A stretch of 64,000 nt of DNA. It comes from Methanobacteriota archaeon (lineage in GTDB: Archaea; Undinarchaeota; Undinarchaeia; Undinarchaeales; Undinarchaeaceae). Location: NCBI GenBank assembly GCA_002687935.1, contig NZBN01000002.1, positions 1 to 64,000 on the forward strand. The letters run 5' to 3'. Below the pieces are notes generated by a model. The model was not told where the DNA came from. It did not search any database and saw nothing but the letters and a program-made list of their open reading frames with translations. This document shows positions 1-64,000 of the stretch, one piece after another. Every line of letters starts with the position of its first letter. Within the stretch, counting starts at the first letter, position 1. The position numbers were made by a program, and so were the translations under genes.

Positions 1-128
1 CATTATATAATTCTAAAATATTCTCTAAAAGAAATGCAAAAGTTTCAACCTCATCTTGGAAATTATCAGACAAACGCTCTCTTTTTAATTCAAAAGGATC
101 CTTTATTATAAATGAACTAACTACTTCA

Positions 129-698
129 TTATTGTCTTTTATAGAAATAAATTACTCCTACTATTATTGCCACAATTCCTGAAATTCCAAATGATAGTCC
201 TCCCATAAAGGAGAACCATCCAAGCGTTTGATTTGCCTGAGTTATTAAAATATAATTTATTCCTGCATATACAAAGCTCAGTACTGCAGCATAAGTCCCC
301 CATTGAACTGGAGTAAATCCAAATGCCGTTAAACTAAATAAAAGAATTGCCAAGAGTAAGACTATTAACATAACAAGTGTTAGGCCGTTGCTCATTCCTA
401 TTTCATCTGTGCCACTCCAATCAATATTTTCCCAATTCTGAAAACCATTTTTAATAGCTGCTATATGTGTTCCTCCATCTGCACCTGAAGAATAATCTCC
501 AATATATGATCCAAATGCTGGTTGAAATAAGACAAAAATCAATCCAAGTGCACACAAAAGAGGGAGTTCTGCGACCCTTCCGTGTGTGTATTTAAAAGGT
601 TTCAAATTAAAAGATATTTTATCAGAAAATGTGTTTACTCCTGCTCGTTTTTTTGTGTACTTCTTCCAATTTTTTTCTTTACTGTATTTACGTCCCAT
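129..698 (-). CDS. Hypothetical multi-pass membrane protein
   Basis: 189-aa ORF, basic N-terminus, about four hydrophobic segments; no family recognised; visibly AT-rich. Confidence 0.6.
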   Translation of the reverse strand: MGRKYSKEKNWKKYTKKRAGVNTFSDKISFNLKPFKYTHGRVAELPLLCALGLIFVLFQPAFGSYIGDYSSGADGGTHIAAIKNGFQNWENIDWSGTDEIGMSNGLTLVMLIVLLLAILLFSLTAFGFTPVQWGTYAAVLSFVYAGINYILITQANQTLGWFSFMGGLSFGISGIVAIIVGVIYFYKRQ

Positions 699-774
699 AA
701 ACTCGTCTAAGTGTCCAATCTTTTAATACCCTTCCCTCAAAAACCCTTTTATACTTTCGAACTTATCTTGTTGT

Positions 775-1050
775 ATGGAAAATCAAAGAGCAAAGCAGGG
801 AGACAGAGTCTCCGTCGACTACACACTTACTGTTGATGGCGAAGTTATAGACACATCAATTGGTCGTGGCCTCTTCAGCTTCACACTCGGCGCTGGCGAA
901 GTTATACCGGGTTTCGACGACGCTGTAACTGGCATGTCAATCGGCGAAACAAAAACAGTCGAAATTTCTGGAGACAAGGCTTACACCGCGGGTCCGCTCG
1001 CTGGAAAAGTGCTTAATTTCGAACTAACACTGAAGGGAATCGGAGAATAA
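775..1050 (+). CDS. Minimal FKBP-type peptidyl-prolyl cis-trans isomerase
   Basis: GDRVSVDYT, FTLGAGEVIPGFDDAVTGM, LNFELTL FKBP motifs; 91 aa, no insert-in-flap domain. Confidence 0.9.
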   Translation: MENQRAKQGDRVSVDYTLTVDGEVIDTSIGRGLFSFTLGAGEVIPGFDDAVTGMSIGETKTVEISGDKAYTAGPLAGKVLNFELTLKGIGE

Positions 1051-1053
1051 AGC

Positions 1054-1134
1054 TTACTCTTCGTCCTTCTTGCAATTACATTGACAATTGCACTGACATC
1101 CGCCGCCCTTGCAATTGCATTTTTCTTCTTCCAT
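1054..1134 (-). CDS. Cys-rich micropeptide, metallothionein-like (not in ORF track)
   Basis: Hand translation MEEEKCNCKGGGCQCNCQCNCKKDEE*; 7 Cys in CxC spacing; ATG 7 nt after the upstream stop, AGGAGA just upstream. Confidence 0.65.
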   Translation of the reverse strand: MEEEKCNCKGGGCQCNCQCNCKKDEE

Positions 1135-1141
1135 AGTCTTA

Positions 1142-1690
1142 TTATCTCCTATACCCCTTTTCAACACTAAAGTACTCGTCCAAATGCTCCGAGAACTTTT
1201 TCAAAGCATCTTTGTGATTTTTATATTCTATTATGGAGATGTTTTCACTTATTCCGCTCAGAGCTTCTCCGCCTCCTAATATAAGTCTCGAGATGCCCTT
1301 GCCTGCCGGTGCGATGTATATCATCTTCACACCTGATGAAAAAGATTTCTGTATCTCGGCTCCAACTCCGAGGCTTGGGTGCTCCAGAACTGTAACCATC
1401 GCTCCCTTACTTCTGCAATTTATTACTGCCTTCATATCAACTTCGTAGACTTCCATCGGCGAGACATCAGGGTGTTCCTTGGGGTCAGTAACTCTGTGAG
1501 GAACATAGGCGAATCCGCCGTGATTCATAACAACATCAGAAAGTTCTTCGTAGAACTTTTTCATATCTTTAATATTCGAAACGCCTGTAAGTGCACCTGA
1601 AACGTAAAACCAGGGTTTCCCAGGTTCGAATCCCTGCTCACCTAGTCTCTTGTAAAATTTTTCAAGTTCCTTCAAGGACGGTTTAAACAT
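1142..1690 (-). CDS. Nucleoside 2-deoxyribosyltransferase / DNPH1(Rcl)-like nucleotide N-hydrolase
   Basis: YVSGAL, PH, D, PSLGVGAEI and SRLILG resemble the DNPH1 YFxGS..PSLGVGYE..SAMIRG pattern. Confidence 0.65.
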   Translation of the reverse strand: MFKPSLKELEKFYKRLGEQGFEPGKPWFYVSGALTGVSNIKDMKKFYEELSDVVMNHGGFAYVPHRVTDPKEHPDVSPMEVYEVDMKAVINCRSKGAMVTVLEHPSLGVGAEIQKSFSSGVKMIYIAPAGKGISRLILGGGEALSGISENISIIEYKNHKDALKKFSEHLDEYFSVEKGYRR

Positions 1691-1725
1691 ATGTCTCCTC
1701 TGTACTCTTCGTTTATAATTGTTTT

Positions 1726-1971
1726 CTATTTAATCTCAGTGGTGTCGTGCTCTTCGTTGAGCTCCGACTCCGCTCTGCACTCACTGCAGACGAGCTTCCT
1801 TGTGATATTGAATTTCTGACTTTCGCACTTCTCACAGCGATAGCTAAAAAACAATCTATCTGTTTCCTCTCCGCACTTTGCACAGGCCCACGTGGTTTTC
1901 TTGGATTCGACGCAGTTCTTCTGTCCGCATATTTCGCATCCTTCTTGCATTTCTTCTTTCATATTATCCAT
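1726..1971 (-). CDS. Small zinc-finger protein
   Basis: 81 aa with four CxxC pairs (CEIC, CAKC, CEKC, CSEC). Confidence 0.65.
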   Translation of the reverse strand: MDNMKEEMQEGCEICGQKNCVESKKTTWACAKCGEETDRLFFSYRCEKCESQKFNITRKLVCSECRAESELNEEHDTTEIK

Positions 1972-2039
1972 TTTTACAGAGTATATATTAATCTTACCTG
2001 TTGCGAAAAGTATATACTCTTTCCATCCAATGTTTTGTC

Positions 2040-2330
2040 ATGGCAAGCGAAGAAATATGTGGAGAATTAAACAGAGCCTACAAAGAGCTTGAGGGACATA
2101 TTTCCAATGAGCGCTGGAATGATGCTTTTGCAGCCGTGGCTTATCTTAATGGCTATGTCATCGCGCTTAACAACTGCGGACATATTCAGTTTTCTGAAGC
2201 CGGTGCACTGGCACTTGTTTTCCGTGACCTTCTCCTCAGTGTTTCAAAAGAAAAGAAGGGAAAAAGTATTGACACAAACATGGATAAGCTCAGTAAACGC
2301 CTCGAGAAAAATTTCAGAGTCAAGTTTTAG
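2040..2330 (+). CDS. Hypothetical helical protein
   Basis: ORF track 2001..2330; ATG at 2040 (MASEEIC) preferred; 4 nt before the next gene. Confidence 0.5.
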   Translation: MASEEICGELNRAYKELEGHISNERWNDAFAAVAYLNGYVIALNNCGHIQFSEAGALALVFRDLLLSVSKEKKGKSIDTNMDKLSKRLEKNFRVKF

Positions 2331-2334
2331 ATAA

Positions 2335-2733
2335 ATGAATCCCAAAAAAGCAAACGGGGAAATCCTACAGAAGGCTTTCAGAAACAACCCAGGTCCTGAA
2401 ACGGCTTACGAATTGGCTCTTTTCTATTCCAAGAAAAAAGACTTCAAAAAGACCCGAGAGACAGTTGAACGCTATTGGGATACTCTTCATGGGGATACTG
2501 AAAAAAAGTGGTGGTACTCCGTCAAGATATACGAGCTTCTTGGCATTATAAGGCGAAAACAAAAATATTATGCAACTTCTCGCAGGTCTTACATCAATGC
2601 TCTAACAATTTTTAATAAAAATGACTACAATAAAGAGGCAAGGAAACTCCTAGGTCCTCGCTGGCTATGCGCCCGTCGTTTGAAAAAAGGTCGAATAAGA
2701 GCTGAAAAGAAAATACCCCCTCCTATGCGTTGA
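2335..2733 (+). CDS. Hypothetical basic TPR-like protein
   Basis: AYELALFYSKKKDFKK and YELLGIIRRKQKYYATSRRSYINAL resemble TPR helices. Confidence 0.5.
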   Translation: MNPKKANGEILQKAFRNNPGPETAYELALFYSKKKDFKKTRETVERYWDTLHGDTEKKWWYSVKIYELLGIIRRKQKYYATSRRSYINALTIFNKNDYNKEARKLLGPRWLCARRLKKGRIRAEKKIPPPMR

Positions 2734-2776
2734 AGTAATGTTTATTAAGTGAGTCTTTGATATAAAAAGAACTGTT

Positions 2777-2850
2777 GGGCCCGTGGTCTAGCTCGGTATG
2801 ACGTTTCCTTGACGTGGAAAAGATCACCGGTTCGAATCCGGTCGGGCCCA
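2777..2850 (+). tRNA. tRNA-Val(GAC)
   Basis: Acceptor GGGCCCG/CGGGCCC, anticodon stem TTTCC/GGAAA with loop TTGACGT, T arm ACCGG-TTCGAAT-CCGGT; no intron, CCA not encoded. Confidence 0.97.
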
Positions 2851-2891
2851 CTAGGTTTTTTGTGCATCTTTTTTTCTAAAAAAGTGCTTCT

Positions 2892-2910
2892 GAGTCCAGT
2901 CGGGCCCACT
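2892..2910 (+). repeat. Imperfect direct repeat of the tRNA-Val 3' end (att-like)
   Basis: GAGTCCAGTCGGGCCCACT vs GAATCCGGTCGGGCCCACT at 2834-2852, 17/19 identical. Confidence 0.75.
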
Positions 2911-2914
2911 TGAA

Positions 2915-3388
2915 TTATTCTTTTCGATAAGTAACAATATCAAAGCCTTCCTGCTTATCCCGGGAAACTTCCTTCCACTCTTCTCCGAATTCTGGGAAAA
3001 ATACATTTCCTTCATAGTCTTCAGGAATTTCTGAAAGTATCATTTTTGTAGCTGTTCCAAGGGCTTCGGCGTAGACGCTTGAGCCTCCGATTATGAAAAT
3101 TTTATTGTAGCCTTTGTCTTCGCAAAGCTGAACTGCTTCGTCAAGAGACCTGCTGATATATGAGCCATCAATTTCATTCATGCTTCTGCTAAGAATAATA
3201 TTCAGCCTTTCCGGAAGTGCTTTTCCTCCTCCAATTGACTCGAAGGTTCTGCGTCCCATAATAACGGCATTTCCTCTGGTAGTTTCCTTAAAATGCTTCA
3301 AATCTTCTGGGAGGCTCCACGGTAGGCTGTTGTCTTTTCCAATAACTCTGTTCTTTGCAAGCGCGGCGATTATGATTATTTCTGTCAT
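2915..3388 (-). CDS. folA: Dihydrofolate reductase
   Basis: IGKDNSLPW..EDLKHFK, IMGRRTFES, LPERLNIILS, IIGG motifs. Confidence 0.97.
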   Translation of the reverse strand: MTEIIIIAALAKNRVIGKDNSLPWSLPEDLKHFKETTRGNAVIMGRRTFESIGGGKALPERLNIILSRSMNEIDGSYISRSLDEAVQLCEDKGYNKIFIIGGSSVYAEALGTATKMILSEIPEDYEGNVFFPEFGEEWKEVSRDKQEGFDIVTYRKE

Positions 3389-4227
3389 ACTGCTACCTTG
3401 AAGCGTATAGATTCGTGCGGATTGTAGTCTTTAAGCTGGAAGTCCTCAAATTTGAGCTCGTTTATAGGCTTCTGTGCGATTTCCAGCGTCGGAAGCTCAC
3501 GTGGCTCCCGTTCTAGCTGCATTTTCAGACCTTCTAGATGGTCATATTCTTCCATCCCTGAGCCAGGCTTTGCGTGGTATATGTGCGCGTCCACTAAGGT
3601 GTGGCTGAACTCTCCGGCTTTGAATCCGGTTTCCTGGGCCATAATCTGTGTAAGCGCTGCATAGCAGGCTATATTGAAAGGCACTCCAAGTGCTATATCT
3701 GCCGAGCGCTGAGTCAGATGGCAGTTTAGTCTGTCCTTCTGTACATTGAAAACATAGGTATAGTGACAAGGAGGCAGTTTGCTTACTGTGGCATTTCCTG
3801 GCTCCCATGCTGTAACGACCATTCTCCTGCTGGAGGGGTCATTTTTCAGTGTGTCAATTACGTACTGAATCTGGTCAATCTCCTTAACCTGCCAGTTTCC
3901 AGCAGAATCCTTCTTTGCAGAAGGAAATTTCCTCCAGAAATGTCCGTATGCAGTTTCCAGATTTCCTTCATCGTCCGCCCAGGCGTCCCATATCTTTGTA
4001 TGCTTTCTCAAATTTCGTATGTGGTCTTCTCCTGAAAGATACCAGAGAAGTTCGTGAATTACTGCATTGAAATTAACCTTCTTTGTTGTCAGGAGAGGAT
4101 ACTTTTTTGAAAGATCAACTTTGTAGTTGGCTCCGAAATAAGATATGGTTCCTACTCCAGTCCGTTCATTGTGCTTGTACTCGCCCTTGTCCATAACGAG
4201 TTTTACTAAATCAAGATACTCTTTCAT
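3385..4227 (-). CDS. thyA: Thymidylate synthase ThyA
   Basis: ERTGVGT, HELLWYL, SRRM, LPPCH, QRSADIALGVPFN, DAHIY. Confidence 0.98.
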   Translation of the reverse strand: MKEYLDLVKLVMDKGEYKHNERTGVGTISYFGANYKVDLSKKYPLLTTKKVNFNAVIHELLWYLSGEDHIRNLRKHTKIWDAWADDEGNLETAYGHFWRKFPSAKKDSAGNWQVKEIDQIQYVIDTLKNDPSSRRMVVTAWEPGNATVSKLPPCHYTYVFNVQKDRLNCHLTQRSADIALGVPFNIACYAALTQIMAQETGFKAGEFSHTLVDAHIYHAKPGSGMEEYDHLEGLKMQLEREPRELPTLEIAQKPINELKFEDFQLKDYNPHESIRFKVAV

Positions 4228-4234
4228 TTCTCCC

Positions 4235-5041
4235 TCATTCCACTATAGGCTCCGGCTGTTTAAATTTATTACTTTTACCAAGAAGGAATTCCTCAAACCA
4301 GTCTGCCGCCATTTTCGCAGCCTGTATTCTTTCAAATTCCTCTGAAAACATATGACCTGCTGACGTTATTATTCTAACGTCTTTCATCGCCGTGGCATTG
4401 TTGAAAAGTTGTTCAGCATTTATCATAGTTACTATCTTGTCCTGGCTTCCATGAATTATTCTTATTGGAATTGTCAAATCTTTTATTAGCTCTGCTGCAT
4501 CGTACTTTCCAAAGTCTTCATAAAATGCGAAGGGTATTTCTACCTCTCCCCACTTCTCCAGTTTGAAGGTTCTCTTTCCCCTTGCGTTCCAATCTTCAAC
4601 ATGGTCTTTGAAAAGAACATCGTTGTCAAGATTTGCTATTGCACCGAAGGTTACAATTGCCTTTGGTCGGCTGTCCTTCGATGAGAATACTATTGAGTCA
4701 AAACCTCCTAATGAGTGTCCGGCGATTCCTATTTTTTCAAAGCCCTTTGTTTCAAGGTAGTCGAATGCCGCCTTTATGTCATCAAGCTGATTTGTCACTG
4801 TTAAATGCTGGCAGTCTCCTTCTGATTCGAGCATGCAGTCTGAAAAATCGAAGCGGAGAACAGCAATTCCCCGGGAGTGTATAGCCTCTGCCGTTTCGTG
4901 CAGAATCTTCATTTCCTTAAATCCTCCAAAGCCGTGGCAGAGAACAACCGCGCTCTTGCTATCTGGTGCTTCATTCATAATTCCTGCAAGTTCGAGCTCT
5001 CTGGAGTTCTTGAACTTTACCTGCGTGTGCTCTCCTGTCAT
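4235..5041 (-). CDS. Alpha/beta-hydrolase (esterase family)
   Basis: CHGFGG, GHSLGG nucleophile elbow, IHGSQD, GHMF triad elements. Confidence 0.88.
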   Translation of the reverse strand: MTGEHTQVKFKNSRELELAGIMNEAPDSKSAVVLCHGFGGFKEMKILHETAEAIHSRGIAVLRFDFSDCMLESEGDCQHLTVTNQLDDIKAAFDYLETKGFEKIGIAGHSLGGFDSIVFSSKDSRPKAIVTFGAIANLDNDVLFKDHVEDWNARGKRTFKLEKWGEVEIPFAFYEDFGKYDAAELIKDLTIPIRIIHGSQDKIVTMINAEQLFNNATAMKDVRIITSAGHMFSEEFERIQAAKMAADWFEEFLLGKSNKFKQPEPIVE

Positions 5042-6366
5042 TATACTAAAAGAATATCTGGGTCTGCAAGATGCCTTATTATTTCACTTACGAAGCGAGC
5101 GGCATTTGCACCGTCAAGGACTCTGTGGTCAAAGGAAAGTGAAATTGGCATAATCTTTCTGACTTCAGGCTTTCCATCCTTTCCGGGAACTAACTTGTCA
5201 TATATTTTTCCGAGTCCGAGTATTGCGACTTCAGGTGGTCTTATTATCGGAGTTGCGTAAAGTCCTCCGAGGCTTCCTATATTTGTTACAGTTATTGAAC
5301 CCCCCTGCATATCCATTATATTTATCTTTCTAGATCTTGCGACTTCTGCCAGTTCCTGCATCTCCTTTGCAAGTGTCATAAGATTTTTCTGCTCAGAGCG
5401 TTTCAGGACAGGAACCATAAGACCGGCTTCTGTGTCAACTGCGAATCCTATGTTGTAATACTGCTTGATAATGAGTTCTTCATTTTCCTCGTCATAACTG
5501 GCATTAAAATCAGGATATTTTTTCAGGGCTCCCATGAGTGCCTTTATTATGAAAGGAAGGTAGGTCAGATGGATTCCCTGTTCAGAGGCTATTTCCTTTT
5601 CCCTTTTTCTTACTTCAACAAGTTCTGTAACGTCGGCTTCGTCTATGTGAGTTACATGAGGTATTTCGCTCCAAGACTTTACCATCGTCTTTGCAATTGT
5701 TTTCCTTATCATGGAAAGAGGAACCCGTTTTACGTAACCGTACATATCATATTTTTTTACAACTCTGATTTTCTTCTCTTCTTTCCCATCTGCTACCTTT
5801 TCATCACTTTTCGGAGCTTCTACCTTCTTTTCAGGCTCCTTCTCAACAACCTTCTCTCCGGGAGATGCGGCCTTTACGTCCTTGACACTTATTGCACCAT
5901 CTGGTCCGCTTCCCTTTAGTGATGATAAGTCTATCTTCATTTCTTTCGCAAGTTTTCTTGCGGCTGGAACTGCTTTTATGTGCTCTGAAGGTGCTGAGGA
6001 CTTTCTTCCCTGAAGTCCTGCAGGAAGAACTCCTCCTGCCTTTGTTGAGACATCTCCTACAATTCCGACTGATTCCTTTGGTTTTTCTTCAGCTTTTGGA
6101 GCTTCTGCTTTTTCTACAGGCTCTTCTTCCTCATCTTCATAAGATACTAAAACTTCTCCTACGTGTACGGTTCCTCCTACAGGAATTTTCAGTTCTTTAA
6201 TTACACCATCATAAGGAGAAGGCATTTCAACAATTGCCTTGTCTGTTTCAATTTCTCCAATTATCTGGTCTTCTTCGACCTTGTCACCGGGCTTTACAAC
6301 CCACTTTACAATCTTTCCCTCGGAAATTCCTTCTCCAACATCCGGGAACTTAAATTCCTTTACCAT
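5041..6366 (-). CDS. pdhC: 2-oxoacid (pyruvate) dehydrogenase E2, dihydrolipoamide acyltransferase
   Basis: Lipoyl domain EIETDKA, binding domain PAARKLAKE..GSGPDGAI, catalytic DHRVLDG. Confidence 0.95.
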   Translation of the reverse strand: MVKEFKFPDVGEGISEGKIVKWVVKPGDKVEEDQIIGEIETDKAIVEMPSPYDGVIKELKIPVGGTVHVGEVLVSYEDEEEEPVEKAEAPKAEEKPKESVGIVGDVSTKAGGVLPAGLQGRKSSAPSEHIKAVPAARKLAKEMKIDLSSLKGSGPDGAISVKDVKAASPGEKVVEKEPEKKVEAPKSDEKVADGKEEKKIRVVKKYDMYGYVKRVPLSMIRKTIAKTMVKSWSEIPHVTHIDEADVTELVEVRKREKEIASEQGIHLTYLPFIIKALMGALKKYPDFNASYDEENEELIIKQYYNIGFAVDTEAGLMVPVLKRSEQKNLMTLAKEMQELAEVARSRKINIMDMQGGSITVTNIGSLGGLYATPIIRPPEVAILGLGKIYDKLVPGKDGKPEVRKIMPISLSFDHRVLDGANAARFVSEIIRHLADPDILLV

Positions 6367-7343
6367 CAGGCTTCAAGAACCTCCTTTGCTCCTAGGTATA
6401 CTTTGTTTCCGTCAGGGAAGTAACAGTCCTCTCCCATTGGAAGTGGTATAACTATATCGTATCCAGTAACTCGTTTTATCGGCGCTTCGAGGCTGTAGAA
6501 TGCCCTTTCATTTATTCTTGCCATAATTTCGGCTCCCATTCCACCAGTTCTTGCTGCTTCATGTACTATAATACATCGTCCTGTCTTTTTTACTGATTTT
6601 ATAATTGTGTCGTGGTCCATCGGGCTGATGGTTCTCAAATCTATTACCTCTGGATTTACTCCTTCTTTAACAAGCTTTTCAGCGGCTTCCAAAGTTGATC
6701 TCATCATCGAGCCCCAACTAACCATCGTTATGTCGCTTCCCTCGACCAAGACATTTGCCTTTCCTATTGGGATTTCATAGGCTTCTTCAGGGACTTCCTG
6801 TTTTATGCTTCTGTACAGCTTCTTCGGCTCAAGAAATATTACAGGGTCTGGGTCCTTTATTGCTGAAATAAGAAGCCCTTTAGCGTCGTAAGGGGTGGAG
6901 GGCATAACAACTTTCAGACCTGCGGTATGAGCAAAAAAGGTCTCAGTACTTTCAGAGTGATGTTCAAGAGCCTTTACTCCGCCTTGACAGGGCATTCTGA
7001 TAACTAATGGACAGGAGTATTTCCCTCGGCTTCGGTTTCTCATCCTTGCGGCATGAGCTACTATTTGTTGCATTGCAGGAAGGACGAAGCCCATAAATTG
7101 TATTTCCGCTACTGGTTTGAAGCCCTTTATTGAAAGACCAATTGAGCTTCCAACTATTCCAGCTTCGGCAAGCGGTGTGTCAAAAACACGTTTATTTCCA
7201 TATTTTTTCAAAAGTCCGTCTGTTACTCTGAAAACTCCTCCGTCGACTCCGACATCTTCTCCAAGAATTATAACACTCTTATCTTCTTTCATCATATTAT
7301 CCATGGCAGAATTCAAAGCCTGAACCATGTGCATTTCCGTCAT
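6366..7343 (-). CDS. pdhB: 2-oxoacid (pyruvate) dehydrogenase E1 beta
   Basis: GEDVGVDGGVFRVT, DTPLAE, EIQF, EHHS, DLRTISP. Confidence 0.95.
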   Translation of the reverse strand: MTEMHMVQALNSAMDNMMKEDKSVIILGEDVGVDGGVFRVTDGLLKKYGNKRVFDTPLAEAGIVGSSIGLSIKGFKPVAEIQFMGFVLPAMQQIVAHAARMRNRSRGKYSCPLVIRMPCQGGVKALEHHSESTETFFAHTAGLKVVMPSTPYDAKGLLISAIKDPDPVIFLEPKKLYRSIKQEVPEEAYEIPIGKANVLVEGSDITMVSWGSMMRSTLEAAEKLVKEGVNPEVIDLRTISPMDHDTIIKSVKKTGRCIIVHEAARTGGMGAEIMARINERAFYSLEAPIKRVTGYDIVIPLPMGEDCYFPDGNKVYLGAKEVLEA

Positions 7344-8449
7344 TCTTTATCCTCCTTTGATTTCCTGCAGGCAAGCATTTCTTCCTGCTGTTCCTTGAGA
7401 TAGGGGTACATTTCTGCGTAAGTATATTCGAAGTAGGCTTTTGCAGGAGGATTTGTAAATGCCTCAGCCATTTTTATCTCATTCTTGATCATTTCCTTAA
7501 TCTTCGCCTGCAATTCTTCTTCATATTTCTCCGTCCAAATTTTCTTAGATTTCAAATATTTTCTAAATCTGAGTATAGGGTCTTTTTTCTTCCATTCATC
7601 GACTTCTTTCTGATCTCTGTATTTTGTTGGGTCATCTGATGTCGTATGATATCCTATTCTGTATGTAAATGCCTCTATCAAGCTTGGACCCTTTCCTGAA
7701 CGGGCTCTATCAAGGGCGTGTTTTGTTATATTGTACATTGCCAGAATATCATTTCCGTCAACTTTTATTCCGGGCATTCCGTAAGCAATTGATTTCTGTG
7801 CAATAGTTTCTGATGCAGTCTGCTTCTCAATAGGAACTGATATTGCATATTGGTTGTTGTTACACATGAAAACTGTGTTTGTCTTGAATACGGCGGCAAA
7901 ATTCATTGCCTCGTGGAATTCCCCTTCTGATGTCGCCCCGTCTCCGAAAAATGTCAGTGTCGCCGCCTTCTCCTCATTTAGAGCCTGAGCCCATCCAATT
8001 CCTGCTCCATGAAGTGTCTGCGAACCGACAGGTATAGAGACTGGAAGCATATTTATTCCATCTGGAAGGACGGCTCCTTCTTCACTTCCCTTCCAGTAAA
8101 GGTAAATGTTGTGAAGTTCCATTCCTCTGACCAGATAAATTCCGGTTTCCCGGAATGCGGGGACTACCCAGTCTTCCTTGTCAAGAGCAAAGGCGCTTCC
8201 TATATGGAGGGCTTCGTGTCCTGCAACTGGGGCGAATGTAAGCATTCTTCCCTGTCTCTGCAGACTCACTGCTTTTTCATCAGAGACTCTAGTGTAAAGC
8301 ATGTAGAAGTACATCTCCTTTAACTGCTCGTCAGAGAGCTTCGGCTCATCTCCAACTATTTTTCCGTTCTTGTCAAGAACTTGATAGACCTGCCCATCAA
8401 GCGGTTTGAATGCTTCAAATAAGTCCTTCTTCTTTGCCATTTCTCCCAT
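7340..8449 (-). CDS. pdhA: 2-oxoacid (pyruvate) dehydrogenase E1 alpha
   Basis: TPP motif GDGATSEG...NN, YRIGYHTTSDDP; start may be ATG 8440. Confidence 0.95.
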   Translation of the reverse strand: MGEMAKKKDLFEAFKPLDGQVYQVLDKNGKIVGDEPKLSDEQLKEMYFYMLYTRVSDEKAVSLQRQGRMLTFAPVAGHEALHIGSAFALDKEDWVVPAFRETGIYLVRGMELHNIYLYWKGSEEGAVLPDGINMLPVSIPVGSQTLHGAGIGWAQALNEEKAATLTFFGDGATSEGEFHEAMNFAAVFKTNTVFMCNNNQYAISVPIEKQTASETIAQKSIAYGMPGIKVDGNDILAMYNITKHALDRARSGKGPSLIEAFTYRIGYHTTSDDPTKYRDQKEVDEWKKKDPILRFRKYLKSKKIWTEKYEEELQAKIKEMIKNEIKMAEAFTNPPAKAYFEYTYAEMYPYLKEQQEEMLACRKSKEDKE

Positions 8450-9320
8450 TCACTATGTTTTTGATGTAATATTCTCCAGCTTTATAAGAGCTTCGAACTA
8501 ATGGTCCTGAGGCAACATACTCAAAGCCCATCCTAAGTCCTTTCTCTTCATATTTTTTGAAAATATCAGGATGTACAAATTCTTTTACAGGGTAATGTCT
8601 TTCTGTCGGTCTCAGATATTGACCTATTGTCAGAAAATTTACATTCGCTTTTCGCAGGTCTTTCATAGCCGTCAAAACCTCTTCCTGACTTTCTCCAACT
8701 CCTACCATTATCGATGACTTTGTTGGCATTTTACTGTCTATTTTTTTTACAGCCCTTAGTGTTTCAAGGGATTTTTCATAACTGGCTCTTGGGTCTCTTA
8801 TTTTGCTCTGAAGCTCTTTAACGACTTCTATATTGTGAGCATAGACATCTGGTTTGGCCTTAACAACATTCTTTATTTGTTTCTCATTAGAAAAGAAATC
8901 TGGAGTCAGAACTTCGATAAGAGTGTCGGGGCACTGTTTCTGTATAGCTCTGATACATTTTGCAAAATGTTCTGAGCCTCCGTCCGGAAGTTCATCTCTG
9001 TTTACTGATGTTATTACTACGTACTCAACTCCAAAATTTTCTATGGCTTCTGCCAATTTTTCAGGCTCTTCAGAATCCGGAGGCTTTTTTGGTATTCCTG
9101 TTTTTATATCGCAAAATCGGCAGGCTCTCGTACAGGTGTCTCCCATTATCATAAAAGTTGCAGTTCCCTGTGTCCAACATTCGCTGATATTCGGACAGCT
9201 CGCTTCTTCACATACTGTTGACACGCCGGAATTTTTGACAATAGCCTGTGTTTTAGAAAATCGTCTGCTAGTCGGAAGTTTAATCTTAAACCAGTCTGGC
9301 TTTTTTGCTTGTTCAGCCAT
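8415..9320 (-). CDS. lipA: Lipoyl synthase
   Basis: CEEASCPNISEC and radical-SAM CTRACRFC, RSSY. Confidence 0.97.
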   Translation of the reverse strand: MAEQAKKPDWFKIKLPTSRRFSKTQAIVKNSGVSTVCEEASCPNISECWTQGTATFMIMGDTCTRACRFCDIKTGIPKKPPDSEEPEKLAEAIENFGVEYVVITSVNRDELPDGGSEHFAKCIRAIQKQCPDTLIEVLTPDFFSNEKQIKNVVKAKPDVYAHNIEVVKELQSKIRDPRASYEKSLETLRAVKKIDSKMPTKSSIMVGVGESQEEVLTAMKDLRKANVNFLTIGQYLRPTERHYPVKEFVHPDIFKKYEEKGLRMGFEYVASGPLVRSSYKAGEYYIKNIVNGRNGKEEGLI

Positions 9321-9334
9321 GCTAATAAATGGGA

Positions 9335-9655
9335 TTAGTCAGAAGGCTCCTCAAGTGCCCATTCCTTGAGTTTTTCGTATTTGACTGCACCACAGAGGCC
9401 TTTCTTTGTCCTCAGGTTGTAGAAGTATGGAACTCCTCCACACTTTCCTTGGTCAAGCTCCTGTAAGTAAGCGGCATTCTGGGCATTGTGCCAGACCTCG
9501 ATTTTCTTTATTTTTACTCCTTCTTCTTTCTGAAGGCGTTCTGTCAAAGGGTCCATTTCGTGGCAGTGTGTACACTCGGTCCCATAGAAATCTAGAAGGT
9601 AGTCTTCGTCTCCTACCTGTGCATTTTCTTCTATATTCTCCTCTTTTTCAGCCAT
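9335..9655 (-). CDS. Thioredoxin-like protein
   Basis: CTHC active site, cis-Pro GVPYF. Confidence 0.8.
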   Translation of the reverse strand: MAEKEENIEENAQVGDEDYLLDFYGTECTHCHEMDPLTERLQKEEGVKIKKIEVWHNAQNAAYLQELDQGKCGGVPYFYNLRTKKGLCGAVKYEKLKEWALEEPSD

Positions 9656-9694
9656 AATATCACCTAAAGTCTATATTTTTCTAATCTATAAATA

Positions 9695-10639
9695 CTATAG
9701 TATTTTTGCAGATTCTCCGACAGAGCAGACTAAAATCTCCTTGACTCCATGCGTTTCCTTGAACTCTGATATGACTCGTTTTTCGTGTTCTTTGTAGGTA
9801 TTAAGGTAGGGTGTCGCTCCTGTGTCTATTGAATAGTAAATTGGAAATTCCTCTCTCAACTCTGTTGTTCTGTGCATTATTTCCGCTGTCGCGGCATTCC
9901 AGGCAAGAAGTCCTTCCCTCCCTGTCATCGTTACTGCGTGTAGGTTTCTTGTATCCTGTTCGGCGAGCTCCCATATTTTTTCGACTTCCTTATTTTTGAC
10001 GGCATTCCTCATCTGACTAAGTGTTTTTTCAATGTAGTCCAGCCTTGCTTTGAATAAAGGGGATGTCTCAACTTCTTCGTGAGCCTTTTCAGTTAAAGTT
10101 ATACTCTCCACTAAAGGAACTACAATACTCCAGTCTTTGAAATCTTCAGGACTTCCTATCTGTACAGAATAAGAGCCTGATTTATCTGTTATCCATTCTG
10201 AAATTCCGCCTGTAACTGCTCTGCAGGCTGAGCCTGAGCCAAGTCTTGCCGTTTCTGAGACAAGTTTCATATCATAGTTTGCTCCGGAGGCTTCGAAGGC
10301 AGCCAGAGCAAGTGTAGCAAATCCTGAGGAGCTCGAGCCAAGTCCGACTCCCTGTGGAAAGGAATTTTTGGAATGCACTATTGCCGTTTTATCGCTTCCG
10401 GCTATCTTTCTTACTTCGTCAAGAACAGTCTTTACCCTTTCAAAAGCTCTTCCTGAAATTAAATTTCCGTCTATCTCAATCTGGTCGTGCTCTCCGTCAT
10501 GAAATTCAACTGAAGTAGTGCTTTCAAGCGGTGCAGTGCAGACAGATATGCTTCCGTGATATGGTATTCTTTTTACAGAGTCTTTCAAACCGTGGTACTT
10601 TACCAATCCCTGCATTGGGTGCGCAGAAGCTCTTGCCAT
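9695..10639 (-). CDS. mvaD: (Di)phosphomevalonate decarboxylase, GHMP family
   Basis: AHPMQGLVKYHG, GLGSSSSG, RLGSGSACR, IDTG; ATG 10639 overlaps upstream stop (TAATG); track start 10678. Confidence 0.85.
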   Translation of the reverse strand: MARASAHPMQGLVKYHGLKDSVKRIPYHGSISVCTAPLESTTSVEFHDGEHDQIEIDGNLISGRAFERVKTVLDEVRKIAGSDKTAIVHSKNSFPQGVGLGSSSSGFATLALAAFEASGANYDMKLVSETARLGSGSACRAVTGGISEWITDKSGSYSVQIGSPEDFKDWSIVVPLVESITLTEKAHEEVETSPLFKARLDYIEKTLSQMRNAVKNKEVEKIWELAEQDTRNLHAVTMTGREGLLAWNAATAEIMHRTTELREEFPIYYSIDTGATPYLNTYKEHEKRVISEFKETHGVKEILVCSVGESAKIL

Positions 10640-10848
10640 TATAATATTCCAAGCCTGTGTAGAGATACTCCGACCCATATAACGTGGCCGATGTATATCA
10701 GTGCAAATAATTTGTTCAGAGGCACCTTGTCCAGGAGGTGATGCTTTGATTTCTTGTGAAATTTTCCTGCTGTGTGCGACATGACAAAATATACACTGCT
10801 GTCTAAAACAAAAATATAGTAGAGTATCGCTTCAAGTGTTAATGCCAT
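10639..10848 (-). CDS. Small two-TM membrane protein
   Basis: 69 aa, two hydrophobic segments; stop overlaps the mvaD start. Confidence 0.6.
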   Translation of the reverse strand: MALTLEAILYYIFVLDSSVYFVMSHTAGKFHKKSKHHLLDKVPLNKLFALIYIGHVIWVGVSLHRLGIL

Positions 10849-10897
10849 GACCGACTTTATGCATAAGTCTTAATAAGTTTGTCCCCCTAGGCTGGCT

Positions 10898-11653
10898 ATG
10901 AAGCTTTTGTCCTGGAATGTAAATGGCATCCGTGCATCCCTCAAAAAAGGCTTTCTCGACTTTGTGGAGAAAGAAAATCCGGATATTCTCTGTCTTCAGG
11001 AAACAAAGGCACATCCGGAGCAGGTGGATGAAATTCTTGATGACTATCATAAGTTCTGGAATTCAGCGGAGAAAAAAGGTTATTCTGGGACTGCAGTATT
11101 CTCAAAAGAAGAGCCCCTCTCTGTGACTAATGGAATTGGAATTGAGAAGCACGATAAAGAAGGGAGAGTAGTGAGCTGTGAATTTGATGATTATTTTCTG
11201 GTAAATGTCTATACTCCAAATGCCCAGAATGAACTTGCAAGAATTGATTACAGGGTGGACTGGGATAAAGCCTTTCTGAATTATATAAAAACACTTGAGA
11301 AAAGCAAGCCTGTAATTACTTGTGGTGATTTCAATGTGGCACATAAAGCAATTGACCTTGCAAGACCAAAGCAAAATGAGGGGAATGCCGGCTATTCTGA
11401 GCAGGAGAGGGCGGGCTTTGACGCCTACATAAATGCCGGCTTTGTAGATAGTTTCAGAATCTTTAATCAGGAGCCTGAGAACTACTCTTGGTGGAGTTAT
11501 AGAGCTATTGGAGCCAGAGACAGAAATGTCGGCTGGCGTATAGATTATTTTCTGGTTTCAGAAGGTCTTAAGGACAAAGTCAAAAGTGCATTTATTCTTA
11601 ACAAAGTAATGGGTTCAGATCACTGCCCTGTTGGTATAGAGCTCAAGTCTTAA
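10898..11653 (+). CDS. xth: Exodeoxyribonuclease III / AP endonuclease
   Basis: SWNVNG, LQETK, YTPN, GDFNVAH, WRIDY, SDHCP. Confidence 0.97.
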
Positions 11654-11654
11654 C

Positions 11655-12560
11655 TTATTTCTTACTTTTCAAATATTTGTAAACGCTCTGGGCTGCTGTA
11701 GAACCTTCTGCGGCCGATGTTATGAATTGTTTCAAATTACTGTGCGTAGTCACGTCTCCTGCGGCGTAGAATCCTTCAAGATTTGTGGCCATCTGTTTGT
11801 CGACTTCAATAAATTTACGTTCATTTAGATTAATATTCAGGTCTTTTACAAGTTCAACAACAGGTTCTGCACCAATTTCTATGAAGAGTCCTCCAAGTTC
11901 CATACTTTCTCCATTATCTAACTTGACTCCTGTTAAAGTTTTGTCACCGATAATTTCGGTGACATTAACATTGTGAATTACTTTTACATTTTTTTCTTCA
12001 AGGGCGTAGACCTGTTCAGTGGTTATTGGCTCTGCCTTCAGCCTTTCACCGCGATAAAGAACGAAAACTTTCTCTGCAATTTCTGAAAGCAGTAATGTAC
12101 CAAGTCCTGCTGAATCTCCCCCACCTACAATTCCTACAACTTTGTCCTTAAAGAAATGGGCGTCGCAGGTGTAACAATAACTTACTCCCTTTCCTTGGAA
12201 TTCCTCTTCACCTGGTATTCCAAGTTTTCTGTGTTTCATCCCTGTGGCATAAATTACTGCTTTTCCTTCATACTCTGCTTTGTTCGTGGTGAGTTTAAAA
12301 CCGCCCTCAATCTTTTCTATTTTCTTTACACTTTCATTAATCAATGGAACCTCGTATTCCTTAACGTGCTTGATAAATTTCTGCATAAGTTCTATTCCGG
12401 AAATTCCAGGGTCGCCTATCCAGTTGTCAACCCGGTGGGCAATATTTCCTGTTCCGCCCATATCAGGGGCTATAAGTATTGTGTCAAGTTTGAATCGTGC
12501 AGCATAAAGCGAAGCTCCAAGTCCTGCCGCACCTCCTCCAATAACTATACAATCATGCAT
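11655..12560 (-). CDS. trxB: Thioredoxin-disulfide reductase
   Basis: GGGAAG, GVSYCYTCD, GGGDSA, FYAAGD. Confidence 0.9.
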   Translation of the reverse strand: MHDCIVIGGGAAGLGASLYAARFKLDTILIAPDMGGTGNIAHRVDNWIGDPGISGIELMQKFIKHVKEYEVPLINESVKKIEKIEGGFKLTTNKAEYEGKAVIYATGMKHRKLGIPGEEEFQGKGVSYCYTCDAHFFKDKVVGIVGGGDSAGLGTLLLSEIAEKVFVLYRGERLKAEPITTEQVYALEEKNVKVIHNVNVTEIIGDKTLTGVKLDNGESMELGGLFIEIGAEPVVELVKDLNINLNERKFIEVDKQMATNLEGFYAAGDVTTHSNLKQFITSAAEGSTAAQSVYKYLKSKK

Positions 12561-12605
12561 AAATGTGGTATATATTACTTCTATTTAAATTTAAAGACGG
12601 TTTGG

Positions 12606-12677
12606 CTATCGCTTTCTGTGCTTCGGTCTCTTCTTCTTGCCGACATTGCTTCCGTGTTTTGCTGGTCTTGCACCCAT
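12606..12677 (-). CDS. Basic micro-ORF (not in ORF track)
   Basis: MGARPAKHGSNVGKKKRPKHRKR*; ATG 6 nt after the gatE stop. Confidence 0.45.
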   Translation of the reverse strand: MGARPAKHGSNVGKKKRPKHRKR

Positions 12678-12683
12678 TGTAAT

Positions 12684-14567
12684 CTATTTATTCTGTCCCT
12701 TTCCTGTATTAAGCCTTTCTATCTCTTCCTTGAGAATTTTCATAATAATCTTTCCATCAGCCTTTCCGCGGACTTCCTTCATTACCAGTCCCATCAGTGG
12801 TTGAAGAGCACGTTCTTTTTGTTCTCTTATGAATTTCTCTTTCTTTTCCACTATCTTCCGTATCAGTTTTTCCAAATCCTTCTGGCTTATTGCCTTTACT
12901 CCTGTCTTTTTAATAAGAGAGTCAAGACTTTTGTCTGGTGTCCTGCTCCATGCTTCAAGAATTTTAGGGACTGCTTCTTTGCTGAATTTTCCTGCTGAAA
13001 GTGCATTGAAGAGTTCAGTATAGTGTCCTTCCTGGAGTATGAATTCTTCATCCAGTGATTTCACAGCATTTGTAAATGTGCTTGCTATAACGACAGGGTC
13101 TGCCTCGGTTTCCTTTGTCATTTGTTCGAACATTCTGAGGAAGTCACTTCTCTGTATTTTTTCTGCAAGATTTTGGGAAAGACAGTATTTTTTCTTGAGC
13201 TCTTTAACTCGTTCCTCTGGCATTGTTGGAAGATTTTTCTGCATTTCCTTAAGTAGACTTTTCTGTATTGCGCGTGGGGATAAATCTGTTTCAGGATACA
13301 TTCTTGCTGAGCCAGCTATCGGTCGCATATATGCGCTGTTTCCGTCAGGGAGGGCCTTCCTTGTTTCTCCTGGCAATTCATTGGCGGCAAGAAGTGCTCT
13401 GTCTGATGCGACACTTATACATTTTTTACAGTTTTCCTCCTCATCGGCTATAAGTATGAATGCGTCCGTTTCTCCTACTTCCAGTTTCTGTTTTATTTTA
13501 CTTACTTCTTCCTCGTTTATTCCGTAAGCTGGTAGCTCATCAGAGTGGAAGAGACCCCTTGCTCCATAGGCTTTTGCGTATTCTGAAAGCTCAGTTCCAA
13601 AACGCCGTCCTTCCTGGATTTCTCTGCCCAATATTCCGGCAAAGCCTGAAAGTCTTGCTCCAAATACTGCTCCTCCTGAATCGAGGGCTGTTCTAAGTAT
13701 TTTTGATTTAGTTTTCGCAAGTGTTTTTGAAAGATTTGTCGGCTTTCCGGCAGAAATCCTTATCTTTGAAAGTTCATCTTCTATTTTAAGAAGACTGGTC
13801 TGTCTCTGTATTTCACTTTCAGCGTATTTTGGAATTAAGTTCAGTTCCTGAACTCCTTTTATTTCTATCCGGGTACCGTTTTTTATTGATATATTGAGAT
13901 CCTGTCTGATTGTTCCTATTCCTCGCTTAACTTTCTTTGTTGCTCTTAACATTCCTCCAATCGTTTTTGCCACTTCTCTGGCCTCTTCCGGACTTCGTAT
14001 GTCAGGTTCTGTTGCTATTTCTATTAAAGGGACTCCGAGTCTGTCAAGATTATAGCTCACCTTTCCGTCTTCTTTTCCAACTATTCTGGCTGAATCTTCC
14101 TCAAGACATATTGTCTGTATCCTGATTCCACCTTCTGCGGTTTCCAGAAGTCCTCCTGTGGATACAAGTGAGGTTCTTTGAAATCCTGTTGTGTTTGAGC
14201 CGTCAATTACAGTCTTTCTCATTACATGGAGCTCATCCACTATTCTACTATCCAGAAGAAGGGACATCTGTAGCGCCGTTGATAGAGACTCTCTATCAAT
14301 TCTTTTTGGAGGCTCTTCGTCAAGCTCTACAAGGCAGTTTGAATCTTTGTAGAAATTATAACTGTATCTATTTCCGCGAACTTCAGCTTGCATTGCCGCT
14401 GCGTCAACCATTCCAAATTCTCCTGCCACTGCTCTAAGCGTTCTTTCTATGATATAGTCAGGGTCTTCATCCTGAGTTTCGCTTGGACATCTGCAAAAGA
14501 GCTTACCAGTATCTAATTGCTGGTGTATTTCAAGTCCTATTTTCAGCCCTAGCTTCTTGTAGTCCAT
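12684..14567 (-). CDS. gatE: Glu-tRNA(Gln) amidotransferase subunit E
   Basis: GLEIHQQL, KLFCRC, MRKTVIDGSNTTGFQRT, RGIGTIRQD, AspRS-like insertion, RMYPETD. Confidence 0.97.
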   Translation of the reverse strand: MDYKKLGLKIGLEIHQQLDTGKLFCRCPSETQDEDPDYIIERTLRAVAGEFGMVDAAAMQAEVRGNRYSYNFYKDSNCLVELDEEPPKRIDRESLSTALQMSLLLDSRIVDELHVMRKTVIDGSNTTGFQRTSLVSTGGLLETAEGGIRIQTICLEEDSARIVGKEDGKVSYNLDRLGVPLIEIATEPDIRSPEEAREVAKTIGGMLRATKKVKRGIGTIRQDLNISIKNGTRIEIKGVQELNLIPKYAESEIQRQTSLLKIEDELSKIRISAGKPTNLSKTLAKTKSKILRTALDSGGAVFGARLSGFAGILGREIQEGRRFGTELSEYAKAYGARGLFHSDELPAYGINEEEVSKIKQKLEVGETDAFILIADEEENCKKCISVASDRALLAANELPGETRKALPDGNSAYMRPIAGSARMYPETDLSPRAIQKSLLKEMQKNLPTMPEERVKELKKKYCLSQNLAEKIQRSDFLRMFEQMTKETEADPVVIASTFTNAVKSLDEEFILQEGHYTELFNALSAGKFSKEAVPKILEAWSRTPDKSLDSLIKKTGVKAISQKDLEKLIRKIVEKKEKFIREQKERALQPLMGLVMKEVRGKADGKIIMKILKEEIERLNTGKGQNK

Positions 14568-14597
14568 ATTTCGGTTTTCTTTTCTGCGTTTATTTAA

Positions 14598-15311
14598 TTA
14601 TCCTATTATTGCAAGCACCAATGCTATTGAAATAGGCTGGTGTATCAGATATATAAAAAGGGAGTTTCTTCCAAGAAATGAAAGGAATCTTATTGTTTTC
14701 CCTGTTGATAAATCCTGAATTTTGTACTGCCTTTCTCCTCTTTTATAGAGTGAATTTCCTATAAAGATTCCAAAAAGGACATAGCCAAACCAGGGGAAGA
14801 GGGGAAAGTAGTCAAAGGTATAAAAGTTTGCGGGAGCAATTCCAAGCCATAAGAGAGAGTAGGTCTGAACTCTTTGTTCCATTATTACAATCCCTGCAAA
14901 CAAGGCAAGTAATCCTACAACAAAGGCTGATTTTCTTCTTGCCAGGAATGGATAAGCAAGTATTATTGAAAGGCCGATGAAGTGCAGTATTCCGAAATAA
15001 ATAGTTCCTGCTGGAAGAAATATCCAGGTCACAGCAGTGATTAGAAGTCCCCAGCTGAATATTTTGAGGCCTCTTTTTGTGTAGTGCGTGAGGCTCCTCC
15101 TATTCCGGTTGTAGCTTAGTGTAAGGGAAATTCCTACAAGTACTATGAATGTTAGCGCTATTGATCGTGCGAAAATCCACCATCCACCCTGCCCTATTTT
15201 CCACCCCAGGCTTCCAAAGTAGTTAAGGTCGAACAAAAAATGAAAGATTATCATTGCACTTATTGCAATTCCCCTCAGAGCGTCAATCTCCCATAGGCGC
15301 GATGGTTTCAT
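14598..15311 (-). CDS. DUF1624 / heparan-alpha-glucosaminide N-acetyltransferase-like membrane protein
   Basis: RLWEIDALRGIAI..MIIFH, FGILHFIG, DYFPLFPW, LGRNSLFIYLIHQP. Confidence 0.85.
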   Translation of the reverse strand: MKPSRLWEIDALRGIAISAMIIFHFLFDLNYFGSLGWKIGQGGWWIFARSIALTFIVLVGISLTLSYNRNRRSLTHYTKRGLKIFSWGLLITAVTWIFLPAGTIYFGILHFIGLSIILAYPFLARRKSAFVVGLLALFAGIVIMEQRVQTYSLLWLGIAPANFYTFDYFPLFPWFGYVLFGIFIGNSLYKRGERQYKIQDLSTGKTIRFLSFLGRNSLFIYLIHQPISIALVLAIIG

Positions 15312-15584
15312 AATCTGTCTTGCATTAAAGGTATTTTAACAGTTTCTCTCTAAGTTCTTTGACATCTGCTTTGAACTTAGTCTTTTTAAGCGCACCACCT
15401 ATTGTGCTATCCGGGCATAGTATGAGCTGACAAAGAAAAAATTGAATAACTATACCCTCGGCTACCCAAGAGATTTAGATGAAAACGAGACGAGCAGTAT
15501 AACTAGACAAATGAATTCTTACTGGCTATTATTATCTTGTCTGCTCATTAAGGAATCTGTATAATTAGTGGTTTTTATATGTTT

Positions 15585-16889
15585 CTAATACAAAAAGCTG
15601 TCAGGCTGAATCCTGCCATTAAACTCACCTGTAATGTTCTCAAGCATCTTCTCCTCAACTTCGGAACGCTTGAAATTTCCTAAAGTCCAGGCAAGTTTTA
15701 CATAAGCTGTTTCTGGCAGCATATCCTTGAGGTAACTAACTCCTGCATTTTTTAAAAGCCTTCCAGCACTGTAAATCATTGAGTCTGTTGTTCCATAAAG
15801 TGTTTGAGTTGTCATTCCAACAAACATTCCGCTGTCAATTGCCTTTTCTACAGACTTTAACCAACTGTCCTTCTTGTCCAGTGGTTGAGTTGCAACGTGA
15901 CCGAATCCGGTTCCGGCTATTATAATTCCTTTGTATTTTTTGTCTATGTAGTGTTCAAGAATATCTGACCTTGCTCCAGGATAGGAATAAATCAGGGCAA
16001 CTTTTTCTTCCACCTTATCTAAGAGTTTCGGTTTTCCACTACTTCGTTCACTGTGCTGCGTTCCTGACATTACTATATTTCCATCAGGCCATATTTTTGC
16101 AATCGCTTCCTCATTTATAGGTCTGAAGGCGTCCCTCCGAGAGGAGTGCATTTTTCTGACCTTCGTTCCTCTGCTTGCTATACAATATTCGTCAGAACTT
16201 TCTCCGTGCATAACTATCGCTACTTCAGAAATGTCTGAAAGGCAGTAATGTGCTGCGCATAACATGTTCATCTGTCCGTCGAAACTTCCTCTGTCGGCTG
16301 ACCGTTGAGCACCTACAACTGCTACTGGTTTGTTTAAATCCTGTATCATAAACGAGAGTGCTGCAGAGGTATAATGAAGTGTGTCTGTTCCGTGCGTTAC
16401 TATTACACCCTCTTTATCTTTACCAAGTTCTTTGTAAACTTCCTTTGCCATTTTGGACCAGTCTTTATGGCCAATATCCTCACTAAGAAGGCTGAAAGGC
16501 TGTATTATATCATCTATCTGTACAATTTTTGCAAGTTTTGGCATTTCTGCCAGAAGTTCTTCTCCTGTTTTGAAGGGAGAAACACCTCCAGTTTTATAAT
16601 CAACTTTGGAGGTTATTGTTCCTCCAGTTGATACAAGAGAAAGTTTGGGAAGGCCCTTTCCTACTTTTACTCTTGTTTTCGGAGATTTAGTCTCCATGTT
16701 TTCTGGCAGTTTTTCAATCTTTGAAATATCTTTTTTTGAAATTCCTATGTTATAGCCTGAATTCAACTTAAGCACTATGTGTTCTTTGTCTGACAACTCG
16801 CTCCGCGGCATTAAAATGCCTTCGTAGCTGGCTTTCTTTGCTTTTATTTTAACCTTGTCGCCTATACTTGGCTGAGCCATATCCAACAT
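15585..16889 (-). CDS. gatD: Glu-tRNA(Gln) amidotransferase subunit D
   Basis: LKLNSGYNIG N-domain, TGGTITS, HGTDT, SQRS-like AQRSADR, RKMHSSRRDAF. Confidence 0.97.
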   Translation of the reverse strand: MLDMAQPSIGDKVKIKAKKASYEGILMPRSELSDKEHIVLKLNSGYNIGISKKDISKIEKLPENMETKSPKTRVKVGKGLPKLSLVSTGGTITSKVDYKTGGVSPFKTGEELLAEMPKLAKIVQIDDIIQPFSLLSEDIGHKDWSKMAKEVYKELGKDKEGVIVTHGTDTLHYTSAALSFMIQDLNKPVAVVGAQRSADRGSFDGQMNMLCAAHYCLSDISEVAIVMHGESSDEYCIASRGTKVRKMHSSRRDAFRPINEEAIAKIWPDGNIVMSGTQHSERSSGKPKLLDKVEEKVALIYSYPGARSDILEHYIDKKYKGIIIAGTGFGHVATQPLDKKDSWLKSVEKAIDSGMFVGMTTQTLYGTTDSMIYSAGRLLKNAGVSYLKDMLPETAYVKLAWTLGNFKRSEVEEKMLENITGEFNGRIQPDSFLY

Positions 16890-16919
16890 ATATTTAATCT
16901 CATTATATACTTATTGAGT

Positions 16920-17900
16920 ATGAATCTTGAACAGGAGATACGTTCTCGTGCTAAAAGAGTTGATACAGCCATTGAAGCGGTTCTTGAAGGAATCGGTGTG
17001 CAGCTTTCCGAGCCGATGAAGTATCACACACTTTCAGGAGGAAAGCGTGTCAGACCATTCCTTTGTCTCCTGTCTTGTGAGATTTCTGGAGGTAATTCAG
17101 ATAAAGCAGTTAACGCGGCAAGCGCTCTTGAACTTGCACATTCCTTTACTTTGGTTCACGATGATATAATGGATGAGGACGACTTGCGCCGTGGCAGGGA
17201 AAGTCTCTGGAAAAAATACGGAACTTCAATTGCAATAAATACCGGGGACGGTCTTTTTTCTCTTTCATATGGTGAAATTCTGAAAACTGATGCAGATTCT
17301 GAAATCTTGCTACGTATAACGAAAGAATTTTCGAAAAGTATTATCAAAATGTGTGAAGGACAGTCTCTTGACTTGGATTTCGAAATCCGTGAAACTGTTT
17401 CCTTTGAGGAGTATATTGAAATGTCGGCTCTAAAAACTGGAGCCTTTCTTGAGGCTTCAGTCACAATCGGAGCTGTTCTTGGAGGAGCTTCAGATGCCCA
17501 GTTGGAGGCTCTTTCAAAATATTCAAAAAACTGGGGGCTTGCCTTCCAGCTCTGGGATGATTTTATAGATTTTTCTTCGGATTCTACAGGCAAAACTAAA
17601 AATTCTGATATCAAAAGAGGCAAGAAAACAAGTATCGTATGCCATGCTCTTTCAAATTTAGAGCTTGAAGACAAAAAAAGACTTCTTGAAATATTAAATA
17701 CTTCTTCAAATGAAACTTCAGATGATTCTGTTTCGGAAGCTGTTTCTCTCCTTGAAAAAAGCTCTTCAATAAAGTTCGTGAAGGAAAAGGCGGAAGCATT
17801 TCTAAGTGAGGCTAAATCTGCATTAGACATTTTTCCAGATTCGGAAGCTAAAAATATCCTTCTTGAATTTGCTGACTACTGCATAAAGAGAAAGCTCTGA
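16920..17900 (+). CDS. idsA: Geranylgeranyl diphosphate synthase (short-chain prenyltransferase)
   Basis: GGKRVRP, HDDIMDEDDLRRG, GQSLD, KTG, FQLWDD; track start TTG 16914. Confidence 0.92.
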   Translation: MNLEQEIRSRAKRVDTAIEAVLEGIGVQLSEPMKYHTLSGGKRVRPFLCLLSCEISGGNSDKAVNAASALELAHSFTLVHDDIMDEDDLRRGRESLWKKYGTSIAINTGDGLFSLSYGEILKTDADSEILLRITKEFSKSIIKMCEGQSLDLDFEIRETVSFEEYIEMSALKTGAFLEASVTIGAVLGGASDAQLEALSKYSKNWGLAFQLWDDFIDFSSDSTGKTKNSDIKRGKKTSIVCHALSNLELEDKKRLLEILNTSSNETSDDSVSEAVSLLEKSSSIKFVKEKAEAFLSEAKSALDIFPDSEAKNILLEFADYCIKRKL

Positions 17901-18421
17901 TTTCTTGCTTTCAGAGCAAGTGCTGCTGAAAACATCAGAAATCCACTTCCAATCATCATTTTTCCAAGCTTCTTATTTAATATCCCTCCAATTTCTGACG
18001 GACTCCCTGTTGTCTGATTTATTACAATCTCTTCACTTTCATTTTCAAAGCTCTCCCCCACTTCAGTTTCGAAATCAAAATTCTCAGTTTCTGAGAGAGA
18101 AACAAGTATCAAATTTTCTCCATCAACTAATTCAATCAAATTTACTTCTATGGAAAAAACAAGTGTGGAGTGGCTTCCTTCATCGCTGGCGAGAATTGCT
18201 ATGGAATGCAGTCCTCTTCCTGAGGCATTTACAGTAAGCCTCGTTCCATTTAAAGAATATTTCAGAGGGCTTGCAACTACAAATGAAACGTCCCTGGAAA
18301 ATCGTCCTGTTGAGTTCAAATCTATTTCAATTGCATCCCCTTGGGCTATCGAAAAATCTGCGGCTAGTGCTGGACTGCTTATTAGTGCAAGAGCTGCTAA
18401 AGTGAAAATCGGCCATCTCAT
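17876..18421 (-). CDS. Secreted/membrane-anchored hypothetical protein
   Basis: N-terminal signal peptide, beta-rich core, several N-x-S/T sequons, C-terminal hydrophobic anchor. Confidence 0.6.
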   Translation of the reverse strand: MRWPIFTLAALALISSPALAADFSIAQGDAIEIDLNSTGRFSRDVSFVVASPLKYSLNGTRLTVNASGRGLHSIAILASDEGSHSTLVFSIEVNLIELVDGENLILVSLSETENFDFETEVGESFENESEEIVINQTTGSPSEIGGILNKKLGKMMIGSGFLMFSAALALKARNQSFLFMQ

Positions 18422-18476
18422 AAACCTGCTCTTGGCTGAGCACTTAAAAATATTGTTTAACTTTCAGAGTTTATAA

Positions 18477-19574
18477 TTATTCGAAAACCTTTTCTACAAA
18501 CCAGTCCGGGTTGAATTCTTCAATATCCTCGTAGCCCTGCCCGGTTCCGAGATAAATTATCGGTTTTCCTGTCATATGACTTATAGATATACAGGCTCCT
18601 CCCTTGACGTCGCAGTCTGCCTTTGTCAGGACAGATGCGTCTATTCCCACTGCATCGTTGAAGCTCTTCGCCTGTTCTGACGCGTCGTTTCCTGTAAGCG
18701 AATCTCCAACAAAAATTGTTATATCTGGGTTGTTTACTCTTACAATTTTCTTTAATTCGTCCATCAAATTCGAGTCCGCATGAGAGCGTCCTGCTGTGTC
18801 TCCGAGTACAACATCAATCCCCTTTGCCTTTGCATGTTCAACTGCGTCATAAATTACTGCTGCAGCATCGGAACCTCTCTGTTGTTTTATAATCGGTACT
18901 TTCAGAACCTTTGCATGGATGTCCAGTTGCTCTATTGCCGCCGCTCGGAAGGTGTCTCCTGCCGCCATAACTACGGTGATTCCCTGGCTCTGAAGCATTT
19001 GTGCAAATTTTCCAATTGTCATAGTTTTCCCTGAGCCATTAAAACCAACAAACAATATTAATGTCGGACGTTCTTCATTTTCCTTTATTTTTTCTATAAT
19101 ATTCAAGTCTCCTACATCTAGAGTATTTTCGATAGCAGCTTTTAGGGAGCTTGTTATTGCATTTTCTGCAGTATCTCCTCGTTTCAAATCCGTTTCAAGT
19201 AATATCTCTCGTGTGTCTGCAGTTATACTTTCAGTTACTTCCTTTGCAACATCGTTTTCAAGAAGAGCAAGCTCAAGTTCCCATAATATGCTGTCAAGGC
19301 TCTTTTCTGAAATGTGCCTCCTTGTTATTTTTTTGAGAATGCTTCGTTTCCGTTTCGGCTTTTCAGCTTTGGTATCTTCTATTTTCTTCTCTTCTTCAAG
19401 TTTCTCTTTCTTTGTTTCTTTCTTGGCTTTTGTTTTTTTCTTAGCAGACAGCTTTGGAGCTTCAAGGTCTTCTTCTGTTTCAACAAGAACTTCCTCTTCT
19501 ACTTCCTCTGTTTCTGCCTCTTTTCCAGCTTTGTCGAAAAAGCCCTTTAGCTTCTTTTTAAGATTTCCAAACAT
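18477..19574 (-). CDS. ftsY: SRP receptor FtsY
   Basis: GFNGSGKT, AAGDTFRAAA, DTAGR, TKAD, GTGQ; acidic/basic N-terminal domain. Confidence 0.97.
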   Translation of the reverse strand: MFGNLKKKLKGFFDKAGKEAETEEVEEEVLVETEEDLEAPKLSAKKKTKAKKETKKEKLEEEKKIEDTKAEKPKRKRSILKKITRRHISEKSLDSILWELELALLENDVAKEVTESITADTREILLETDLKRGDTAENAITSSLKAAIENTLDVGDLNIIEKIKENEERPTLILFVGFNGSGKTMTIGKFAQMLQSQGITVVMAAGDTFRAAAIEQLDIHAKVLKVPIIKQQRGSDAAAVIYDAVEHAKAKGIDVVLGDTAGRSHADSNLMDELKKIVRVNNPDITIFVGDSLTGNDASEQAKSFNDAVGIDASVLTKADCDVKGGACISISHMTGKPIIYLGTGQGYEDIEEFNPDWFVEKVFE

Positions 19575-19598
19575 AATTAATCATACGACTCCTGCTTA

Positions 19599-20024
19599 TT
19601 AGTCTTTAGCTCTTTTATCAGCCATCATTTTTTCAAGTTCGGGTTCAAGTGTTTCCATTTCTGCGGCTGTTTTCTTGAAATCTGCTTCTATTTTTGTTTT
19701 AATATTCTCAAAATTTTCTATTGCCTCTTCTGTATCTTTCATGGCTTCCTTGATGTCTGCGTCCTTGAAAAGCCCTGCTCCAATACCTTTTACTACCTTG
19801 GAAGGATCTTCAATAACTGCTTTCAAAAATATGTTTACGCCAAGTGGGACGAGCATCTCCTTTCCCTTTTTGGCTCCATCTAGTGTTTCGAGGGCTTCCT
19901 TTGAGACATCCAGGCTTGCGCGACTGTTTGCTAGTGTTTCCATTTCGCGTGCAAGGCTTTCTATCTGAGCCTTCTTCACATTATATTTCTCAATAGTTTT
20001 CTGAAGCTTAGTATTGGCTGTCAT
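19599..20024 (-). CDS. pfdA: Prefoldin alpha subunit
   Basis: Coiled coil-EMLVPLG..KVVKGIGAG-coiled coil; typical position upstream of ftsY. Confidence 0.9.
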   Translation of the reverse strand: MTANTKLQKTIEKYNVKKAQIESLAREMETLANSRASLDVSKEALETLDGAKKGKEMLVPLGVNIFLKAVIEDPSKVVKGIGAGLFKDADIKEAMKDTEEAIENFENIKTKIEADFKKTAAEMETLEPELEKMMADKRAKD

Positions 20025-20031
20025 AATATGA

Positions 20032-20463
20032 TTACTCAGTTTTTCTGAGACTTACGCGTGCAAGACCTTCTTCGTTTTTCTCAACACTTACTCGTACGCT
20101 TGCAGGCGCCTTCTTGTATCCGCGCTTCCAAATTTGTTCGTTAAGTTCTGGATCTATGTGTATTGCAGTAGGTTTTACGTGTTGTTCTATGTAACTTCTT
20201 ACTCTGCGTGAAGCGTCTTTTGCCTTTGAAGTTGTATTATATTTTTTTCTAAGTGGGATTGTGTAAACTCTTGTCAAAACGGCCTTGAATTCTTCTTCAG
20301 GGACTTCTTCCTTTACTTTTTTCAGTTTCTTAGGGACTTCTTCCTTAGAATTTTCTGCAGTCTCAGCTTCCTCTACCTTTTCAATTTTTTCAGGCTTCTC
20401 TGACTTCTCAGCCTTTGCTGATTTCTTGGCAGTTTTTGTATCTTTTTTAGTAGTTTCAGCCAT
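20032..20463 (-). CDS. rpl31e: Ribosomal protein eL31 with K/E-rich N-terminal extension
   Basis: RVYTIPLR, IDPELNEQIWKRG..PASVRV. Confidence 0.9.
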   Translation of the reverse strand: MAETTKKDTKTAKKSAKAEKSEKPEKIEKVEEAETAENSKEEVPKKLKKVKEEVPEEEFKAVLTRVYTIPLRKKYNTTSKAKDASRRVRSYIEQHVKPTAIHIDPELNEQIWKRGYKKAPASVRVSVEKNEEGLARVSLRKTE

Positions 20464-20618
20464 TATGCCTTAGTCTTTCCGACTCTCCAGTGCCTTCTCT
20501 TTGGGTGGCTGTTGACTCTTCTGTGAGTTTTGACAATAACCCAGAGTGGAACTCTCTTCGCGTGCCTCGCGATTTTTCCAAGCCTTTGCTTGTAGTTAGT
20601 GTGCTTTCTGCTTCCCAT
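20463..20618 (-). CDS. rpl39e: Ribosomal protein eL39 (not in ORF track)
   Basis: Hand translation [51 protein letters not shown], 51 aa; TAATG overlap with rpl31e. Confidence 0.93.
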
Positions 20619-20653
20619 CGTATTATGCAAGTAGTGATGCTTTTTATACGAGT

Positions 20654-21079
20654 TTATTGTTTGTTAAATACTTTGTGGTCAGCTTTTGGCTCGGCTCGTT
20701 TATAGTGCTTTTCGTGGACAAGAACGTTTCCTATCCTTCGCACCATCACAAAACCGTAGCCCCACAGTACTGGAAGCCAGAGTGGCATTCCGAAAAGAGT
20801 CTGGTCTACAAATGTCTGTTTCCAGGTGAACTGGTGATAGAGGGCATCTCCTGCCCATTCCATTGTAAAGCCTACAAGGGTTCCGAGAACAAAAACCTTC
20901 CATTCATTTCTTTCATAGCGGACTGCAAAGTTCGCCAAGAGCAGTACTATGATTGTCAGAAGTATGAGTAGCTCAGCCATAACTATTTTTGTTATGAAAA
21001 GTGCTAGGAACATTAGCCCAACTTCAATGGCGATTTCTGTCTCTGGCCTGTCTCCGTATTTTCGTAGTCTTTCAAACAT
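20654..21079 (-). CDS. Membrane protein (DUF2878-like)
   Basis: Four TM segments, [11 protein letters not shown] motif. Confidence 0.55.
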
Positions 21080-21150
21080 TATTTATGCCTCTGTCAAAGT
21101 TTCTCTAAAGTACTTTACTTAAAAAAGATTTCGAAATGAAAATGGCTGAG

Positions 21151-21233
21151 CGCCGCAGGCCGGATTTGAACCGACATGTCCAGAAGGACCCGGTTTTCGA
21201 GACCGGTGCAATACCAGGTTATGCGACTGCGGC
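21151..21233 (-). tRNA. tRNA-Ser(CGA)
   Basis: GCCGCAG/CTGCGGC acceptor, CCGGT-CTCGAAA-ACCGG anticodon arm, long variable arm, GTTCAAATC, discriminator G. Confidence 0.96.
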
Positions 21234-21279
21234 ATAGCTAGGTCTTGTATATAATCTTTAATAAAACTATTACGGTGTC

Positions 21280-22188
21280 TCAATCCTTCTTCTTCAAAGC
21301 CCACTCTTGCTTTATTACATTGGATTCTGCATTTCCGTTTTTGTTCGCGACGCGACCAACTTTTCCAGTCCTTTCTAGCTTGTAGAGTTCGTTCACAATA
21401 ACGCTGGACGGAATCTTGAGTACTGATGCAATATCATCGGCATTCATACTTGCCTGTGCTCCAAGTGCGTCACTTATTTGCTGTCCCAAATTCACTTCTG
21501 CCTTCGAACCTTCTTCCGGCGCCTTTCTGGGGGCTCTGGAAGTTTCCAAACTACCGAGTTTCTTTATTGCCTTTTCAATGTGCTCCCTTAATTTTCCCTG
21601 AACCTTTCTGTCATGGGCGTTTATTATTTTAGAAACCTTTCCGTTCAGATCGAGGTCATTCGTCATCAGAGCAATTCCATACTGGCTTGCAAAACTCTTT
21701 GCATAGTCTGCAAGCTGTCTGTTAGTTACTAGTATAGCATTCGAAGGAAGGAGATCAACGGTCTTTGCTACCAAGTCTCCAACAGCTCTTGCATCTATTC
21801 TGTTGGAGGCCTCATCAGGCATTTGCCTGCATTCTATTATTAGTTCAGGATTTTTTCCTGCTGGTGGAACTTTGTGACTTCCACTGTAAATTACGAAATC
21901 CGGAATGTGCTTGGCCCCTGATGCTCCACGGACTGGTAGCCTGTGCCACACACTTACTGGGTTGTAATCCGTTCTCATTACAAGTATTGGTGGGTCTCTC
22001 GGACTCGTGGATTGCTTCAGGGATTCTTCGCCGTCAACTTCCACAAACTCATCCTTCATTCCTCTGAAAATTTCTTCTTCAAGTGTGAGTTCTTCTATAT
22101 TCTTCTCTGCTTTGAGACCCTCTAGGCCGGGCCCTCCTTCATCAATATAGTGTTCCTGAACTTTTTTCTTGAAAATTCCAAGCGCCAT
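21280..22188 (-). CDS. Mrr-like PD-(D/E)xK nuclease-fold protein with C-terminal winged helix
   Basis: IPDFVI...IIECR, AILVTN..LADYAKSFASQYGIALM (Mrr_cat-like), then wHTH ADDIASVLKIP..VNELYKLERTGKV. Confidence 0.55.
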   Translation of the reverse strand: MALGIFKKKVQEHYIDEGGPGLEGLKAEKNIEELTLEEEIFRGMKDEFVEVDGEESLKQSTSPRDPPILVMRTDYNPVSVWHRLPVRGASGAKHIPDFVIYSGSHKVPPAGKNPELIIECRQMPDEASNRIDARAVGDLVAKTVDLLPSNAILVTNRQLADYAKSFASQYGIALMTNDLDLNGKVSKIINAHDRKVQGKLREHIEKAIKKLGSLETSRAPRKAPEEGSKAEVNLGQQISDALGAQASMNADDIASVLKIPSSVIVNELYKLERTGKVGRVANKNGNAESNVIKQEWALKKKD

Positions 22189-22261
22189 ATAAGAAGCTAT
22201 GGCTCCTAGATATAAATCCTTTTCCGTATAATATATAAGCTAAGTCTGGCACTTCTATGCT

Positions 22262-22648
22262 ATGTCTAAGAAAACTGTAATACTCACTGCTTCCATTGTA
22301 ATTATTATTGCAGGTGTTTTAATATTCAAACCTCAGGTAAGCGGTTTTGTCACAGCCGGTCATGATTACTCTCTTGACAGCTTTACAGAATGCCTTGCTG
22401 AGAGTAATGCAGTTATGTATGGTGCCTACTGGTGCCCTCACTGTACTACCCAGAAAGAAATGTTTGGTGACAGCATTTCTGGGGTTCTCTATGTTGAGTG
22501 TGATTCCAAGGGAAAGAATACAAAACCTGAGCTCTGCAGGCAAAATAACATACAATCCTACCCTTCTTGGATAATTGATGGCAGAACCTATTCAGGTGTT
22601 CAGTCACTTCAGACTCTTTCTGATATAACTGGTTGCAGTCTCGAATAA
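22262..22648 (+). CDS. Membrane-anchored thioredoxin-fold protein (VKOR-associated Trx-like)
   Basis: N-terminal TM, MYGAYWCPHC, YVEC, YPSW. Confidence 0.85.
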   Translation: MSKKTVILTASIVIIIAGVLIFKPQVSGFVTAGHDYSLDSFTECLAESNAVMYGAYWCPHCTTQKEMFGDSISGVLYVECDSKGKNTKPELCRQNNIQSYPSWIIDGRTYSGVQSLQTLSDITGCSLE

Positions 22649-22702
22649 TTACTACACTATCACAGGGTTTACAATCGTAGAGTTTTTAGGCTGGAAGCAA
22701 AC

Positions 22703-22710
22703 TTTATATA
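22703..22710 (+). promoter_or_regulatory. Candidate TATA box of the ribosomal protein cluster
   Basis: TTTATATA about 130 nt upstream of the rpl3 ATG, implying a long leader. Confidence 0.45.
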
Positions 22711-22842
22711 GGTAATTCAATATAGATAGGCGGTCGCTAAAACTAGCTTTTTAGATTGACATCATAGGGTCTCATCTGAGCCCTCTGGAGTACGCAAGGT
22801 GATTGAAAATATCCCGACAAATCTTCCAAAACAGGAGAATTC

Positions 22843-23820
22843 ATGCCCAGAATACACAGTCCAAGACGCGGATCCATGGCATACAGTCCCAGGAAAAGGG
22901 CTGCTCGCATTTATCCTAGAGTGAGGACTTGGCCGATTTCTGATGATGTTAGACTTCTTGGTTTTGCCGGTTACAAAGCTGGTATGACTCACATGTTTGT
23001 TCGTGATCCTCGTAAAGACTCAGCAAGTGCTGGAAAGGACGTTTTTACACCGGTCACTATTCTTGAGTGCCCTGACATACTCCCATTTGCTGTCAGATTC
23101 TACAAGCGATCTGCCTATGGCTTCAAACCTTCTGGTGAGCTGTGGGCTGAAAATCTGAACTCTCTTTCTCCTCACATCTCCAAAAAAATAAATATTCCTA
23201 AAAAAACTCCTTCTCCTCCTCCTTCTGACGCTGACCGTGTCACTCTTCTCGTTTCAACGCTTCCTTCTGAAGCTTCTGTTCCTAAGAAGAAGCCGGAGGT
23301 TTTTGAAATAGCAATAGGTGGTTCAAACTTTGAAGAACAGCTTAAATTTGCAAAGTCACTTCTCGGAAAGAGGCAGAAGCCAAATAATGTTTTCAAGGCA
23401 GGCGAATATATTGACGTTGTCGCTGTTACAAAAGGAAAGGGAATGCAGGGTCCTGTCAAAAGATTCGGAGTTAAAGTTGACTATAGAAAGGGTCACGGAA
23501 AGGCAAGACACGTTGGTTCTCTTGGTAACAGAGCATCTCCAACACGCTGGACCGTTCCGATGGCTGGTCAGATGGGTTACGGTTCAAGGACAGAGTTCAA
23601 TAAGATGATTGTTCAGATTGGTGAAAATGGGGAGTCAGTAAGCCCTAAGGGCGGATTCATAAATTATGGTGTTATTGGCGGAGCTTACATAGCTATAAAG
23701 GGTTCAGTTCCTGGTCCTGCAAAGAGATTGGTCAGGCTAAGAGCTCCTGTCAGATCGAAGCAGGCTCGCGGAGAACCTGAAATTAGCTACGTAAGCGTGG
23801 AGTCAAAGCAGGGTCGTTAA
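22843..23820 (+). CDS. rpl3: Ribosomal protein uL3
   Basis: PRRGSMAYSPRKRA, GYKAGMTH, TKGKGMQGPVKRFG, GQMGY. Confidence 0.97.
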   Translation: MPRIHSPRRGSMAYSPRKRAARIYPRVRTWPISDDVRLLGFAGYKAGMTHMFVRDPRKDSASAGKDVFTPVTILECPDILPFAVRFYKRSAYGFKPSGELWAENLNSLSPHISKKINIPKKTPSPPPSDADRVTLLVSTLPSEASVPKKKPEVFEIAIGGSNFEEQLKFAKSLLGKRQKPNNVFKAGEYIDVVAVTKGKGMQGPVKRFGVKVDYRKGHGKARHVGSLGNRASPTRWTVPMAGQMGYGSRTEFNKMIVQIGENGESVSPKGGFINYGVIGGAYIAIKGSVPGPAKRLVRLRAPVRSKQARGEPEISYVSVESKQGR

Positions 23821-23821
23821 A

Positions 23822-24658
23822 ATGAAGGCAACTATATTGAAACTTGATGGAAAGAAAGGAAAGAGCATAGATATGCCTAGGGTCTTCTCAGAGGAGCTCA
23901 GACCTGACCTTATCAGGAGGGCTTTCCATTCTATTAGAAGTCGGTCTTTCCAGCCAAAAGGGGCTGATGTACGTGCTGGTTTCAGAACAACTGCAACTGG
24001 ATGGGGAACTGGTGGGGGAATGTCCCGTATACCTCGGACAAAGGCAGGTCCACGAAGAGCAGGAAGGTCAGCAAAGGGTCGAAGATACAGGAGCAAAGGA
24101 CGATGGTTCCCTGCAGCAGGAAGAGGTGCCATAATCCCCGGAACTGTCGGCGGAAGGCAGGCTCACCCTCCTAAGAGCTGTAAAATTCTTATCAAAAAAA
24201 TGAACGACAAGGAACTAGGAAAAGCAATGCGCAGTGCAATCGCATCTACTGTGGTTCCTGAACTAGTAAAAGGCCGCGGACATGCAATTGGAGATATAAC
24301 TCTTCCGCTTGTCGTAGATGATACCTTCATGTCTCTTGAAAAGACGAAAGGAGTTAAGGAGACTCTTTCCGCAATTGGTCTCTCTGAAGAACTTGAAAGA
24401 AGTTCTAAGCGAAGTATCAGAGCAGGAATTGGGAAACTAAGAGGAAGGAAATACAGAACAAAAACAGGACCTCTTCTAGTTGTTCCAAGTACAGAGGAAA
24501 GGCAGCCAATTTTGAGGGCAGCAAGAAATATGCCAGGAGTCACAGCCGTTTCAGTAAATGAGCTGGACATGGAAATGCTTGCACCAGGTTCTCATGCTGG
24601 ACGTCTTATAATCTGGACAGAATCTGCTATAAAAGATTTGCAAAGGAGGTTTGCATAA
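23822..24658 (+). CDS. rpl4: Ribosomal protein uL4
   Basis: RPDLIRRA, GGRQAHPPK, GKLRGRKY, LAPGSHAGRL; Arg-rich loop insertion. Confidence 0.96.
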   Translation: MKATILKLDGKKGKSIDMPRVFSEELRPDLIRRAFHSIRSRSFQPKGADVRAGFRTTATGWGTGGGMSRIPRTKAGPRRAGRSAKGRRYRSKGRWFPAAGRGAIIPGTVGGRQAHPPKSCKILIKKMNDKELGKAMRSAIASTVVPELVKGRGHAIGDITLPLVVDDTFMSLEKTKGVKETLSAIGLSEELERSSKRSIRAGIGKLRGRKYRTKTGPLLVVPSTEERQPILRAARNMPGVTAVSVNELDMEMLAPGSHAGRLIIWTESAIKDLQRRFA

Positions 24659-24919
24659 ATGGAACCATACGAAGTACTTTTGTACTCTCTCATGACAGAA
24701 AAGGCCGTTGGAATGGCAAGTAGTGAAAATAAACTAACATTCGCAGTTTCTAAAATTGCCAACAAAGAAGAAATTGCCACTGCAGTAGAGAAGGCATACA
24801 AGGTAAAAGTCAAGGGTGTTGTCACTCAGAGAACATTCAAAGGACTCAAAAAAGCTATTGTAAAGTTGGACCCTCAGTTTTCTGCTGAGGAAATCGCCAG
24901 CCGAATAGGAGCTTTCTAA
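24659..24919 (+). CDS. rpl23: Ribosomal protein uL23
   Basis: TEKA, NKLTF, KKAIVKL; operon order. Confidence 0.95.
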   Translation: MEPYEVLLYSLMTEKAVGMASSENKLTFAVSKIANKEEIATAVEKAYKVKVKGVVTQRTFKGLKKAIVKLDPQFSAEEIASRIGAF

Positions 24920-24934
24920 GGAGATTGATATACA

Positions 24935-25654
24935 ATGGGAAAAAGAATTAGAGCACAAAGGATAGGTGTAAGTCCAAGGAGAAAATCCCCAGGACATCGC
25001 TTTAAGGGCGCTGTTAAGCATGCGTCTCTTCAGTCATTTGCTGAAGGAACTAGCAAGGGTAAAGTAATTTCATTCATACATGATCCTGGAAGAACTGCTC
25101 CTGTTGCAAAGGTTAAATTCGAAGATGGTTCAATTGACAATCTTATTGCTCCTAATAGCTTGAGTGTTGGAGATGAAGTTTCCAAAGGACCTTCTGCAAA
25201 TACAAGTCTCGGAAACTCCGTATTCCTCTCTGAAATTCCTGAAGGGACCCTTGTATATAATGTTGAATCAAATCCTGGTGATGGCGGAAAGTTCGCCAGA
25301 GCTTCAGGTTCATTTATTAAAATAGTTTCTCACGATCCAACAGGAACAGTTGTTCAAATGAAGTCAGGTGCATTCAAGACTCTGAACTCCAAATGCCGTG
25401 CAAATGTAGGCGTTGTTGCCGGAGGCGGTCGTTTGGAGAAACCTTTCATCAAAGGTGGAGTAAAAAGAAAGGCTATGCGAGCCCGTGGAAAGCTACACCC
25501 TCGTGTAAGCGGTATCCACATGAACCCAACAGACCACCCATTTGGTGGGGGAAATCACCCTCATGTTGGTAAGCCAAAAACTGTATCAAGACACGCTCCT
25601 CCTGGAAGGAAGGTTGGAACTATCAGTCCTAAGAGGACAGGTAAGAAGAGGTAG
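24935..25654 (+). CDS. rpl2: Ribosomal protein uL2
   Basis: HDPGRTAP, GGKFARASG, MNPTDHPFGGG. Confidence 0.97.
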   Translation: MGKRIRAQRIGVSPRRKSPGHRFKGAVKHASLQSFAEGTSKGKVISFIHDPGRTAPVAKVKFEDGSIDNLIAPNSLSVGDEVSKGPSANTSLGNSVFLSEIPEGTLVYNVESNPGDGGKFARASGSFIKIVSHDPTGTVVQMKSGAFKTLNSKCRANVGVVAGGGRLEKPFIKGGVKRKAMRARGKLHPRVSGIHMNPTDHPFGGGNHPHVGKPKTVSRHAPPGRKVGTISPKRTGKKR

Positions 25655-25661
25655 GGAATAA

Positions 25662-26048
25662 ATGGCAAGAAAAGAATTCAAATATCGCGGATTGAGTCTA
25701 GAAGAGCTTCAGAAGCTCAGTGTAGAGGAATTCATGAATCTCGCTCAATCTAGAACAAGGCGTTCTCTAAATCGTGGATTGAAGGACAGAAGGGCAGCGC
25801 TTCTAAAGAGGTCCAGGAAGGATTCCAAGGCTGTGCTCAGAACTCACTGCCGTGATATGATAGTTCTTCCTGAATTTATAGGACGGACATTCGCAATTTA
25901 CAATGGAAAGGAGTTTGTCAGCGTAAAGATTCTTCCCGATATGATTGGGATGTATTTCGGTGAACTTTCTCCTACAAGAAGGCGTGTAATGCACACAGCA
26001 CCAGGAAAGGGGGCAACAAGAGCAAGTAAGTTCGTATCGCTCAAGTAG
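25662..26048 (+). CDS. rps19: Ribosomal protein uS19
   Basis: RTHCRDMIVLPE, YNGKEF, MIGMYFGE. Confidence 0.96.
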   Translation: MARKEFKYRGLSLEELQKLSVEEFMNLAQSRTRRSLNRGLKDRRAALLKRSRKDSKAVLRTHCRDMIVLPEFIGRTFAIYNGKEFVSVKILPDMIGMYFGELSPTRRRVMHTAPGKGATRASKFVSLK

Positions 26049-26050
26049 AA

Positions 26051-26818
26051 ATGGCAAAACTAGGATATACCTATCAGGGAACTCAGGAAGGCATTGTAAA
26101 AGCCTTGGTTAAATCAGAGAGGATTTCCCCGAAAGAGGCATATGAGGTTGCAAATGCTATTCGTTCTATGAGCCTTCCAAGAGCTGAAACATTTCTCTCA
26201 AATGTTATGGAACAGAAAGAAGCAGTTCCTTACCGAAGATTTAACAGAGGCGTTGCTCACAGAAAGAAGATTGGTCCTGGACGATATCCTTTGAATACCA
26301 GTAAGGGTTTTATGAAGGCTCTAAATCTTTTGAGGGCAAATGCAGTTTACAAAGGCATGGAAGCAGACAATTTGAAACTTTTCCATGTTGCAACGCACCG
26401 TGGAGAAATAAACCCTGGAAGATACAAAGGCGGGGCACACAATCATCCAACTGTTCATATAGAACTTGTTGCCAAGGAGTCAGTTTCTGTTCCAAAAACA
26501 GAAGAGAAAACTGAAAAGAAGGCCCCTAAGGAAAAACCTGAAGCAAAAAAGATAGAAAAAAAAGCAGTAGAGAATACTGAGAAGAAATCCGAATCTAAAG
26601 CTCCTGAGAAGAAAGAAGCAAAGGTTCCTAAGGAAAAACCTGAAGCAAAGAAGACGGAGAAAAAGAAAGAGTCTAAAGAAAGTGAAGAACTCTCAAAGGC
26701 TGATGCAAAACCAGAAAGCGAGAAAACAACGGACGAGCTCATAAATGAGGCAGAAGAGGTAATGGATGAAGAGCCAAAAGCTTCCGAAAACAGTAAAGAA
26801 AACGAGGTGTCAAAATAA
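26051..26818 (+). CDS. rpl22: Ribosomal protein uL22 with long K/E-rich C-terminal tail
   Basis: ISPKEAYEVANAIR, VPYRRFNRGVAHRK..GRYP, TVHIELV; roughly 110-aa low-complexity tail. Confidence 0.94.
   Translation: MAKLGYTYQGTQEGIVKALVKSERISPKEAYEVANAIRSMSLPRAETFLSNVMEQKEAVPYRRFNRGVAHRKKIGPGRYPLNTSKGFMKALNLLRANAVYKGMEADNLKLFHVATHRGEINPGRYKGGAHNHPTVHIELVAKESVSVPKTEEKTEKKAPKEKPEAKKIEKKAVENTEKKSESKAPEKKEAKVPKEKPEAKKTEKKKESKESEELSKADAKPESEKTTDELINEAEEVMDEEPKASENSKENEVSK
26579..26664 (+). repeat. 86-bp segment shared with the rps3 tail (copy 1, in rpl22)
   Basis: 81/86 identical to 27520-27605, including 46 consecutive identical nt. Confidence 0.9.
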
Positions 26819-27678
26819 TGGCGATTGAAAGAAAGCTGATAAAGGAATCCATTGACAAAGTAAGAGTAAAGAAATTTGTTCTGAATAGTCTTGACAATGT
26901 CGGAGTTGGTAATGTAGATGTCAAAAGAACACCACTTGGAACAAGAATTATTGTCACTGCAGTAAAGCCAGGACTCGTTATCGGAAGGAAGGGAAAGAAC
27001 ATACAGATGCTTACATCTGAATTGTCTAAGAAATTTAATATTGAGAACCCTCAGATAGAGGTTCAGGAAGTCAATGTTCCTGAATTTAATCCATCAATTA
27101 TGGTTGAGCAGTTGGTTTCTACTATTGAGAGAGGAATTCACTTTAGAAGGGCTTCAAATGGTCTTATCAAGAGAGTTATGGGTAAGGGAGCTCTTGGAAT
27201 TTTAATTGAGATAAGTGGAAAACTAAGCGGAGAAAGGTCAAGAAAGGAGAAGTTTATGGCGGGATATATAAAATATTCTGGAGAAACTGCTCTCCAATCT
27301 GTTGAAACATCAGTGAAACAGGCTAAGAGAAAAGCTGGAGTTGTAGGTGTTAAAATTAGAATTGCACCACCTGCTGACCCAGTTAAACTGGCAGCTCTGG
27401 TCTTGGATGACAGTCAAATTATTTCAGAATCTGTGGATTTGGATGGAAAAGGGAGCAATGAAGAGTTGCAGAAACTCCAGGAATCTATTGGCGTTTCTTC
27501 TGATGAATCAGAAAAGACGGAGAAGAAATCCGAATCTAAAGCTCCTGAGAAGAAAGAAGCAAAGGCTCCTAAAGCAAAGCCTGAAGCAACGAAGACGGAG
27601 AAAAAAACTCCTACAAAAAAGACAAAGGCAAAAACAAGTTCAAAGAAATCCGAGGAAAAGAAGGAGGCTAAGAAATAA
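26818..27678 (+). CDS. rps3: Ribosomal protein uS3 with K/E-rich C-terminal tail
   Basis: KH domain KPGLVIGRKG, FRRA, SGKLSGERSR, GVVGVKIRI. Confidence 0.96.
   Translation: MAIERKLIKESIDKVRVKKFVLNSLDNVGVGNVDVKRTPLGTRIIVTAVKPGLVIGRKGKNIQMLTSELSKKFNIENPQIEVQEVNVPEFNPSIMVEQLVSTIERGIHFRRASNGLIKRVMGKGALGILIEISGKLSGERSRKEKFMAGYIKYSGETALQSVETSVKQAKRKAGVVGVKIRIAPPADPVKLAALVLDDSQIISESVDLDGKGSNEELQKLQESIGVSSDESEKTEKKSESKAPEKKEAKAPKAKPEATKTEKKTPTKKTKAKTSSKKSEEKKEAKK
27520..27605 (+). repeat. 86-bp segment shared with the rpl22 tail (copy 2, in rps3)
   Basis: 81/86 identical to 26579-26664. Confidence 0.9.
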
Positions 27679-27890
27679 TGGTTCTTCTGAGAAACAGTGA
27701 GATAATGGAAATGTCTGAGAAGGTTATGCAGGAGAAGTTAATCGAGATGCGGAAAGAGCTTCTTACAGAGTACACAAAACTCTCTGCAGGTGGGGTTGCA
27801 GAAAATGCAGGAAAACTCTCTGAAATGAAAAAAACAATCGCAAGAATAAAAACAATAGGAGGTATTAAAGGCTACAAAATCAATGGCTGA
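27678..27890 (+). CDS. rpl29: Ribosomal protein uL29
   Basis: LIEMRKELL, KKTIARIKT; operon order. Confidence 0.9.
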   Translation: MVLLRNSEIMEMSEKVMQEKLIEMRKELLTEYTKLSAGGVAENAGKLSEMKKTIARIKTIGGIKGYKING

Positions 27891-28179
27891 GGATTTAACT
27901 TGTTCAGTATGCGGGCTTCCAAAGGAACTATGTCTTTGTGAAGACGTAAAGCGCGAACAAACAACTGTCACACTCCGTACGGAAAAAAGAACATACGGAA
28001 AACTTGTGACAATTGTGGAAGGTGTAAGTGCTGATATGGTAAAACAAGTTGCTTCTGAGCTCAAAAAAGCATGTGCAACCGGCGGTGCCGTCAAAAACGG
28101 CGCAATCGAACTTCAGGGCGACAATGTCAGGAAGCTTCATAAAATACTGCCAAAAAAGGGGTTCACGGTGTCACAATGA
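27883..28179 (+). CDS. sui1: Translation initiation factor aIF1 (SUI1)
   Basis: CSVCGLPKELCLCE, YGKLVTIVEG, LKKACATGG, IELQGD. Confidence 0.95.
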   Translation: MAEDLTCSVCGLPKELCLCEDVKREQTTVTLRTEKRTYGKLVTIVEGVSADMVKQVASELKKACATGGAVKNGAIELQGDNVRKLHKILPKKGFTVSQ

Positions 28180-28454
28180 TTTCTGAAAAGAACATTGTTC
28201 AACACGAGCTTATAGGGCTGGAAGTGGAGGTGCTTGAGTGCACAGATGCCAGTAAAAAAGGCCTACAAGGTACCGTAATCGACGAAACACAAAGTACATT
28301 AATACTGTCCGATACAAAAGGCGAGTCAAAACGTATTCCCAAGGCTGAATGCACCTTTCGCTTTTCGCTGAAGGGGGACAAAATCTATGTCCTTGGAACT
28401 CTTCTTGTGGGGAGATCTGCGGACAGAACTAAAAAAAGACTAAAAAAATGGTAA
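28176..28454 (+). CDS. rnp1: RNase P protein subunit Rpp29
   Basis: HELIGLEVEV, GTVIDET, IPK..CTFRF, GTLLVGR. Confidence 0.92.
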   Translation: MISEKNIVQHELIGLEVEVLECTDASKKGLQGTVIDETQSTLILSDTKGESKRIPKAECTFRFSLKGDKIYVLGTLLVGRSADRTKKRLKKW

Positions 28455-28795
28455 AAAAAGAAGAAAAAAGCAAAACTGCTCCAAAAGCAGCAGAGAAGAA
28501 AAGCACAGCTCCAGCGGAGCCTGAAATAACTTCTCTTAACTTTTCCACTAAAGGACATCCCTTTAGAGCTATTGTTGTTTCAGATAAAATGAAAAATAGT
28601 GCAGTCGTTGTCAGACACTTTGTCCGAAAAATAACTAAATTCGAGCGATATGAAAAACGTACAACTCGGCTTACCGTTCACAATCCTGAAAGTATCTCAG
28701 CAAAAACAGGGGATGAGGTCATTGTACAGAGTTGCAGACCTATTAGCAAGACAAAGAGTCACACAATAATCAGTGTATTGTCGAGGAGCGAATAA
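28448..28795 (+). CDS. rps17: Ribosomal protein uS17
   Basis: VVSDKMKNSAVV, RYEKR, HNP, CRPISKTK. Confidence 0.94.
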   Translation: MVKKEEKSKTAPKAAEKKSTAPAEPEITSLNFSTKGHPFRAIVVSDKMKNSAVVVRHFVRKITKFERYEKRTTRLTVHNPESISAKTGDEVIVQSCRPISKTKSHTIISVLSRSE

Positions 28796-28796
28796 A

Positions 28797-29225
28797 ATGG
28801 GAAAAGTAAGAAAAAAACTCAAGGTTCATGTTAAGACAAAAGGGGACTTAACTAAGTCTCTTCCAGTCGGAGCAGTTCTTACTTGCGCAGATAATTCTGG
28901 TGCAAAGAAGCTTAGAATCATAGCGGTCAAAACAATGAAAACAAGAAAGAGGCAGATAATGTCTGCGGGTGTTTCTGATATTGCAATGTGCTCAGTAATA
29001 GCCGGAAATCCAGACATTAAAAAGACTGTAGTTCCTGCAGTTATAGTTAGACAGAGAAAGGAATATCTTAGAGTTGATGGAACAAGAATAAAATTCTCAG
29101 ACAATGCTGCAGTTGTCATGACTCCTGAGGGTACCATGAAGGCAACTGAGATTAGAGGACCTGTTGCAAGAGAGGCAGTACAGAAGTGGTCTTCTATTGG
29201 TTCTGCAGCGAAGGTGGTAGTATGA
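28797..29225 (+). CDS. rpl14: Ribosomal protein uL14
   Basis: CADNSGAK, AVIVRQRK, FSDNAAV, GPVAREA; track start 28773. Confidence 0.96.
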   Translation: MGKVRKKLKVHVKTKGDLTKSLPVGAVLTCADNSGAKKLRIIAVKTMKTRKRQIMSAGVSDIAMCSVIAGNPDIKKTVVPAVIVRQRKEYLRVDGTRIKFSDNAAVVMTPEGTMKATEIRGPVAREAVQKWSSIGSAAKVVV

Positions 29226-29728
29226 AGGCAAATTGGTCAACAAGCTGGCTAAGTTCAAAACAACCAAGAAAACAGAGGAAGTATCTGTATAATGCTCCTA
29301 TGCATGCCAGACAGCGTCTTATTTCATCTCACCTCGACAAGAAGCTCAGGGAAAAGCTCGGAACACGTTCAATATCTGTAAGAAAGGGAGATGAAGTTAA
29401 AATAATGAGGGGTTCTTTGAAGGGACTTAAAGGTAAAATTCTCGAGGTTAACTTGGAAACTGGTCGTGTTCAGATAGAGGGTCAGACTCGGGACAAGGTA
29501 GCCGGTGGAAAGGCAGCTATTACATTCCTTCCTTCAAATCTCTTAGTTACTTCACTGAATACTTCAGATAAGCTTCGTTTTAAGAGGGTTGCAAAATCAA
29601 AGAGACCTGAACTCAAGGCAGTTTCTCCGAAGAAAAGTCCTAAAAAAGAAGGTTCCAATACTGAAAAGAAGGATGAAAAACCTGAGGTCAAATCAGATTC
29701 AAAAAGTTCAAAGGAGGAAAAGAAATAA
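29222..29728 (+). CDS. rpl24: Ribosomal protein uL24
   Basis: SKQPRKQRK..YNAP, VRKGDEVKIMRG, PSNL; ATGA overlap with rpl14. Confidence 0.95.
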   Translation: MKANWSTSWLSSKQPRKQRKYLYNAPMHARQRLISSHLDKKLREKLGTRSISVRKGDEVKIMRGSLKGLKGKILEVNLETGRVQIEGQTRDKVAGGKAAITFLPSNLLVTSLNTSDKLRFKRVAKSKRPELKAVSPKKSPKKEGSNTEKKDEKPEVKSDSKSSKEEKK

Positions 29729-30381
29729 TGCCTCACATTAAGCGTCTAAACGCACCAAGAAGCTGGCCTGTAGAAAGGAAGACTCAGCCTTGGGTAACTA
29801 GTGCAGTTCCGGGAGCTCACACTACAACTGAAGGAATTCCCCTGCGTTCACTTATCAGGGATGTTCTGGGTCATGCTAGAACTGCCAAGGAAGTTCTCAA
29901 TATACTGAAAACAAGAAAAATACTTGTCAATGGACGGGTTGTAACAGAGCCACGGTTTTCTGTCGGGGCTATGGATGTTCTAGATCTTGGTGAGGAAGGG
30001 AGATTCCTTGTTACTCTAACTCGCAGAGGAAAAATCCAACTGGAGTCTTACAGTAAAGATTACAGGTTTTGCAGAATCGAGGGAAAAACTCTTTTAAAGG
30101 GTGGTAAGGTTCAGTTGAATCTCTGGGGTGGTTCAAATATTTTAGTTCCAAAGGATGAGTTTAGTACAGGGGATTCTCTAAAACTTGGTCTTAAAGACGG
30201 CAAACTTTCAGGTAAAATCGAGCTAAAAACTGGAGGAAGTGCATATGTTCTTTCCGGAAACAATGTTGGAAGGACAGGTAAGATTAAGAACATTGATGAA
30301 AAAACCAAAGAGGTGGTTCTGGAAGAAGGCAAAGACGAGTTCAAAACCCGTTTAAGCCGACTATTTCCTGTTGAGAAATGA
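29728..30381 (+). CDS. rps4e: Ribosomal protein eS4
   Basis: HIKRLNAPRSW, PGAH, LIRDVLG, VGAMDV. Confidence 0.94.
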   Translation: MPHIKRLNAPRSWPVERKTQPWVTSAVPGAHTTTEGIPLRSLIRDVLGHARTAKEVLNILKTRKILVNGRVVTEPRFSVGAMDVLDLGEEGRFLVTLTRRGKIQLESYSKDYRFCRIEGKTLLKGGKVQLNLWGGSNILVPKDEFSTGDSLKLGLKDGKLSGKIELKTGGSAYVLSGNNVGRTGKIKNIDEKTKEVVLEEGKDEFKTRLSRLFPVEK

Positions 30382-30887
30382 TAAAAATATCAAAAGTTAG
30401 CGTAAACATTGGTGCTGGTGGAGAGAAAGACAAATTGAATAAGGCTGAGATCCTTCTTAGCAGAATGTTCACTGCAAAACCGGTCCGGACTGTTGCAAAA
30501 GCTGCAATTCCAGAATTTAATGTCAAAAAGAACGGCCAAGTCGGCGTCAAACTTACACTGAGAGGCGAAGATGCAAACACCTTCCTCAATCAGGCCTTCG
30601 AGGCAGTTGAAAACGAGCTAAAACCAACGCAGATTGACAGAGAGGGAAATCTGTCCTTCGGAGTTGTGGAGTATATGGACCTTCCGCATATGAAGTATGA
30701 CCCTGATGTAGGTATGTTTGGAATGAATGTGTCTGTACATCTTGTAAAACCTGGAGCAAGGATTGCCCAGAGAAAGATAAAAAAGACTAGACTTCCAAAA
30801 AAGAATCGCGTTTCCTATGATGAATCCAGACAGTTCTTTGAGAAGAACTACACAATAAAGTTCGTTGAACCGGAGGAATATGACTAA
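30378..30887 (+). CDS. rpl5: Ribosomal protein uL5
   Basis: KVSVNIGAG, GVKLTLRG, GNLSFG, YDPDVGMFGM. Confidence 0.96.
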   Translation: MIKISKVSVNIGAGGEKDKLNKAEILLSRMFTAKPVRTVAKAAIPEFNVKKNGQVGVKLTLRGEDANTFLNQAFEAVENELKPTQIDREGNLSFGVVEYMDLPHMKYDPDVGMFGMNVSVHLVKPGARIAQRKIKKTRLPKKNRVSYDESRQFFEKNYTIKFVEPEEYD

Positions 30888-31033
30888 TGGCTTCACGAAA
30901 AATAGGAAAAACATCTCTTAATTGCACTCTGTGCAAGAGCTACAACAGAAAAGTGAGGAAATACGGAATAAATCTATGTGGACGGTGCTTCAGGGAAGAG
31001 GCTCCGAGGATAGGATTCAAAAAATTCAATTGA
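30887..31033 (+). CDS. rps14: Ribosomal protein uS14 (not in ORF track)
   Basis: Hand translation MASRKIGKTSLNCTLCKSYNRKVRKYGINLCGRCFREEAPRIGFKKFN*. Confidence 0.93.
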   Translation: MASRKIGKTSLNCTLCKSYNRKVRKYGINLCGRCFREEAPRIGFKKFN

Positions 31034-31043
31034 GGTAAAAAAA

Positions 31044-31433
31044 ATGATGCATGACCCCCTTTCAGATGCTATGGTGAACATACAGAACTATTCAAATAAC
31101 GGCAAGTCTGAATGTACAGTTCTTATTGCTTCCAATATGCTAAAAAACGTTCTTGAGGTTTTCAAAAATAAAGGATATATTGCTGATTTCAAAGAAGAAG
31201 AAAATCGAAAGGGTGGAGCTTTCAATGTAGCGCTTATCAGAAAAATAAGCAAGTGTGGAGTTATCAAACCAAGATTCCCAGTTCAACTATCTGACATAGA
31301 AAAGTATGAACGACGTTATTTGCCTGCAAAAGGAGTCGGTCACATAATATTGAGCACTTCTCAGGGAATTCTTACTCATGAAGAGGCATATGAGAAAAAA
31401 ATAGGGGGCGTCCTTCTGGCGTATATATACTAA
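31044..31433 (+). CDS. rps8: Ribosomal protein uS8
   Basis: DPLSDA, GVIKPRFPV, STSQGILTH, GGVLLAY. Confidence 0.96.
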   Translation: MMHDPLSDAMVNIQNYSNNGKSECTVLIASNMLKNVLEVFKNKGYIADFKEEENRKGGAFNVALIRKISKCGVIKPRFPVQLSDIEKYERRYLPAKGVGHIILSTSQGILTHEEAYEKKIGGVLLAYIY

Positions 31434-31963
31434 TGGCTGAAAATCATTCAAAAATTGTTGAAGTACCCTCCGAAGTTATTGTCGAAGTTCAGGGCTCAGT
31501 TCTCAAGGCAAATGGTGAAAAGGGCGCAATAGAAAGAGAGCTGGTTTATCCTGGGGTTTCTTTCAGAAAAAAAGACAGTTCAGTTATATTTGAATCAAAA
31601 AATGACAGGAAGGAATTCAAGGCAATCATCGGTACATATGCTTCACATCTCAGGAATATGATAAAGGGAGTTTCAGAAGGATATGAATATACTTTGAATA
31701 TTGTTTATACACATTTTCCAATCACTCTAAAAGAAGAAAATGGAGTTGTTGAGGTTCACAATTTCTATGGGGAAAAAGTTCCCCGCAAGGCAAAGATTTT
31801 GGATGGAGTCGAAGTTGAGCTCCAAAAAGAGAAGGTCATTGTTTCAGGAATTGATAAAGAGAATGTAGGCCAGACTGCAAGTAATATCCAGAATGCAACA
31901 AAGTTAAGAGGGAGGGACACTCGAATATTCCAGGATGGAATATATGTCGTATCAAAGAAATGA
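31433..31963 (+). CDS. rpl6: Ribosomal protein uL6
   Basis: YTHFPI, NFYGEK.PR, GQTASNI, RDTRIFQDGIY. Confidence 0.96.
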   Translation: MAENHSKIVEVPSEVIVEVQGSVLKANGEKGAIERELVYPGVSFRKKDSSVIFESKNDRKEFKAIIGTYASHLRNMIKGVSEGYEYTLNIVYTHFPITLKEENGVVEVHNFYGEKVPRKAKILDGVEVELQKEKVIVSGIDKENVGQTASNIQNATKLRGRDTRIFQDGIYVVSKK

Positions 31964-32331
31964 CTACTATAAATGAAAGAAAATCACTTATTAAAAGGCT
32001 CAGGAAGAAAAAACCAGTCTTCAGGAGACAGGAATCAACAAGATACAAACGTGTTCCAACTAAGTGGAAGGCTCCAAAAGGACGCCAGAGTAAACAAAGG
32101 CTTGGAAAGGGTGGAAGTCCAAAGACTCCTGGAAAAGGTTATGGCACTCCTAAAATAGTAAGAGGTCTACATCCTTCCGGTTATGAAGATATTTTGATAA
32201 AAAATCTAAAAGAATTGGAAGCGATTGAACCTAAGACTCAGGCAGTCCGCTTTTCAACACGCCTCGGTCAGAACAAAATTAATGGTTTCAGAGAGGCTGC
32301 AAAAAAAATCGGGATAAAGGTGCTTAACTAA
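31960..32331 (+). CDS. rpl32e: Ribosomal protein eL32
   Basis: KPVFRRQES, WKAPKG, GYGTP, RGLHPSG. Confidence 0.95.
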   Translation: MTTINERKSLIKRLRKKKPVFRRQESTRYKRVPTKWKAPKGRQSKQRLGKGGSPKTPGKGYGTPKIVRGLHPSGYEDILIKNLKELEAIEPKTQAVRFSTRLGQNKINGFREAAKKIGIKVLN

Positions 32332-32783
32332 TGAAAAGAAGGGGAGAGGCAAACACACAAAGAAGACTCGCTGCAAGCGTTCTTAAAGTGGGTCAGACTC
32401 GTGTATGGTTCGATCCAGAGGCTCTTGACGAAGTAAACAGTGCAATGACAAGAGGCGACATTAGAAAGTTCATTGGTCTTGGTTACATCAAAAAGAAGCC
32501 TGCAGTTGGAAATTCACGCGGTCGAATACGACTAAGGCAGAAACAGAAAGCAAAAGGCAGGCAAAAGGGACAAGGAAAAAGAAGAGGTACTGCTAATGCA
32601 AGACTTGGAAAGAAAAGTAAGTGGATGGTCAAAATACGGGGGCAGAGATCACTTCTAAAACATCTGAGGGATTCAGAAAAAATAAGCAAAACAGTATACA
32701 GGAAGGCATACAGGCTGGCAAAGGCTGGTTCTTTTAAACATAAGGCTCACCTTAAAACATATCTAAGGGGTAAATCAGAATGA
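32331..32783 (+). CDS. rpl19e: Ribosomal protein eL19
   Basis: QRRLAASVLKVG..RVWFDP, GKRRGT, YRLAKAG. Confidence 0.95.
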   Translation: MKRRGEANTQRRLAASVLKVGQTRVWFDPEALDEVNSAMTRGDIRKFIGLGYIKKKPAVGNSRGRIRLRQKQKAKGRQKGQGKRRGTANARLGKKSKWMVKIRGQRSLLKHLRDSEKISKTVYRKAYRLAKAGSFKHKAHLKTYLRGKSE

Positions 32784-33364
32784 AAAGAAGAAAAATATCA
32801 GATTTCAGAAGGAGAAAGAGTAATCAGACGGATTATAGAAAGCGCTTGTCTCTTCTAAAATCAGGAAAGCCAAGATTGGTAGTTAGAAAGAGTCTCAAGA
32901 ATATACAAGTTCAGCTTGTTAATTACACTGATAGTGGTGATACAATTCTTGCTTCAGCATCATCTACTGAATTAAATAAACTTGGGTGGAATTATAGCTG
33001 TTCTAATATTCCTGCTGCATATCTTACTGGACTTCTTTGCGGAACAAGGTCAAAGGTAGCAAAAGTTAAAGCCGCTGTTCTTGATACTGGTTTGTATCGT
33101 CCAATAGCCGGTTCAAAACTGTATGCTGCTGCAAAAGGAGCCTCTGATACAGGTCTAGAAGTTCCACATGGAGATTCAGAGAAACTTTCAGAAGAGAGAC
33201 TTTCCGGAGCTCACATAGCCAGCTATGCAGAGACTTTGGAAAAGGACAACAAGGAAAAATATGAGTCTCAGTTCTCTCACTATATTTCTTCAAAAACGAA
33301 TCCAAAGGACATTCAAAAGCAATTTGAAGCAACTAAAAAGAAAATAATGGAGGCTAAGAAATGA
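32780..33364 (+). CDS. rpl18: Ribosomal protein uL18
   Basis: RRRK..TDYRKR, PRLVVRKS, NIPAAYLTG. Confidence 0.96.
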   Translation: MKRRKISDFRRRKSNQTDYRKRLSLLKSGKPRLVVRKSLKNIQVQLVNYTDSGDTILASASSTELNKLGWNYSCSNIPAAYLTGLLCGTRSKVAKVKAAVLDTGLYRPIAGSKLYAAAKGASDTGLEVPHGDSEKLSEERLSGAHIASYAETLEKDNKEKYESQFSHYISSKTNPKDIQKQFEATKKKIMEAKK

Positions 33365-34161
33365 GCAACGAAGAAAAGACAAGCCCAGCTGAAACAAAAG
33401 TTGCTGCTCAAGCAACAGAAGAAAAAACAAGCCCCACTGTAACTAAAGCGACTGTTCCAGCAACAGAAGAAAAGGCAAAAACAGGAGCGCAGGGTGGCAA
33501 AAGAGAACGTTCAAAATTCGGAAGGCGTTCTTCTATTGATTTAGAAAATTGGAAACCTAAGACAGAACTTGGTCGGGAAGTTCTTGCTGGTGACTATGAG
33601 TCACTTGATGTAGTCTGGGATAATGGAAAGGTCATCAGAGAGCCAGAGATAGTGGATTCACTACTTCCGGGGCTTGAAGAAAGAATATTAAAAATTGGAA
33701 AGGGTCAGCGACCATTTAAATGGGTTCAGAGAATGACGGACTCAGGTCGAAGAAGTAAGTATTTCGTAGCAGCAGCTGTTGGAGATAAAAACGGCTATGT
33801 TGGTTTTGGAATTGGCAGAGCAAAGGACTTCAGTGGTGCAATTTCCCAGGCTATGCGAAAGGCAAGACTCAATCTAACTAAAGTTGAATTCGGAAGCGGT
33901 TCTTGGGATGAAGCTTCTTCTGAAGGAAAACATTCAATTCCTCATAAGGTTACTGGTAAGTGCAGTAGCGTAAGTCTGGATTTACTCCCTGCTCCTAAGG
34001 GAACTGGGCTTGTTGCTAACAAGATATCAAGTGATTTAATTTCACTTGCAGGTATTTCTGACTTGTGGACCAAATCTCGCGGTCACACTAAAACAAGAGT
34101 TAATATGGCAGCTGCAACATTCAATGCACTCAAAAAACTAAGCAGGTATAACAATGGCTGA
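33361..34161 (+). CDS. rps5: Ribosomal protein uS5 with repeat-containing N-terminal extension
   Basis: WKPKTELG, VQRMTDSGR, GHTKTRVN. Confidence 0.95.
   Translation: MSNEEKTSPAETKVAAQATEEKTSPTVTKATVPATEEKAKTGAQGGKRERSKFGRRSSIDLENWKPKTELGREVLAGDYESLDVVWDNGKVIREPEIVDSLLPGLEERILKIGKGQRPFKWVQRMTDSGRRSKYFVAAAVGDKNGYVGFGIGRAKDFSGAISQAMRKARLNLTKVEFGSGSWDEASSEGKHSIPHKVTGKCSSVSLDLLPAPKGTGLVANKISSDLISLAGISDLWTKSRGHTKTRVNMAAATFNALKKLSRYNNG
33370..33477 (+). repeat. 48-bp (16-aa) tandem repeat in the rps5 N-terminus
   Basis: EEKTSPAETKVAAQAT / EEKTSPTVTKATVPAT / EEKA. Confidence 0.75.
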
Positions 34162-34537
34162 AGAAAATAAAACAGAGAATGAGAAAGGTGGAAAACTATG
34201 TGTAGTTCTTCTTAGAGGGAAAGTTGGTGCAGGACCTAAGATAAAGGAAACTCTCAAAACACTCAATCTAAATGCTGTTAATAATTGTATAATTCTGGAA
34301 AATAATGCATCTACAATTGGTGCTCTGAGAATTTTACAGGGTTACATAACTTGGGGTGAAATTGACGCTTCACTTGAAAAAGACATCAAAGCTGCAGGCA
34401 AGGAGAAGATTCCATACAGACTTCATCCTCCTCGTGGCGGTTTGGAAAGAAAAGGTAAGAGAAATTTGTTCAATAAAGGTGGAGCTCTTGGTTACAGAGG
34501 CTCCAATATAAATTCACTTGTAAGGAGAATGTTATGA
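34154..34537 (+). CDS. rpl30: Ribosomal protein uL30
   Basis: TLKTLNL, YITWGEI, RLHPPRGG, LGYRG..IN.LVRRM. Confidence 0.94.
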   Translation: MAEENKTENEKGGKLCVVLLRGKVGAGPKIKETLKTLNLNAVNNCIILENNASTIGALRILQGYITWGEIDASLEKDIKAAGKEKIPYRLHPPRGGLERKGKRNLFNKGGALGYRGSNINSLVRRML

Positions 34538-34989
34538 GTACTACCAATAAAAAAATAAGAAAGTACCGCGGAAGAAAAACAGGTGGTGGCGCCAAGAAGA
34601 AAAGAAGAGGTGCAGGAAATCGCGGAGGTCGTGGAAACGCCGGACGCTGGGATCACAAGAAGATGACTGCCCGTGCAAGAGATTTGACTAACAAGAAACT
34701 CAAGCCAGTAAATGAAAAACTACCTGCAATTAACCTAAGTCAGGTCGAGTCTATAGCAATAAGAGATAATTTAAAGGACATAGACCTTAGCGGATACAAA
34801 GTTCTTGGCGAAGGAAGCTTGACAAGGGCACTTTCTATAAAGGCTGCAAGCTTTTCCAAGTCAGCAGCTGCAAAAATAAAGAAAACCGGAGGAAAAATTG
34901 AGGGAGCTGTGTCCGCTGAAGGGGGGGCATCAGAACCCGAAACTGTAACAGAGGATGTCATTTCAGAGGATACTTCAGAATCTTCCTAG
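34534..34989 (+). CDS. rpl15: Ribosomal protein uL15
   Basis: RKYRG..GGG..RRGAGNRGGRG, YKVLGEG, KIKKTGG. Confidence 0.94.
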   Translation: MSTTNKKIRKYRGRKTGGGAKKKRRGAGNRGGRGNAGRWDHKKMTARARDLTNKKLKPVNEKLPAINLSQVESIAIRDNLKDIDLSGYKVLGEGSLTRALSIKAASFSKSAAAKIKKTGGKIEGAVSAEGGASEPETVTEDVISEDTSESS

Positions 34990-36367
34990 TGTAGCAAAAC
35001 CGTCAAAGACTCTTAGCTTCAAAGAGAAGTTAAAGTGGACGGCTCTACCTCTTATTGCATTTTTTATTCTTGGTGAAGTAGCTCTCTTTGGTCTTGAGTC
35101 TGGGGCTACAGGCGGCGATATTTTCGGAAGCCTTAGGGCAATTCTCGCCACAAGCTTCGGAACCGTTCTTACTTTAGGTATTGGTCCTCTTGTTATGGGG
35201 AGTATTATTCTTCAGCTTCTTAATGGAGCTGGTGTGTTCAAGTTCGATATGAGCACACCTGAAGGAAAAGCAACTTATCAGGGAGCTCAAAAGATACTTG
35301 CTCTTGCTTTTACACTCTTTGAGGCAGCTGTCTTAGTTATATCAGGACAGATTGCTGCATCTTCTGTTTTGGCGGCGTCAAAAGGACTGATGTTCGCTAA
35401 TTCAATTGTAATTGCACAGATTGTTCTCGGTGGTCTCATAATCATATATCTGGATGAAGTTGTTTCAAAATGGGGTTTCAGTTCAGGTATCAGCCTCTTT
35501 ATTGCTGCAGGCGTTTCACTTGAAATAATTACAAGGTCTCTTGACCCTTTCAGATTAGGTCCTGGACAGCCTATTAACGGAGCGATTCCAGCATTTATAT
35601 CTTCACTAGTTGGAGGTTCAATTCAATTTATTCGTGTCCATCCAAACGATATGCTTGCCCTTCTTGCGACTATTATTGTTTTCATAGTTACCATGTACGC
35701 GCAAACTATGAAGGTAGAAGTTCCAATATCTTATGGAAGAATTCGTGGCTTTGCAAGGAGATATCCTCTCCCTCTAGTATATGCTTCGAATATGCCTGTC
35801 ATCTTCATAGCCGCTCTTATTGCAAACCTGAATTTCTGGGTTGCTATGCTGAATAAGGCTGGAATAAATCTTCTTGGTTACTTTGACCCTGCAGGTGGAG
35901 CACATGGATTTATTTTCTTTGTCAGCCCGTACACATCATTTGCAAAGGATTTGATACAGAGAAATGTAGGTGGAGTAGATATTTTGCATGCTTTTGTGTA
36001 TTTCCTTGTAGTAGTTCTTGGGTCTATTATGTTCTCAAAACTGTGGGTTGGAATTTCAGGAACAAACTCAAAAGCACTTGCTGAAAAACTCATGAATTCT
36101 GGGATGCAAATTCCTGGTTTCAGGTCCGATACAAGAATTATAGAAAAGGTTCTTGACCGTTACATTCCTTCATTAACTGTTCTTGGAGGGGCATTTGTAG
36201 GTGCTCTTGCGGCTATTGCGGAGTTCAGTGGTGCTCTTGGAGGCGGAACAGGAGTTCTCCTTACAGTAGGTATAATATATCAACTCTATCAAGAAATAGC
36301 ATCTGAACAGCTCATGGAAATGCACCCCGCAATAAGGGGTTTCCTTGGTGAAGGGGGTCTAATATGA
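34955..36367 (+). CDS. secY: Preprotein translocase SecY
   Basis: LGIGPLV, SKWGFSSGISLFI, YASNMP, QIPGFR, GTGVLL. Confidence 0.97.
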   Translation: MSFQRILQNLPSVAKPSKTLSFKEKLKWTALPLIAFFILGEVALFGLESGATGGDIFGSLRAILATSFGTVLTLGIGPLVMGSIILQLLNGAGVFKFDMSTPEGKATYQGAQKILALAFTLFEAAVLVISGQIAASSVLAASKGLMFANSIVIAQIVLGGLIIIYLDEVVSKWGFSSGISLFIAAGVSLEIITRSLDPFRLGPGQPINGAIPAFISSLVGGSIQFIRVHPNDMLALLATIIVFIVTMYAQTMKVEVPISYGRIRGFARRYPLPLVYASNMPVIFIAALIANLNFWVAMLNKAGINLLGYFDPAGGAHGFIFFVSPYTSFAKDLIQRNVGGVDILHAFVYFLVVVLGSIMFSKLWVGISGTNSKALAEKLMNSGMQIPGFRSDTRIIEKVLDRYIPSLTVLGGAFVGALAAIAEFSGALGGGTGVLLTVGIIYQLYQEIASEQLMEMHPAIRGFLGEGGLI

Positions 36368-36933
36368 AGAACAGAATAATTGCACTGACTGGTGTTCCCG
36401 GTTCCGGGAAGACAACAGTTCTCAAGAAAGCTCTTAGTATGGCTTCTAATGTTTCTGTTGTAAATTTTGCAGATGTTATGCTCGGTGTTGGAGAAGAACT
36501 TGGTCTTGGTTCTGACCACGACGCAATACGGAAACAACCTCTTGATGTTCAGAAAGAGCTCCAGAAGAAGGCAGCGAAAAAGATAGCAAAGGATGCCAGC
36601 GGGATAACAATAGTTGATACGCATGCTACAATCAAGACCAAGGACGGTTATTTGCCAGGACTTCCTCAATGGGTCCTTTCTGTACTTAATCCGTCAACAA
36701 TAGTTATTGTAGAAGCTTCAAGCAAGGACATAAATCTCAGAAGGCAAATGGACAAGTCTAGAAGCCGGGATGATGATGGAGAAGTTGGAATAGAACTTCA
36801 TCAGGAGTTAAATCGGGCAATTTCTCTTGCATATGCAGCAGCATCAGGGGCAACAGTTAAGATAATTATAAATGAGCAGAATAAGCTTGAAGAGGCTTCC
36901 AAAACACTTCTCGATTTACTGGGAGGAAACTAA
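36364..36933 (+). CDS. adkA: Archaeal adenylate kinase
   Basis: GVPGSGKTT, DTHATIKT..GYLPGLP; follows secY. Confidence 0.95.
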   Translation: MKNRIIALTGVPGSGKTTVLKKALSMASNVSVVNFADVMLGVGEELGLGSDHDAIRKQPLDVQKELQKKAAKKIAKDASGITIVDTHATIKTKDGYLPGLPQWVLSVLNPSTIVIVEASSKDINLRRQMDKSRSRDDDGEVGIELHQELNRAISLAYAAASGATVKIIINEQNKLEEASKTLLDLLGGN

Positions 36934-37388
36934 TGAGTATTCTCTCAAGTCCTATGTATTTTATTATGGTAGTTTCCGCCGTCCTAACTCTGACTCTTTC
37001 TCTTGTAAATAAGGTTTTCACAGATCCTGAAAGAATGAAGGAAATACAGGCTATTATGAAATCATATAACAAGGAATTGATGGCGGCCACTAGAGCTAAG
37101 GATAGTGAAAAACTGGAGAAACTCCAGAAGGAAAAATCAAAGATTTCTCAAATGCAACAGGAAATGATGAAGATGCAGAAGCCAATCTTCCTTTCAATGA
37201 TTCCTTTTCTGGTTGTGTTCTATTTTCTTGGGAAGCTTGCTACAGGTCAGGGCTGGGGAGAATTTATTCAACTTCCTTTTACAATAAGTCTTTTTAGTGT
37301 AGGTAATGATTTGACTTGGATTGGATGGTATATGTGGTGCTCACTCCCCTTTACTATGCTTTTCAGAAAAGCACTTGGAATAAGTTAA
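36933..37388 (+). CDS. DUF106 / EMC3-TMCO1 (Oxa1 superfamily) membrane protein
   Basis: TM-coiled coil-TM, WYMWCS; conserved position after adk. Confidence 0.88.
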   Translation: MSILSSPMYFIMVVSAVLTLTLSLVNKVFTDPERMKEIQAIMKSYNKELMAATRAKDSEKLEKLQKEKSKISQMQQEMMKMQKPIFLSMIPFLVVFYFLGKLATGQGWGEFIQLPFTISLFSVGNDLTWIGWYMWCSLPFTMLFRKALGIS

Positions 37389-37389
37389 A

Positions 37390-37944
37390 ATGCCAGTAAT
37401 TACTATCGGCGGTCCACCTGGGGCAGGAACTACCACTATTGCTAAAGCATTGGCTGAACATTTTTCTTTAAGATATATCTCAACTGGGGATATTTTTAGA
37501 AAAATTGCAAAAGACCGTGGTATAAGTCTTAATGAGCTCAATAAGACTGCAGAAAGAGAAGTTGATGAATTGGTTGACAAACGCAGTAGAGAGGAAGGGC
37601 TTGCAGGTGATGTTGTAATTGACGGTGATATTGCCGCGTGGATAAATCCTGATGCTGAGTTTAAATTCTATTTCACAGCATCTCTGGAAACTCGTGCAAA
37701 GAGGATTTTTGGGGATTCAAAAATAAGACTTGCTGAAGAAAGGCAGACATTTGAAAATGTTGAAAGAAATATTGAGAAAAGGTTAGAGGATGACAAGCGT
37801 CGTTATATGGAATATTACAGTATAAATCTTGATGATATGTCAATATATGGTCTCGTTATTGACACAGAAACACTTTCTGTCGAAGACGTTATAAAGACGG
37901 CAATAGACTATATTGAAGGGAAGGGAGTTGATAATGATGATTGA
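37390..37944 (+). CDS. cmk: Archaeal cytidylate kinase
   Basis: ITIGGPPGAGTTT, STGDIFR, Y.INLDD.SIY.LVIDT. Confidence 0.95.
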   Translation: MPVITIGGPPGAGTTTIAKALAEHFSLRYISTGDIFRKIAKDRGISLNELNKTAEREVDELVDKRSREEGLAGDVVIDGDIAAWINPDAEFKFYFTASLETRAKRIFGDSKIRLAEERQTFENVERNIEKRLEDDKRRYMEYYSINLDDMSIYGLVIDTETLSVEDVIKTAIDYIEGKGVDNDD

Positions 37945-38302
37945 TGTTGGAAGAGTATGTACAAAGACTGCAGGAAGGGAAAACGGTAATATTTGTCTTG
38001 TAATCGAAAATATTGATGATATATTTGCAATAGTGGCCGGACCTAGTGTAAAGAAAAAAAGGTGTAATGTAAAACATCTTTCTCAACTTCCTAGGAAGCT
38101 CCTTGTTTCTAAAGGGGCTTCACAGGCTGATGCATCTCGGATTCTTGCAGAGGCAGGTCTTGTAGAGGGACTTGAAGTAAAGTCTCCTAAGAAAGAAGAA
38201 AAAAAAGCCCCTAAAAAACCTGTAAAGAAGGCTGAAAAAACCAAAGCTGTCAAAACAAGTAAAAAACCGGCAACGAAGAAAGCTCTTCCCACAAAAAAGT
38301 AG
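37934..38302 (+). CDS. rpl14e: Ribosomal protein eL14 with basic tail
   Basis: GRVCTKTAGRE, KKKRCNVKHL; track start 37913. Confidence 0.9.
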   Translation: MMIDVGRVCTKTAGRENGNICLVIENIDDIFAIVAGPSVKKKRCNVKHLSQLPRKLLVSKGASQADASRILAEAGLVEGLEVKSPKKEEKKAPKKPVKKAEKTKAVKTSKKPATKKALPTKK

Positions 38303-38308
38303 GTAGTT

Positions 38309-39289
38309 ATGAATTCTGGAAAGCTTCCCTTTGAGAGAGAGAGAGAAATACTAATTCGCAAGGAGGAAGAGACTAATCCTGACTTGGGTTCTTCTCCGGA
38401 TGAAAGAAGCATTGAAGAACTTCTTAAAGCTTGTATAATTAATATTGACAAGTCGGCAGGTCCCACGTCTGCTAGAATTACTGATTTTGTCAAGGAAATT
38501 ATAGGCACAAAAAAATGTGGACACTCAGGAACTTTGGACCCAGGTGTTACTGGCGTTTTTCCTGTTGGTGTCGGAAGTGGAACTAAAGCTCTCCATTCTC
38601 TTCTTATAGCAGGGAAGGAATATCTCACTCTTATGCGTTTGCACGAAGAAATTTCTGAAAGAAAACTAAAAAAAGTTCTCAAAAGATTCACCACAAAACT
38701 ATATCAGACTCCTCCCATAAAATCAAATGTCAAAAGAGTTCTCAGAGTCAGAGAAGTATATTATACTAAACTCATTGAGTCCGAAGGAAAGGATGCACTG
38801 TTCACTGTTGGCTGTGAAGCCGGGACTTATATTCGGAGACTTTGTTATGACATTGGAGAAGTAACTGGTTCTGGCGCTCACATGCAGCAGTTGAGAAGAA
38901 CTCGTGTGGCAAACTTTGACGAAACTACTCTTGTTACATTACAGCAATTAAAGGATGCATTTGTTTTCTGGAAAGAAGGGGATGAAAGTGAACTTAGAAA
39001 GACATTACTTCCTATTGAATCTGCATTATCCCATCTTCCAAAAGTGGTAATAAGTGATTTCGCAATTCCTTCAGTAACAACTGGTGCACAGCTTGCCGTT
39101 CCTGGCATACTTAGTGTAGAGTCAGGTATATCTCCAGGGGAATTAGTGGCTGTTCTAAGTCAAAAAGGTGAGGGAGTTCTCTATGGTTCGGCTCTTGTTT
39201 CTTCTGAAGATATGATATCAATGAAAAAGGGGCTTGCAGTCAAGACAGAAAGAGTTCTTATGAATCCCTCAACATATTCAACAAAATGA
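38309..39289 (+). CDS. cbf5: H/ACA pseudouridine synthase Cbf5
   Basis: IDKSAGPTS, GHSGTLDPGVTG, CEAGTYIR, PUA domain. Confidence 0.96.
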   Translation: MNSGKLPFEREREILIRKEEETNPDLGSSPDERSIEELLKACIINIDKSAGPTSARITDFVKEIIGTKKCGHSGTLDPGVTGVFPVGVGSGTKALHSLLIAGKEYLTLMRLHEEISERKLKKVLKRFTTKLYQTPPIKSNVKRVLRVREVYYTKLIESEGKDALFTVGCEAGTYIRRLCYDIGEVTGSGAHMQQLRRTRVANFDETTLVTLQQLKDAFVFWKEGDESELRKTLLPIESALSHLPKVVISDFAIPSVTTGAQLAVPGILSVESGISPGELVAVLSQKGEGVLYGSALVSSEDMISMKKGLAVKTERVLMNPSTYSTK

Positions 39290-39966
39290 GCACTGAAGAA
39301 CAACAAGAGCATTATTACAAGGAAAAGACAAAGATTCCTCTTCATCTCGGAGAAGTTTCTGCTTTAATCAAAGGTACTGAACTAAAGTTATTTTCTTCTC
39401 CCCCTGTATTTTCTTGGAGGCAAATTGACAAAGGCAGTCTTATTATGGCCGAGAATATGCTTATTCCTGAAGGGCAGGGAAAGCTTCTTGATATGGGCTG
39501 TGGTTATGGGGTTCTCGGTATTTTTGCAGCTCTTCAGAATCCTCTACTCGAGGTGCAGATGGTTGATTCAAGCGAGCGTGCTGTGTATCTGACAAAGAAA
39601 AACATTCGGAAATATGGTCTTGGTTCGCGTGTCACAGTTGTTCAGGGAAATTTGTTTGAAAAGCTTGAGGATAAAGATTTTGATACTATTGTCTCAAATC
39701 CGCCTTATTCTGCTGGGAAGGATGTGGTTGAACGCTTGATTGCTGATTCTCCTGCTTATTTGGCTGAAGTGGGTACGCTTCAAATTGTAGGCCGGCATTC
39801 CAAAGGCGGTAAAATGTATAGAGACTACATTAAAGAGGCATTTACTTATGAGTTTGAGTTTGGAAAACAGAGTGGATTTCGTATATATCTTGGGAGTAAA
39901 AAAGATATACCTGAACTACGAGAGGATAAAGAGTCTATACTGGAGTCTTACTCCACGGACGAATAA
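39286..39966 (+). CDS. Class I SAM-dependent methyltransferase (RsmC-like)
   Basis: VFSW..IDKGS, LLDMGCGYG, VSNPPY. Confidence 0.9.
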   Translation: MSTEEQQEHYYKEKTKIPLHLGEVSALIKGTELKLFSSPPVFSWRQIDKGSLIMAENMLIPEGQGKLLDMGCGYGVLGIFAALQNPLLEVQMVDSSERAVYLTKKNIRKYGLGSRVTVVQGNLFEKLEDKDFDTIVSNPPYSAGKDVVERLIADSPAYLAEVGTLQIVGRHSKGGKMYRDYIKEAFTYEFEFGKQSGFRIYLGSKKDIPELREDKESILESYSTDE

Positions 39967-39989
39967 AGTTCCGATAATGGACTAATACT

Positions 39990-40073
39990 GCCGAGGTCGC
40001 ATAATCTGGTATTGCGCTACCCTGGAAAGGTAGTTTCCTTCGGGATGTGTGAGTTCAAATCTCACCCTCGGCG
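39990..40073 (+). tRNA. tRNA-Ser(GGA)
   Basis: GCCGAGG/CCTCGGC acceptor, CTACC-CTGGAAA-GGTAG anticodon arm, long variable arm with UUCG, GTTCAAATC, discriminator G. Confidence 0.96.
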
Positions 40074-40113
40074 CTTCGTTACTTTTTTTATATGGGGACG
40101 TACTAGTTATTTT

Positions 40114-40254
40114 ATGGCAAAAACAGATCCTGTAAAATTAACTTCTTCAATTTTAGAAGCAGTTGATATTGCTTCAGAAAATAATAAAGCTCTTAATCCT
40201 GCTTATAGTGCAATTCCTTTCAATAAACTGTATTTATATACTGTAAGTCTATAG
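40114..40254 (+). CDS. Hypothetical 46-aa protein
   Basis: MAKTDPVK...YTVSL*; TTTTTATA about 22 nt upstream (leaderless geometry); track ORF 40012 overlaps the tRNA. Confidence 0.35.
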   Translation: MAKTDPVKLTSSILEAVDIASENNKALNPAYSAIPFNKLYLYTVSL

Positions 40255-40304
40255 CAAATAGGTGGCATTGGCTAAATAGGTCTAAAATATTCCACAATTT
40301 CGTA

Positions 40305-40829
40305 ATGAGGCACCAGTGGGTACCCATTTACTTTATTCCACATTCGCGCAGTTTCTCGTCCAAGCGTGGCTTTGCCGAATCACGACTTAGAAGGCGTCTT
40401 GAAAAACAGGGCTGGTCTGTCTGGAAAGGTCTCCTGGTTGGTGCTGTACGAATGCAAGATGATTATTCAACTGCAACGGAAAAGTATGAATTACTTTCTA
40501 AATTTTTAGAAAAACATAGTGCGGAGCTTCTGGAAAAACTCCAATATTATTGTTCTGTTCATTTTGGCTTTCCTGATTTTATCTGTAACAAAGGTAGGGA
40601 ATGGAAATTTGTTGAATGTAAGTTGGGCTATGAGCCTCTCAGTGAAAAACAGAAAAAATGTATAATGGAGCTTCAGCTTCTAGGTCTTAATGTTGAGGTT
40701 CATAAACTAGTCAGTAGCCATACAGGAACTCAGTCTGCAATGGTAAATTTAAAAGGAACTGGTAAAATAATAACTCGAAAACAACTAACTCTTAATGACA
40801 GGCTCTTTAGCAGGTGCCAAAACATATAA
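40305..40829 (+). CDS. VRR-NUC / Hjc-like PD-(D/E)xK nuclease
   Basis: AESRLRRRLEKQGWSV helix-strand, GFPDF, FVECK, LSEKQ. Confidence 0.75.
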   Translation: MRHQWVPIYFIPHSRSFSSKRGFAESRLRRRLEKQGWSVWKGLLVGAVRMQDDYSTATEKYELLSKFLEKHSAELLEKLQYYCSVHFGFPDFICNKGREWKFVECKLGYEPLSEKQKKCIMELQLLGLNVEVHKLVSSHTGTQSAMVNLKGTGKIITRKQLTLNDRLFSRCQNI

Positions 40830-40856
40830 AACATCCATCTCTAAATTTAGCTACTC

Positions 40857-41018
40857 ATGTTAAAAGAACTAAGGAAAAAATTACAAAATCTTAGCAAGAT
40901 AAAGAATTGTCCAGCATGCAGTTCTAAGGATATTACTTATGATTCTAAGGGTAAAGCACATCTCTGCAATGATTGTGGTGTAGATATTCAGGCTACTATT
41001 TCTTCTAAAACTGAGTGA
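40857..41018 (+). CDS. Stand-alone TFIIB-type zinc-ribbon protein (not in ORF track)
   Basis: MLKELRKKLQNLSKIKNCPACSSKDITYDSKGKAHLCNDCGVDIQATISSKTE*; TATAAA 26 nt upstream. Confidence 0.7.
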   Translation: MLKELRKKLQNLSKIKNCPACSSKDITYDSKGKAHLCNDCGVDIQATISSKTE

Positions 41019-41045
41019 TTTTAGGTCCTTTCTATATAGATAAAG

Positions 41046-41053
41046 TATATAAA
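41046..41053 (+). promoter_or_regulatory. TATA box upstream of the tandem ncRNA
   Basis: TATATAAA preceded by a purine-rich BRE-like stretch, 20 nt before copy 1. Confidence 0.65.
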
Positions 41054-41073
41054 GTCCTATGTACTAGGAGATG

Positions 41074-41174
41074 TGCTAGGAGGTGAAGGCAGCGCAAACC
41101 TTCGGGGGTGCGCTTTGAAGTGTTTCGAAAGAAACATGGATGTTGCTGTAAAAAGCAGGTCTTCGCTTTATAGC
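41074..41174 (+). ncRNA. Structured RNA of unrecognised family, copy 1 (four-way junction)
   Basis: P1 41083-90/41159-66, P2 with UUCG loop, P3 with GAAA loop, P4 with GUAAAA loop; covaries with copy 2. Confidence 0.8.
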
Positions 41175-41184
41175 TCCCATAAAA

Positions 41185-41286
41185 TGCTGGGAGGTGAAGG
41201 CAGTACAATTCTTCGGACTTGTACTCTGAAATATCTTGAAAGGGATATGGATGCTGCTGTAAAAAGCAAGTCTTCACAAAACAGCA
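41185..41286 (+). ncRNA. Structured RNA of unrecognised family, copy 2
   Basis: Offset 111 nt from copy 1, 25 substitutions, same fold, six compensatory pairs. Confidence 0.8.
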
Positions 41287-42030
41287 CTAAATTTTTGTTT
41301 GCTTAGCAACCTTTTCTGATTCTATTCTAGCCTTTTCACTATCTCCTAGATAGTAATGCTTTACAGGATTCAAATTATCATCTAGCTCATAAACAAGAGG
41401 AATTCCGGTTGGTATATTCAATTTCGTTATTTCCTCGTCTGATATCTTATCTAAATATTTTACAAGTGCCCTAAGGCTGTTTCCATGGGCGCATATTATC
41501 AATTTCTTACCTTCCTTTAATGATGGAGCAATTTTATCATTCCAATAAGGCAGTACTCTGTTAACAACATCTTCCAAACTTTCTGTGGCTGGCAGTTCAC
41601 CCTTTTCAAGTTTTGCGTAAAGTTCGTCATTTTTTGGATGCCTCTCGTCATCACCACTTAAAGTCGGTGGTCTAATGTCGTAACTTCTTCTCCACAGGAA
41701 GACTTTTTTCTCCCCCTCTTTCTCTGCAGTTTCTTTTTTGTTAAGTCCTTGGAGGGCCCCATAATGTCTTTCATTGAGTCGCCAGTTTTTGTATATAGGA
41801 ATTTCTGAGAGTCTCATTTCTTTTAAAACTATATCAAGAGTTTCTGTTGAACGTTTTAGAACTGAAGTATATGCTTCGTCAAAAGTATAGTTTCCTTCTG
41901 TCAAAAGTTTGGCAGACTCCTCTGCTTCCATTTTTCCTTTCTCCGTCAGTCCAACATCTGTCCAGCCGGTAAACTTGTTTTCAAGGTTCCATACACTTTC
42001 TCCGTGCCTGAGAAGTACCAGCTTTATCAT
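41287..42030 (-). CDS. gpmA: 2,3-bisphosphoglycerate-dependent phosphoglycerate mutase
   Basis: [38 protein letters not shown]. Confidence 0.97.
41291..41300 (+). terminator. U-rich tract after the ncRNA pair
   Basis: ATTTTTGTTT just past copy 2, convergent with the gpmA 3' end. Confidence 0.35.
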
Positions 42031-42031
42031 A

Positions 42032-42718
42032 TTATATTTGGAAAAGGAGCCCTAGGTTGTAAGTCAAAGCAGTCGCGAATATGCCAATTGCTACCATTTC
42101 AAAACCTCCAACATACCATTTCTTCACTGTGAATTTGCTCTTCGTTGCCCCTCCTATGAAGAGTGCAATTGCTGTGAAAGTGATTGCGTATGGAAGTGCC
42201 TGGGCTGAAAGTGCAAATATCATGAAAGGTATTACAGGTATAATTGCTCCCAAAACAAAGGCAAGGCCTGTGTATCCTGCTGCCTTCCCGGGATTTTTAT
42301 CACTAACCTTTCCAAAACCGAGCTCTTCTTCCATCATTACTCTGAGCCATATTTCTTCATCAGATGTTATTACCTCAACAACTCTTTCTAAATCCTTCCC
42401 TTTGAATCCCTTCTTCGCATAAATGTCACGTATTTCCTGTCTCTCAACTTCAGGCATATCTAGTATTTCTTGTTTTTCTCGCTCAAGCTCCTTGTCATAA
42501 AGTTCAGAATTGGATTTAGTTGACAAGTAGTTGCTGGACATCATAGATATGGCTCCTGCTAGAACTTCAGCTATCCCTGCTATCAGAACAATTTTACTCT
42601 GAGCGACTGCCCCTGCTACACCTGCAATAAGAGCTAGGTTTGAGACAAGTCCGTCGTTGAGCCCCAGTATAGCGTCTCCTATGTATTTCTTTTCGTCAAT
42701 TAGATGGGCCTTTTCCAT
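42032..42718 (-). CDS. VIT1/CCC1 iron/manganese transporter
   Basis: [29 protein letters not shown]. Confidence 0.93.
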
Positions 42719-42771
42719 GCGAGAGCTTATTTAGGAATGGCATAAATATGTTTTGAACTATATAATCTAAA

Positions 42772-43470
42772 ATGATGCCAAAAATATATAGTGCAAGTCT
42801 TAAGGAAGTGGAGAAGCTTTCTGATGACGTCAGTTATTTCACTTTTAATTTGGACTCATCTATGTCGTTTGAGCCCGGGCAGTTTGTAATGCTTGCGATG
42901 GAGATAGATGGTGAGAAGGTAAAACGTGCATATTCTATAGTAAGCAGTCCGGAATCTACAAAGGAGCTTGGCTTCTGTATCAAAGTTTTGAAAGACGGAA
43001 AACTTTCTCCTGCCCTAAACTCCATTAAAAAAGGTGATTTGGTGGAGATCCAGGGACCTTATGGTAAATTTTCTCTATCTGAACCTAAACTTGATCAGCT
43101 TTTTATAGCTGCAGGAACTGGTGTGGCCCCCTTACTTCCTATGCTGAAATCTTATCTTGAAAATGAGTCTGGAAATGTAAGTCTGCTTTTTGGTTTCAGG
43201 CACGAAAACGACTTCCTTTTCAGAGAGGAGCTTGAGGCTCTTCTTTCAAAATATTCTAATTTTACACTGATCCCTGTGATGAGCCGTCCATCTGAGTCCT
43301 GGACTGGTCTGAAAGGACACGTTACAGTTTATGTTGCAGATAATGTGCATGATTCCAGCCGTACAATTGCGTACATCTGCGGTCGAAATGAAATGGTGCT
43401 CGATGTCAGAAAAGCCCTGATTGAGGCGGGTCTAAGTCCTGAGAGAATAAAAATTGATAATTGGGGATAA
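42772..43470 (+). CDS. Ferredoxin-NADP reductase family FAD/NAD(P) oxidoreductase
   Basis: PGQF, RAYSI, GKLS, GPYG, AAGTGVAP, YICG. Confidence 0.9.
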   Translation: MMPKIYSASLKEVEKLSDDVSYFTFNLDSSMSFEPGQFVMLAMEIDGEKVKRAYSIVSSPESTKELGFCIKVLKDGKLSPALNSIKKGDLVEIQGPYGKFSLSEPKLDQLFIAAGTGVAPLLPMLKSYLENESGNVSLLFGFRHENDFLFREELEALLSKYSNFTLIPVMSRPSESWTGLKGHVTVYVADNVHDSSRTIAYICGRNEMVLDVRKALIEAGLSPERIKIDNWG

Positions 43471-44916
43471 TTATCCCTTTAAAACACCAAGTGGAACTAA
43501 ACGCGCAACAATTTTTCCTATTCCAACTTCGTGCGATACTTTGACGACTTCGTCAATATCTTTATAGGCTCCAGGAGCTTCCTCTGAAACGCCTCTCCAG
43601 CTTGCAGACCTGACTAATATCCCTTTACTTTTCAAATCTTTCTGAACCTTTTCTCCTTTATACAATTTATTTGCCTGATGTCTGCTCATCAGACGTCCTG
43701 CTCCGTGTGCTGTGCTTCCGAATGTTTCCTTCATTCCGTCATCGGTTCCTACAAGAACATAGGAGGCAGTTCCCATGCTACCTGGTATCAGAATTGGTTG
43801 TCCGACATCTCTGTATATTTCAGGTATCTCTACATGTCCTGGACCAAAGGCTCTTGTTGCTCCCTTTCTGTGTACATAGACTTTTTTCATTTTGCCATCT
43901 ATTTCATGCTCTTCAAGTTTTGCCATATTATGACATACATCGTACATAAGTTTCAAATCAGAATTCGGAAATACTTTTTTGAATGAATTTCTTGCTTCAT
44001 ATGTCATAACTTGTCGGTTGCACCATCCAAAATTTGCAGCTGCACTCATGGCTTTGTAATAATCATTAGCTATATCAGTTCCAAGAGGTGCATATATCAA
44101 TTCTTTATCCTCAAGATTTTTGAATATCTTTGCTTGTTCTGTTTCCATTCTTCTCAAATAATCTGTACAGACTTGGTGACCAAGACCTCTTGAGCCTGAG
44201 TGTATCATTACAACAACTTGTCCTGCCTCTCTTATTCCAAACTTTTCTGCCGTTTTTTTATCAAAAATTTCTTCAACAGCCTGAATTTCTATGAAATGGT
44301 TTCCTGCACCTAATGAGCCAACTTGCTTACATCCTCGTTTTTTCGCACGGTCTGAAACTTTAGAAGAATCAGCCTGTGGCATCTTTCCGTTTTCTTCACA
44401 ACGTTCCTTGTCTTCTTCTGTTGCATAGCCCTTCTTAATTGCCCAGTCTATTCCAGTGTTCAAGACTTCCTCAAGTTCACTAGTTTCCAATTTTATTTTG
44501 GATTCAGAACCTACTCCGGTGTGTATGTTTTCATAAAGAACATTAAGTATCTCTCCCAATCTTTCGTTTACTTCATCTACAGTGAGATTGCTAGTTAATA
44601 CCCGTACTCCACAGTTTATGTCATACCCAATTCCACCTGGGCTGATAATTCCATTTTCTGCGTCAAATGCGGCCACACCTCCTATTGGAAAACCATAACC
44701 TTGGTGGGCATCGGGCATCATTATTGCGTGTTTGCAAATTCCAGGGAGTTTTGCCATATTAATTCCCTGTTCAAGTGCTCTGTCCTTTTCTATATCTGCC
44801 ATCAACTTTTCTGAAGCAAATACTTTAAGGGGAACTTTCATGTCCCCTTTTTTTTCAAATACATAGATATTTTCTGATTCTTTTTTCATATGTCTACAAC
44901 TACCTGCACCATACAC
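43471..44916 (-). CDS. rtcB: RNA ligase RtcB
   Basis: MPDAHQGYGFPIGG, DINCG, GNHF, HSGSRG, HRKGATRA, HGAGR, EEAPGAYK. Confidence 0.98.
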   Translation of the reverse strand: MYGAGSCRHMKKESENIYVFEKKGDMKVPLKVFASEKLMADIEKDRALEQGINMAKLPGICKHAIMMPDAHQGYGFPIGGVAAFDAENGIISPGGIGYDINCGVRVLTSNLTVDEVNERLGEILNVLYENIHTGVGSESKIKLETSELEEVLNTGIDWAIKKGYATEEDKERCEENGKMPQADSSKVSDRAKKRGCKQVGSLGAGNHFIEIQAVEEIFDKKTAEKFGIREAGQVVVMIHSGSRGLGHQVCTDYLRRMETEQAKIFKNLEDKELIYAPLGTDIANDYYKAMSAAANFGWCNRQVMTYEARNSFKKVFPNSDLKLMYDVCHNMAKLEEHEIDGKMKKVYVHRKGATRAFGPGHVEIPEIYRDVGQPILIPGSMGTASYVLVGTDDGMKETFGSTAHGAGRLMSRHQANKLYKGEKVQKDLKSKGILVRSASWRGVSEEAPGAYKDIDEVVKVSHEVGIGKIVARLVPLGVLKG

Positions 44917-45323
44917 TTTTCTGGCATGTCTTCCACTAACATATCGCTATATGTCATCGATTTTATATTTCCCGAGACTTGGTACTTTTTATTCCCTCTT
45001 TTGTAAATGTCTCCGCGTGCAAGAGCCTCCAGTGTATATCCTGCGTCTGCCTTTTCTATTTTAAGCTCCTTTATTTCATTAAGAAGGAAATTAGTGGTGT
45101 CTAATTGAAAAAGTAGTTCATCTAAATACTCATAAAGAACTTGGGACAGATCTTCTCCTTCTACTTCCACTCTTTTTTCAACATTTGGCTCAATTTTTTC
45201 TGTGTCAGTTATAATTCCAAACATAGCAAGAGCTGCGTTTGAAAAAGCTTCTTCCATAGTCTTTCCAAATGCTCTGAATTTCGCGTCTGCTGTATGTTCA
45301 AGATATTCGTATTTTTTCATCAT
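44886..45323 (-). CDS. Archease
   Basis: EHTAD, F.NAALAM, IKSMTY, VVVDI; adjacent to rtcB. Confidence 0.93.
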   Translation of the reverse strand: MMKKYEYLEHTADAKFRAFGKTMEEAFSNAALAMFGIITDTEKIEPNVEKRVEVEGEDLSQVLYEYLDELLFQLDTTNFLLNEIKELKIEKADAGYTLEALARGDIYKRGNKKYQVSGNIKSMTYSDMLVEDMPEKCMVQVVVDI

Positions 45324-45341
45324 AAGACTTAGATTAAATAT

Positions 45342-46082
45342 CTAAATAAGTCCTCCGTAGCCTTTTTTCTCAATCTCATCTGCAAGTTCAGGACCGCCGG
45401 TTTTTACAAGTTTTCCATCCTTCATTATAATTATTCTGTCTGGTTTTACATATTCAAGAATTCTCTTGTAATGTGTTATCAAAAGTATAGCTCTTTCTGA
45501 ATTTCTTATCTTGTTTATCCCTTCGGCTACTGCCTTTAGTGCGTCAATGTCAAGTCCTGAATCAGTTTCATCAAGTATTGCCAGATCTGGTTCAAGTACG
45601 GCCATCTGGAGAATTTCTGTGCGTTTTTTCTCCCCTCCTGAGAATCCCTCATTAATATATCGGGAAAGAAATTCTTCATCTATTCCTAGTTCTTCAGCAC
45701 TTTTCTTGAAACTCTCATAAGTTTTCAACAAATCAATTTTCTCATCTTTTCCCTGTCTTGCCTGAACTGCCGCTCTTAGAAAGTTTGCAACTGTGACTCC
45801 TGCAACTGCTGATGGATATTGGAAGGACATGAATATTCCTCTCCTTGCTCGTTTATCAGGTTCAAGCTCTTTCATACTCTCTCCTTTGAAAAGTATATCT
45901 CCTGATTCGATACGGTATTTTGGATTTCCCATTATAGTATTAGCCAGTGTACTCTTCCCCGAGCCATTTGGTCCCATGAGCGCAAGCACTTCCCCTTTCT
46001 TAATCTCTAAATTAAAGGAGTTAATTATTTCCTTTCCTTCTACACTTACACTTAGATTTTTAACATCAAGCAGATTTGTCAT
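45342..46082 (-). CDS. sufC: Fe-S assembly ATPase SufC
   Basis: GPNGSGKS, FQYP, FSGGEKKR, LDETDSGLDIDA. Confidence 0.96.
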   Translation of the reverse strand: MTNLLDVKNLSVSVEGKEIINSFNLEIKKGEVLALMGPNGSGKSTLANTIMGNPKYRIESGDILFKGESMKELEPDKRARRGIFMSFQYPSAVAGVTVANFLRAAVQARQGKDEKIDLLKTYESFKKSAEELGIDEEFLSRYINEGFSGGEKKRTEILQMAVLEPDLAILDETDSGLDIDALKAVAEGINKIRNSERAILLITHYKRILEYVKPDRIIIMKDGKLVKTGGPELADEIEKKGYGGLI

Positions 46083-46449
46083 TTTTTCCTCTTATTGCCG
46101 TTTGTATTGATTCTAGTGGCAGAAGAGCGCATTTCATTCTGACTGGACCTATTTCTATATTCAACATTTTTAAAATATCGTCCTTTCTAATTTTCATAAT
46201 ATCTTCAATGAATATTCCAAGTATTTTCTCTGAAAGCATTGATGCAGCAGCCTTACTTATTGCACAAGCTTCTCCAGTGAATCTGATTTCATCTAGTTTC
46301 TCTTTCTTCATCTTAAGTGTGAATCTTAAGGAGTCCCCGCAGGATAAATTTTCACCAAGATACTCTAGGTCGGGATTTTCAAGCTTACCATAGTTTCTGG
46401 GATTTCTATAATGCTCCATTATATTTTCCCTGTAAAGTGTATTTGTCAT
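46066..46449 (-). CDS. sufU: SufU/IscU-family protein
   Basis: HYRNPRNYG, SCGD, ACAIS, RMKCA. Confidence 0.92.
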   Translation of the reverse strand: MTNTLYRENIMEHYRNPRNYGKLENPDLEYLGENLSCGDSLRFTLKMKKEKLDEIRFTGEACAISKAAASMLSEKILGIFIEDIMKIRKDDILKMLNIEIGPVRMKCALLPLESIQTAIRGKNDKSA

Positions 46450-47669
46450 GAAAAACTATTCTTCGCTCGTTTGAGGGCTTCTATAAATGAGTCAACTTCC
46501 TCCATTGTATTGTAAATATAGAAGCTTGCCCGTGCGGTCGCTTCAATTCCCAGCATTTTCATCAGAGGCTGTGTGCAGTGGTGTCCTGCTCTTAATGCGA
46601 TTCCCTCTTCATTCATCAAGGATGCTATATCATGGGCGTGGATTCCATCAAGAGTAAAAGAAACTATTCCAGTTCTTGATTCCTTAGGTGGACAATATAT
46701 TTTTAATCCATCTAGTTTTTCCAGTTCATCTACAGCGTAATTCGCCAAGCGCATTTCATATGAATGTATTTCCGTCATCCCTATCTTCTCAAGATAATCT
46801 ATTGCTGCGGAAAATCCAATTGCCTGCGCAATTATAGGAGTTCCTGCCTCAAATTTCCATGGAAGTTCGTCCCAGACCGCCTTTTCATATGAAACTTCCT
46901 GTATCATACCCCCTCCTGTAATAAAGGGCTCCATTTCCTTCAAGTGCTCATGTTTCCCATATAACGCTCCTATTCCTGTCGGTCCGAGCATTTTGTGCCC
47001 AGAAAATGCAAAGAAGTCGCAGTCCAGCTCTTTAACATCAACTGGCATGTGAGGTGCGCTCTGTGCCCCATCTACATTTATCAAGGCAGAGTTTTCATGT
47101 GCAAGTTTTCCGAGTTTTTTTATATCGTTAAGTGTTCCGAGTGAGTTTGAAACATGTACAATTGAAACAATTTTTGTTTTATTTCCAATGAGCTCTTCAG
47201 CCTGCTCCATATCCAGAGTTAAGTCTTCATTCATCTCAATAAATTTCAAAGAAGCTCCTGTTTTTCTACATACTTCCTGCCAAGGAATTAAATTGCTATG
47301 GTGTTCCATCCGGCTCATCACAACTTCATCACCTTTCTCCAAATTATGCATTCCCCAGGACTTCGCGACTATATTTAGAGATTCGGTGGTATTTTTTGTG
47401 AATATGAGTTCCTCGATTGAGTTTCCTCCAATGAATTTGATAGCTTTGAGGTGGGCATTCTCATAGAGTTCTGAAGCTTCCTCACTCAGAGTATGGACTC
47501 CTCTGTGAACGTTTGAATTACTTGTTTTGTAAAAATCGCTTATTGCATTTATAACACTGTTTGGTTTTTGTGTACTTGCTGCATTGTCAAGGTACACTAG
47601 AGGCTTCCCATTAATTTTCCTTTGCAGTATCGGAAAATCTTCACGTATCTTACCGATATCAGGAGTCAT
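46446..47669 (-). CDS. sufS: Cysteine desulfurase SufS
   Basis: YLDNAAST, EHHSN, FSGHKM, RAGHHC. Confidence 0.96.
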   Translation of the reverse strand: MTPDIGKIREDFPILQRKINGKPLVYLDNAASTQKPNSVINAISDFYKTSNSNVHRGVHTLSEEASELYENAHLKAIKFIGGNSIEELIFTKNTTESLNIVAKSWGMHNLEKGDEVVMSRMEHHSNLIPWQEVCRKTGASLKFIEMNEDLTLDMEQAEELIGNKTKIVSIVHVSNSLGTLNDIKKLGKLAHENSALINVDGAQSAPHMPVDVKELDCDFFAFSGHKMLGPTGIGALYGKHEHLKEMEPFITGGGMIQEVSYEKAVWDELPWKFEAGTPIIAQAIGFSAAIDYLEKIGMTEIHSYEMRLANYAVDELEKLDGLKIYCPPKESRTGIVSFTLDGIHAHDIASLMNEEGIALRAGHHCTQPLMKMLGIEATARASFYIYNTMEEVDSFIEALKRAKNSFS

Positions 47670-48831
47670 TTATTTCTTCCACCTTCCCACCAATAAGCTT
47701 CCTAATATCTTTTGCGAACTCAGGCTCCATTTTTTGAACAAATGCGTCGAAAAAGCCTCCGACTTGCAGCTTTTTTGCTTCATTTTTACTCAGACCTCTG
47801 GTCATAGAATAAAAAATGGCGTCTTCATCAAGTTGTCCTATTGATGTAGCGTGGCTACATCGGACATCATTGTTATCTATCTCCAAATAGGGTACTGCTG
47901 AAGCTTCAGCTTTTTCGCTCAAGAGTAGTGTTTCTTCTTCTTGAAATCCCTCTGAATTGCTGGCCCCTTCTCTTATTTTAATAAATCCTCTACTTACTGC
48001 CTTTGACTTCCCGTCTAGTGCTCCTATTACATGAAGCTTTGAATTTGTGTTTTTTCCAATGTGTTCAGAGTGCATATGGATGTCATATTTCTGGTCATTT
48101 CGTCCAAAGAACAACCCATATTGTGTTGTGCTCGCTCCACTTTCCTTTAGTTTTGAATTCAGAGTAGTTTTAGCAAATAAAGCTCCTAAATCACAAGTCA
48201 TCCAATTGATATTTGAGTCTCTTTCTACATTTCCTTCAAAAGCAGATATAGACTTGCTCAGCTTTCCCAGATTTTGCATATTACCATAATTTACTTCAGC
48301 GCCTTTCTTGGAGTATATTTGTACTTTCTCTGTTTTCAGTCCTGGGCCTCCAGTATTTCTTTTTATTATTGAGATTTTACTCAGTTCTTCGGCGAGGATA
48401 ATTATGTGTTCTGCTCTAAATTCACTATTATTTGTACTTTCTATTCTCAGTACTTCATCATAATTCACTGAGCCCTCAGTTTTTATAAAAATTCCTTCAC
48501 CCCAAAAAGCCTGGTGCAGAGCATCAGCTTTTGTTTCTGGTTTTTCTGTAAAAAGTTTGTCTTTGAGCCATTTCTCTTTTCTCGCAGCTTCAGCCAGTGT
48601 CATTGCAATCGAAGGACCTATTAGCACTGAGTTTATTTTTTTAGGATTTTTTTCACTTTCTGGAATTTTGAATCTGATATTGGAGTTCATTACTATATCT
48701 GGGCCATATTTGAATGATGGTTCAGGAACAGTTTCAAACATTTCAAGAGCCTCAAGTCTCCTTTTGAGAAGCCATTTTGGCTCTCCTGCGTTCTGGGAGT
48801 TTACTGAAATCTGCTCTATAATTGAATCCAT
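47659..48831 (-). CDS. sufD: Fe-S assembly protein SufD
   Basis: Beta-helix repeats, PYLEI..DVRCSHA, YSMTRGL. Confidence 0.9.
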   Translation of the reverse strand: MDSIIEQISVNSQNAGEPKWLLKRRLEALEMFETVPEPSFKYGPDIVMNSNIRFKIPESEKNPKKINSVLIGPSIAMTLAEAARKEKWLKDKLFTEKPETKADALHQAFWGEGIFIKTEGSVNYDEVLRIESTNNSEFRAEHIIILAEELSKISIIKRNTGGPGLKTEKVQIYSKKGAEVNYGNMQNLGKLSKSISAFEGNVERDSNINWMTCDLGALFAKTTLNSKLKESGASTTQYGLFFGRNDQKYDIHMHSEHIGKNTNSKLHVIGALDGKSKAVSRGFIKIREGASNSEGFQEEETLLLSEKAEASAVPYLEIDNNDVRCSHATSIGQLDEDAIFYSMTRGLSKNEAKKLQVGGFFDAFVQKMEPEFAKDIRKLIGGKVEEINDS

Positions 48832-48832
48832 A

Positions 48833-50227
48833 CTATCCTATAGAATCCTCCATCTCCATCTCTATTAATCGGTTGAGTTCTACAGCGTATTCAAGTGGAA
48901 GTTCCCTGACTATGGGTTCTATAAATCCTGAAACAATCATTTTCTTGGCTTCCTCTTCTGTCAGACCTCTTGACATAAGATAGAATATTTGCTCTGCGCT
49001 TATTTTTCCGACAGTCGCTTCGTGAGCTACATCTACCTTTTCTGTATCAACTTTCATGTAAGGATATGTGTTAGAAACTGAGCTGCCATCCATAAGGAGT
49101 GCATCACACTGGACGCTTGTTTTGCTTCCTTCAGCATTCTTCCCAATTTTTATGTGACCTCTGTAGGAAGATACTCCTCCGTCCTTACTGATACTTTTTG
49201 CTGTAATTGTTGATTTCGTGTTTGGTGCAAGATGATACATCTTACTTCCGGTATCTTGATTCTGATCTTCTCCTGAAAAGGCAATTCCCAGGTAATCTGA
49301 CTTGGCATTTTCTCCAATAAGCAGACTTGATGGATAAAGCATTGTAACACAACTACCCATATTCCCATTTACCCATTCTAAAAGTCCGTTCTTTTCTACA
49401 ATTCCGCGTTTTGTGTTAAGATTGAAGGTGCTCTTGCTCCAATTTTCAACACTGCTGTATCTGCCTCTCGCCCCTTCTAATATATGTATCTCTACTCCGC
49501 CTGCGTGAAGTGAGAAATCATCATATCTTGGAGCTGAACATCCTTCAATATAATGAAAGCTTGAGTTCTTCTCAGCTATTATTAAAGTATGTTCAAATTG
49601 TCCCAGTTTTGCAGCATTCATTCTGAAATAAGCCTGTAATGGCATAGTTACTTTGACATTCTCAGGAACATAAAGAAAAGTCCCCCCACTCCATACCGCT
49701 CCATGGAGTGCCGCAAATTTATGAAGATTTGGCGGAATGCACTTTGTCATAAAATATTTTTTAACCAAGTCAGGGTGTGTTTGAACAGCCTCATCCATAT
49801 CAAGAAAAATAACTCCTTGTTTCTCCCATTCCTCCTTGAGACTGTGATACACTACATCACTTTCATATTGGGCACCGACTCCAGCAAGAACTTTCTGTTC
49901 AGCTTCAGGAATTCCTAGCCTTTCAAATGTTTTTTTGATATCTTCAGGGACATCTTTCCAGTCCTTTGCGTTTTTTTCTGCATCTGGGGAAGCGTAAAAA
50001 CTGATTTTATCTAAGTCCAGTTTTTCAAGACTGGGTCCCCATTTAGGGTATTCTAGTTTATTGAATAATCCAAGAGATTTCAGGCGGTGTTCAAGCATCC
50101 ATTCTGGTTCATTTTTCTCAGAAGAAATTTTTTTAACTACAGTTTCACTGATTCCAGGCTCAGCTTTAAAACGATGCCTCTCCGCATTCTTGTGTCCAAA
50201 AGTATCCCGATTTATATTTTTAGTCAT
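48833..50227 (-). CDS. sufB: Fe-S assembly protein SufB
   Basis: SGGTF, QAYFRMN, QFEHT, EGCSAP, HEATV, YLMSRG. Confidence 0.96.
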   Translation of the reverse strand: MTKNINRDTFGHKNAERHRFKAEPGISETVVKKISSEKNEPEWMLEHRLKSLGLFNKLEYPKWGPSLEKLDLDKISFYASPDAEKNAKDWKDVPEDIKKTFERLGIPEAEQKVLAGVGAQYESDVVYHSLKEEWEKQGVIFLDMDEAVQTHPDLVKKYFMTKCIPPNLHKFAALHGAVWSGGTFLYVPENVKVTMPLQAYFRMNAAKLGQFEHTLIIAEKNSSFHYIEGCSAPRYDDFSLHAGGVEIHILEGARGRYSSVENWSKSTFNLNTKRGIVEKNGLLEWVNGNMGSCVTMLYPSSLLIGENAKSDYLGIAFSGEDQNQDTGSKMYHLAPNTKSTITAKSISKDGGVSSYRGHIKIGKNAEGSKTSVQCDALLMDGSSVSNTYPYMKVDTEKVDVAHEATVGKISAEQIFYLMSRGLTEEEAKKMIVSGFIEPIVRELPLEYAVELNRLIEMEMEDSIG

Positions 50228-50616
50228 TTCACAATCTCTCTCTTTTCAGGGTCTAGGTGGCAGTCAGAACATATATTTTCAGCTTCAGGATCCCGTATTT
50301 TATGCAACTTGCATACAATATCCATCGTTTGCGGTAAATTTATGAGTCTCAGAAGTTCCTGCATAACACTGCTATCTACGTTTGAAATATTTCTTCCTGC
50401 CTTTTCTATTTCCTTCTGTGTTGCCTCAGCAAAACTTACTCGGTTTCCCCGCTTTAAATTTCTGTACTGAGAAATTGCACTAGGAGTAAGTCCCATTAAA
50501 TTCGCTACATCCTTTTGTTTCATTTCCTGCGTTTCGATAAGCTGTATAGCGATTTCTCTCCTCAAAGCAGGCAATATATAATTTGCCTGTATGTCTTGTG
50601 GCAGTAATACTTTCAT
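50224..50616 (-). CDS. HTH transcriptional regulator with C-terminal Cys/His motif
   Basis: YILPALRREIA, MKQKDVANLMGLTPSAISQY HTH, C..H...C..C tail; first gene of the suf operon. Confidence 0.8.
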   Translation of the reverse strand: MKVLLPQDIQANYILPALRREIAIQLIETQEMKQKDVANLMGLTPSAISQYRNLKRGNRVSFAEATQKEIEKAGRNISNVDSSVMQELLRLINLPQTMDIVCKLHKIRDPEAENICSDCHLDPEKREIVK

Positions 50617-50628
50617 ATAATAATTAAG

Positions 50629-50642
50629 TTAACAGCCGTTAA
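50629..50642. promoter_or_regulatory. Palindromic operator candidate
   Basis: TTAAC-AGCC-GTTAA between a TATA-like TTTTATTA and the regulator ATG. Confidence 0.45.
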
Positions 50643-50658
50643 TAAAACTTATTATTCC

Positions 50659-50880
50659 CTAATCTTCCTGAGAAATAGCGTCAACAGGGCAATACTCTAT
50701 TGCATCCTCTATCTGGCCTTTTTTGTATTTTTTCTTTTTAATTACTTCTGCCTTTTCACCCTGTTCAGTCTGAACCATTTTAAAATCAGGATATTCAAAA
50801 TTCACAGTCGGGCAAAGGCAACAACCTATACATTTTTCTTTATCTACGACTGGTTTTTTCTCAGTATATTCTTCACTCAT
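50659..50880 (-). CDS. Monocluster ferredoxin
   Basis: CIGCCLC...CPVDAI; ATG 50880 preferred to track start 50931. Confidence 0.85.
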   Translation of the reverse strand: MSEEYTEKKPVVDKEKCIGCCLCPTVNFEYPDFKMVQTEQGEKAEVIKKKKYKKGQIEDAIEYCPVDAISQED

Positions 50881-50917
50881 ACAGAATAAGTTCTGTAATT
50901 CCTTATAAGTTCTTGCA

Positions 50918-51610
50918 CTAAATCGGTGCAATCGACAATAGATAATTCAAGAAGTCAGAGAGTATGTAATTGTACAATATCCAATTGAACATATATATCA
51001 TGGCAATTTTTATCATAACTTCAGGTACCGGTCTTGCGGTTAAAACAAGTGTTAAAATTACGAAGAATACCATGTAAACTGTAAGGCTCAGGAAGTAGTA
51101 GAATCCAAGGTTTGAAAGAATTCCACGTGTTCCGACTAATTCAAAAATTACCATTACAACGAGTGACCAAATACTCAGATATATCAACTGGGCTATAGCT
51201 ACCTGACTGTCTTTAATCAAAGCGAAATCAATAAGCCTTGGCTTTGAATTTATCCTTATGATTATCGCAGTTGTTACAACAATTATCGCGAGAACCAGCC
51301 AAAGATTGAAGTAAAGCATTAGTCCGAAGAGTATAATGTGCATAAAGGCTATGCCTATCCGGTTTAAAATGGACATTCGTGATAAAAGGAAAATTACTGA
51401 AAGTAACAAAATAGCGTTTATTGCCTCGTTTTCCCCACCAACATTTGCAGTCCAGGCCAGCGTTATTAGTAAAGCAAGAAGAAAAACCATTATAATTGTT
51501 GCAATAAATTTTCCGGGGTTAGGACTTTTTGAAGAGTAGTTTCTCCCCCTTGTTACGGCATCCTTCATACCAAGTCCTCCTTCTAGTGTTGAGGCAAAAT
51601 CTTTCCGCAT
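50918..51610 (-). CDS. Hypothetical multi-pass membrane protein
   Basis: About seven hydrophobic segments, no motif recognised. Confidence 0.6.
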   Translation of the reverse strand: MRKDFASTLEGGLGMKDAVTRGRNYSSKSPNPGKFIATIIMVFLLALLITLAWTANVGGENEAINAILLLSVIFLLSRMSILNRIGIAFMHIILFGLMLYFNLWLVLAIIVVTTAIIIRINSKPRLIDFALIKDSQVAIAQLIYLSIWSLVVMVIFELVGTRGILSNLGFYYFLSLTVYMVFFVILTLVLTARPVPEVMIKIAMIYMFNWILYNYILSDFLNYLLSIAPI

Positions 51611-51630
51611 AGTCCACCACTGTTCTAGTA

Positions 51631-52149
51631 TTATTGCTTTGTCGTTTTATCTATCTTTGTATAGCCAAAATATAGTAAAGAAGCAAGGGCAAGTCCTATG
51701 AGAATCAGCCTGAGGTACTTATTCAGGAATCCCCAATATCTTAGTGTGGTGTAAATAAAGAGGAAAATTCCCCCGCTAAGAATCCCTGAACCAACTGCGT
51801 CAAGACTCGTCAGTAGTATTCCTGCACTAATTGCAAGTATAGCAAATATTCCAAGAACTATGAAGGCCACTCTCGCATGTTTTTCATTTTCTATATTATA
51901 ATCCTCTTCACAAGTTCTATAATCAGGATTGCTGTCAGGGTCAAAATTAAAGTCTCGAGTCTCATTCCTGTCCAAGAGGTCCCAGCAGGTATGTTCTGGA
52001 CTTTCATAGAAAACTTCCATCCCATAGGCAAAGAATATAGTGAATACAAGACCGATACCGATAACGACGAAGAATTTTTTGAATCCCATGTTATACTCTA
52101 GTGGGAAATTTGTATATAAAGCTTTATTTACTTCAAGGTCAATTATCAA
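51631..52149 (-). CDS. Hypothetical membrane protein
   Basis: TM, two-Cys loop, three or four TM; likely start MGFKK downstream of the track start. Confidence 0.65.
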   Translation of the reverse strand: MIIDLEVNKALYTNFPLEYNMGFKKFFVVIGIGLVFTIFFAYGMEVFYESPEHTCWDLLDRNETRDFNFDPDSNPDYRTCEEDYNIENEKHARVAFIVLGIFAILAISAGILLTSLDAVGSGILSGGIFLFIYTTLRYWGFLNKYLRLILIGLALASLLYFGYTKIDKTTKQ

Positions 52150-52152
52150 ACT

Positions 52153-53052
52153 ATGTTCAGCATAACTTTTCTCGGAACAAGCTCAGGCACGCCTACCGTA
52201 GCGAGGGCGCATTCAGCAATCGCTCTCCAGCTGAATGGTGAGATAATCCTGTTTGACTGTGGAGAAGGGACACAAAGGCAGATGATGAAGGCGAAAACAT
52301 CTATGATGAAAGTCCGCAGAATTTTTATTACACACTGGCATGCTGACCATTCTCTTGGTCTTGGAGGTCTTATTCAGACAATGTCCTTGCTCGGAAGGAC
52401 GGAAGCTCTTGAGATATATGGTCCCTGTGGAACGAAAAAATATATGAAAAGCCTTCTGGACGTTGGTCATTTTAATCCAAAATATCAGCTTCGCGTAAAC
52501 GAGCTTAAGGATGGAGGAAAAGTTGAAGGAAAAGGATACAATGTCTTGGCAATAGACGCTAAACATTCTGTTCCTGCGCTAAGTTATCGCATGGATGAGC
52601 CCCAGAAGCCTGGAAAATTTGACAGGAAAAAGGCAGAGTCTTTTGGACTAAAACCACCTCAATTCGGTGAGCTTCAGCGCGGAAATACTCAAAAGGTTGG
52701 AAGAAAAACTATTAAGCCCTCATATGTCATGGGTCCGCTCAGAGAGGGCGCTTCTTTTGTTTATTCAGGGGACACAGCGTATAATGAATCTCTTGTAAAA
52801 TTGTCGAATAAGGCCACAGTCTTGGTCCACGAATCGAGTTTTGCCAATGATAAAAAAGACTTTGCCAAAGAAGTTATGCATTCAACAGCAGAGGATGCTG
52901 CGACTGTTGCAAAGAAGGCAGGAGTTAAAAATCTGGTTCTGACTCACATAAGTCCGCGTTATTTGGAAACAAAGACCCTTCTTAAGGAAGCCAGTAAAAT
53001 TTTCAAAAATACTAGACTTGCAAAGGATTTCGACAAATTAGAATTTAAGTAG
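52153..53052 (+). CDS. rnz: Ribonuclease Z
   Basis: FLGTSSGTP, FDCGEGTQ, THWHADH, exosite GP motif, SGDT, HE, THIS.RY. Confidence 0.96.
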   Translation: MFSITFLGTSSGTPTVARAHSAIALQLNGEIILFDCGEGTQRQMMKAKTSMMKVRRIFITHWHADHSLGLGGLIQTMSLLGRTEALEIYGPCGTKKYMKSLLDVGHFNPKYQLRVNELKDGGKVEGKGYNVLAIDAKHSVPALSYRMDEPQKPGKFDRKKAESFGLKPPQFGELQRGNTQKVGRKTIKPSYVMGPLREGASFVYSGDTAYNESLVKLSNKATVLVHESSFANDKKDFAKEVMHSTAEDAATVAKKAGVKNLVLTHISPRYLETKTLLKEASKIFKNTRLAKDFDKLEFK

Positions 53053-53886
53053 TTAACAGGCCGCCACTATTGTTGCAAATATTGACACGATGTAGGGTGC
53101 AGAATAAGCAAAAATAACTATGACTGGTATTGTCCAGGCTAAAATTGCTTTTACTGTGTCAAAACCCTGTGAAATTTTGCTTGCAAATGTCAGAGGGTAG
53201 AACCACAATATTCCTGCTAGTAAATATGCTATAAATATTACACATGCATTTGGTATTGCAGATACCATTGACATTAGAAATACAATCGGTGCCATTGAAA
53301 CTGCAATTAAATGAGATTGTTTTCGAAAGCTCTTCTTTCCTCCAATTGCCAGAGAGAAGAAATGCAGAATTGCGCTGAATGAAATCCAGATAAGTATAGC
53401 TACAAGTGGGTTGACAAGAATATGTGTAAGTGAGTTCACAGCCCCTGCCTTTCCGAAAATCATGGAAATCCCAATTCCTGAGTTCAGTGGCTCACTTGAC
53501 GCTCCTGTAAAAATTGTGATAATTACACTTATCAAACCTCCAATAATTCCTCCAAAAACACCGGCTATAGCGAGATGTGCGATTGAATTTGGAAATTTTG
53601 CCAGCTTTTTCTGCTTTTCAAATATTGCAGAAGGAGATACGAAAACCCTTACCCATACTGTTAGATAATCAGAAATTCCAAAATCCTTTTCTTTCAGGGG
53701 TTTTTTTATTGTCGCAACTGTCCCCCCTGGTGCCTGTACTGGCTTAGGTTTTTTAATTTCATCTATGGCTGTATCAATTTCTCTTACTTTGTGACCGAAG
53801 CTTACTAGGTGCTGCCTAATATTCTCCTCATCGTGACCTGAACTAATTTGCTTCTTTATATAATCTATCAATTCCTTTTTAGCCAT
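53053..53886 (-). CDS. Yip1-domain membrane protein
   Basis: N-terminal helical ELIDYIKK..G..I..L motif, WVRVFVSP..F, five TM. Confidence 0.7.
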   Translation of the reverse strand: MAKKELIDYIKKQISSGHDEENIRQHLVSFGHKVREIDTAIDEIKKPKPVQAPGGTVATIKKPLKEKDFGISDYLTVWVRVFVSPSAIFEKQKKLAKFPNSIAHLAIAGVFGGIIGGLISVIITIFTGASSEPLNSGIGISMIFGKAGAVNSLTHILVNPLVAILIWISFSAILHFFSLAIGGKKSFRKQSHLIAVSMAPIVFLMSMVSAIPNACVIFIAYLLAGILWFYPLTFASKISQGFDTVKAILAWTIPVIVIFAYSAPYIVSIFATIVAAC

Positions 53887-53995
53887 ACTCTGCCTAAACT
53901 TTTCCCTTATATATCTCTTACTTCTGCTGTGTTCTGTAATGTTTTTATTTTATAATTGGTCAAATATTTAAACTCACTGCCACAGAGCTTAGTTT

Positions 53996-55159
53996 ATGCA
54001 GGAAAATCCTTTTAGTGATTCCGTTCCGTCTCATCTTGCCATAGCGGCGACAGTTTATACAAGAGCTCTTTCAGACCTTGAAAAACTATCTGATACCAAT
54101 AGGTCAAAGCTCTTCCTTGTGATTGGAGACTATGGAAATGGAAAGTCTCATGCGCTTGAAAAACTGAAGAATGATATAAATATCCAAAAAAAGGACAAGC
54201 TTGCAGTTTATACTTCTGCGTTTGCTACGAAAAGCTTGAGACGAATTTATGAGCAGGTTTGTGCTGAACTAATTACAGGTAAAATTGAAAAATTTGAAAA
54301 GGGGGTTGAAGCTCGTCTGGCAATGGTTTCCAAAGGAATTCCATCCAAGATAATTGAAATTTTCTATGAAGGAAACCACTTAAAAAATCTCGATGAAATT
54401 TCAGAAAGTCTCCCCTTTGGAAAAGTTGTAAATTCTTCTGCGGATGCAGTTGATTTCATCTGCGCAATAAGCCTTTTAGTTGGTCAGATGATTCTTCTTA
54501 TAGATGATATTGAAGAAGCAAGTGTTCTTGAGAGAGCTGAACGCAAGGCATTTTTCGGACATATAAGGGCTCTTTATGACCAGTCAGTAAGAAAAGATTT
54601 GAATCTTAGTGTTATTTTGGCAATGACTTACAAAAAAGTTGAACTCCTCGAGGCAGATCGTCCTGATTTACTGGAGAGAACTGACCATTTTATTGACTTC
54701 GTAAAGCCAAGTAAAAAAGAGTTTTTTGAGATGGTCAAACGGCGTCTTGAAGTAAGTGGTCTCGGTAATTATTCTTTTACAGATGATGCACTTGAAACTA
54801 CTTGGGAAAGTCTTCCTTCAATAAGGTCTATGTTTAATCTTCTTCGTGATAGTCTAGACAAGGCAGAAAAGGACGGTGTTGAAGAGATTAAATCTATAGT
54901 TATTCCTCAAAAGAAAAAATCTGAAATGGCAAGCGCCTTACAAAGGTCAGCCTACAAACCGGCAGACGATGAGATTGTTACAGTCCTACAAAAAAAGGAT
55001 GGACTATACGTTGAGGAAATAGTGAGCAGAACTGAAATGAGTGCTTCTTGGATAAGACACAGACTTGCAGATTTGGTACGGGGAAATGTGCTTAGAAAGG
55101 AGCAGGAGGCGAGGAATAAGCCTGCCAAATACTATTTGGTTAAAGGTAAGAGCCGTTAA
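53996..55159 (+). CDS. AAA+/P-loop ATPase with C-terminal winged helix
   Basis: Walker A GDYGNGKS, Walker B LLIDDIEE, LLER, wHTH VEEIVSRTEMSASWIRHRLADL. Confidence 0.75.
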   Translation: MQENPFSDSVPSHLAIAATVYTRALSDLEKLSDTNRSKLFLVIGDYGNGKSHALEKLKNDINIQKKDKLAVYTSAFATKSLRRIYEQVCAELITGKIEKFEKGVEARLAMVSKGIPSKIIEIFYEGNHLKNLDEISESLPFGKVVNSSADAVDFICAISLLVGQMILLIDDIEEASVLERAERKAFFGHIRALYDQSVRKDLNLSVILAMTYKKVELLEADRPDLLERTDHFIDFVKPSKKEFFEMVKRRLEVSGLGNYSFTDDALETTWESLPSIRSMFNLLRDSLDKAEKDGVEEIKSIVIPQKKKSEMASALQRSAYKPADDEIVTVLQKKDGLYVEEIVSRTEMSASWIRHRLADLVRGNVLRKEQEARNKPAKYYLVKGKSR

Positions 55160-55164
55160 ATTAA

Positions 55165-55884
55165 ATGAGAATTGGAGTCAGAGTTTTTTCACTTTCAGTA
55201 GATGAAGAAGCCTATCTTTCTATAATCTATGGTCTGGAAAAAAACTATTCACTGATTGTAGACCCCAGGAAATTTGATACGCCACTTAAGATAAATGCCC
55301 GTTTTAAAAACAAGGATGCTAAAATCAGATATATTGAACTCAACTCAAGTGGAATGGCTTATTTGGAATATAATGGTCTGAAAAAAAAGGCCGAAAAACA
55401 TCTTGAAGACTTCAAAGTTCTTGTTTCTTCTATGCTTGGTGAAATCCAGGCAAAAGAAGAAGACTTTGAAATTGTTACTATGGAGCTTCTCTCTAGAAAA
55501 AAACCTCTTCTTCTTCCTCGAGACAAGGAAGAACTTCAAACATTCCGGCGTCTTGAAACAAAAAACGTTCTTTCACGGGCACAGCCAGTGAAATGTCCAC
55601 GCTGTAGTCAGTCATTTCTGCTGTTGTATGAAAATCTAATCAAACCAGAAAAGCGAGTTCTCTGCTCCGACTGTATGTTTTGGTTTTCACCCAAAAAAGA
55701 GAAGGAAGTGTATGTCGTAAATGAGGAATATATGAAGGTTATGAGTGGCGTGTGGAATAAAGTTCAAAAAATAATAAATGCCAGTTGGAGGGAAGTTACA
55801 AGACACGGGCTTCCAATGATTGGTCGCGGGAGTGATGCCAATGAAAAAAAGTCTGAGAAAAAAACATCTATTAAAAAGAAGTGA
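55165..55884 (+). CDS. Hypothetical protein with zinc ribbon
   Basis: CPRC...CSDC; 5 nt after the ATPase. Confidence 0.65.
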   Translation: MRIGVRVFSLSVDEEAYLSIIYGLEKNYSLIVDPRKFDTPLKINARFKNKDAKIRYIELNSSGMAYLEYNGLKKKAEKHLEDFKVLVSSMLGEIQAKEEDFEIVTMELLSRKKPLLLPRDKEELQTFRRLETKNVLSRAQPVKCPRCSQSFLLLYENLIKPEKRVLCSDCMFWFSPKKEKEVYVVNEEYMKVMSGVWNKVQKIINASWREVTRHGLPMIGRGSDANEKKSEKKTSIKKK

Positions 55885-56413
55885 AGTTCCACTTCCGTCA
55901 GTTCTTAAAAAAAGTGAAGTCATTGGAAAACGCTTGCTAGAACTTCCGGAATTTTCTAAAGCTTCAAAAATAATGCTTTATTCTTCAAAAGACTCCGAAG
56001 TTGATACTGCGTCTATCATTCGTTCTTGTATCCAATCTGAGAAGGAAGTATATCTCCCGAGGACTGATATAAAATCACGAAAAATGGAGGCAGTTTTGAT
56101 AAGTGAGTTCCCAGAGGATGTTGAAATTGCCTCATTCGGTCTTCTTGAACCAAAAAAAGACTTGAATGCTACTGAAAATCTCCGTGAAATAGATTTAGTC
56201 ATAGTTCCGGGTGTAGCCTTCGACGAACGAGGAAACAGACTCGGGTATGGCTTCGGTTTTTATGATCGCTTTCTTACAGAGGTCAGAGCTCCAAAAATAG
56301 GTCTATCCTTTGAATCGCATGTTCTTGACTTAGTTCCTCAGGAATCACATGATGTCAGAGTAGATAAAATTGTTACTGAGCTTCGGATTATCGAATGTTC
56401 TAATTTTTCTTGA
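55835..56413 (+). CDS. 5-formyltetrahydrofolate cyclo-ligase
   Basis: EVDT, VYLPR, EP, DLVIVPGVAFD..GNRLGYG.GFYDRFL, HD..VD. Confidence 0.95.
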   Translation: MPMKKSLRKKHLLKRSEVPLPSVLKKSEVIGKRLLELPEFSKASKIMLYSSKDSEVDTASIIRSCIQSEKEVYLPRTDIKSRKMEAVLISEFPEDVEIASFGLLEPKKDLNATENLREIDLVIVPGVAFDERGNRLGYGFGFYDRFLTEVRAPKIGLSFESHVLDLVPQESHDVRVDKIVTELRIIECSNFS

Positions 56414-56446
56414 AATTATATAAATGACGAGATACTACTCCGTTTT

Positions 56447-57691
56447 ATGGTCAATTTAGAGCCCTTAAAGAATAATGATCCTGATTTGTATGAGCTTATT
56501 GTAAAGGAAACTGGAAGGCAGAATTGTGGTCTCGAGTTAATACCTTCTGAGAATTTCGTCAGCAAGGCGGTTCTTGAGGCGATGGGCTCAGTTTTAACTA
56601 ACAAATATGCAGAAGGATATCCTGGAAAGCGTTATTACGGTGGAAATCAGTACATTGACCAAATAGAACAGATTGCTATAGATCGCGCGAAGAGTCTTTT
56701 TGGAGCAGAACACGCTAATGTTCAGCCTAATTCAGGCTCTCCTGCCAATATGGCTGTCTATTTCGCTCTTATGGAGGCAGGAGACAAGCTTATGGGTCTT
56801 GAACTGTCTCAGGGAGGGCATTTGACGCACGGGAGTCCAGTTAATTTCTCTGGAAAATTGTATAATGCTACTTCATATAGCGTTGACAAGGAAACAGAGA
56901 TAATTGATATGGATCTTGTAAGAAAGCAGGCAGAGAAGGAAAAGCCAAAAATTCTTTTGTCGAGCACAACTGCATATCCAAGGGAGCTGGATTTTACCGA
57001 ATTTGCTGAAATTGCAAAAGACGTGGGGGCCCTATCGATGGCCGATATAGCACATATTGCTGGCTTGATAATTGGAAAGGTGCATCAGGACCCATTTCCT
57101 TTCACGGATGTTGTAACGACTACAACTCACAAGACACTCCGTGGTCCAAGAAGTGGTCTTATACTTTGCAAGGAAGAATATGGGAAAGCCATCGATAAGG
57201 CTGTTTTTCCTGGTATGCAGGGAGGTCCGCACGAACATATAATTGCGGCAAAGGCTGTATGTTTCAAGGAAGCAGCAAGCCCAGAATTTTCTGAATATGC
57301 CGGACAGATAGTTAAAAACGCAAAAAGGCTGTCTGAGTCACTTATTGAATATGGCTTCAGACTTGTTACAGGTGGTACTGATAACCACCTCCTGTTAATC
57401 GATATGACAAATAAAGGACTAAGTGGTAAAGAAGCTCAGAATTCCCTTGATGAAGCAGGAATAACAACTAACAGGAATACAATTCCTTTTGAGCCACGCT
57501 CTCCCTTTGACCCATCAGGTTTGAGGCTTGGAACTCCTGCAATAACCAGTCGAGGTATGAAGGAATCTGAAATGGAGCAAGTTGCAAGATGGATAAACAA
57601 AGTTATAGAAAATCACAGTGATTCTTCTGTTAAAGAGAAAGTTAAAGAAGAAATAAAAGAATTCTGCCAAGACTTTCCATTGTACCCTTAA
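56447..57691 (+). CDS. glyA: Serine hydroxymethyltransferase
   Basis: [43 protein letters not shown]. Confidence 0.98.
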
Positions 57692-57693
57692 CA

Positions 57694-58524
57694 ATGCCTG
57701 CACAAATTATAGACGGTCAAAAAATAGCCAAGGACAAGTATATAGCCTTACAACTTGCTGTAGCTAAACTTGACTTTCAACCAGGAATAGCAAGTCTAGT
57801 CACAGACGATAATTCTGCGTCAAAACTTTATGCTTCTAAAAGAGGAGAGATAGCCCAGAGTATTGGGATGTATTCTGAGCTTCATAGCCTTGGGAAAAAT
57901 GCCAAGGATGAGGAGATTGTAGAGATTATTTCAAGTCTTAACAAAAATACAAAAATACACGGAATAATAGTTCAGATGCCCCTTCCAAAAGGTGCAGATA
58001 TTAGTCTTATTTTATCTTCTATAAATCCAAAAAAAGATGCGGATGCTATACATCCTTTAAATCTTGGGAACTTGTTTTTAGGAAGTCCATACGTGATTCC
58101 AGCCACGGCGAAGGCAATATTCGAATTGATAAATTCAACTGGCGCACAGATAGAATCTACAAATGTCACTGTAATAGGTAATGGTATTTCAGCAGGAAGG
58201 CCTTCTGCTGCCCTTCTTCAAAATGCAGGAGCTACAGTTACAGTATGTAATTCTAAAACAAAAAATCTAAAGAGCCATACTATTGATGCAGACATAATTA
58301 TTGCTTCAACAGGAAAGGAAAAAATACTCACTGCAGATATGGTAAAAGAAGGGGCGATTGTCATTGATGCAGGAGTAAGCATAATTAAGGGAAAAATTAT
58401 AGGGGATGTTGACTTCGGAACGGTGTCTAAAAAAGCAGCTTACATCACACAAGTTCCAGGAGGAGTCGGTCCTGTAACTTCTGCAAGCCTTCTGGAAAAT
58501 GTATTCTCTCTTGCTACAATATAA
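57694..58524 (+). CDS. folD: Methylenetetrahydrofolate dehydrogenase/cyclohydrolase (divergent)
   Basis: IIDG, HGIIVQMPLP, KD.D, VIDAG, GDVD, VPGGVGP. Confidence 0.9.
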   Translation: MPAQIIDGQKIAKDKYIALQLAVAKLDFQPGIASLVTDDNSASKLYASKRGEIAQSIGMYSELHSLGKNAKDEEIVEIISSLNKNTKIHGIIVQMPLPKGADISLILSSINPKKDADAIHPLNLGNLFLGSPYVIPATAKAIFELINSTGAQIESTNVTVIGNGISAGRPSAALLQNAGATVTVCNSKTKNLKSHTIDADIIIASTGKEKILTADMVKEGAIVIDAGVSIIKGKIIGDVDFGTVSKKAAYITQVPGGVGPVTSASLLENVFSLATI

Positions 58525-59373
58525 TTAGCGTGGAACAATGTGAACAAAGGCTTCTTCTATTCCTTCTAGAGCTTCAATATCGTCCCTTACTTCTTCCTGT
58601 ATTTTATGAACAAGGGTTACTGTGTCCTTCTCATCTACATAAATTTCAATTTCAACATGAACTTGGTTTCCAACATAGTGAGGTCTTACTGCCCCAATTC
58701 CAATAACTCCTCTTACTTCTTTTGCAGTTTTTCTTATAGCATTCACCATCTCAGGATCAGGCGTTCCCCCCATTAAATAATTCATATTTTCACTGGCTAT
58801 TCTGTAGCCTGCCCACAAAATAAAGAGTGCAACCATGCCTGCCGCAATGCTGTCAGCCAGAGGGAAATATTTTACTCCAATTACTCCTATTAGTGCAACG
58901 GCAGAAGAAATTGAATCATACCTTCCATCAATTGCAATCGCCTTAATAGATGGACTTCTTAGTTGTTTGGAAACTTTTGTGTGGTATATTGACATAAGGG
59001 CTTTAACAATAACGCTCATTGCCAGAACTCCTATTGCCAACCAGCTAAAGAGTACTTCAGTTGGATTTATGACTCTTGAAATAGCTGCCGTTATAATTTC
59101 ATATGCTGCAACTCCTGCAAAAAGTGCTACTATCAGTCCAGCAACAGGCTCTGCCCTAGTATAACCATACATATGTTTTGGGTCTGCTTTCTTTCTGGAT
59201 ATTCTGAAAGAGATTGCTACCGCAAAAGAAGTTAATATGTCTGTTAGTGAGTTAATTGCATCAGATATTACAGCAAGACTACCCGTATAAATCCCAACTG
59301 TAAGTTTTATGATAAATAACGCAGTGTTTACTACAACTCCAATTGTGGTTGCAATACTTCCAGACCTTTCCAT
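58525..59373 (-). CDS. Cation diffusion facilitator
   Basis: SLAVISDAINSLTD, H.YGY.RAE, D..YD.ISS, EEAFVH. Confidence 0.92.
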   Translation of the reverse strand: MERSGSIATTIGVVVNTALFIIKLTVGIYTGSLAVISDAINSLTDILTSFAVAISFRISRKKADPKHMYGYTRAEPVAGLIVALFAGVAAYEIITAAISRVINPTEVLFSWLAIGVLAMSVIVKALMSIYHTKVSKQLRSPSIKAIAIDGRYDSISSAVALIGVIGVKYFPLADSIAAGMVALFILWAGYRIASENMNYLMGGTPDPEMVNAIRKTAKEVRGVIGIGAVRPHYVGNQVHVEIEIYVDEKDTVTLVHKIQEEVRDDIEALEGIEEAFVHIVPR

Positions 59374-59457
59374 GAACTGACTTAGATATTGTGAAGGGCT
59401 TAATTAACTTTCCCTTCCTCCCCAAACCTTATAAAAACAAAATCTTTAGAGGGGACT

Positions 59458-60621
59458 ATGATTGATCTCTTAGTGAGTGTTATAATTTTGCTCTTTCTGG
59501 CGAGACTTGGTGGTGCTCTTGCAGAAATCCTGGGCCTGAGTGCAATAGTCGGTGAGATTTTTGCAGGTATTGCGGTAGGTCCAACACTCTTTCCACAATT
59601 TACTACATATTTTACAGAGTCAGTTCTTCTTGAAGGTCTGGCAGATATTGGTATTATTTTGCTCATTTTTCTTGTGGGCTTGAAAATAAATCTCAAGGCA
59701 TTTGAAAAATTCCTTAGAGCTGGTGCAGTCATAGCTATGTTTGGGGCATTCATACCCTTCTTTGCAGGAACCTATCTTGGCTTTGCATATTTTGCATGGA
59801 ATCCTGTGCAATCATTATTCTTAGGGGGTATAATGATGGCATCAAGTATGGCAATTGCAGGACGAATGTTATATGATTCCAAGCTTCTACATAAAAGAGT
59901 CGGAAATCTGGCTATCGATGCTGTCCTTGTTGGAGAACTTCTGTCCCTTTTGATGCTTATCTTCCTTGTCCAACTTGCAGGAAACTCAGCTTTCAGCATT
60001 CAGAGTCTTCTAAAGTCAACAATTTACGTCGCAATATTTTTCACTACAGTAATTCTTCTTGCAAGTTATATTAGTAAATATATAGAAATTCTTGGACGCT
60101 TCCTTAATCTGCGTGTCAAGGAAGGACTTCTCTCAATGGTAATTATACTTGTGTTTACTTTATCATTAATTGCAGAAGCGATTGGCATTTCTATGGTGAT
60201 AGGGGCATTTCTGGCAGGACTTATTCTGCATGAAAGGCACTTGAAAAAAATAGAACATGAAGTATACAGTATGGCATATGGTCTCTTTATACCTCTCTTC
60301 TTCGCTCTACTGGGCATATATGTGAATATATTTGAAATGATTTCCCTGTGGCCATTTTTGCTTAGTATTTTTGCCGTAGCACTTACTTCCCGTTTGTTTG
60401 GGGCATATTTTGGGGCAAGGATTTCAGGAATGAGTAGCAGAAACTCCTTTATTGTCTCTCTTGTAATGACGCCTCGTGCAGAGGTCGCATTTATAATAGC
60501 AAGTGTTGCACTTCTTAATGGAGTTTACAGTGTTTCTGATTATTCTGCTGTGATTGGGGCTCTGATTCTTGGAATAGTTGTTGTACCTCCCGTGTTTAGG
60601 AGAGTTGTCAACGCAAAATGA
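59458..60621 (+). CDS. CPA2 cation:proton antiporter
   Basis: IVGEIFAGIAVGP, LADIGIILLIF..GL, GAFLAG, PLFF..LG, PRAEVA. Confidence 0.88.
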   Translation: MIDLLVSVIILLFLARLGGALAEILGLSAIVGEIFAGIAVGPTLFPQFTTYFTESVLLEGLADIGIILLIFLVGLKINLKAFEKFLRAGAVIAMFGAFIPFFAGTYLGFAYFAWNPVQSLFLGGIMMASSMAIAGRMLYDSKLLHKRVGNLAIDAVLVGELLSLLMLIFLVQLAGNSAFSIQSLLKSTIYVAIFFTTVILLASYISKYIEILGRFLNLRVKEGLLSMVIILVFTLSLIAEAIGISMVIGAFLAGLILHERHLKKIEHEVYSMAYGLFIPLFFALLGIYVNIFEMISLWPFLLSIFAVALTSRLFGAYFGARISGMSSRNSFIVSLVMTPRAEVAFIIASVALLNGVYSVSDYSAVIGALILGIVVVPPVFRRVVNAK

Positions 60622-61553
60622 CCCTGCCTTTTCCATATCAGAGTGCAGGAATTTTTATTATATCTCTCGCAATTTTGCTGAAGGGCGCTGACATATTTAC
60701 AAATAGGTCAGTACATGTTGCAAGACAGGTCGGAATTTCTGAGTTCGCAATAGGTCTTACACTTGTTGCCTTTTCAACTTCTTTACCTGAGCTTGCCATC
60801 TCTATGACTGCTGCTCTGACAGGTTCAGATGGTATAGCTATAGGCAATATAATCGGTTCTAATATAGCAAATATTGGCCTCATAGTGGGCCTTGCATCCC
60901 TTTTCATGCCCTTTGTTCTTAAGAAAGAGGATTTTAAACAGGCATTATTTATGATAGCTGTACTTTTCATCGGTTCAATTTTCATGTATAATGGATTAAC
61001 AAGAATAGAGGGTTTTGCATTGGTTTCAATCCTCGTAGCTTACATAATAAATACACTCAGACAGGGGAAAGTAGGCACAGCAAAATCTTCTAAAGCTCAG
61101 TCTCTAGCTTCAAATTTACTCTTTGCTTTCGCAGGAGCTGGCGCAGTCCTTGTTGGAGGAAAGTTTGTTGTTGATTCTGCAGTAGTACTTGCCAAATGGG
61201 CAGGAATATCTGAAGTTCTTATCGGAATCACTGTAATTGCAATAGGAACTTCTCTTCCTGAACTTGTCACATCCATTATTGCAGCAAAGAATAACATGCC
61301 AAGTATGGCTCTTGGTAACATAATAGGGAGCAATATCTTCAATATTGCCGCAGTTCTTGGACTAACTTCTTTAATATCTCCTATAGCAGTATCTTTTGAT
61401 GTTTTCCTCTTCGATATCCCTGCAATGATACTTTTTTCAATACTTTTGGCTTCCTTTATGTATTTCGGAGAAAATCGCATAAGTAAGCGGAGCGGAGTAT
61501 ATCTCTTACTACTTTATGTGGCATACCTTTGTGCGCACGTATTTTTCTTTTGA
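60618..61553 (+). CDS. CaCA family Ca2+/Na+ antiporter (YrbG-like)
   Basis: Two alpha repeats TSLPEL...GNIIGSN. Confidence 0.93.
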   Translation: MTLPFPYQSAGIFIISLAILLKGADIFTNRSVHVARQVGISEFAIGLTLVAFSTSLPELAISMTAALTGSDGIAIGNIIGSNIANIGLIVGLASLFMPFVLKKEDFKQALFMIAVLFIGSIFMYNGLTRIEGFALVSILVAYIINTLRQGKVGTAKSSKAQSLASNLLFAFAGAGAVLVGGKFVVDSAVVLAKWAGISEVLIGITVIAIGTSLPELVTSIIAAKNNMPSMALGNIIGSNIFNIAAVLGLTSLISPIAVSFDVFLFDIPAMILFSILLASFMYFGENRISKRSGVYLLLLYVAYLCAHVFFF

Positions 61554-61601
61554 CAGAAAAGCCTTAAATATAAGAACCATTAACTCAGTGTATTCTTTCA
61601 T

Positions 61602-62042
61602 ATGACAACAAGTGCAGTAATCGCAACACGGCTAAAACCAGGAGATTTATTTCTCCTTGACGGACAGGGAGATGATATTTTTAAAGTAAAAAAATTAAGC
61701 ACCTCATCACCAGGAAAGCACGGTCACGCCAAAGTACGTATAATGTATGTAAATTTCTTCACAGGTTCTGGTGGAGAAGTAACTTACAGCGGTCACAAAG
61801 AGATGGACAAGCCAGTTATTGAAAAGGAAAGGTCTCAGGTAATATCAATTACTCCTGGAAAGACTTCTAATGACCCGAATGTTCCTGACGTCCCTGCTGA
61901 ACTTCAGCTTATGAATCTTGAGAGCTTTGAGACATATGAACTCCCTTGCCCAGATGGAATTTCAGAAGCCGACCTTGCAGTTGGCAGTGAAGTAGAAGTC
62001 CGCAAATTTGAGAGCAAGAAGTGGATTGAAAAGCTCATCTAA
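61602..62042 (+). CDS. eif5a: Translation factor aIF5A
   Basis: STSSPGKHGHAK hypusination loop, LQLMNLESFETYE. Confidence 0.95.
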   Translation: MTTSAVIATRLKPGDLFLLDGQGDDIFKVKKLSTSSPGKHGHAKVRIMYVNFFTGSGGEVTYSGHKEMDKPVIEKERSQVISITPGKTSNDPNVPDVPAELQLMNLESFETYELPCPDGISEADLAVGSEVEVRKFESKKWIEKLI

Positions 62043-62047
62043 TTGCG

Positions 62048-62929
62048 ATGGATTTTTATCTAAATAATTTTTGCAGGTTATCAGAGGCAAGAAACTCTGT
62101 TAAAGAAAGTAGGGCAATTTTTCTTGGAGTACCTTATGATTGGTCTACTATAGACAGACCTGGTTCAAGATATGGGCCTTTACATATAAGAAAATCATTT
62201 GAACAATTTCTGGGCTATGATTCTACAAGTGGAAAAGATTTGTATGAAAGCCTTCTACCGTGTGATCTTGGTGATATTGCAGTAGTTCCGGGTGATTATA
62301 CAGAAACTCAGAAGAGGACGGAGGAAACACTTGAAAAAATTCTTTCAGAAAATAGTACTGCATTTATTATTGGCCTGGGGGGTGAACATTCAGTTACACA
62401 CTCTTTTTTAAAAACTCTAAAAAAAGTCCACAAAGATATGCTAGTTGTGAGTTTTGATGCACATCCTGACCTTAAAGAGGATTATATGGGTAACAAGGAA
62501 ACGAATGTAACCTATCTTCGACGAGCTTGTGATTTCATAGACCCCTCCGCAATTTCTCTTGTCGGAATTCGTGATGCAGACCGTGATGAGATAGATTATG
62601 CGAAAAAGAACAAGATCTCTATCCTTCATACAAAGAATATAAAAGAAGACCTAGAAGCCTCCCTTTCCTCCTTCAAAAAGGCAATAAATGGGAAGAAAGT
62701 TTATGTTACAATAGATATCGATGTTTTAGATACAGCCATTGCACCAGGAACTTCAAGCCCCTCTCCAGGTGGTTTGAACATGGCTGAAATGAAGGCATTT
62801 CTGGATATATGTATTCCACAAGCTGTCGGTATGGACGTAGTGGAAGTTTCTCCTCCCTTTGATACAGGGGAAATCACCAGTTTTACAGCTGCGAAACTTA
62901 TTTATTACGCTCTGAGTTTAAAGGCTTAG
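62048..62929 (+). CDS. speB: Agmatinase / ureohydrolase
   Basis: RPGSRYGP..IR, GGEHS, DAHPD, DIDVLD, EVSP. Confidence 0.92.
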   Translation: MDFYLNNFCRLSEARNSVKESRAIFLGVPYDWSTIDRPGSRYGPLHIRKSFEQFLGYDSTSGKDLYESLLPCDLGDIAVVPGDYTETQKRTEETLEKILSENSTAFIIGLGGEHSVTHSFLKTLKKVHKDMLVVSFDAHPDLKEDYMGNKETNVTYLRRACDFIDPSAISLVGIRDADRDEIDYAKKNKISILHTKNIKEDLEASLSSFKKAINGKKVYVTIDIDVLDTAIAPGTSSPSPGGLNMAEMKAFLDICIPQAVGMDVVEVSPPFDTGEITSFTAAKLIYYALSLKA

Positions 62930-62930
62930 C

Positions 62931-63077
62931 ATGGCAGTAGAAACATCCCTTCTCTTGCTGGTAGTTCTTGTAGTCATCGGCTTTATAATATATAGGATGG
63001 TCAGGGGAATTTGGACTATTCTTTTATGGGTTTTCATAGGCGGGGGTATACTGTTCGTCGTATATTACTTGCTGTAA
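62931..63077 (+). CDS. 48-aa two-TM micro-protein (not in ORF track)
   Basis: MAVETSLLLLVVLVVIGFIIYRMVRGIWTILLWVFIGGGILFVVYYLL*; fills the gap exactly, TAATG overlap with the next gene. Confidence 0.65.
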   Translation: MAVETSLLLLVVLVVIGFIIYRMVRGIWTILLWVFIGGGILFVVYYLL

Positions 63078-63832
63078 TGGTACTTGAATCATTATTTACT
63101 GTGGAAGAGGCTGAAAAAGAACCTTCAAACCTTTTTCTTCTTGGAATAGTCATCTCTACAGTGGCACTTTGGCTCTCTTTTTACATATTCCCCCAAGGAG
63201 CAAGTACATGGATGCTTTTCATAATAACATTGGCAGTTGTACCCCTTATGCACAAGGCCTTCATGATAGAGGAAGCAAAGGGCATAATACCTAGCAGGAA
63301 ACTCCTAAGAGGACATTTCCCAATTATAAAAATGTATATTTACTTGTTTTTAGGAATTTTTGTATCACTTGTGTTTTGGTATCTCTTCCTGCCAACTCAT
63401 TTGTTGGAAATAATTTTTTCTGTTCAAATGAATGTAGCCAGTACCATTCTAAGCGACGGCTCAATTCTGATGATGAGCTTGAAGGTTCTTGGACTCTTTA
63501 TGTTGTTAACTTTCCTCTATGGAGCTGGAGGAATTCTTATACTTGCATGGGATGCAGCTCTCAGCTCTGTAATTGTAGGTAATCTCTTAAAACACATATT
63601 TCTGGGAACTTATTCTTCTGGAATGCTTGCAATTTTGCTCCCCTCTTTGTTTGAAATTATTGGCTACTCTTTAGCTGCAATAGCGGCAGGAATACTCTCC
63701 GTTGCATTTTACAAAGGTCATTTAAGAGGAAAATTCGCAAAATATATACTGATTGATTTTGCAGTTCTGACTTTACTCGCATTAATTATGGTGTCTATTG
63801 GTGCTCTCGTCGCACAAGGAGTTGTTGTTTAA
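63077..63832 (+). CDS. SpoIIM-like multi-pass membrane protein
   Basis: About seven TM, FEIIGYSLAAIAAG motif; ATG 63077 preferred to track start 63011. Confidence 0.65.
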   Translation: MVLESLFTVEEAEKEPSNLFLLGIVISTVALWLSFYIFPQGASTWMLFIITLAVVPLMHKAFMIEEAKGIIPSRKLLRGHFPIIKMYIYLFLGIFVSLVFWYLFLPTHLLEIIFSVQMNVASTILSDGSILMMSLKVLGLFMLLTFLYGAGGILILAWDAALSSVIVGNLLKHIFLGTYSSGMLAILLPSLFEIIGYSLAAIAAGILSVAFYKGHLRGKFAKYILIDFAVLTLLALIMVSIGALVAQGVVV

Positions 63833-64000
63833 ATGGTTCTTGAAATGATAATGAAGGCTGAATATGCAGAAAGAAGTCCTGTGAGGACCCTCTTACTGGG
63901 TTTTGGCGTATCCTCAATTGCTTTGTGGATTGCCTATTTTGCCACCCTCTGGCTCCCATCATACATCTTCCCTGAACATGCGAATTCCTGGTTCTTATTC
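63833..64000 (+). CDS. Paralogue of the preceding membrane protein (runs off the window)
   Basis: MVLEMIMKAEYAERSP..LLLGF.VSSIALW matches MVLESLFTVEEAEKEP..LFLLG.VISTVALW. Confidence 0.6.
   Translation, partial: MVLEMIMKAEYAERSPVRTLLLGFGVSSIALWIAYFATLWLPSYIFPEHANSWFLF

Follow-up and report, generated by a model that had tools for sequence, protein, structure and literature searches.

A candidate family of small structured RNAs from the archaeal order Undinarchaeales

The window that we analysed is a stretch of 64,000 nucleotides from a genome of the order Undinarchaeales (contig NZBN01000002.1), and it contains two similar units, side by side, which the initial annotation read as a tandem pair of a structured noncoding RNA (ncRNA). 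Is this an RNA gene, does it belong to any described family, and what might its product do? To our knowledge, no ncRNA has been characterised in DPANN archaea beyond the universal RNAs. Furthermore, Undinarchaeales genomes are among the smallest cellular genomes known, at ~0.7 Mb here (the assembly that contains the window, G000, has 667 kb and is 87% complete). The evidence makes it very probable that the locus is a stand-alone gene for a new family of small structured ncRNAs, found so far only in the DPANN order Undinarchaeales.

Fold and covariation

The two copies, A and B, have 101 nt each, align without gaps, and differ at 25 positions, and the repeat has a period of 111 nt; re-reading and aligning the sequence confirmed these values from the initial annotation. 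We then scored the structure that had been proposed there, and all 32 pairs are standard in both copies. Of the differences between A and B, 17 lie in paired columns, and no pair is lost. Six pairs have changed on both sides (unit positions 5/98, 20/39, 21/38, 26/33, 49/62, and 51/60), at exactly the positions that had been named as compensatory swaps, and five further pairs switch between wobble and Watson-Crick pairing. As a control, the 3' partners were slid by 1-3 nt, which gave 33-53% pairing and 0-1 double changes. No difference between the copies falls in the hairpin loops (UUCG, GAAA, and GUAAAA) or in the UGAA/GGAU internal loop, again as described.

The minimum-energy fold of each copy alone is the proposed shape (-42.6 kcal/mol for A and -32.9 kcal/mol for B; z = -5.4 and -4.8), and no shuffled sequence folds as well as either copy. 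The reverse strand folds worse (z = -3.5 and -3.7). In the 222-nt dimer (z = -6.2), the two units fold independently of each other. The features of the locus are listed in Table 1.

Table 1. Features of the RNA locus, in positions of the window
Feature	Position	Strand	Evidence or detail
Promoter: purine-rich BRE-like stretch and TATA box	41038-41053	+	Sequence; TATA box at 41046-41053
Putative transcription start	41075	+	G, second base of the unit; RNA contig from run X16 begins here
Copy A	41074-41174	+	Fold, pair scoring, model R1 (119.9 bits)
Copy A, closing stem	41075-41090 with 41159-41174	+	
Copy A, P2	41091-41114	+	UUCG loop 41101-41104
Copy A, P3	41115-41142	+	Purine loop UGAA 41116-41119 / GGAU 41138-41141; GAAA loop 41127-41130
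Copy A, P4	41143-41158	+	Loop GUAAAA 41148-41153
A-B linker, 10 nt	41175-41184	+	UCCCAUAAAA; sequence; bridged by RNA contig from run X16
Copy B	41185-41285	+	Fold, pair scoring, model R1 (119.5 bits)
Copy B, P0	41186-41189 with 41282-41285	+	Followed by internal loop GGAG/AAAA
Copy B, P1	41194-41201 with 41270-41277	+	
Copy B, P2	41202-41225	+	
Copy B, P3	41226-41253	+	
Copy B, P4	41254-41269	+	
Conserved 3' tail ACU	41286-41288	+	Its A can pair with U1
T-rich run, likely archaeal terminator	41292-41300	+	TTTTTGTTT; sequence; T5 at 41292-41296

We searched for homologues with a covariance model built from copies A and B (R1) and with rebuilt models (R2 and R3). R1 matched a tandem pair in a congener (G001) and single copies in two other families of Undinarchaeales. 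Across the three models, six genomes gave matches with E values of 1e-17 to 1e-24 (G000, G001, G004, G005, G006, and G009). Homologues are thus present in 6 of the 13 genomes of the order and in 4 of its 5 families, and the known set is eight sequences from six genomes, with four of the eight from one genus. (A match in G003, at 25 bits with R2, is a false positive: it has no TATA box and it disappears with R3.) The sister order (4 genomes) and 134 further archaeal genomes gave no match to the covariance models, so this search, which the initial annotation had proposed as a check, found homologues in Undinarchaeales only. Similarly, among the 32 loci from a motif scan across 185,579 species genomes, only 4 match the model, all from Undinarchaeota. 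Motif scans of the viral contigs in IMG/VR gave no true match. A motif scan of metagenomes gave just two near-identical contigs, so that the diversity described here is that of the reference genomes.

In an alignment of all eight sequences, from four families, 94.8% of the pair cells are standard, and both sides have changed in 22 of 36 pairs. Shuffling the columns 500 times never gave a result as good, and the slid controls had 36-46% pairing and 3-9 pairs with double changes. Because this alignment was fitted to the model, we cross-checked it with a structure-blind alignment from MAFFT. From that alignment, RNAalifold recovered three of the helices (the closing stem, P2, and P4) and counted 16 pairs as covarying. 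P3 was lost because of how the indels were placed, but it formed when each homologue was folded alone; indeed, every homologue folded alone into the same architecture (z = -4.8 to -5.9). The fold is kept across homologues by pairing-type changes rather than by the codon-type conservation that a coding sequence would show. The paired cells include 49 G-U pairs as compared to 3 A-C pairs, which establishes the + strand as the functional one.

One unit is ~104 nt long, and its 5' and 3' ends pair in a closing stem of 16-18 bp (including U1-A102) that leaves an ACU 3' overhang. Beyond the closing stem, a junction bears three hairpins. P2 (~10 bp) is capped by a stable and interchangeable tetraloop (UUCG, GCAA, or GUAA), and these swaps among unrelated stable tetraloops suggest that P2 is a structural strut. 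P3 (~7 bp) has a GAAA, GAAAA, or CAAAA loop, and at its base, at the junction, it has consecutive purine-purine pairs with the core 5'-GAA / 5'-GGA. The variants of this purine block are UGAA/GGAU, GGAA/GGAG, GGAA/GGAA, UGAA/AAA, and UAAA/GAA; the last two are from family f5, where the block drifts. P4 (4-5 bp) carries the best-conserved single-stranded element, an A-rich loop of the form U-N-UA-M-A-M-A (with versions UGUAAAAA, UGUACAAA, and UUUACACA). The well-conserved unpaired nucleotides are limited to this 6-8-nt hairpin loop and the purine internal loop, and invariant nucleotides in the junction are few across the family.

With the homologues in hand, parts of the initial structure hold less widely than others. 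The helices were described as joining without unpaired linkers, which is correct for copy A, but in copy B the base of P4 contains a C-A mismatch. Only in this genus is the four-way junction perfect and the UGAA/GGAU loop invariant; among the other families, the sequence of the purine loop varies, and the loop sits immediately at the junction. Finally, what had been described as P0, an internal loop, and P1 is really one near-continuous stem in copy A and in all of the distant homologues, and it is interrupted by a purine loop in copy B of family f1.

Transcription and gene neighbourhood

The TATA box (TATATAAA) lies 20 nt before 41074, and its centre is ~26 nt before the G at 41075, which is a typical TATA-to-start spacing for archaeal promoters. 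All six lineages have a TATA-like box, which lies ~22-30 nt before nucleotide 1. At the other end, ACU directly follows the terminal copy in all six genomes, and UCC follows the internal copies. A T-rich run comes after the ACU in five of the six genomes (it is weak in G001). In the window, this run lies just past the stop codon of a convergent gpmA-type gene (41287-41289), and the stop codon overlaps the ACU tail. The promoter box, the U-tract, and the convergent gpmA all lie where the initial annotation had placed them. Transcription starts from the RNA gene's own TATA promoter and probably stops at the T-rich run. Copies A and B are probably co-transcribed, as the linker has no separate promoter at the right distance.

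Five RNA-seq metatranscriptome runs, all marine and from three studies, contain the stretch, and four of them were aligned to 1801 nt around the RNA. In run X16, a single RNA contig of 216 nt covers 41075-41288 at a depth of 138. The RNA contig from X18 covers 41087-41252, and those from X19 and X20 cover copy B. In these four runs, the flanking VRR-NUC, zinc-ribbon, and gpmA genes have no cover at all by RNA contigs, except for an unrelated 37-nt fragment in X20. Because the RNA is covered and its neighbours are not, DNA contamination cannot be the source. Assembled RNA contigs cannot give the strand, the exact ends, or quantitative levels, and gaps in their cover in single runs are not evidence of absence. 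(The end of the X16 contig at 41288 coincides with an assembly branch that arises from strains with an A-B-B array.) With contigs that are not quantitative, the RNA accumulates far above the neighbouring mRNAs. This organism's SRP RNA is present in the same runs, and from these shared runs we infer, qualitatively, that the new RNA is in a similar abundance class. A and B appear to be made as one dimer RNA of ~214 nt. Together with the promoter and the T-rich 3' flank, the contigs bear out the view that this is a free, independently transcribed RNA.

We also considered a circular RNA, as the contigs from X19 and X20 join 41288 back to 41179. However, the same junction (...AGCACT|ATAAAATGC...) is found in a DNA contig from a metagenome (L051), which contains an A-B-B array. 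A third genomic copy is therefore sufficient to explain the joint, and a circle, while conceivable, is not needed.

Neighbouring genes were read from Pfam results and ORF maps. In the window and in G001, the RNA is preceded by a small zinc-ribbon ORF and followed by the convergent gpmA-type gene, which in the window encodes a histidine phosphatase of 247 amino acids (41287-42030). The zinc-ribbon ORF is on the same strand as the RNA and ends 55 nt before it. Its 53-amino-acid product is confined to genus g1 (the other matches are the N-termini of TFB proteins), so that it does not travel with the RNA, and we rejected it as a conserved partner. In g1, the RNA and this genus-specific ORF sit in a small islet after a tRNA-Ser. 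A gene for Cbf5 lies 1.8 kb upstream of the RNA.

In the other lineages, the surroundings are different. In G005, the RNA lies between a gene for a secreted cysteine-rich protein and a convergent Mre11-like gene. In G004, a divergent HTH regulator (AsnC-type) is upstream and a P-type ATPase gene with its own TATA-like box is downstream on the same strand. G006 has a divergent P-type ATPase gene upstream and a second, convergent one downstream, and G009 has a histidine kinase gene upstream and a primase-polymerase (PriCT) gene downstream. No neighbouring gene is conserved across the six RNA-positive genomes.

Copy number, distribution, and possible roles

The RNA is present as a single copy in four lineages, and the arrays have a unit period of 110-111 nt. 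Between G000 and G001, the A copies differ at 7 positions and the B copies at 6, as compared to 22-26 positions between A and B. Because A and B are orthologous between these genomes, the duplication predates the divergence of the two species, and neither copy has been lost since. The A-B-B array of L051 indicates that some strains have a third copy. Several assemblies break inside the array, which is why G002 seems to be RNA-free.

Other absences are genuine. G008 and G011, which are congeners of G005, have the same gene pair that flanks the RNA in G005, but only ~10 nt separate the two genes, as compared to the 170 nt that contain the RNA in G005. By synteny, the absence of the RNA from these two genomes is real. 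By covariance models, the RNA is also absent from all three genomes of family f2, one of which is 98% complete. This patchy presence implies that the RNA is dispensable or replaceable, and fits an accessory role better than a core housekeeping ribonucleoprotein (RNP). On the other hand, the RNA has been kept, duplicated in tandem, and expressed alongside SRP RNA in a very small genome, so it is unlikely to be idle.

What might it do? The RNA has few conserved unpaired nucleotides, protected ends, struts capped by tetraloops, and tandem amplification, and this combination favours a protein-binding scaffold or a titrating RNA. Our proposal, which we hold tentatively and at somewhat less than even confidence, is that the RNA would be a nuclease-resistant scaffold that acts in trans by binding protein and not by pairing with other RNAs. 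Its recognition surfaces would be the A-rich loop of P4 and the purine-purine block, and the purine block, which resembles a K-turn or a k-junction, may be a site for L7Ae. The function may also depend on dose, which we propose as the reason for the tandem amplification. The data show the fold, the strand, the family, the signals of the promoter and the T-rich 3' flank, expression, abundance, patchy distribution, and variation in copy number, whereas the exact ends, whether the dimer or the monomer is the active form, any partner, and the biological role are all matters that we infer.

Some of the same observations could be explained if the RNA were an accessory element that came from a mobile element or a virus, such as a decoy, an antitoxin-like RNA, or a replication-control RNA, which would move as a promoter-RNA-terminator cassette and would be amplified when a higher dose was useful. 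The distribution is patchy even within a genus (as in the filled and empty spacers of G005 and its congeners), copy number varies between strains, and the genomic context differs in nearly every lineage; in G009 the RNA is just upstream of the PriCT primase-polymerase gene, and the islet after tRNA-Ser in g1 would also fit. However, we found no integrase, transposase, terminal repeats, or target duplications at the boundaries in G005, and each genome has one RNA locus with no dispersed copies. Nor is there a conserved toxin-like gene next to the RNA or a match in IMG/VR by motif scan. Furthermore, the similarity of the RNAs roughly tracks taxonomy: those of f3 and f5 are alike, as well as the orthologous copies of G000 and G001. 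We consider a mobile origin unlikely, although not far-fetched.

A catalytic or ligand-sensing RNA is a distinctly unlikely reading. The RNA might be a ribozyme that cleaves the tandem transcript into monomers, or an aptamer that acts in trans, in which the junction and the purine loop would make up the pocket. The RNA has a compact multi-helix junction, conserved purines close to that junction, and GNRA-type loops, a construction that is common among small ribozymes and the aptamers of riboswitches. Also, head-to-tail units with short linkers would need processing if the monomers were active. But the X16 contig spans the A-B linker, so uncleaved dimer exists, and in most lineages the single copy leaves nothing to cut. 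The RNA of G004 is upstream of a same-strand gene for a P-type cation ATPase, but a separate TATA-like box lies between the two, and the RNA and the upstream ATPase gene of G006 are divergent. Both versions are at odds with the small number of invariant junction nucleotides, and neither a ribozyme nor a riboswitch from Rfam 15 matches, even at E <= 10.

It is very improbable that the RNA is a cis element of a neighbouring mRNA, whether as a leader or riboswitch at the 5' end, as a stabilising element in the 3' UTR, or as a regulator antisense to the convergent gene. Such a role is suggested by the position of the RNA, which lies directly next to the stop codon of gpmA, a gene on the other strand, and follows the zinc-ribbon ORF on the same strand, and by the same-strand gene downstream in G004 and G009. 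However, there is no neighbour that all lineages share, and four of the six genomes (G000, G001, G005, and G006) have a convergent gene downstream, which agrees with the earlier judgement that this is not a riboswitch. In every lineage, the RNA also comes with a TATA box of its own at a fixed distance and, apart from the weak one in G001, with a T-rich 3' flank, and the RNA contigs include neither the upstream ORF nor gpmA.

A protein-coding tandem repeat is hardly credible: the period of 111 nt is a multiple of three (37 codons), and frames of 77 amino acids (41073-41306, + strand) and 81 amino acids (41032-41277, - strand) are open through both copies in G000 and G001, but each frame is interrupted by a stop in at least one of the four single-copy homologues (in G004, all sense frames contain stops), the substitutions between A and B compensate in pairs, and the ratio of G-U to A-C pairs is a signature of RNA and not of codons.

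That the RNA is the founding member of a new archaeal class, as an abundant and dose-sensitive RNP or catalytic RNA that is specific to Undinarchaeales, with a k-junction-like core of four helices and a role tied to the reduced, host-dependent lifestyle of DPANN cells, is a prospect that we regard as evenly poised. If it were true, the RNA might titrate or escort a protein, or it might replace a function that proteins perform in other archaea. For RNA biology, the family offers a compact fold in which a purine-purine block lies where the helices branch. Its size (~100 nt) is suitable for direct biochemistry, such as SHAPE, crystallography, pull-downs, and assays of L7Ae binding; the secondary structure is already well supported; and the variants in presence or absence and in copy number can serve comparative inference. 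For DPANN biology, the RNA is a marker transcript that can be detected in ocean metatranscriptomes. The interest is real but specialist: a compact new fold from one of the least-known archaeal lineages.

Comparison with known RNAs

With cmscan and Rfam 15, nothing in the region reaches the gathering score, and the sole threshold matches in the whole window are three tRNAs. Relaxing the cutoff to E <= 10 brings up only noise in the region (CsrC at 11.5 bits and fragments of human lncRNAs). Four homologue loci also gave nothing consistent at either cutoff, so the initial view that the RNA fits no known family stands. A full-text search of the literature on ncRNAs of this kind from Undinarchaeota or DPANN archaea found nothing relevant. 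The universal 5S, SRP, and RNase P RNAs were set aside, as all three are found elsewhere in G000 and in its relatives (at 83, 141, and 146 bits, respectively, all above the cutoff). A reading of GGAGGUGA, from f1, as a Shine-Dalgarno mimic was rejected because it is not conserved in other families, and a reading of UAUGG as an 11-nt GAAA receptor was rejected because of a misfit in the opposite strand. The RNA belongs to no described family, and we file it as a new class with the caveat that just eight sequences are known.

The type III antitoxin ToxI resembles this RNA in having tandem direct repeats of a structured RNA, with a copy number that varies between strains. In contrast, the ToxI unit is ~36 nt rather than 110-111 nt, most lineages here have a single copy, and no toxin gene follows the array. 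In particular, the next gene in the window is convergent and of the phosphoglycerate-mutase type, and we rejected a type III toxin-antitoxin RNA.

Orphan ncRNAs such as Hgc (of AT-rich hyperthermophilic archaea) and the bacterial raiA and OLE are likewise defined by covariation and expression, free-standing, and limited to certain lineages. None of these three has a sequence or structure match to the new RNA in Rfam 15. OLE and raiA are far larger, and the new RNA is restricted to one DPANN order.

The tRNA cloverleaf also has a four-helix junction, and its helices follow one another as they do here: a terminal stem, a 5' arm, a middle arm, and a 3' arm. In both, the 3' arm has 4-5 bp and a 6-7-nt loop and runs without a linker into the terminal stem. 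Unlike in tRNA, the terminal stem is 16-18 bp and P2 is a 10-bp helix with a tetraloop; there are no signatures of the D-loop, T-loop, or variable region, and no 7-nt anticodon loop in this genus. ARAGORN and RF00005 find the three tRNAs of the window and none at this locus, and given the misfit in helix lengths as well, we rejected a tRNA.

Y RNAs and the bacterial YrlA, which are bound by Ro60/Rsr, are similar to the new RNA in size (~100 nt), in being abundant, stable, and free-standing with a U-rich 3' end and often several copies, and in having a long terminal stem, formed by the 5' and 3' ends, that bears a multi-helix head (which is tRNA-like in YrlA). However, the new RNA does not have the conserved bulged Ro-binding helix, the T-loop sequence, or a match to the Y_RNA or YrlA families of Rfam. 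Furthermore, the TROVE/Ro60 domain (PF05731) was not found in G000, G001, G004, G005, or G006, which led us to reject a Y RNA; these genomes are 82-87% complete, so the absence of TROVE is probable rather than proven.

The archaeal RNAs with K-turns that are bound by L7Ae include box C/D and H/ACA sRNAs, RNase P RNA, and SRP RNA. The ACU tail, the G-A pairs, and the nearby Cbf5 gene led us to consider both of these sRNA classes. For an H/ACA sRNA, the pocket would be expected where the RNA has a junction with the closed, covarying hairpins P2 and P4, and the trinucleotide 3' of the stem is ACU rather than ANA (ACA). For a box C/D sRNA, the termini (GCUR.../...YAGC) are paired with each other and contain no C or D boxes. 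Fragments like D' (CUGA) and C' (GGAUG) occur only in copy B and are not conserved in other families. The new RNA thus differs from the sRNAs that bind L7Ae in having no terminal C/D boxes, no guide regions, and no pseudouridylation pocket, and in having ACU as its 3' box. Both sRNA readings were therefore rejected.

The closest likeness to these RNAs is in the purine block. As in a K-turn of the Kt-7 type, the base of P3 has a run of G-A, A-G, and A-G (5'-GAA / 5'-GGA), and in this genus the order is the same as in the non-canonical stem of box C/D RNAs, with the G-A run followed by U-U and then G-C or G-U. The tandem sheared G-A/A-G pairs of a classical K-turn (G44-A67 and A45-G66) are allowed in seven of the eight sequences, and G009 has A-A at one of them; the geometry is read from sequence only. 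The 3-nt one-sided bulge of a classical K-turn is missing here, where the loop is instead 4x4 (in f1, f3, and f4) or 4x3 (in f5). K-junctions are more alike in that the purine block is also at a multi-helix junction, and the host is archaeal. Thus, the block may be at most a k-junction-like element, and the binding of L7Ae is a hypothesis that gives a lead to follow.

Presence, absence and copy number of the RNA gene

In the Undinarchaeales genome G005, the entire RNA gene lies within a 170-nt spacer (locus L004, 594-763), which is flanked by a gene for a Cys-rich secreted protein and by a convergent Mre11-like gene. Two congeners, G008 and G011, have the same two genes separated by a gap of just ~10 nt (L102, about 2960-2975, and L103, about 2975-2990), and the RNA is absent between these two genes in both genomes. 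Within this one genus, the promoter-RNA-terminator cassette shows a clean polymorphism, being present in G005 and missing from G008 and G011.

The number of units in the tandem array also varies. A metagenome contig from a near-identical strain (Ga0187827_10093343; L051, 332-653) has three units, in the order A-B-B, where the counterpart in the window is 41074-41288. The B-B period in this contig is 110 nt and the sequence at the B-B junction is AGCACT|ATAAAATGC. Other assemblies (contig C1 of G002, L123 and L124) stop at the RNA array or beside it, which suggests that copy-number polymorphism causes assemblies to break there.

Genes beside the RNA

The RNA adjoins P-type cation ATPase genes in both family f3 and family f5, with the orientation inverted between them: in G004, the RNA is upstream of the ATPase gene and on the same strand, while in G006 it lies between two tandem ATPase genes and on the opposite strand. 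In G009, the RNA is about 100 nt upstream of a gene for a primase-polymerase with a PriCT domain (L008 1-1089 (-)). Because genes of this type are common on archaeal plasmids and viruses, the G009 locus may be an integrated element.

Near the window's copies, several genes for RNA metabolism are clustered, all of them about 3 kb or less from the RNA (window 38309-39966 (+); L122 1-1060). This clustering is not kept in other lineages and is probably a coincidence. Across the phylum, the 53-aa zinc-ribbon ORF is limited to the window's genome and its congener G001, and each of the remaining zinc-ribbon matches is the N-terminus of a full-length TFB protein. The ORF may be a genus-specific, stand-alone paralogue of the TFB zinc ribbon.

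Features near copies of the RNA
Feature	Locus	Position	Strand	Remarks
Cbf5, H/ACA pseudouridine synthase				326 aa; in cluster
Methyltransferase				226 aa; in cluster; overlaps Cbf5 gene
tRNA-Ser(GGA)				in cluster
RtcB RNA ligase				other side of RNA from rest of cluster
Unannotated ORF	window	40857-41018	+	53 aa; TFIIB-type zinc ribbon (Pfam PF08271, E 1.7e-5, under the curated cut-off)
P-type cation ATPase, first of tandem (G006)	L007	14-1474
P-type cation ATPase, second of tandem (G006)	L007	1697-3100
Homologous P-type cation ATPase (G004)	L005	1686-3101

RNase P RNA and SRP RNA

A weak, partial match to RNaseP_arch (11 bits, E 0.19, model positions 64-184) adjoins tRNA-Val (window 2777-2851) at 2961-3089 (-); this is probably noise, as the genome's true RNase P RNA is on a different contig. 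The SRP RNA is only 272-273 nt in these genomes (in the window's genome, G000:C10:45726-45998; L108), and it aligns end to end with the archaeal model of 317 positions, so a portion of the molecule is shorter than is usual in archaea.
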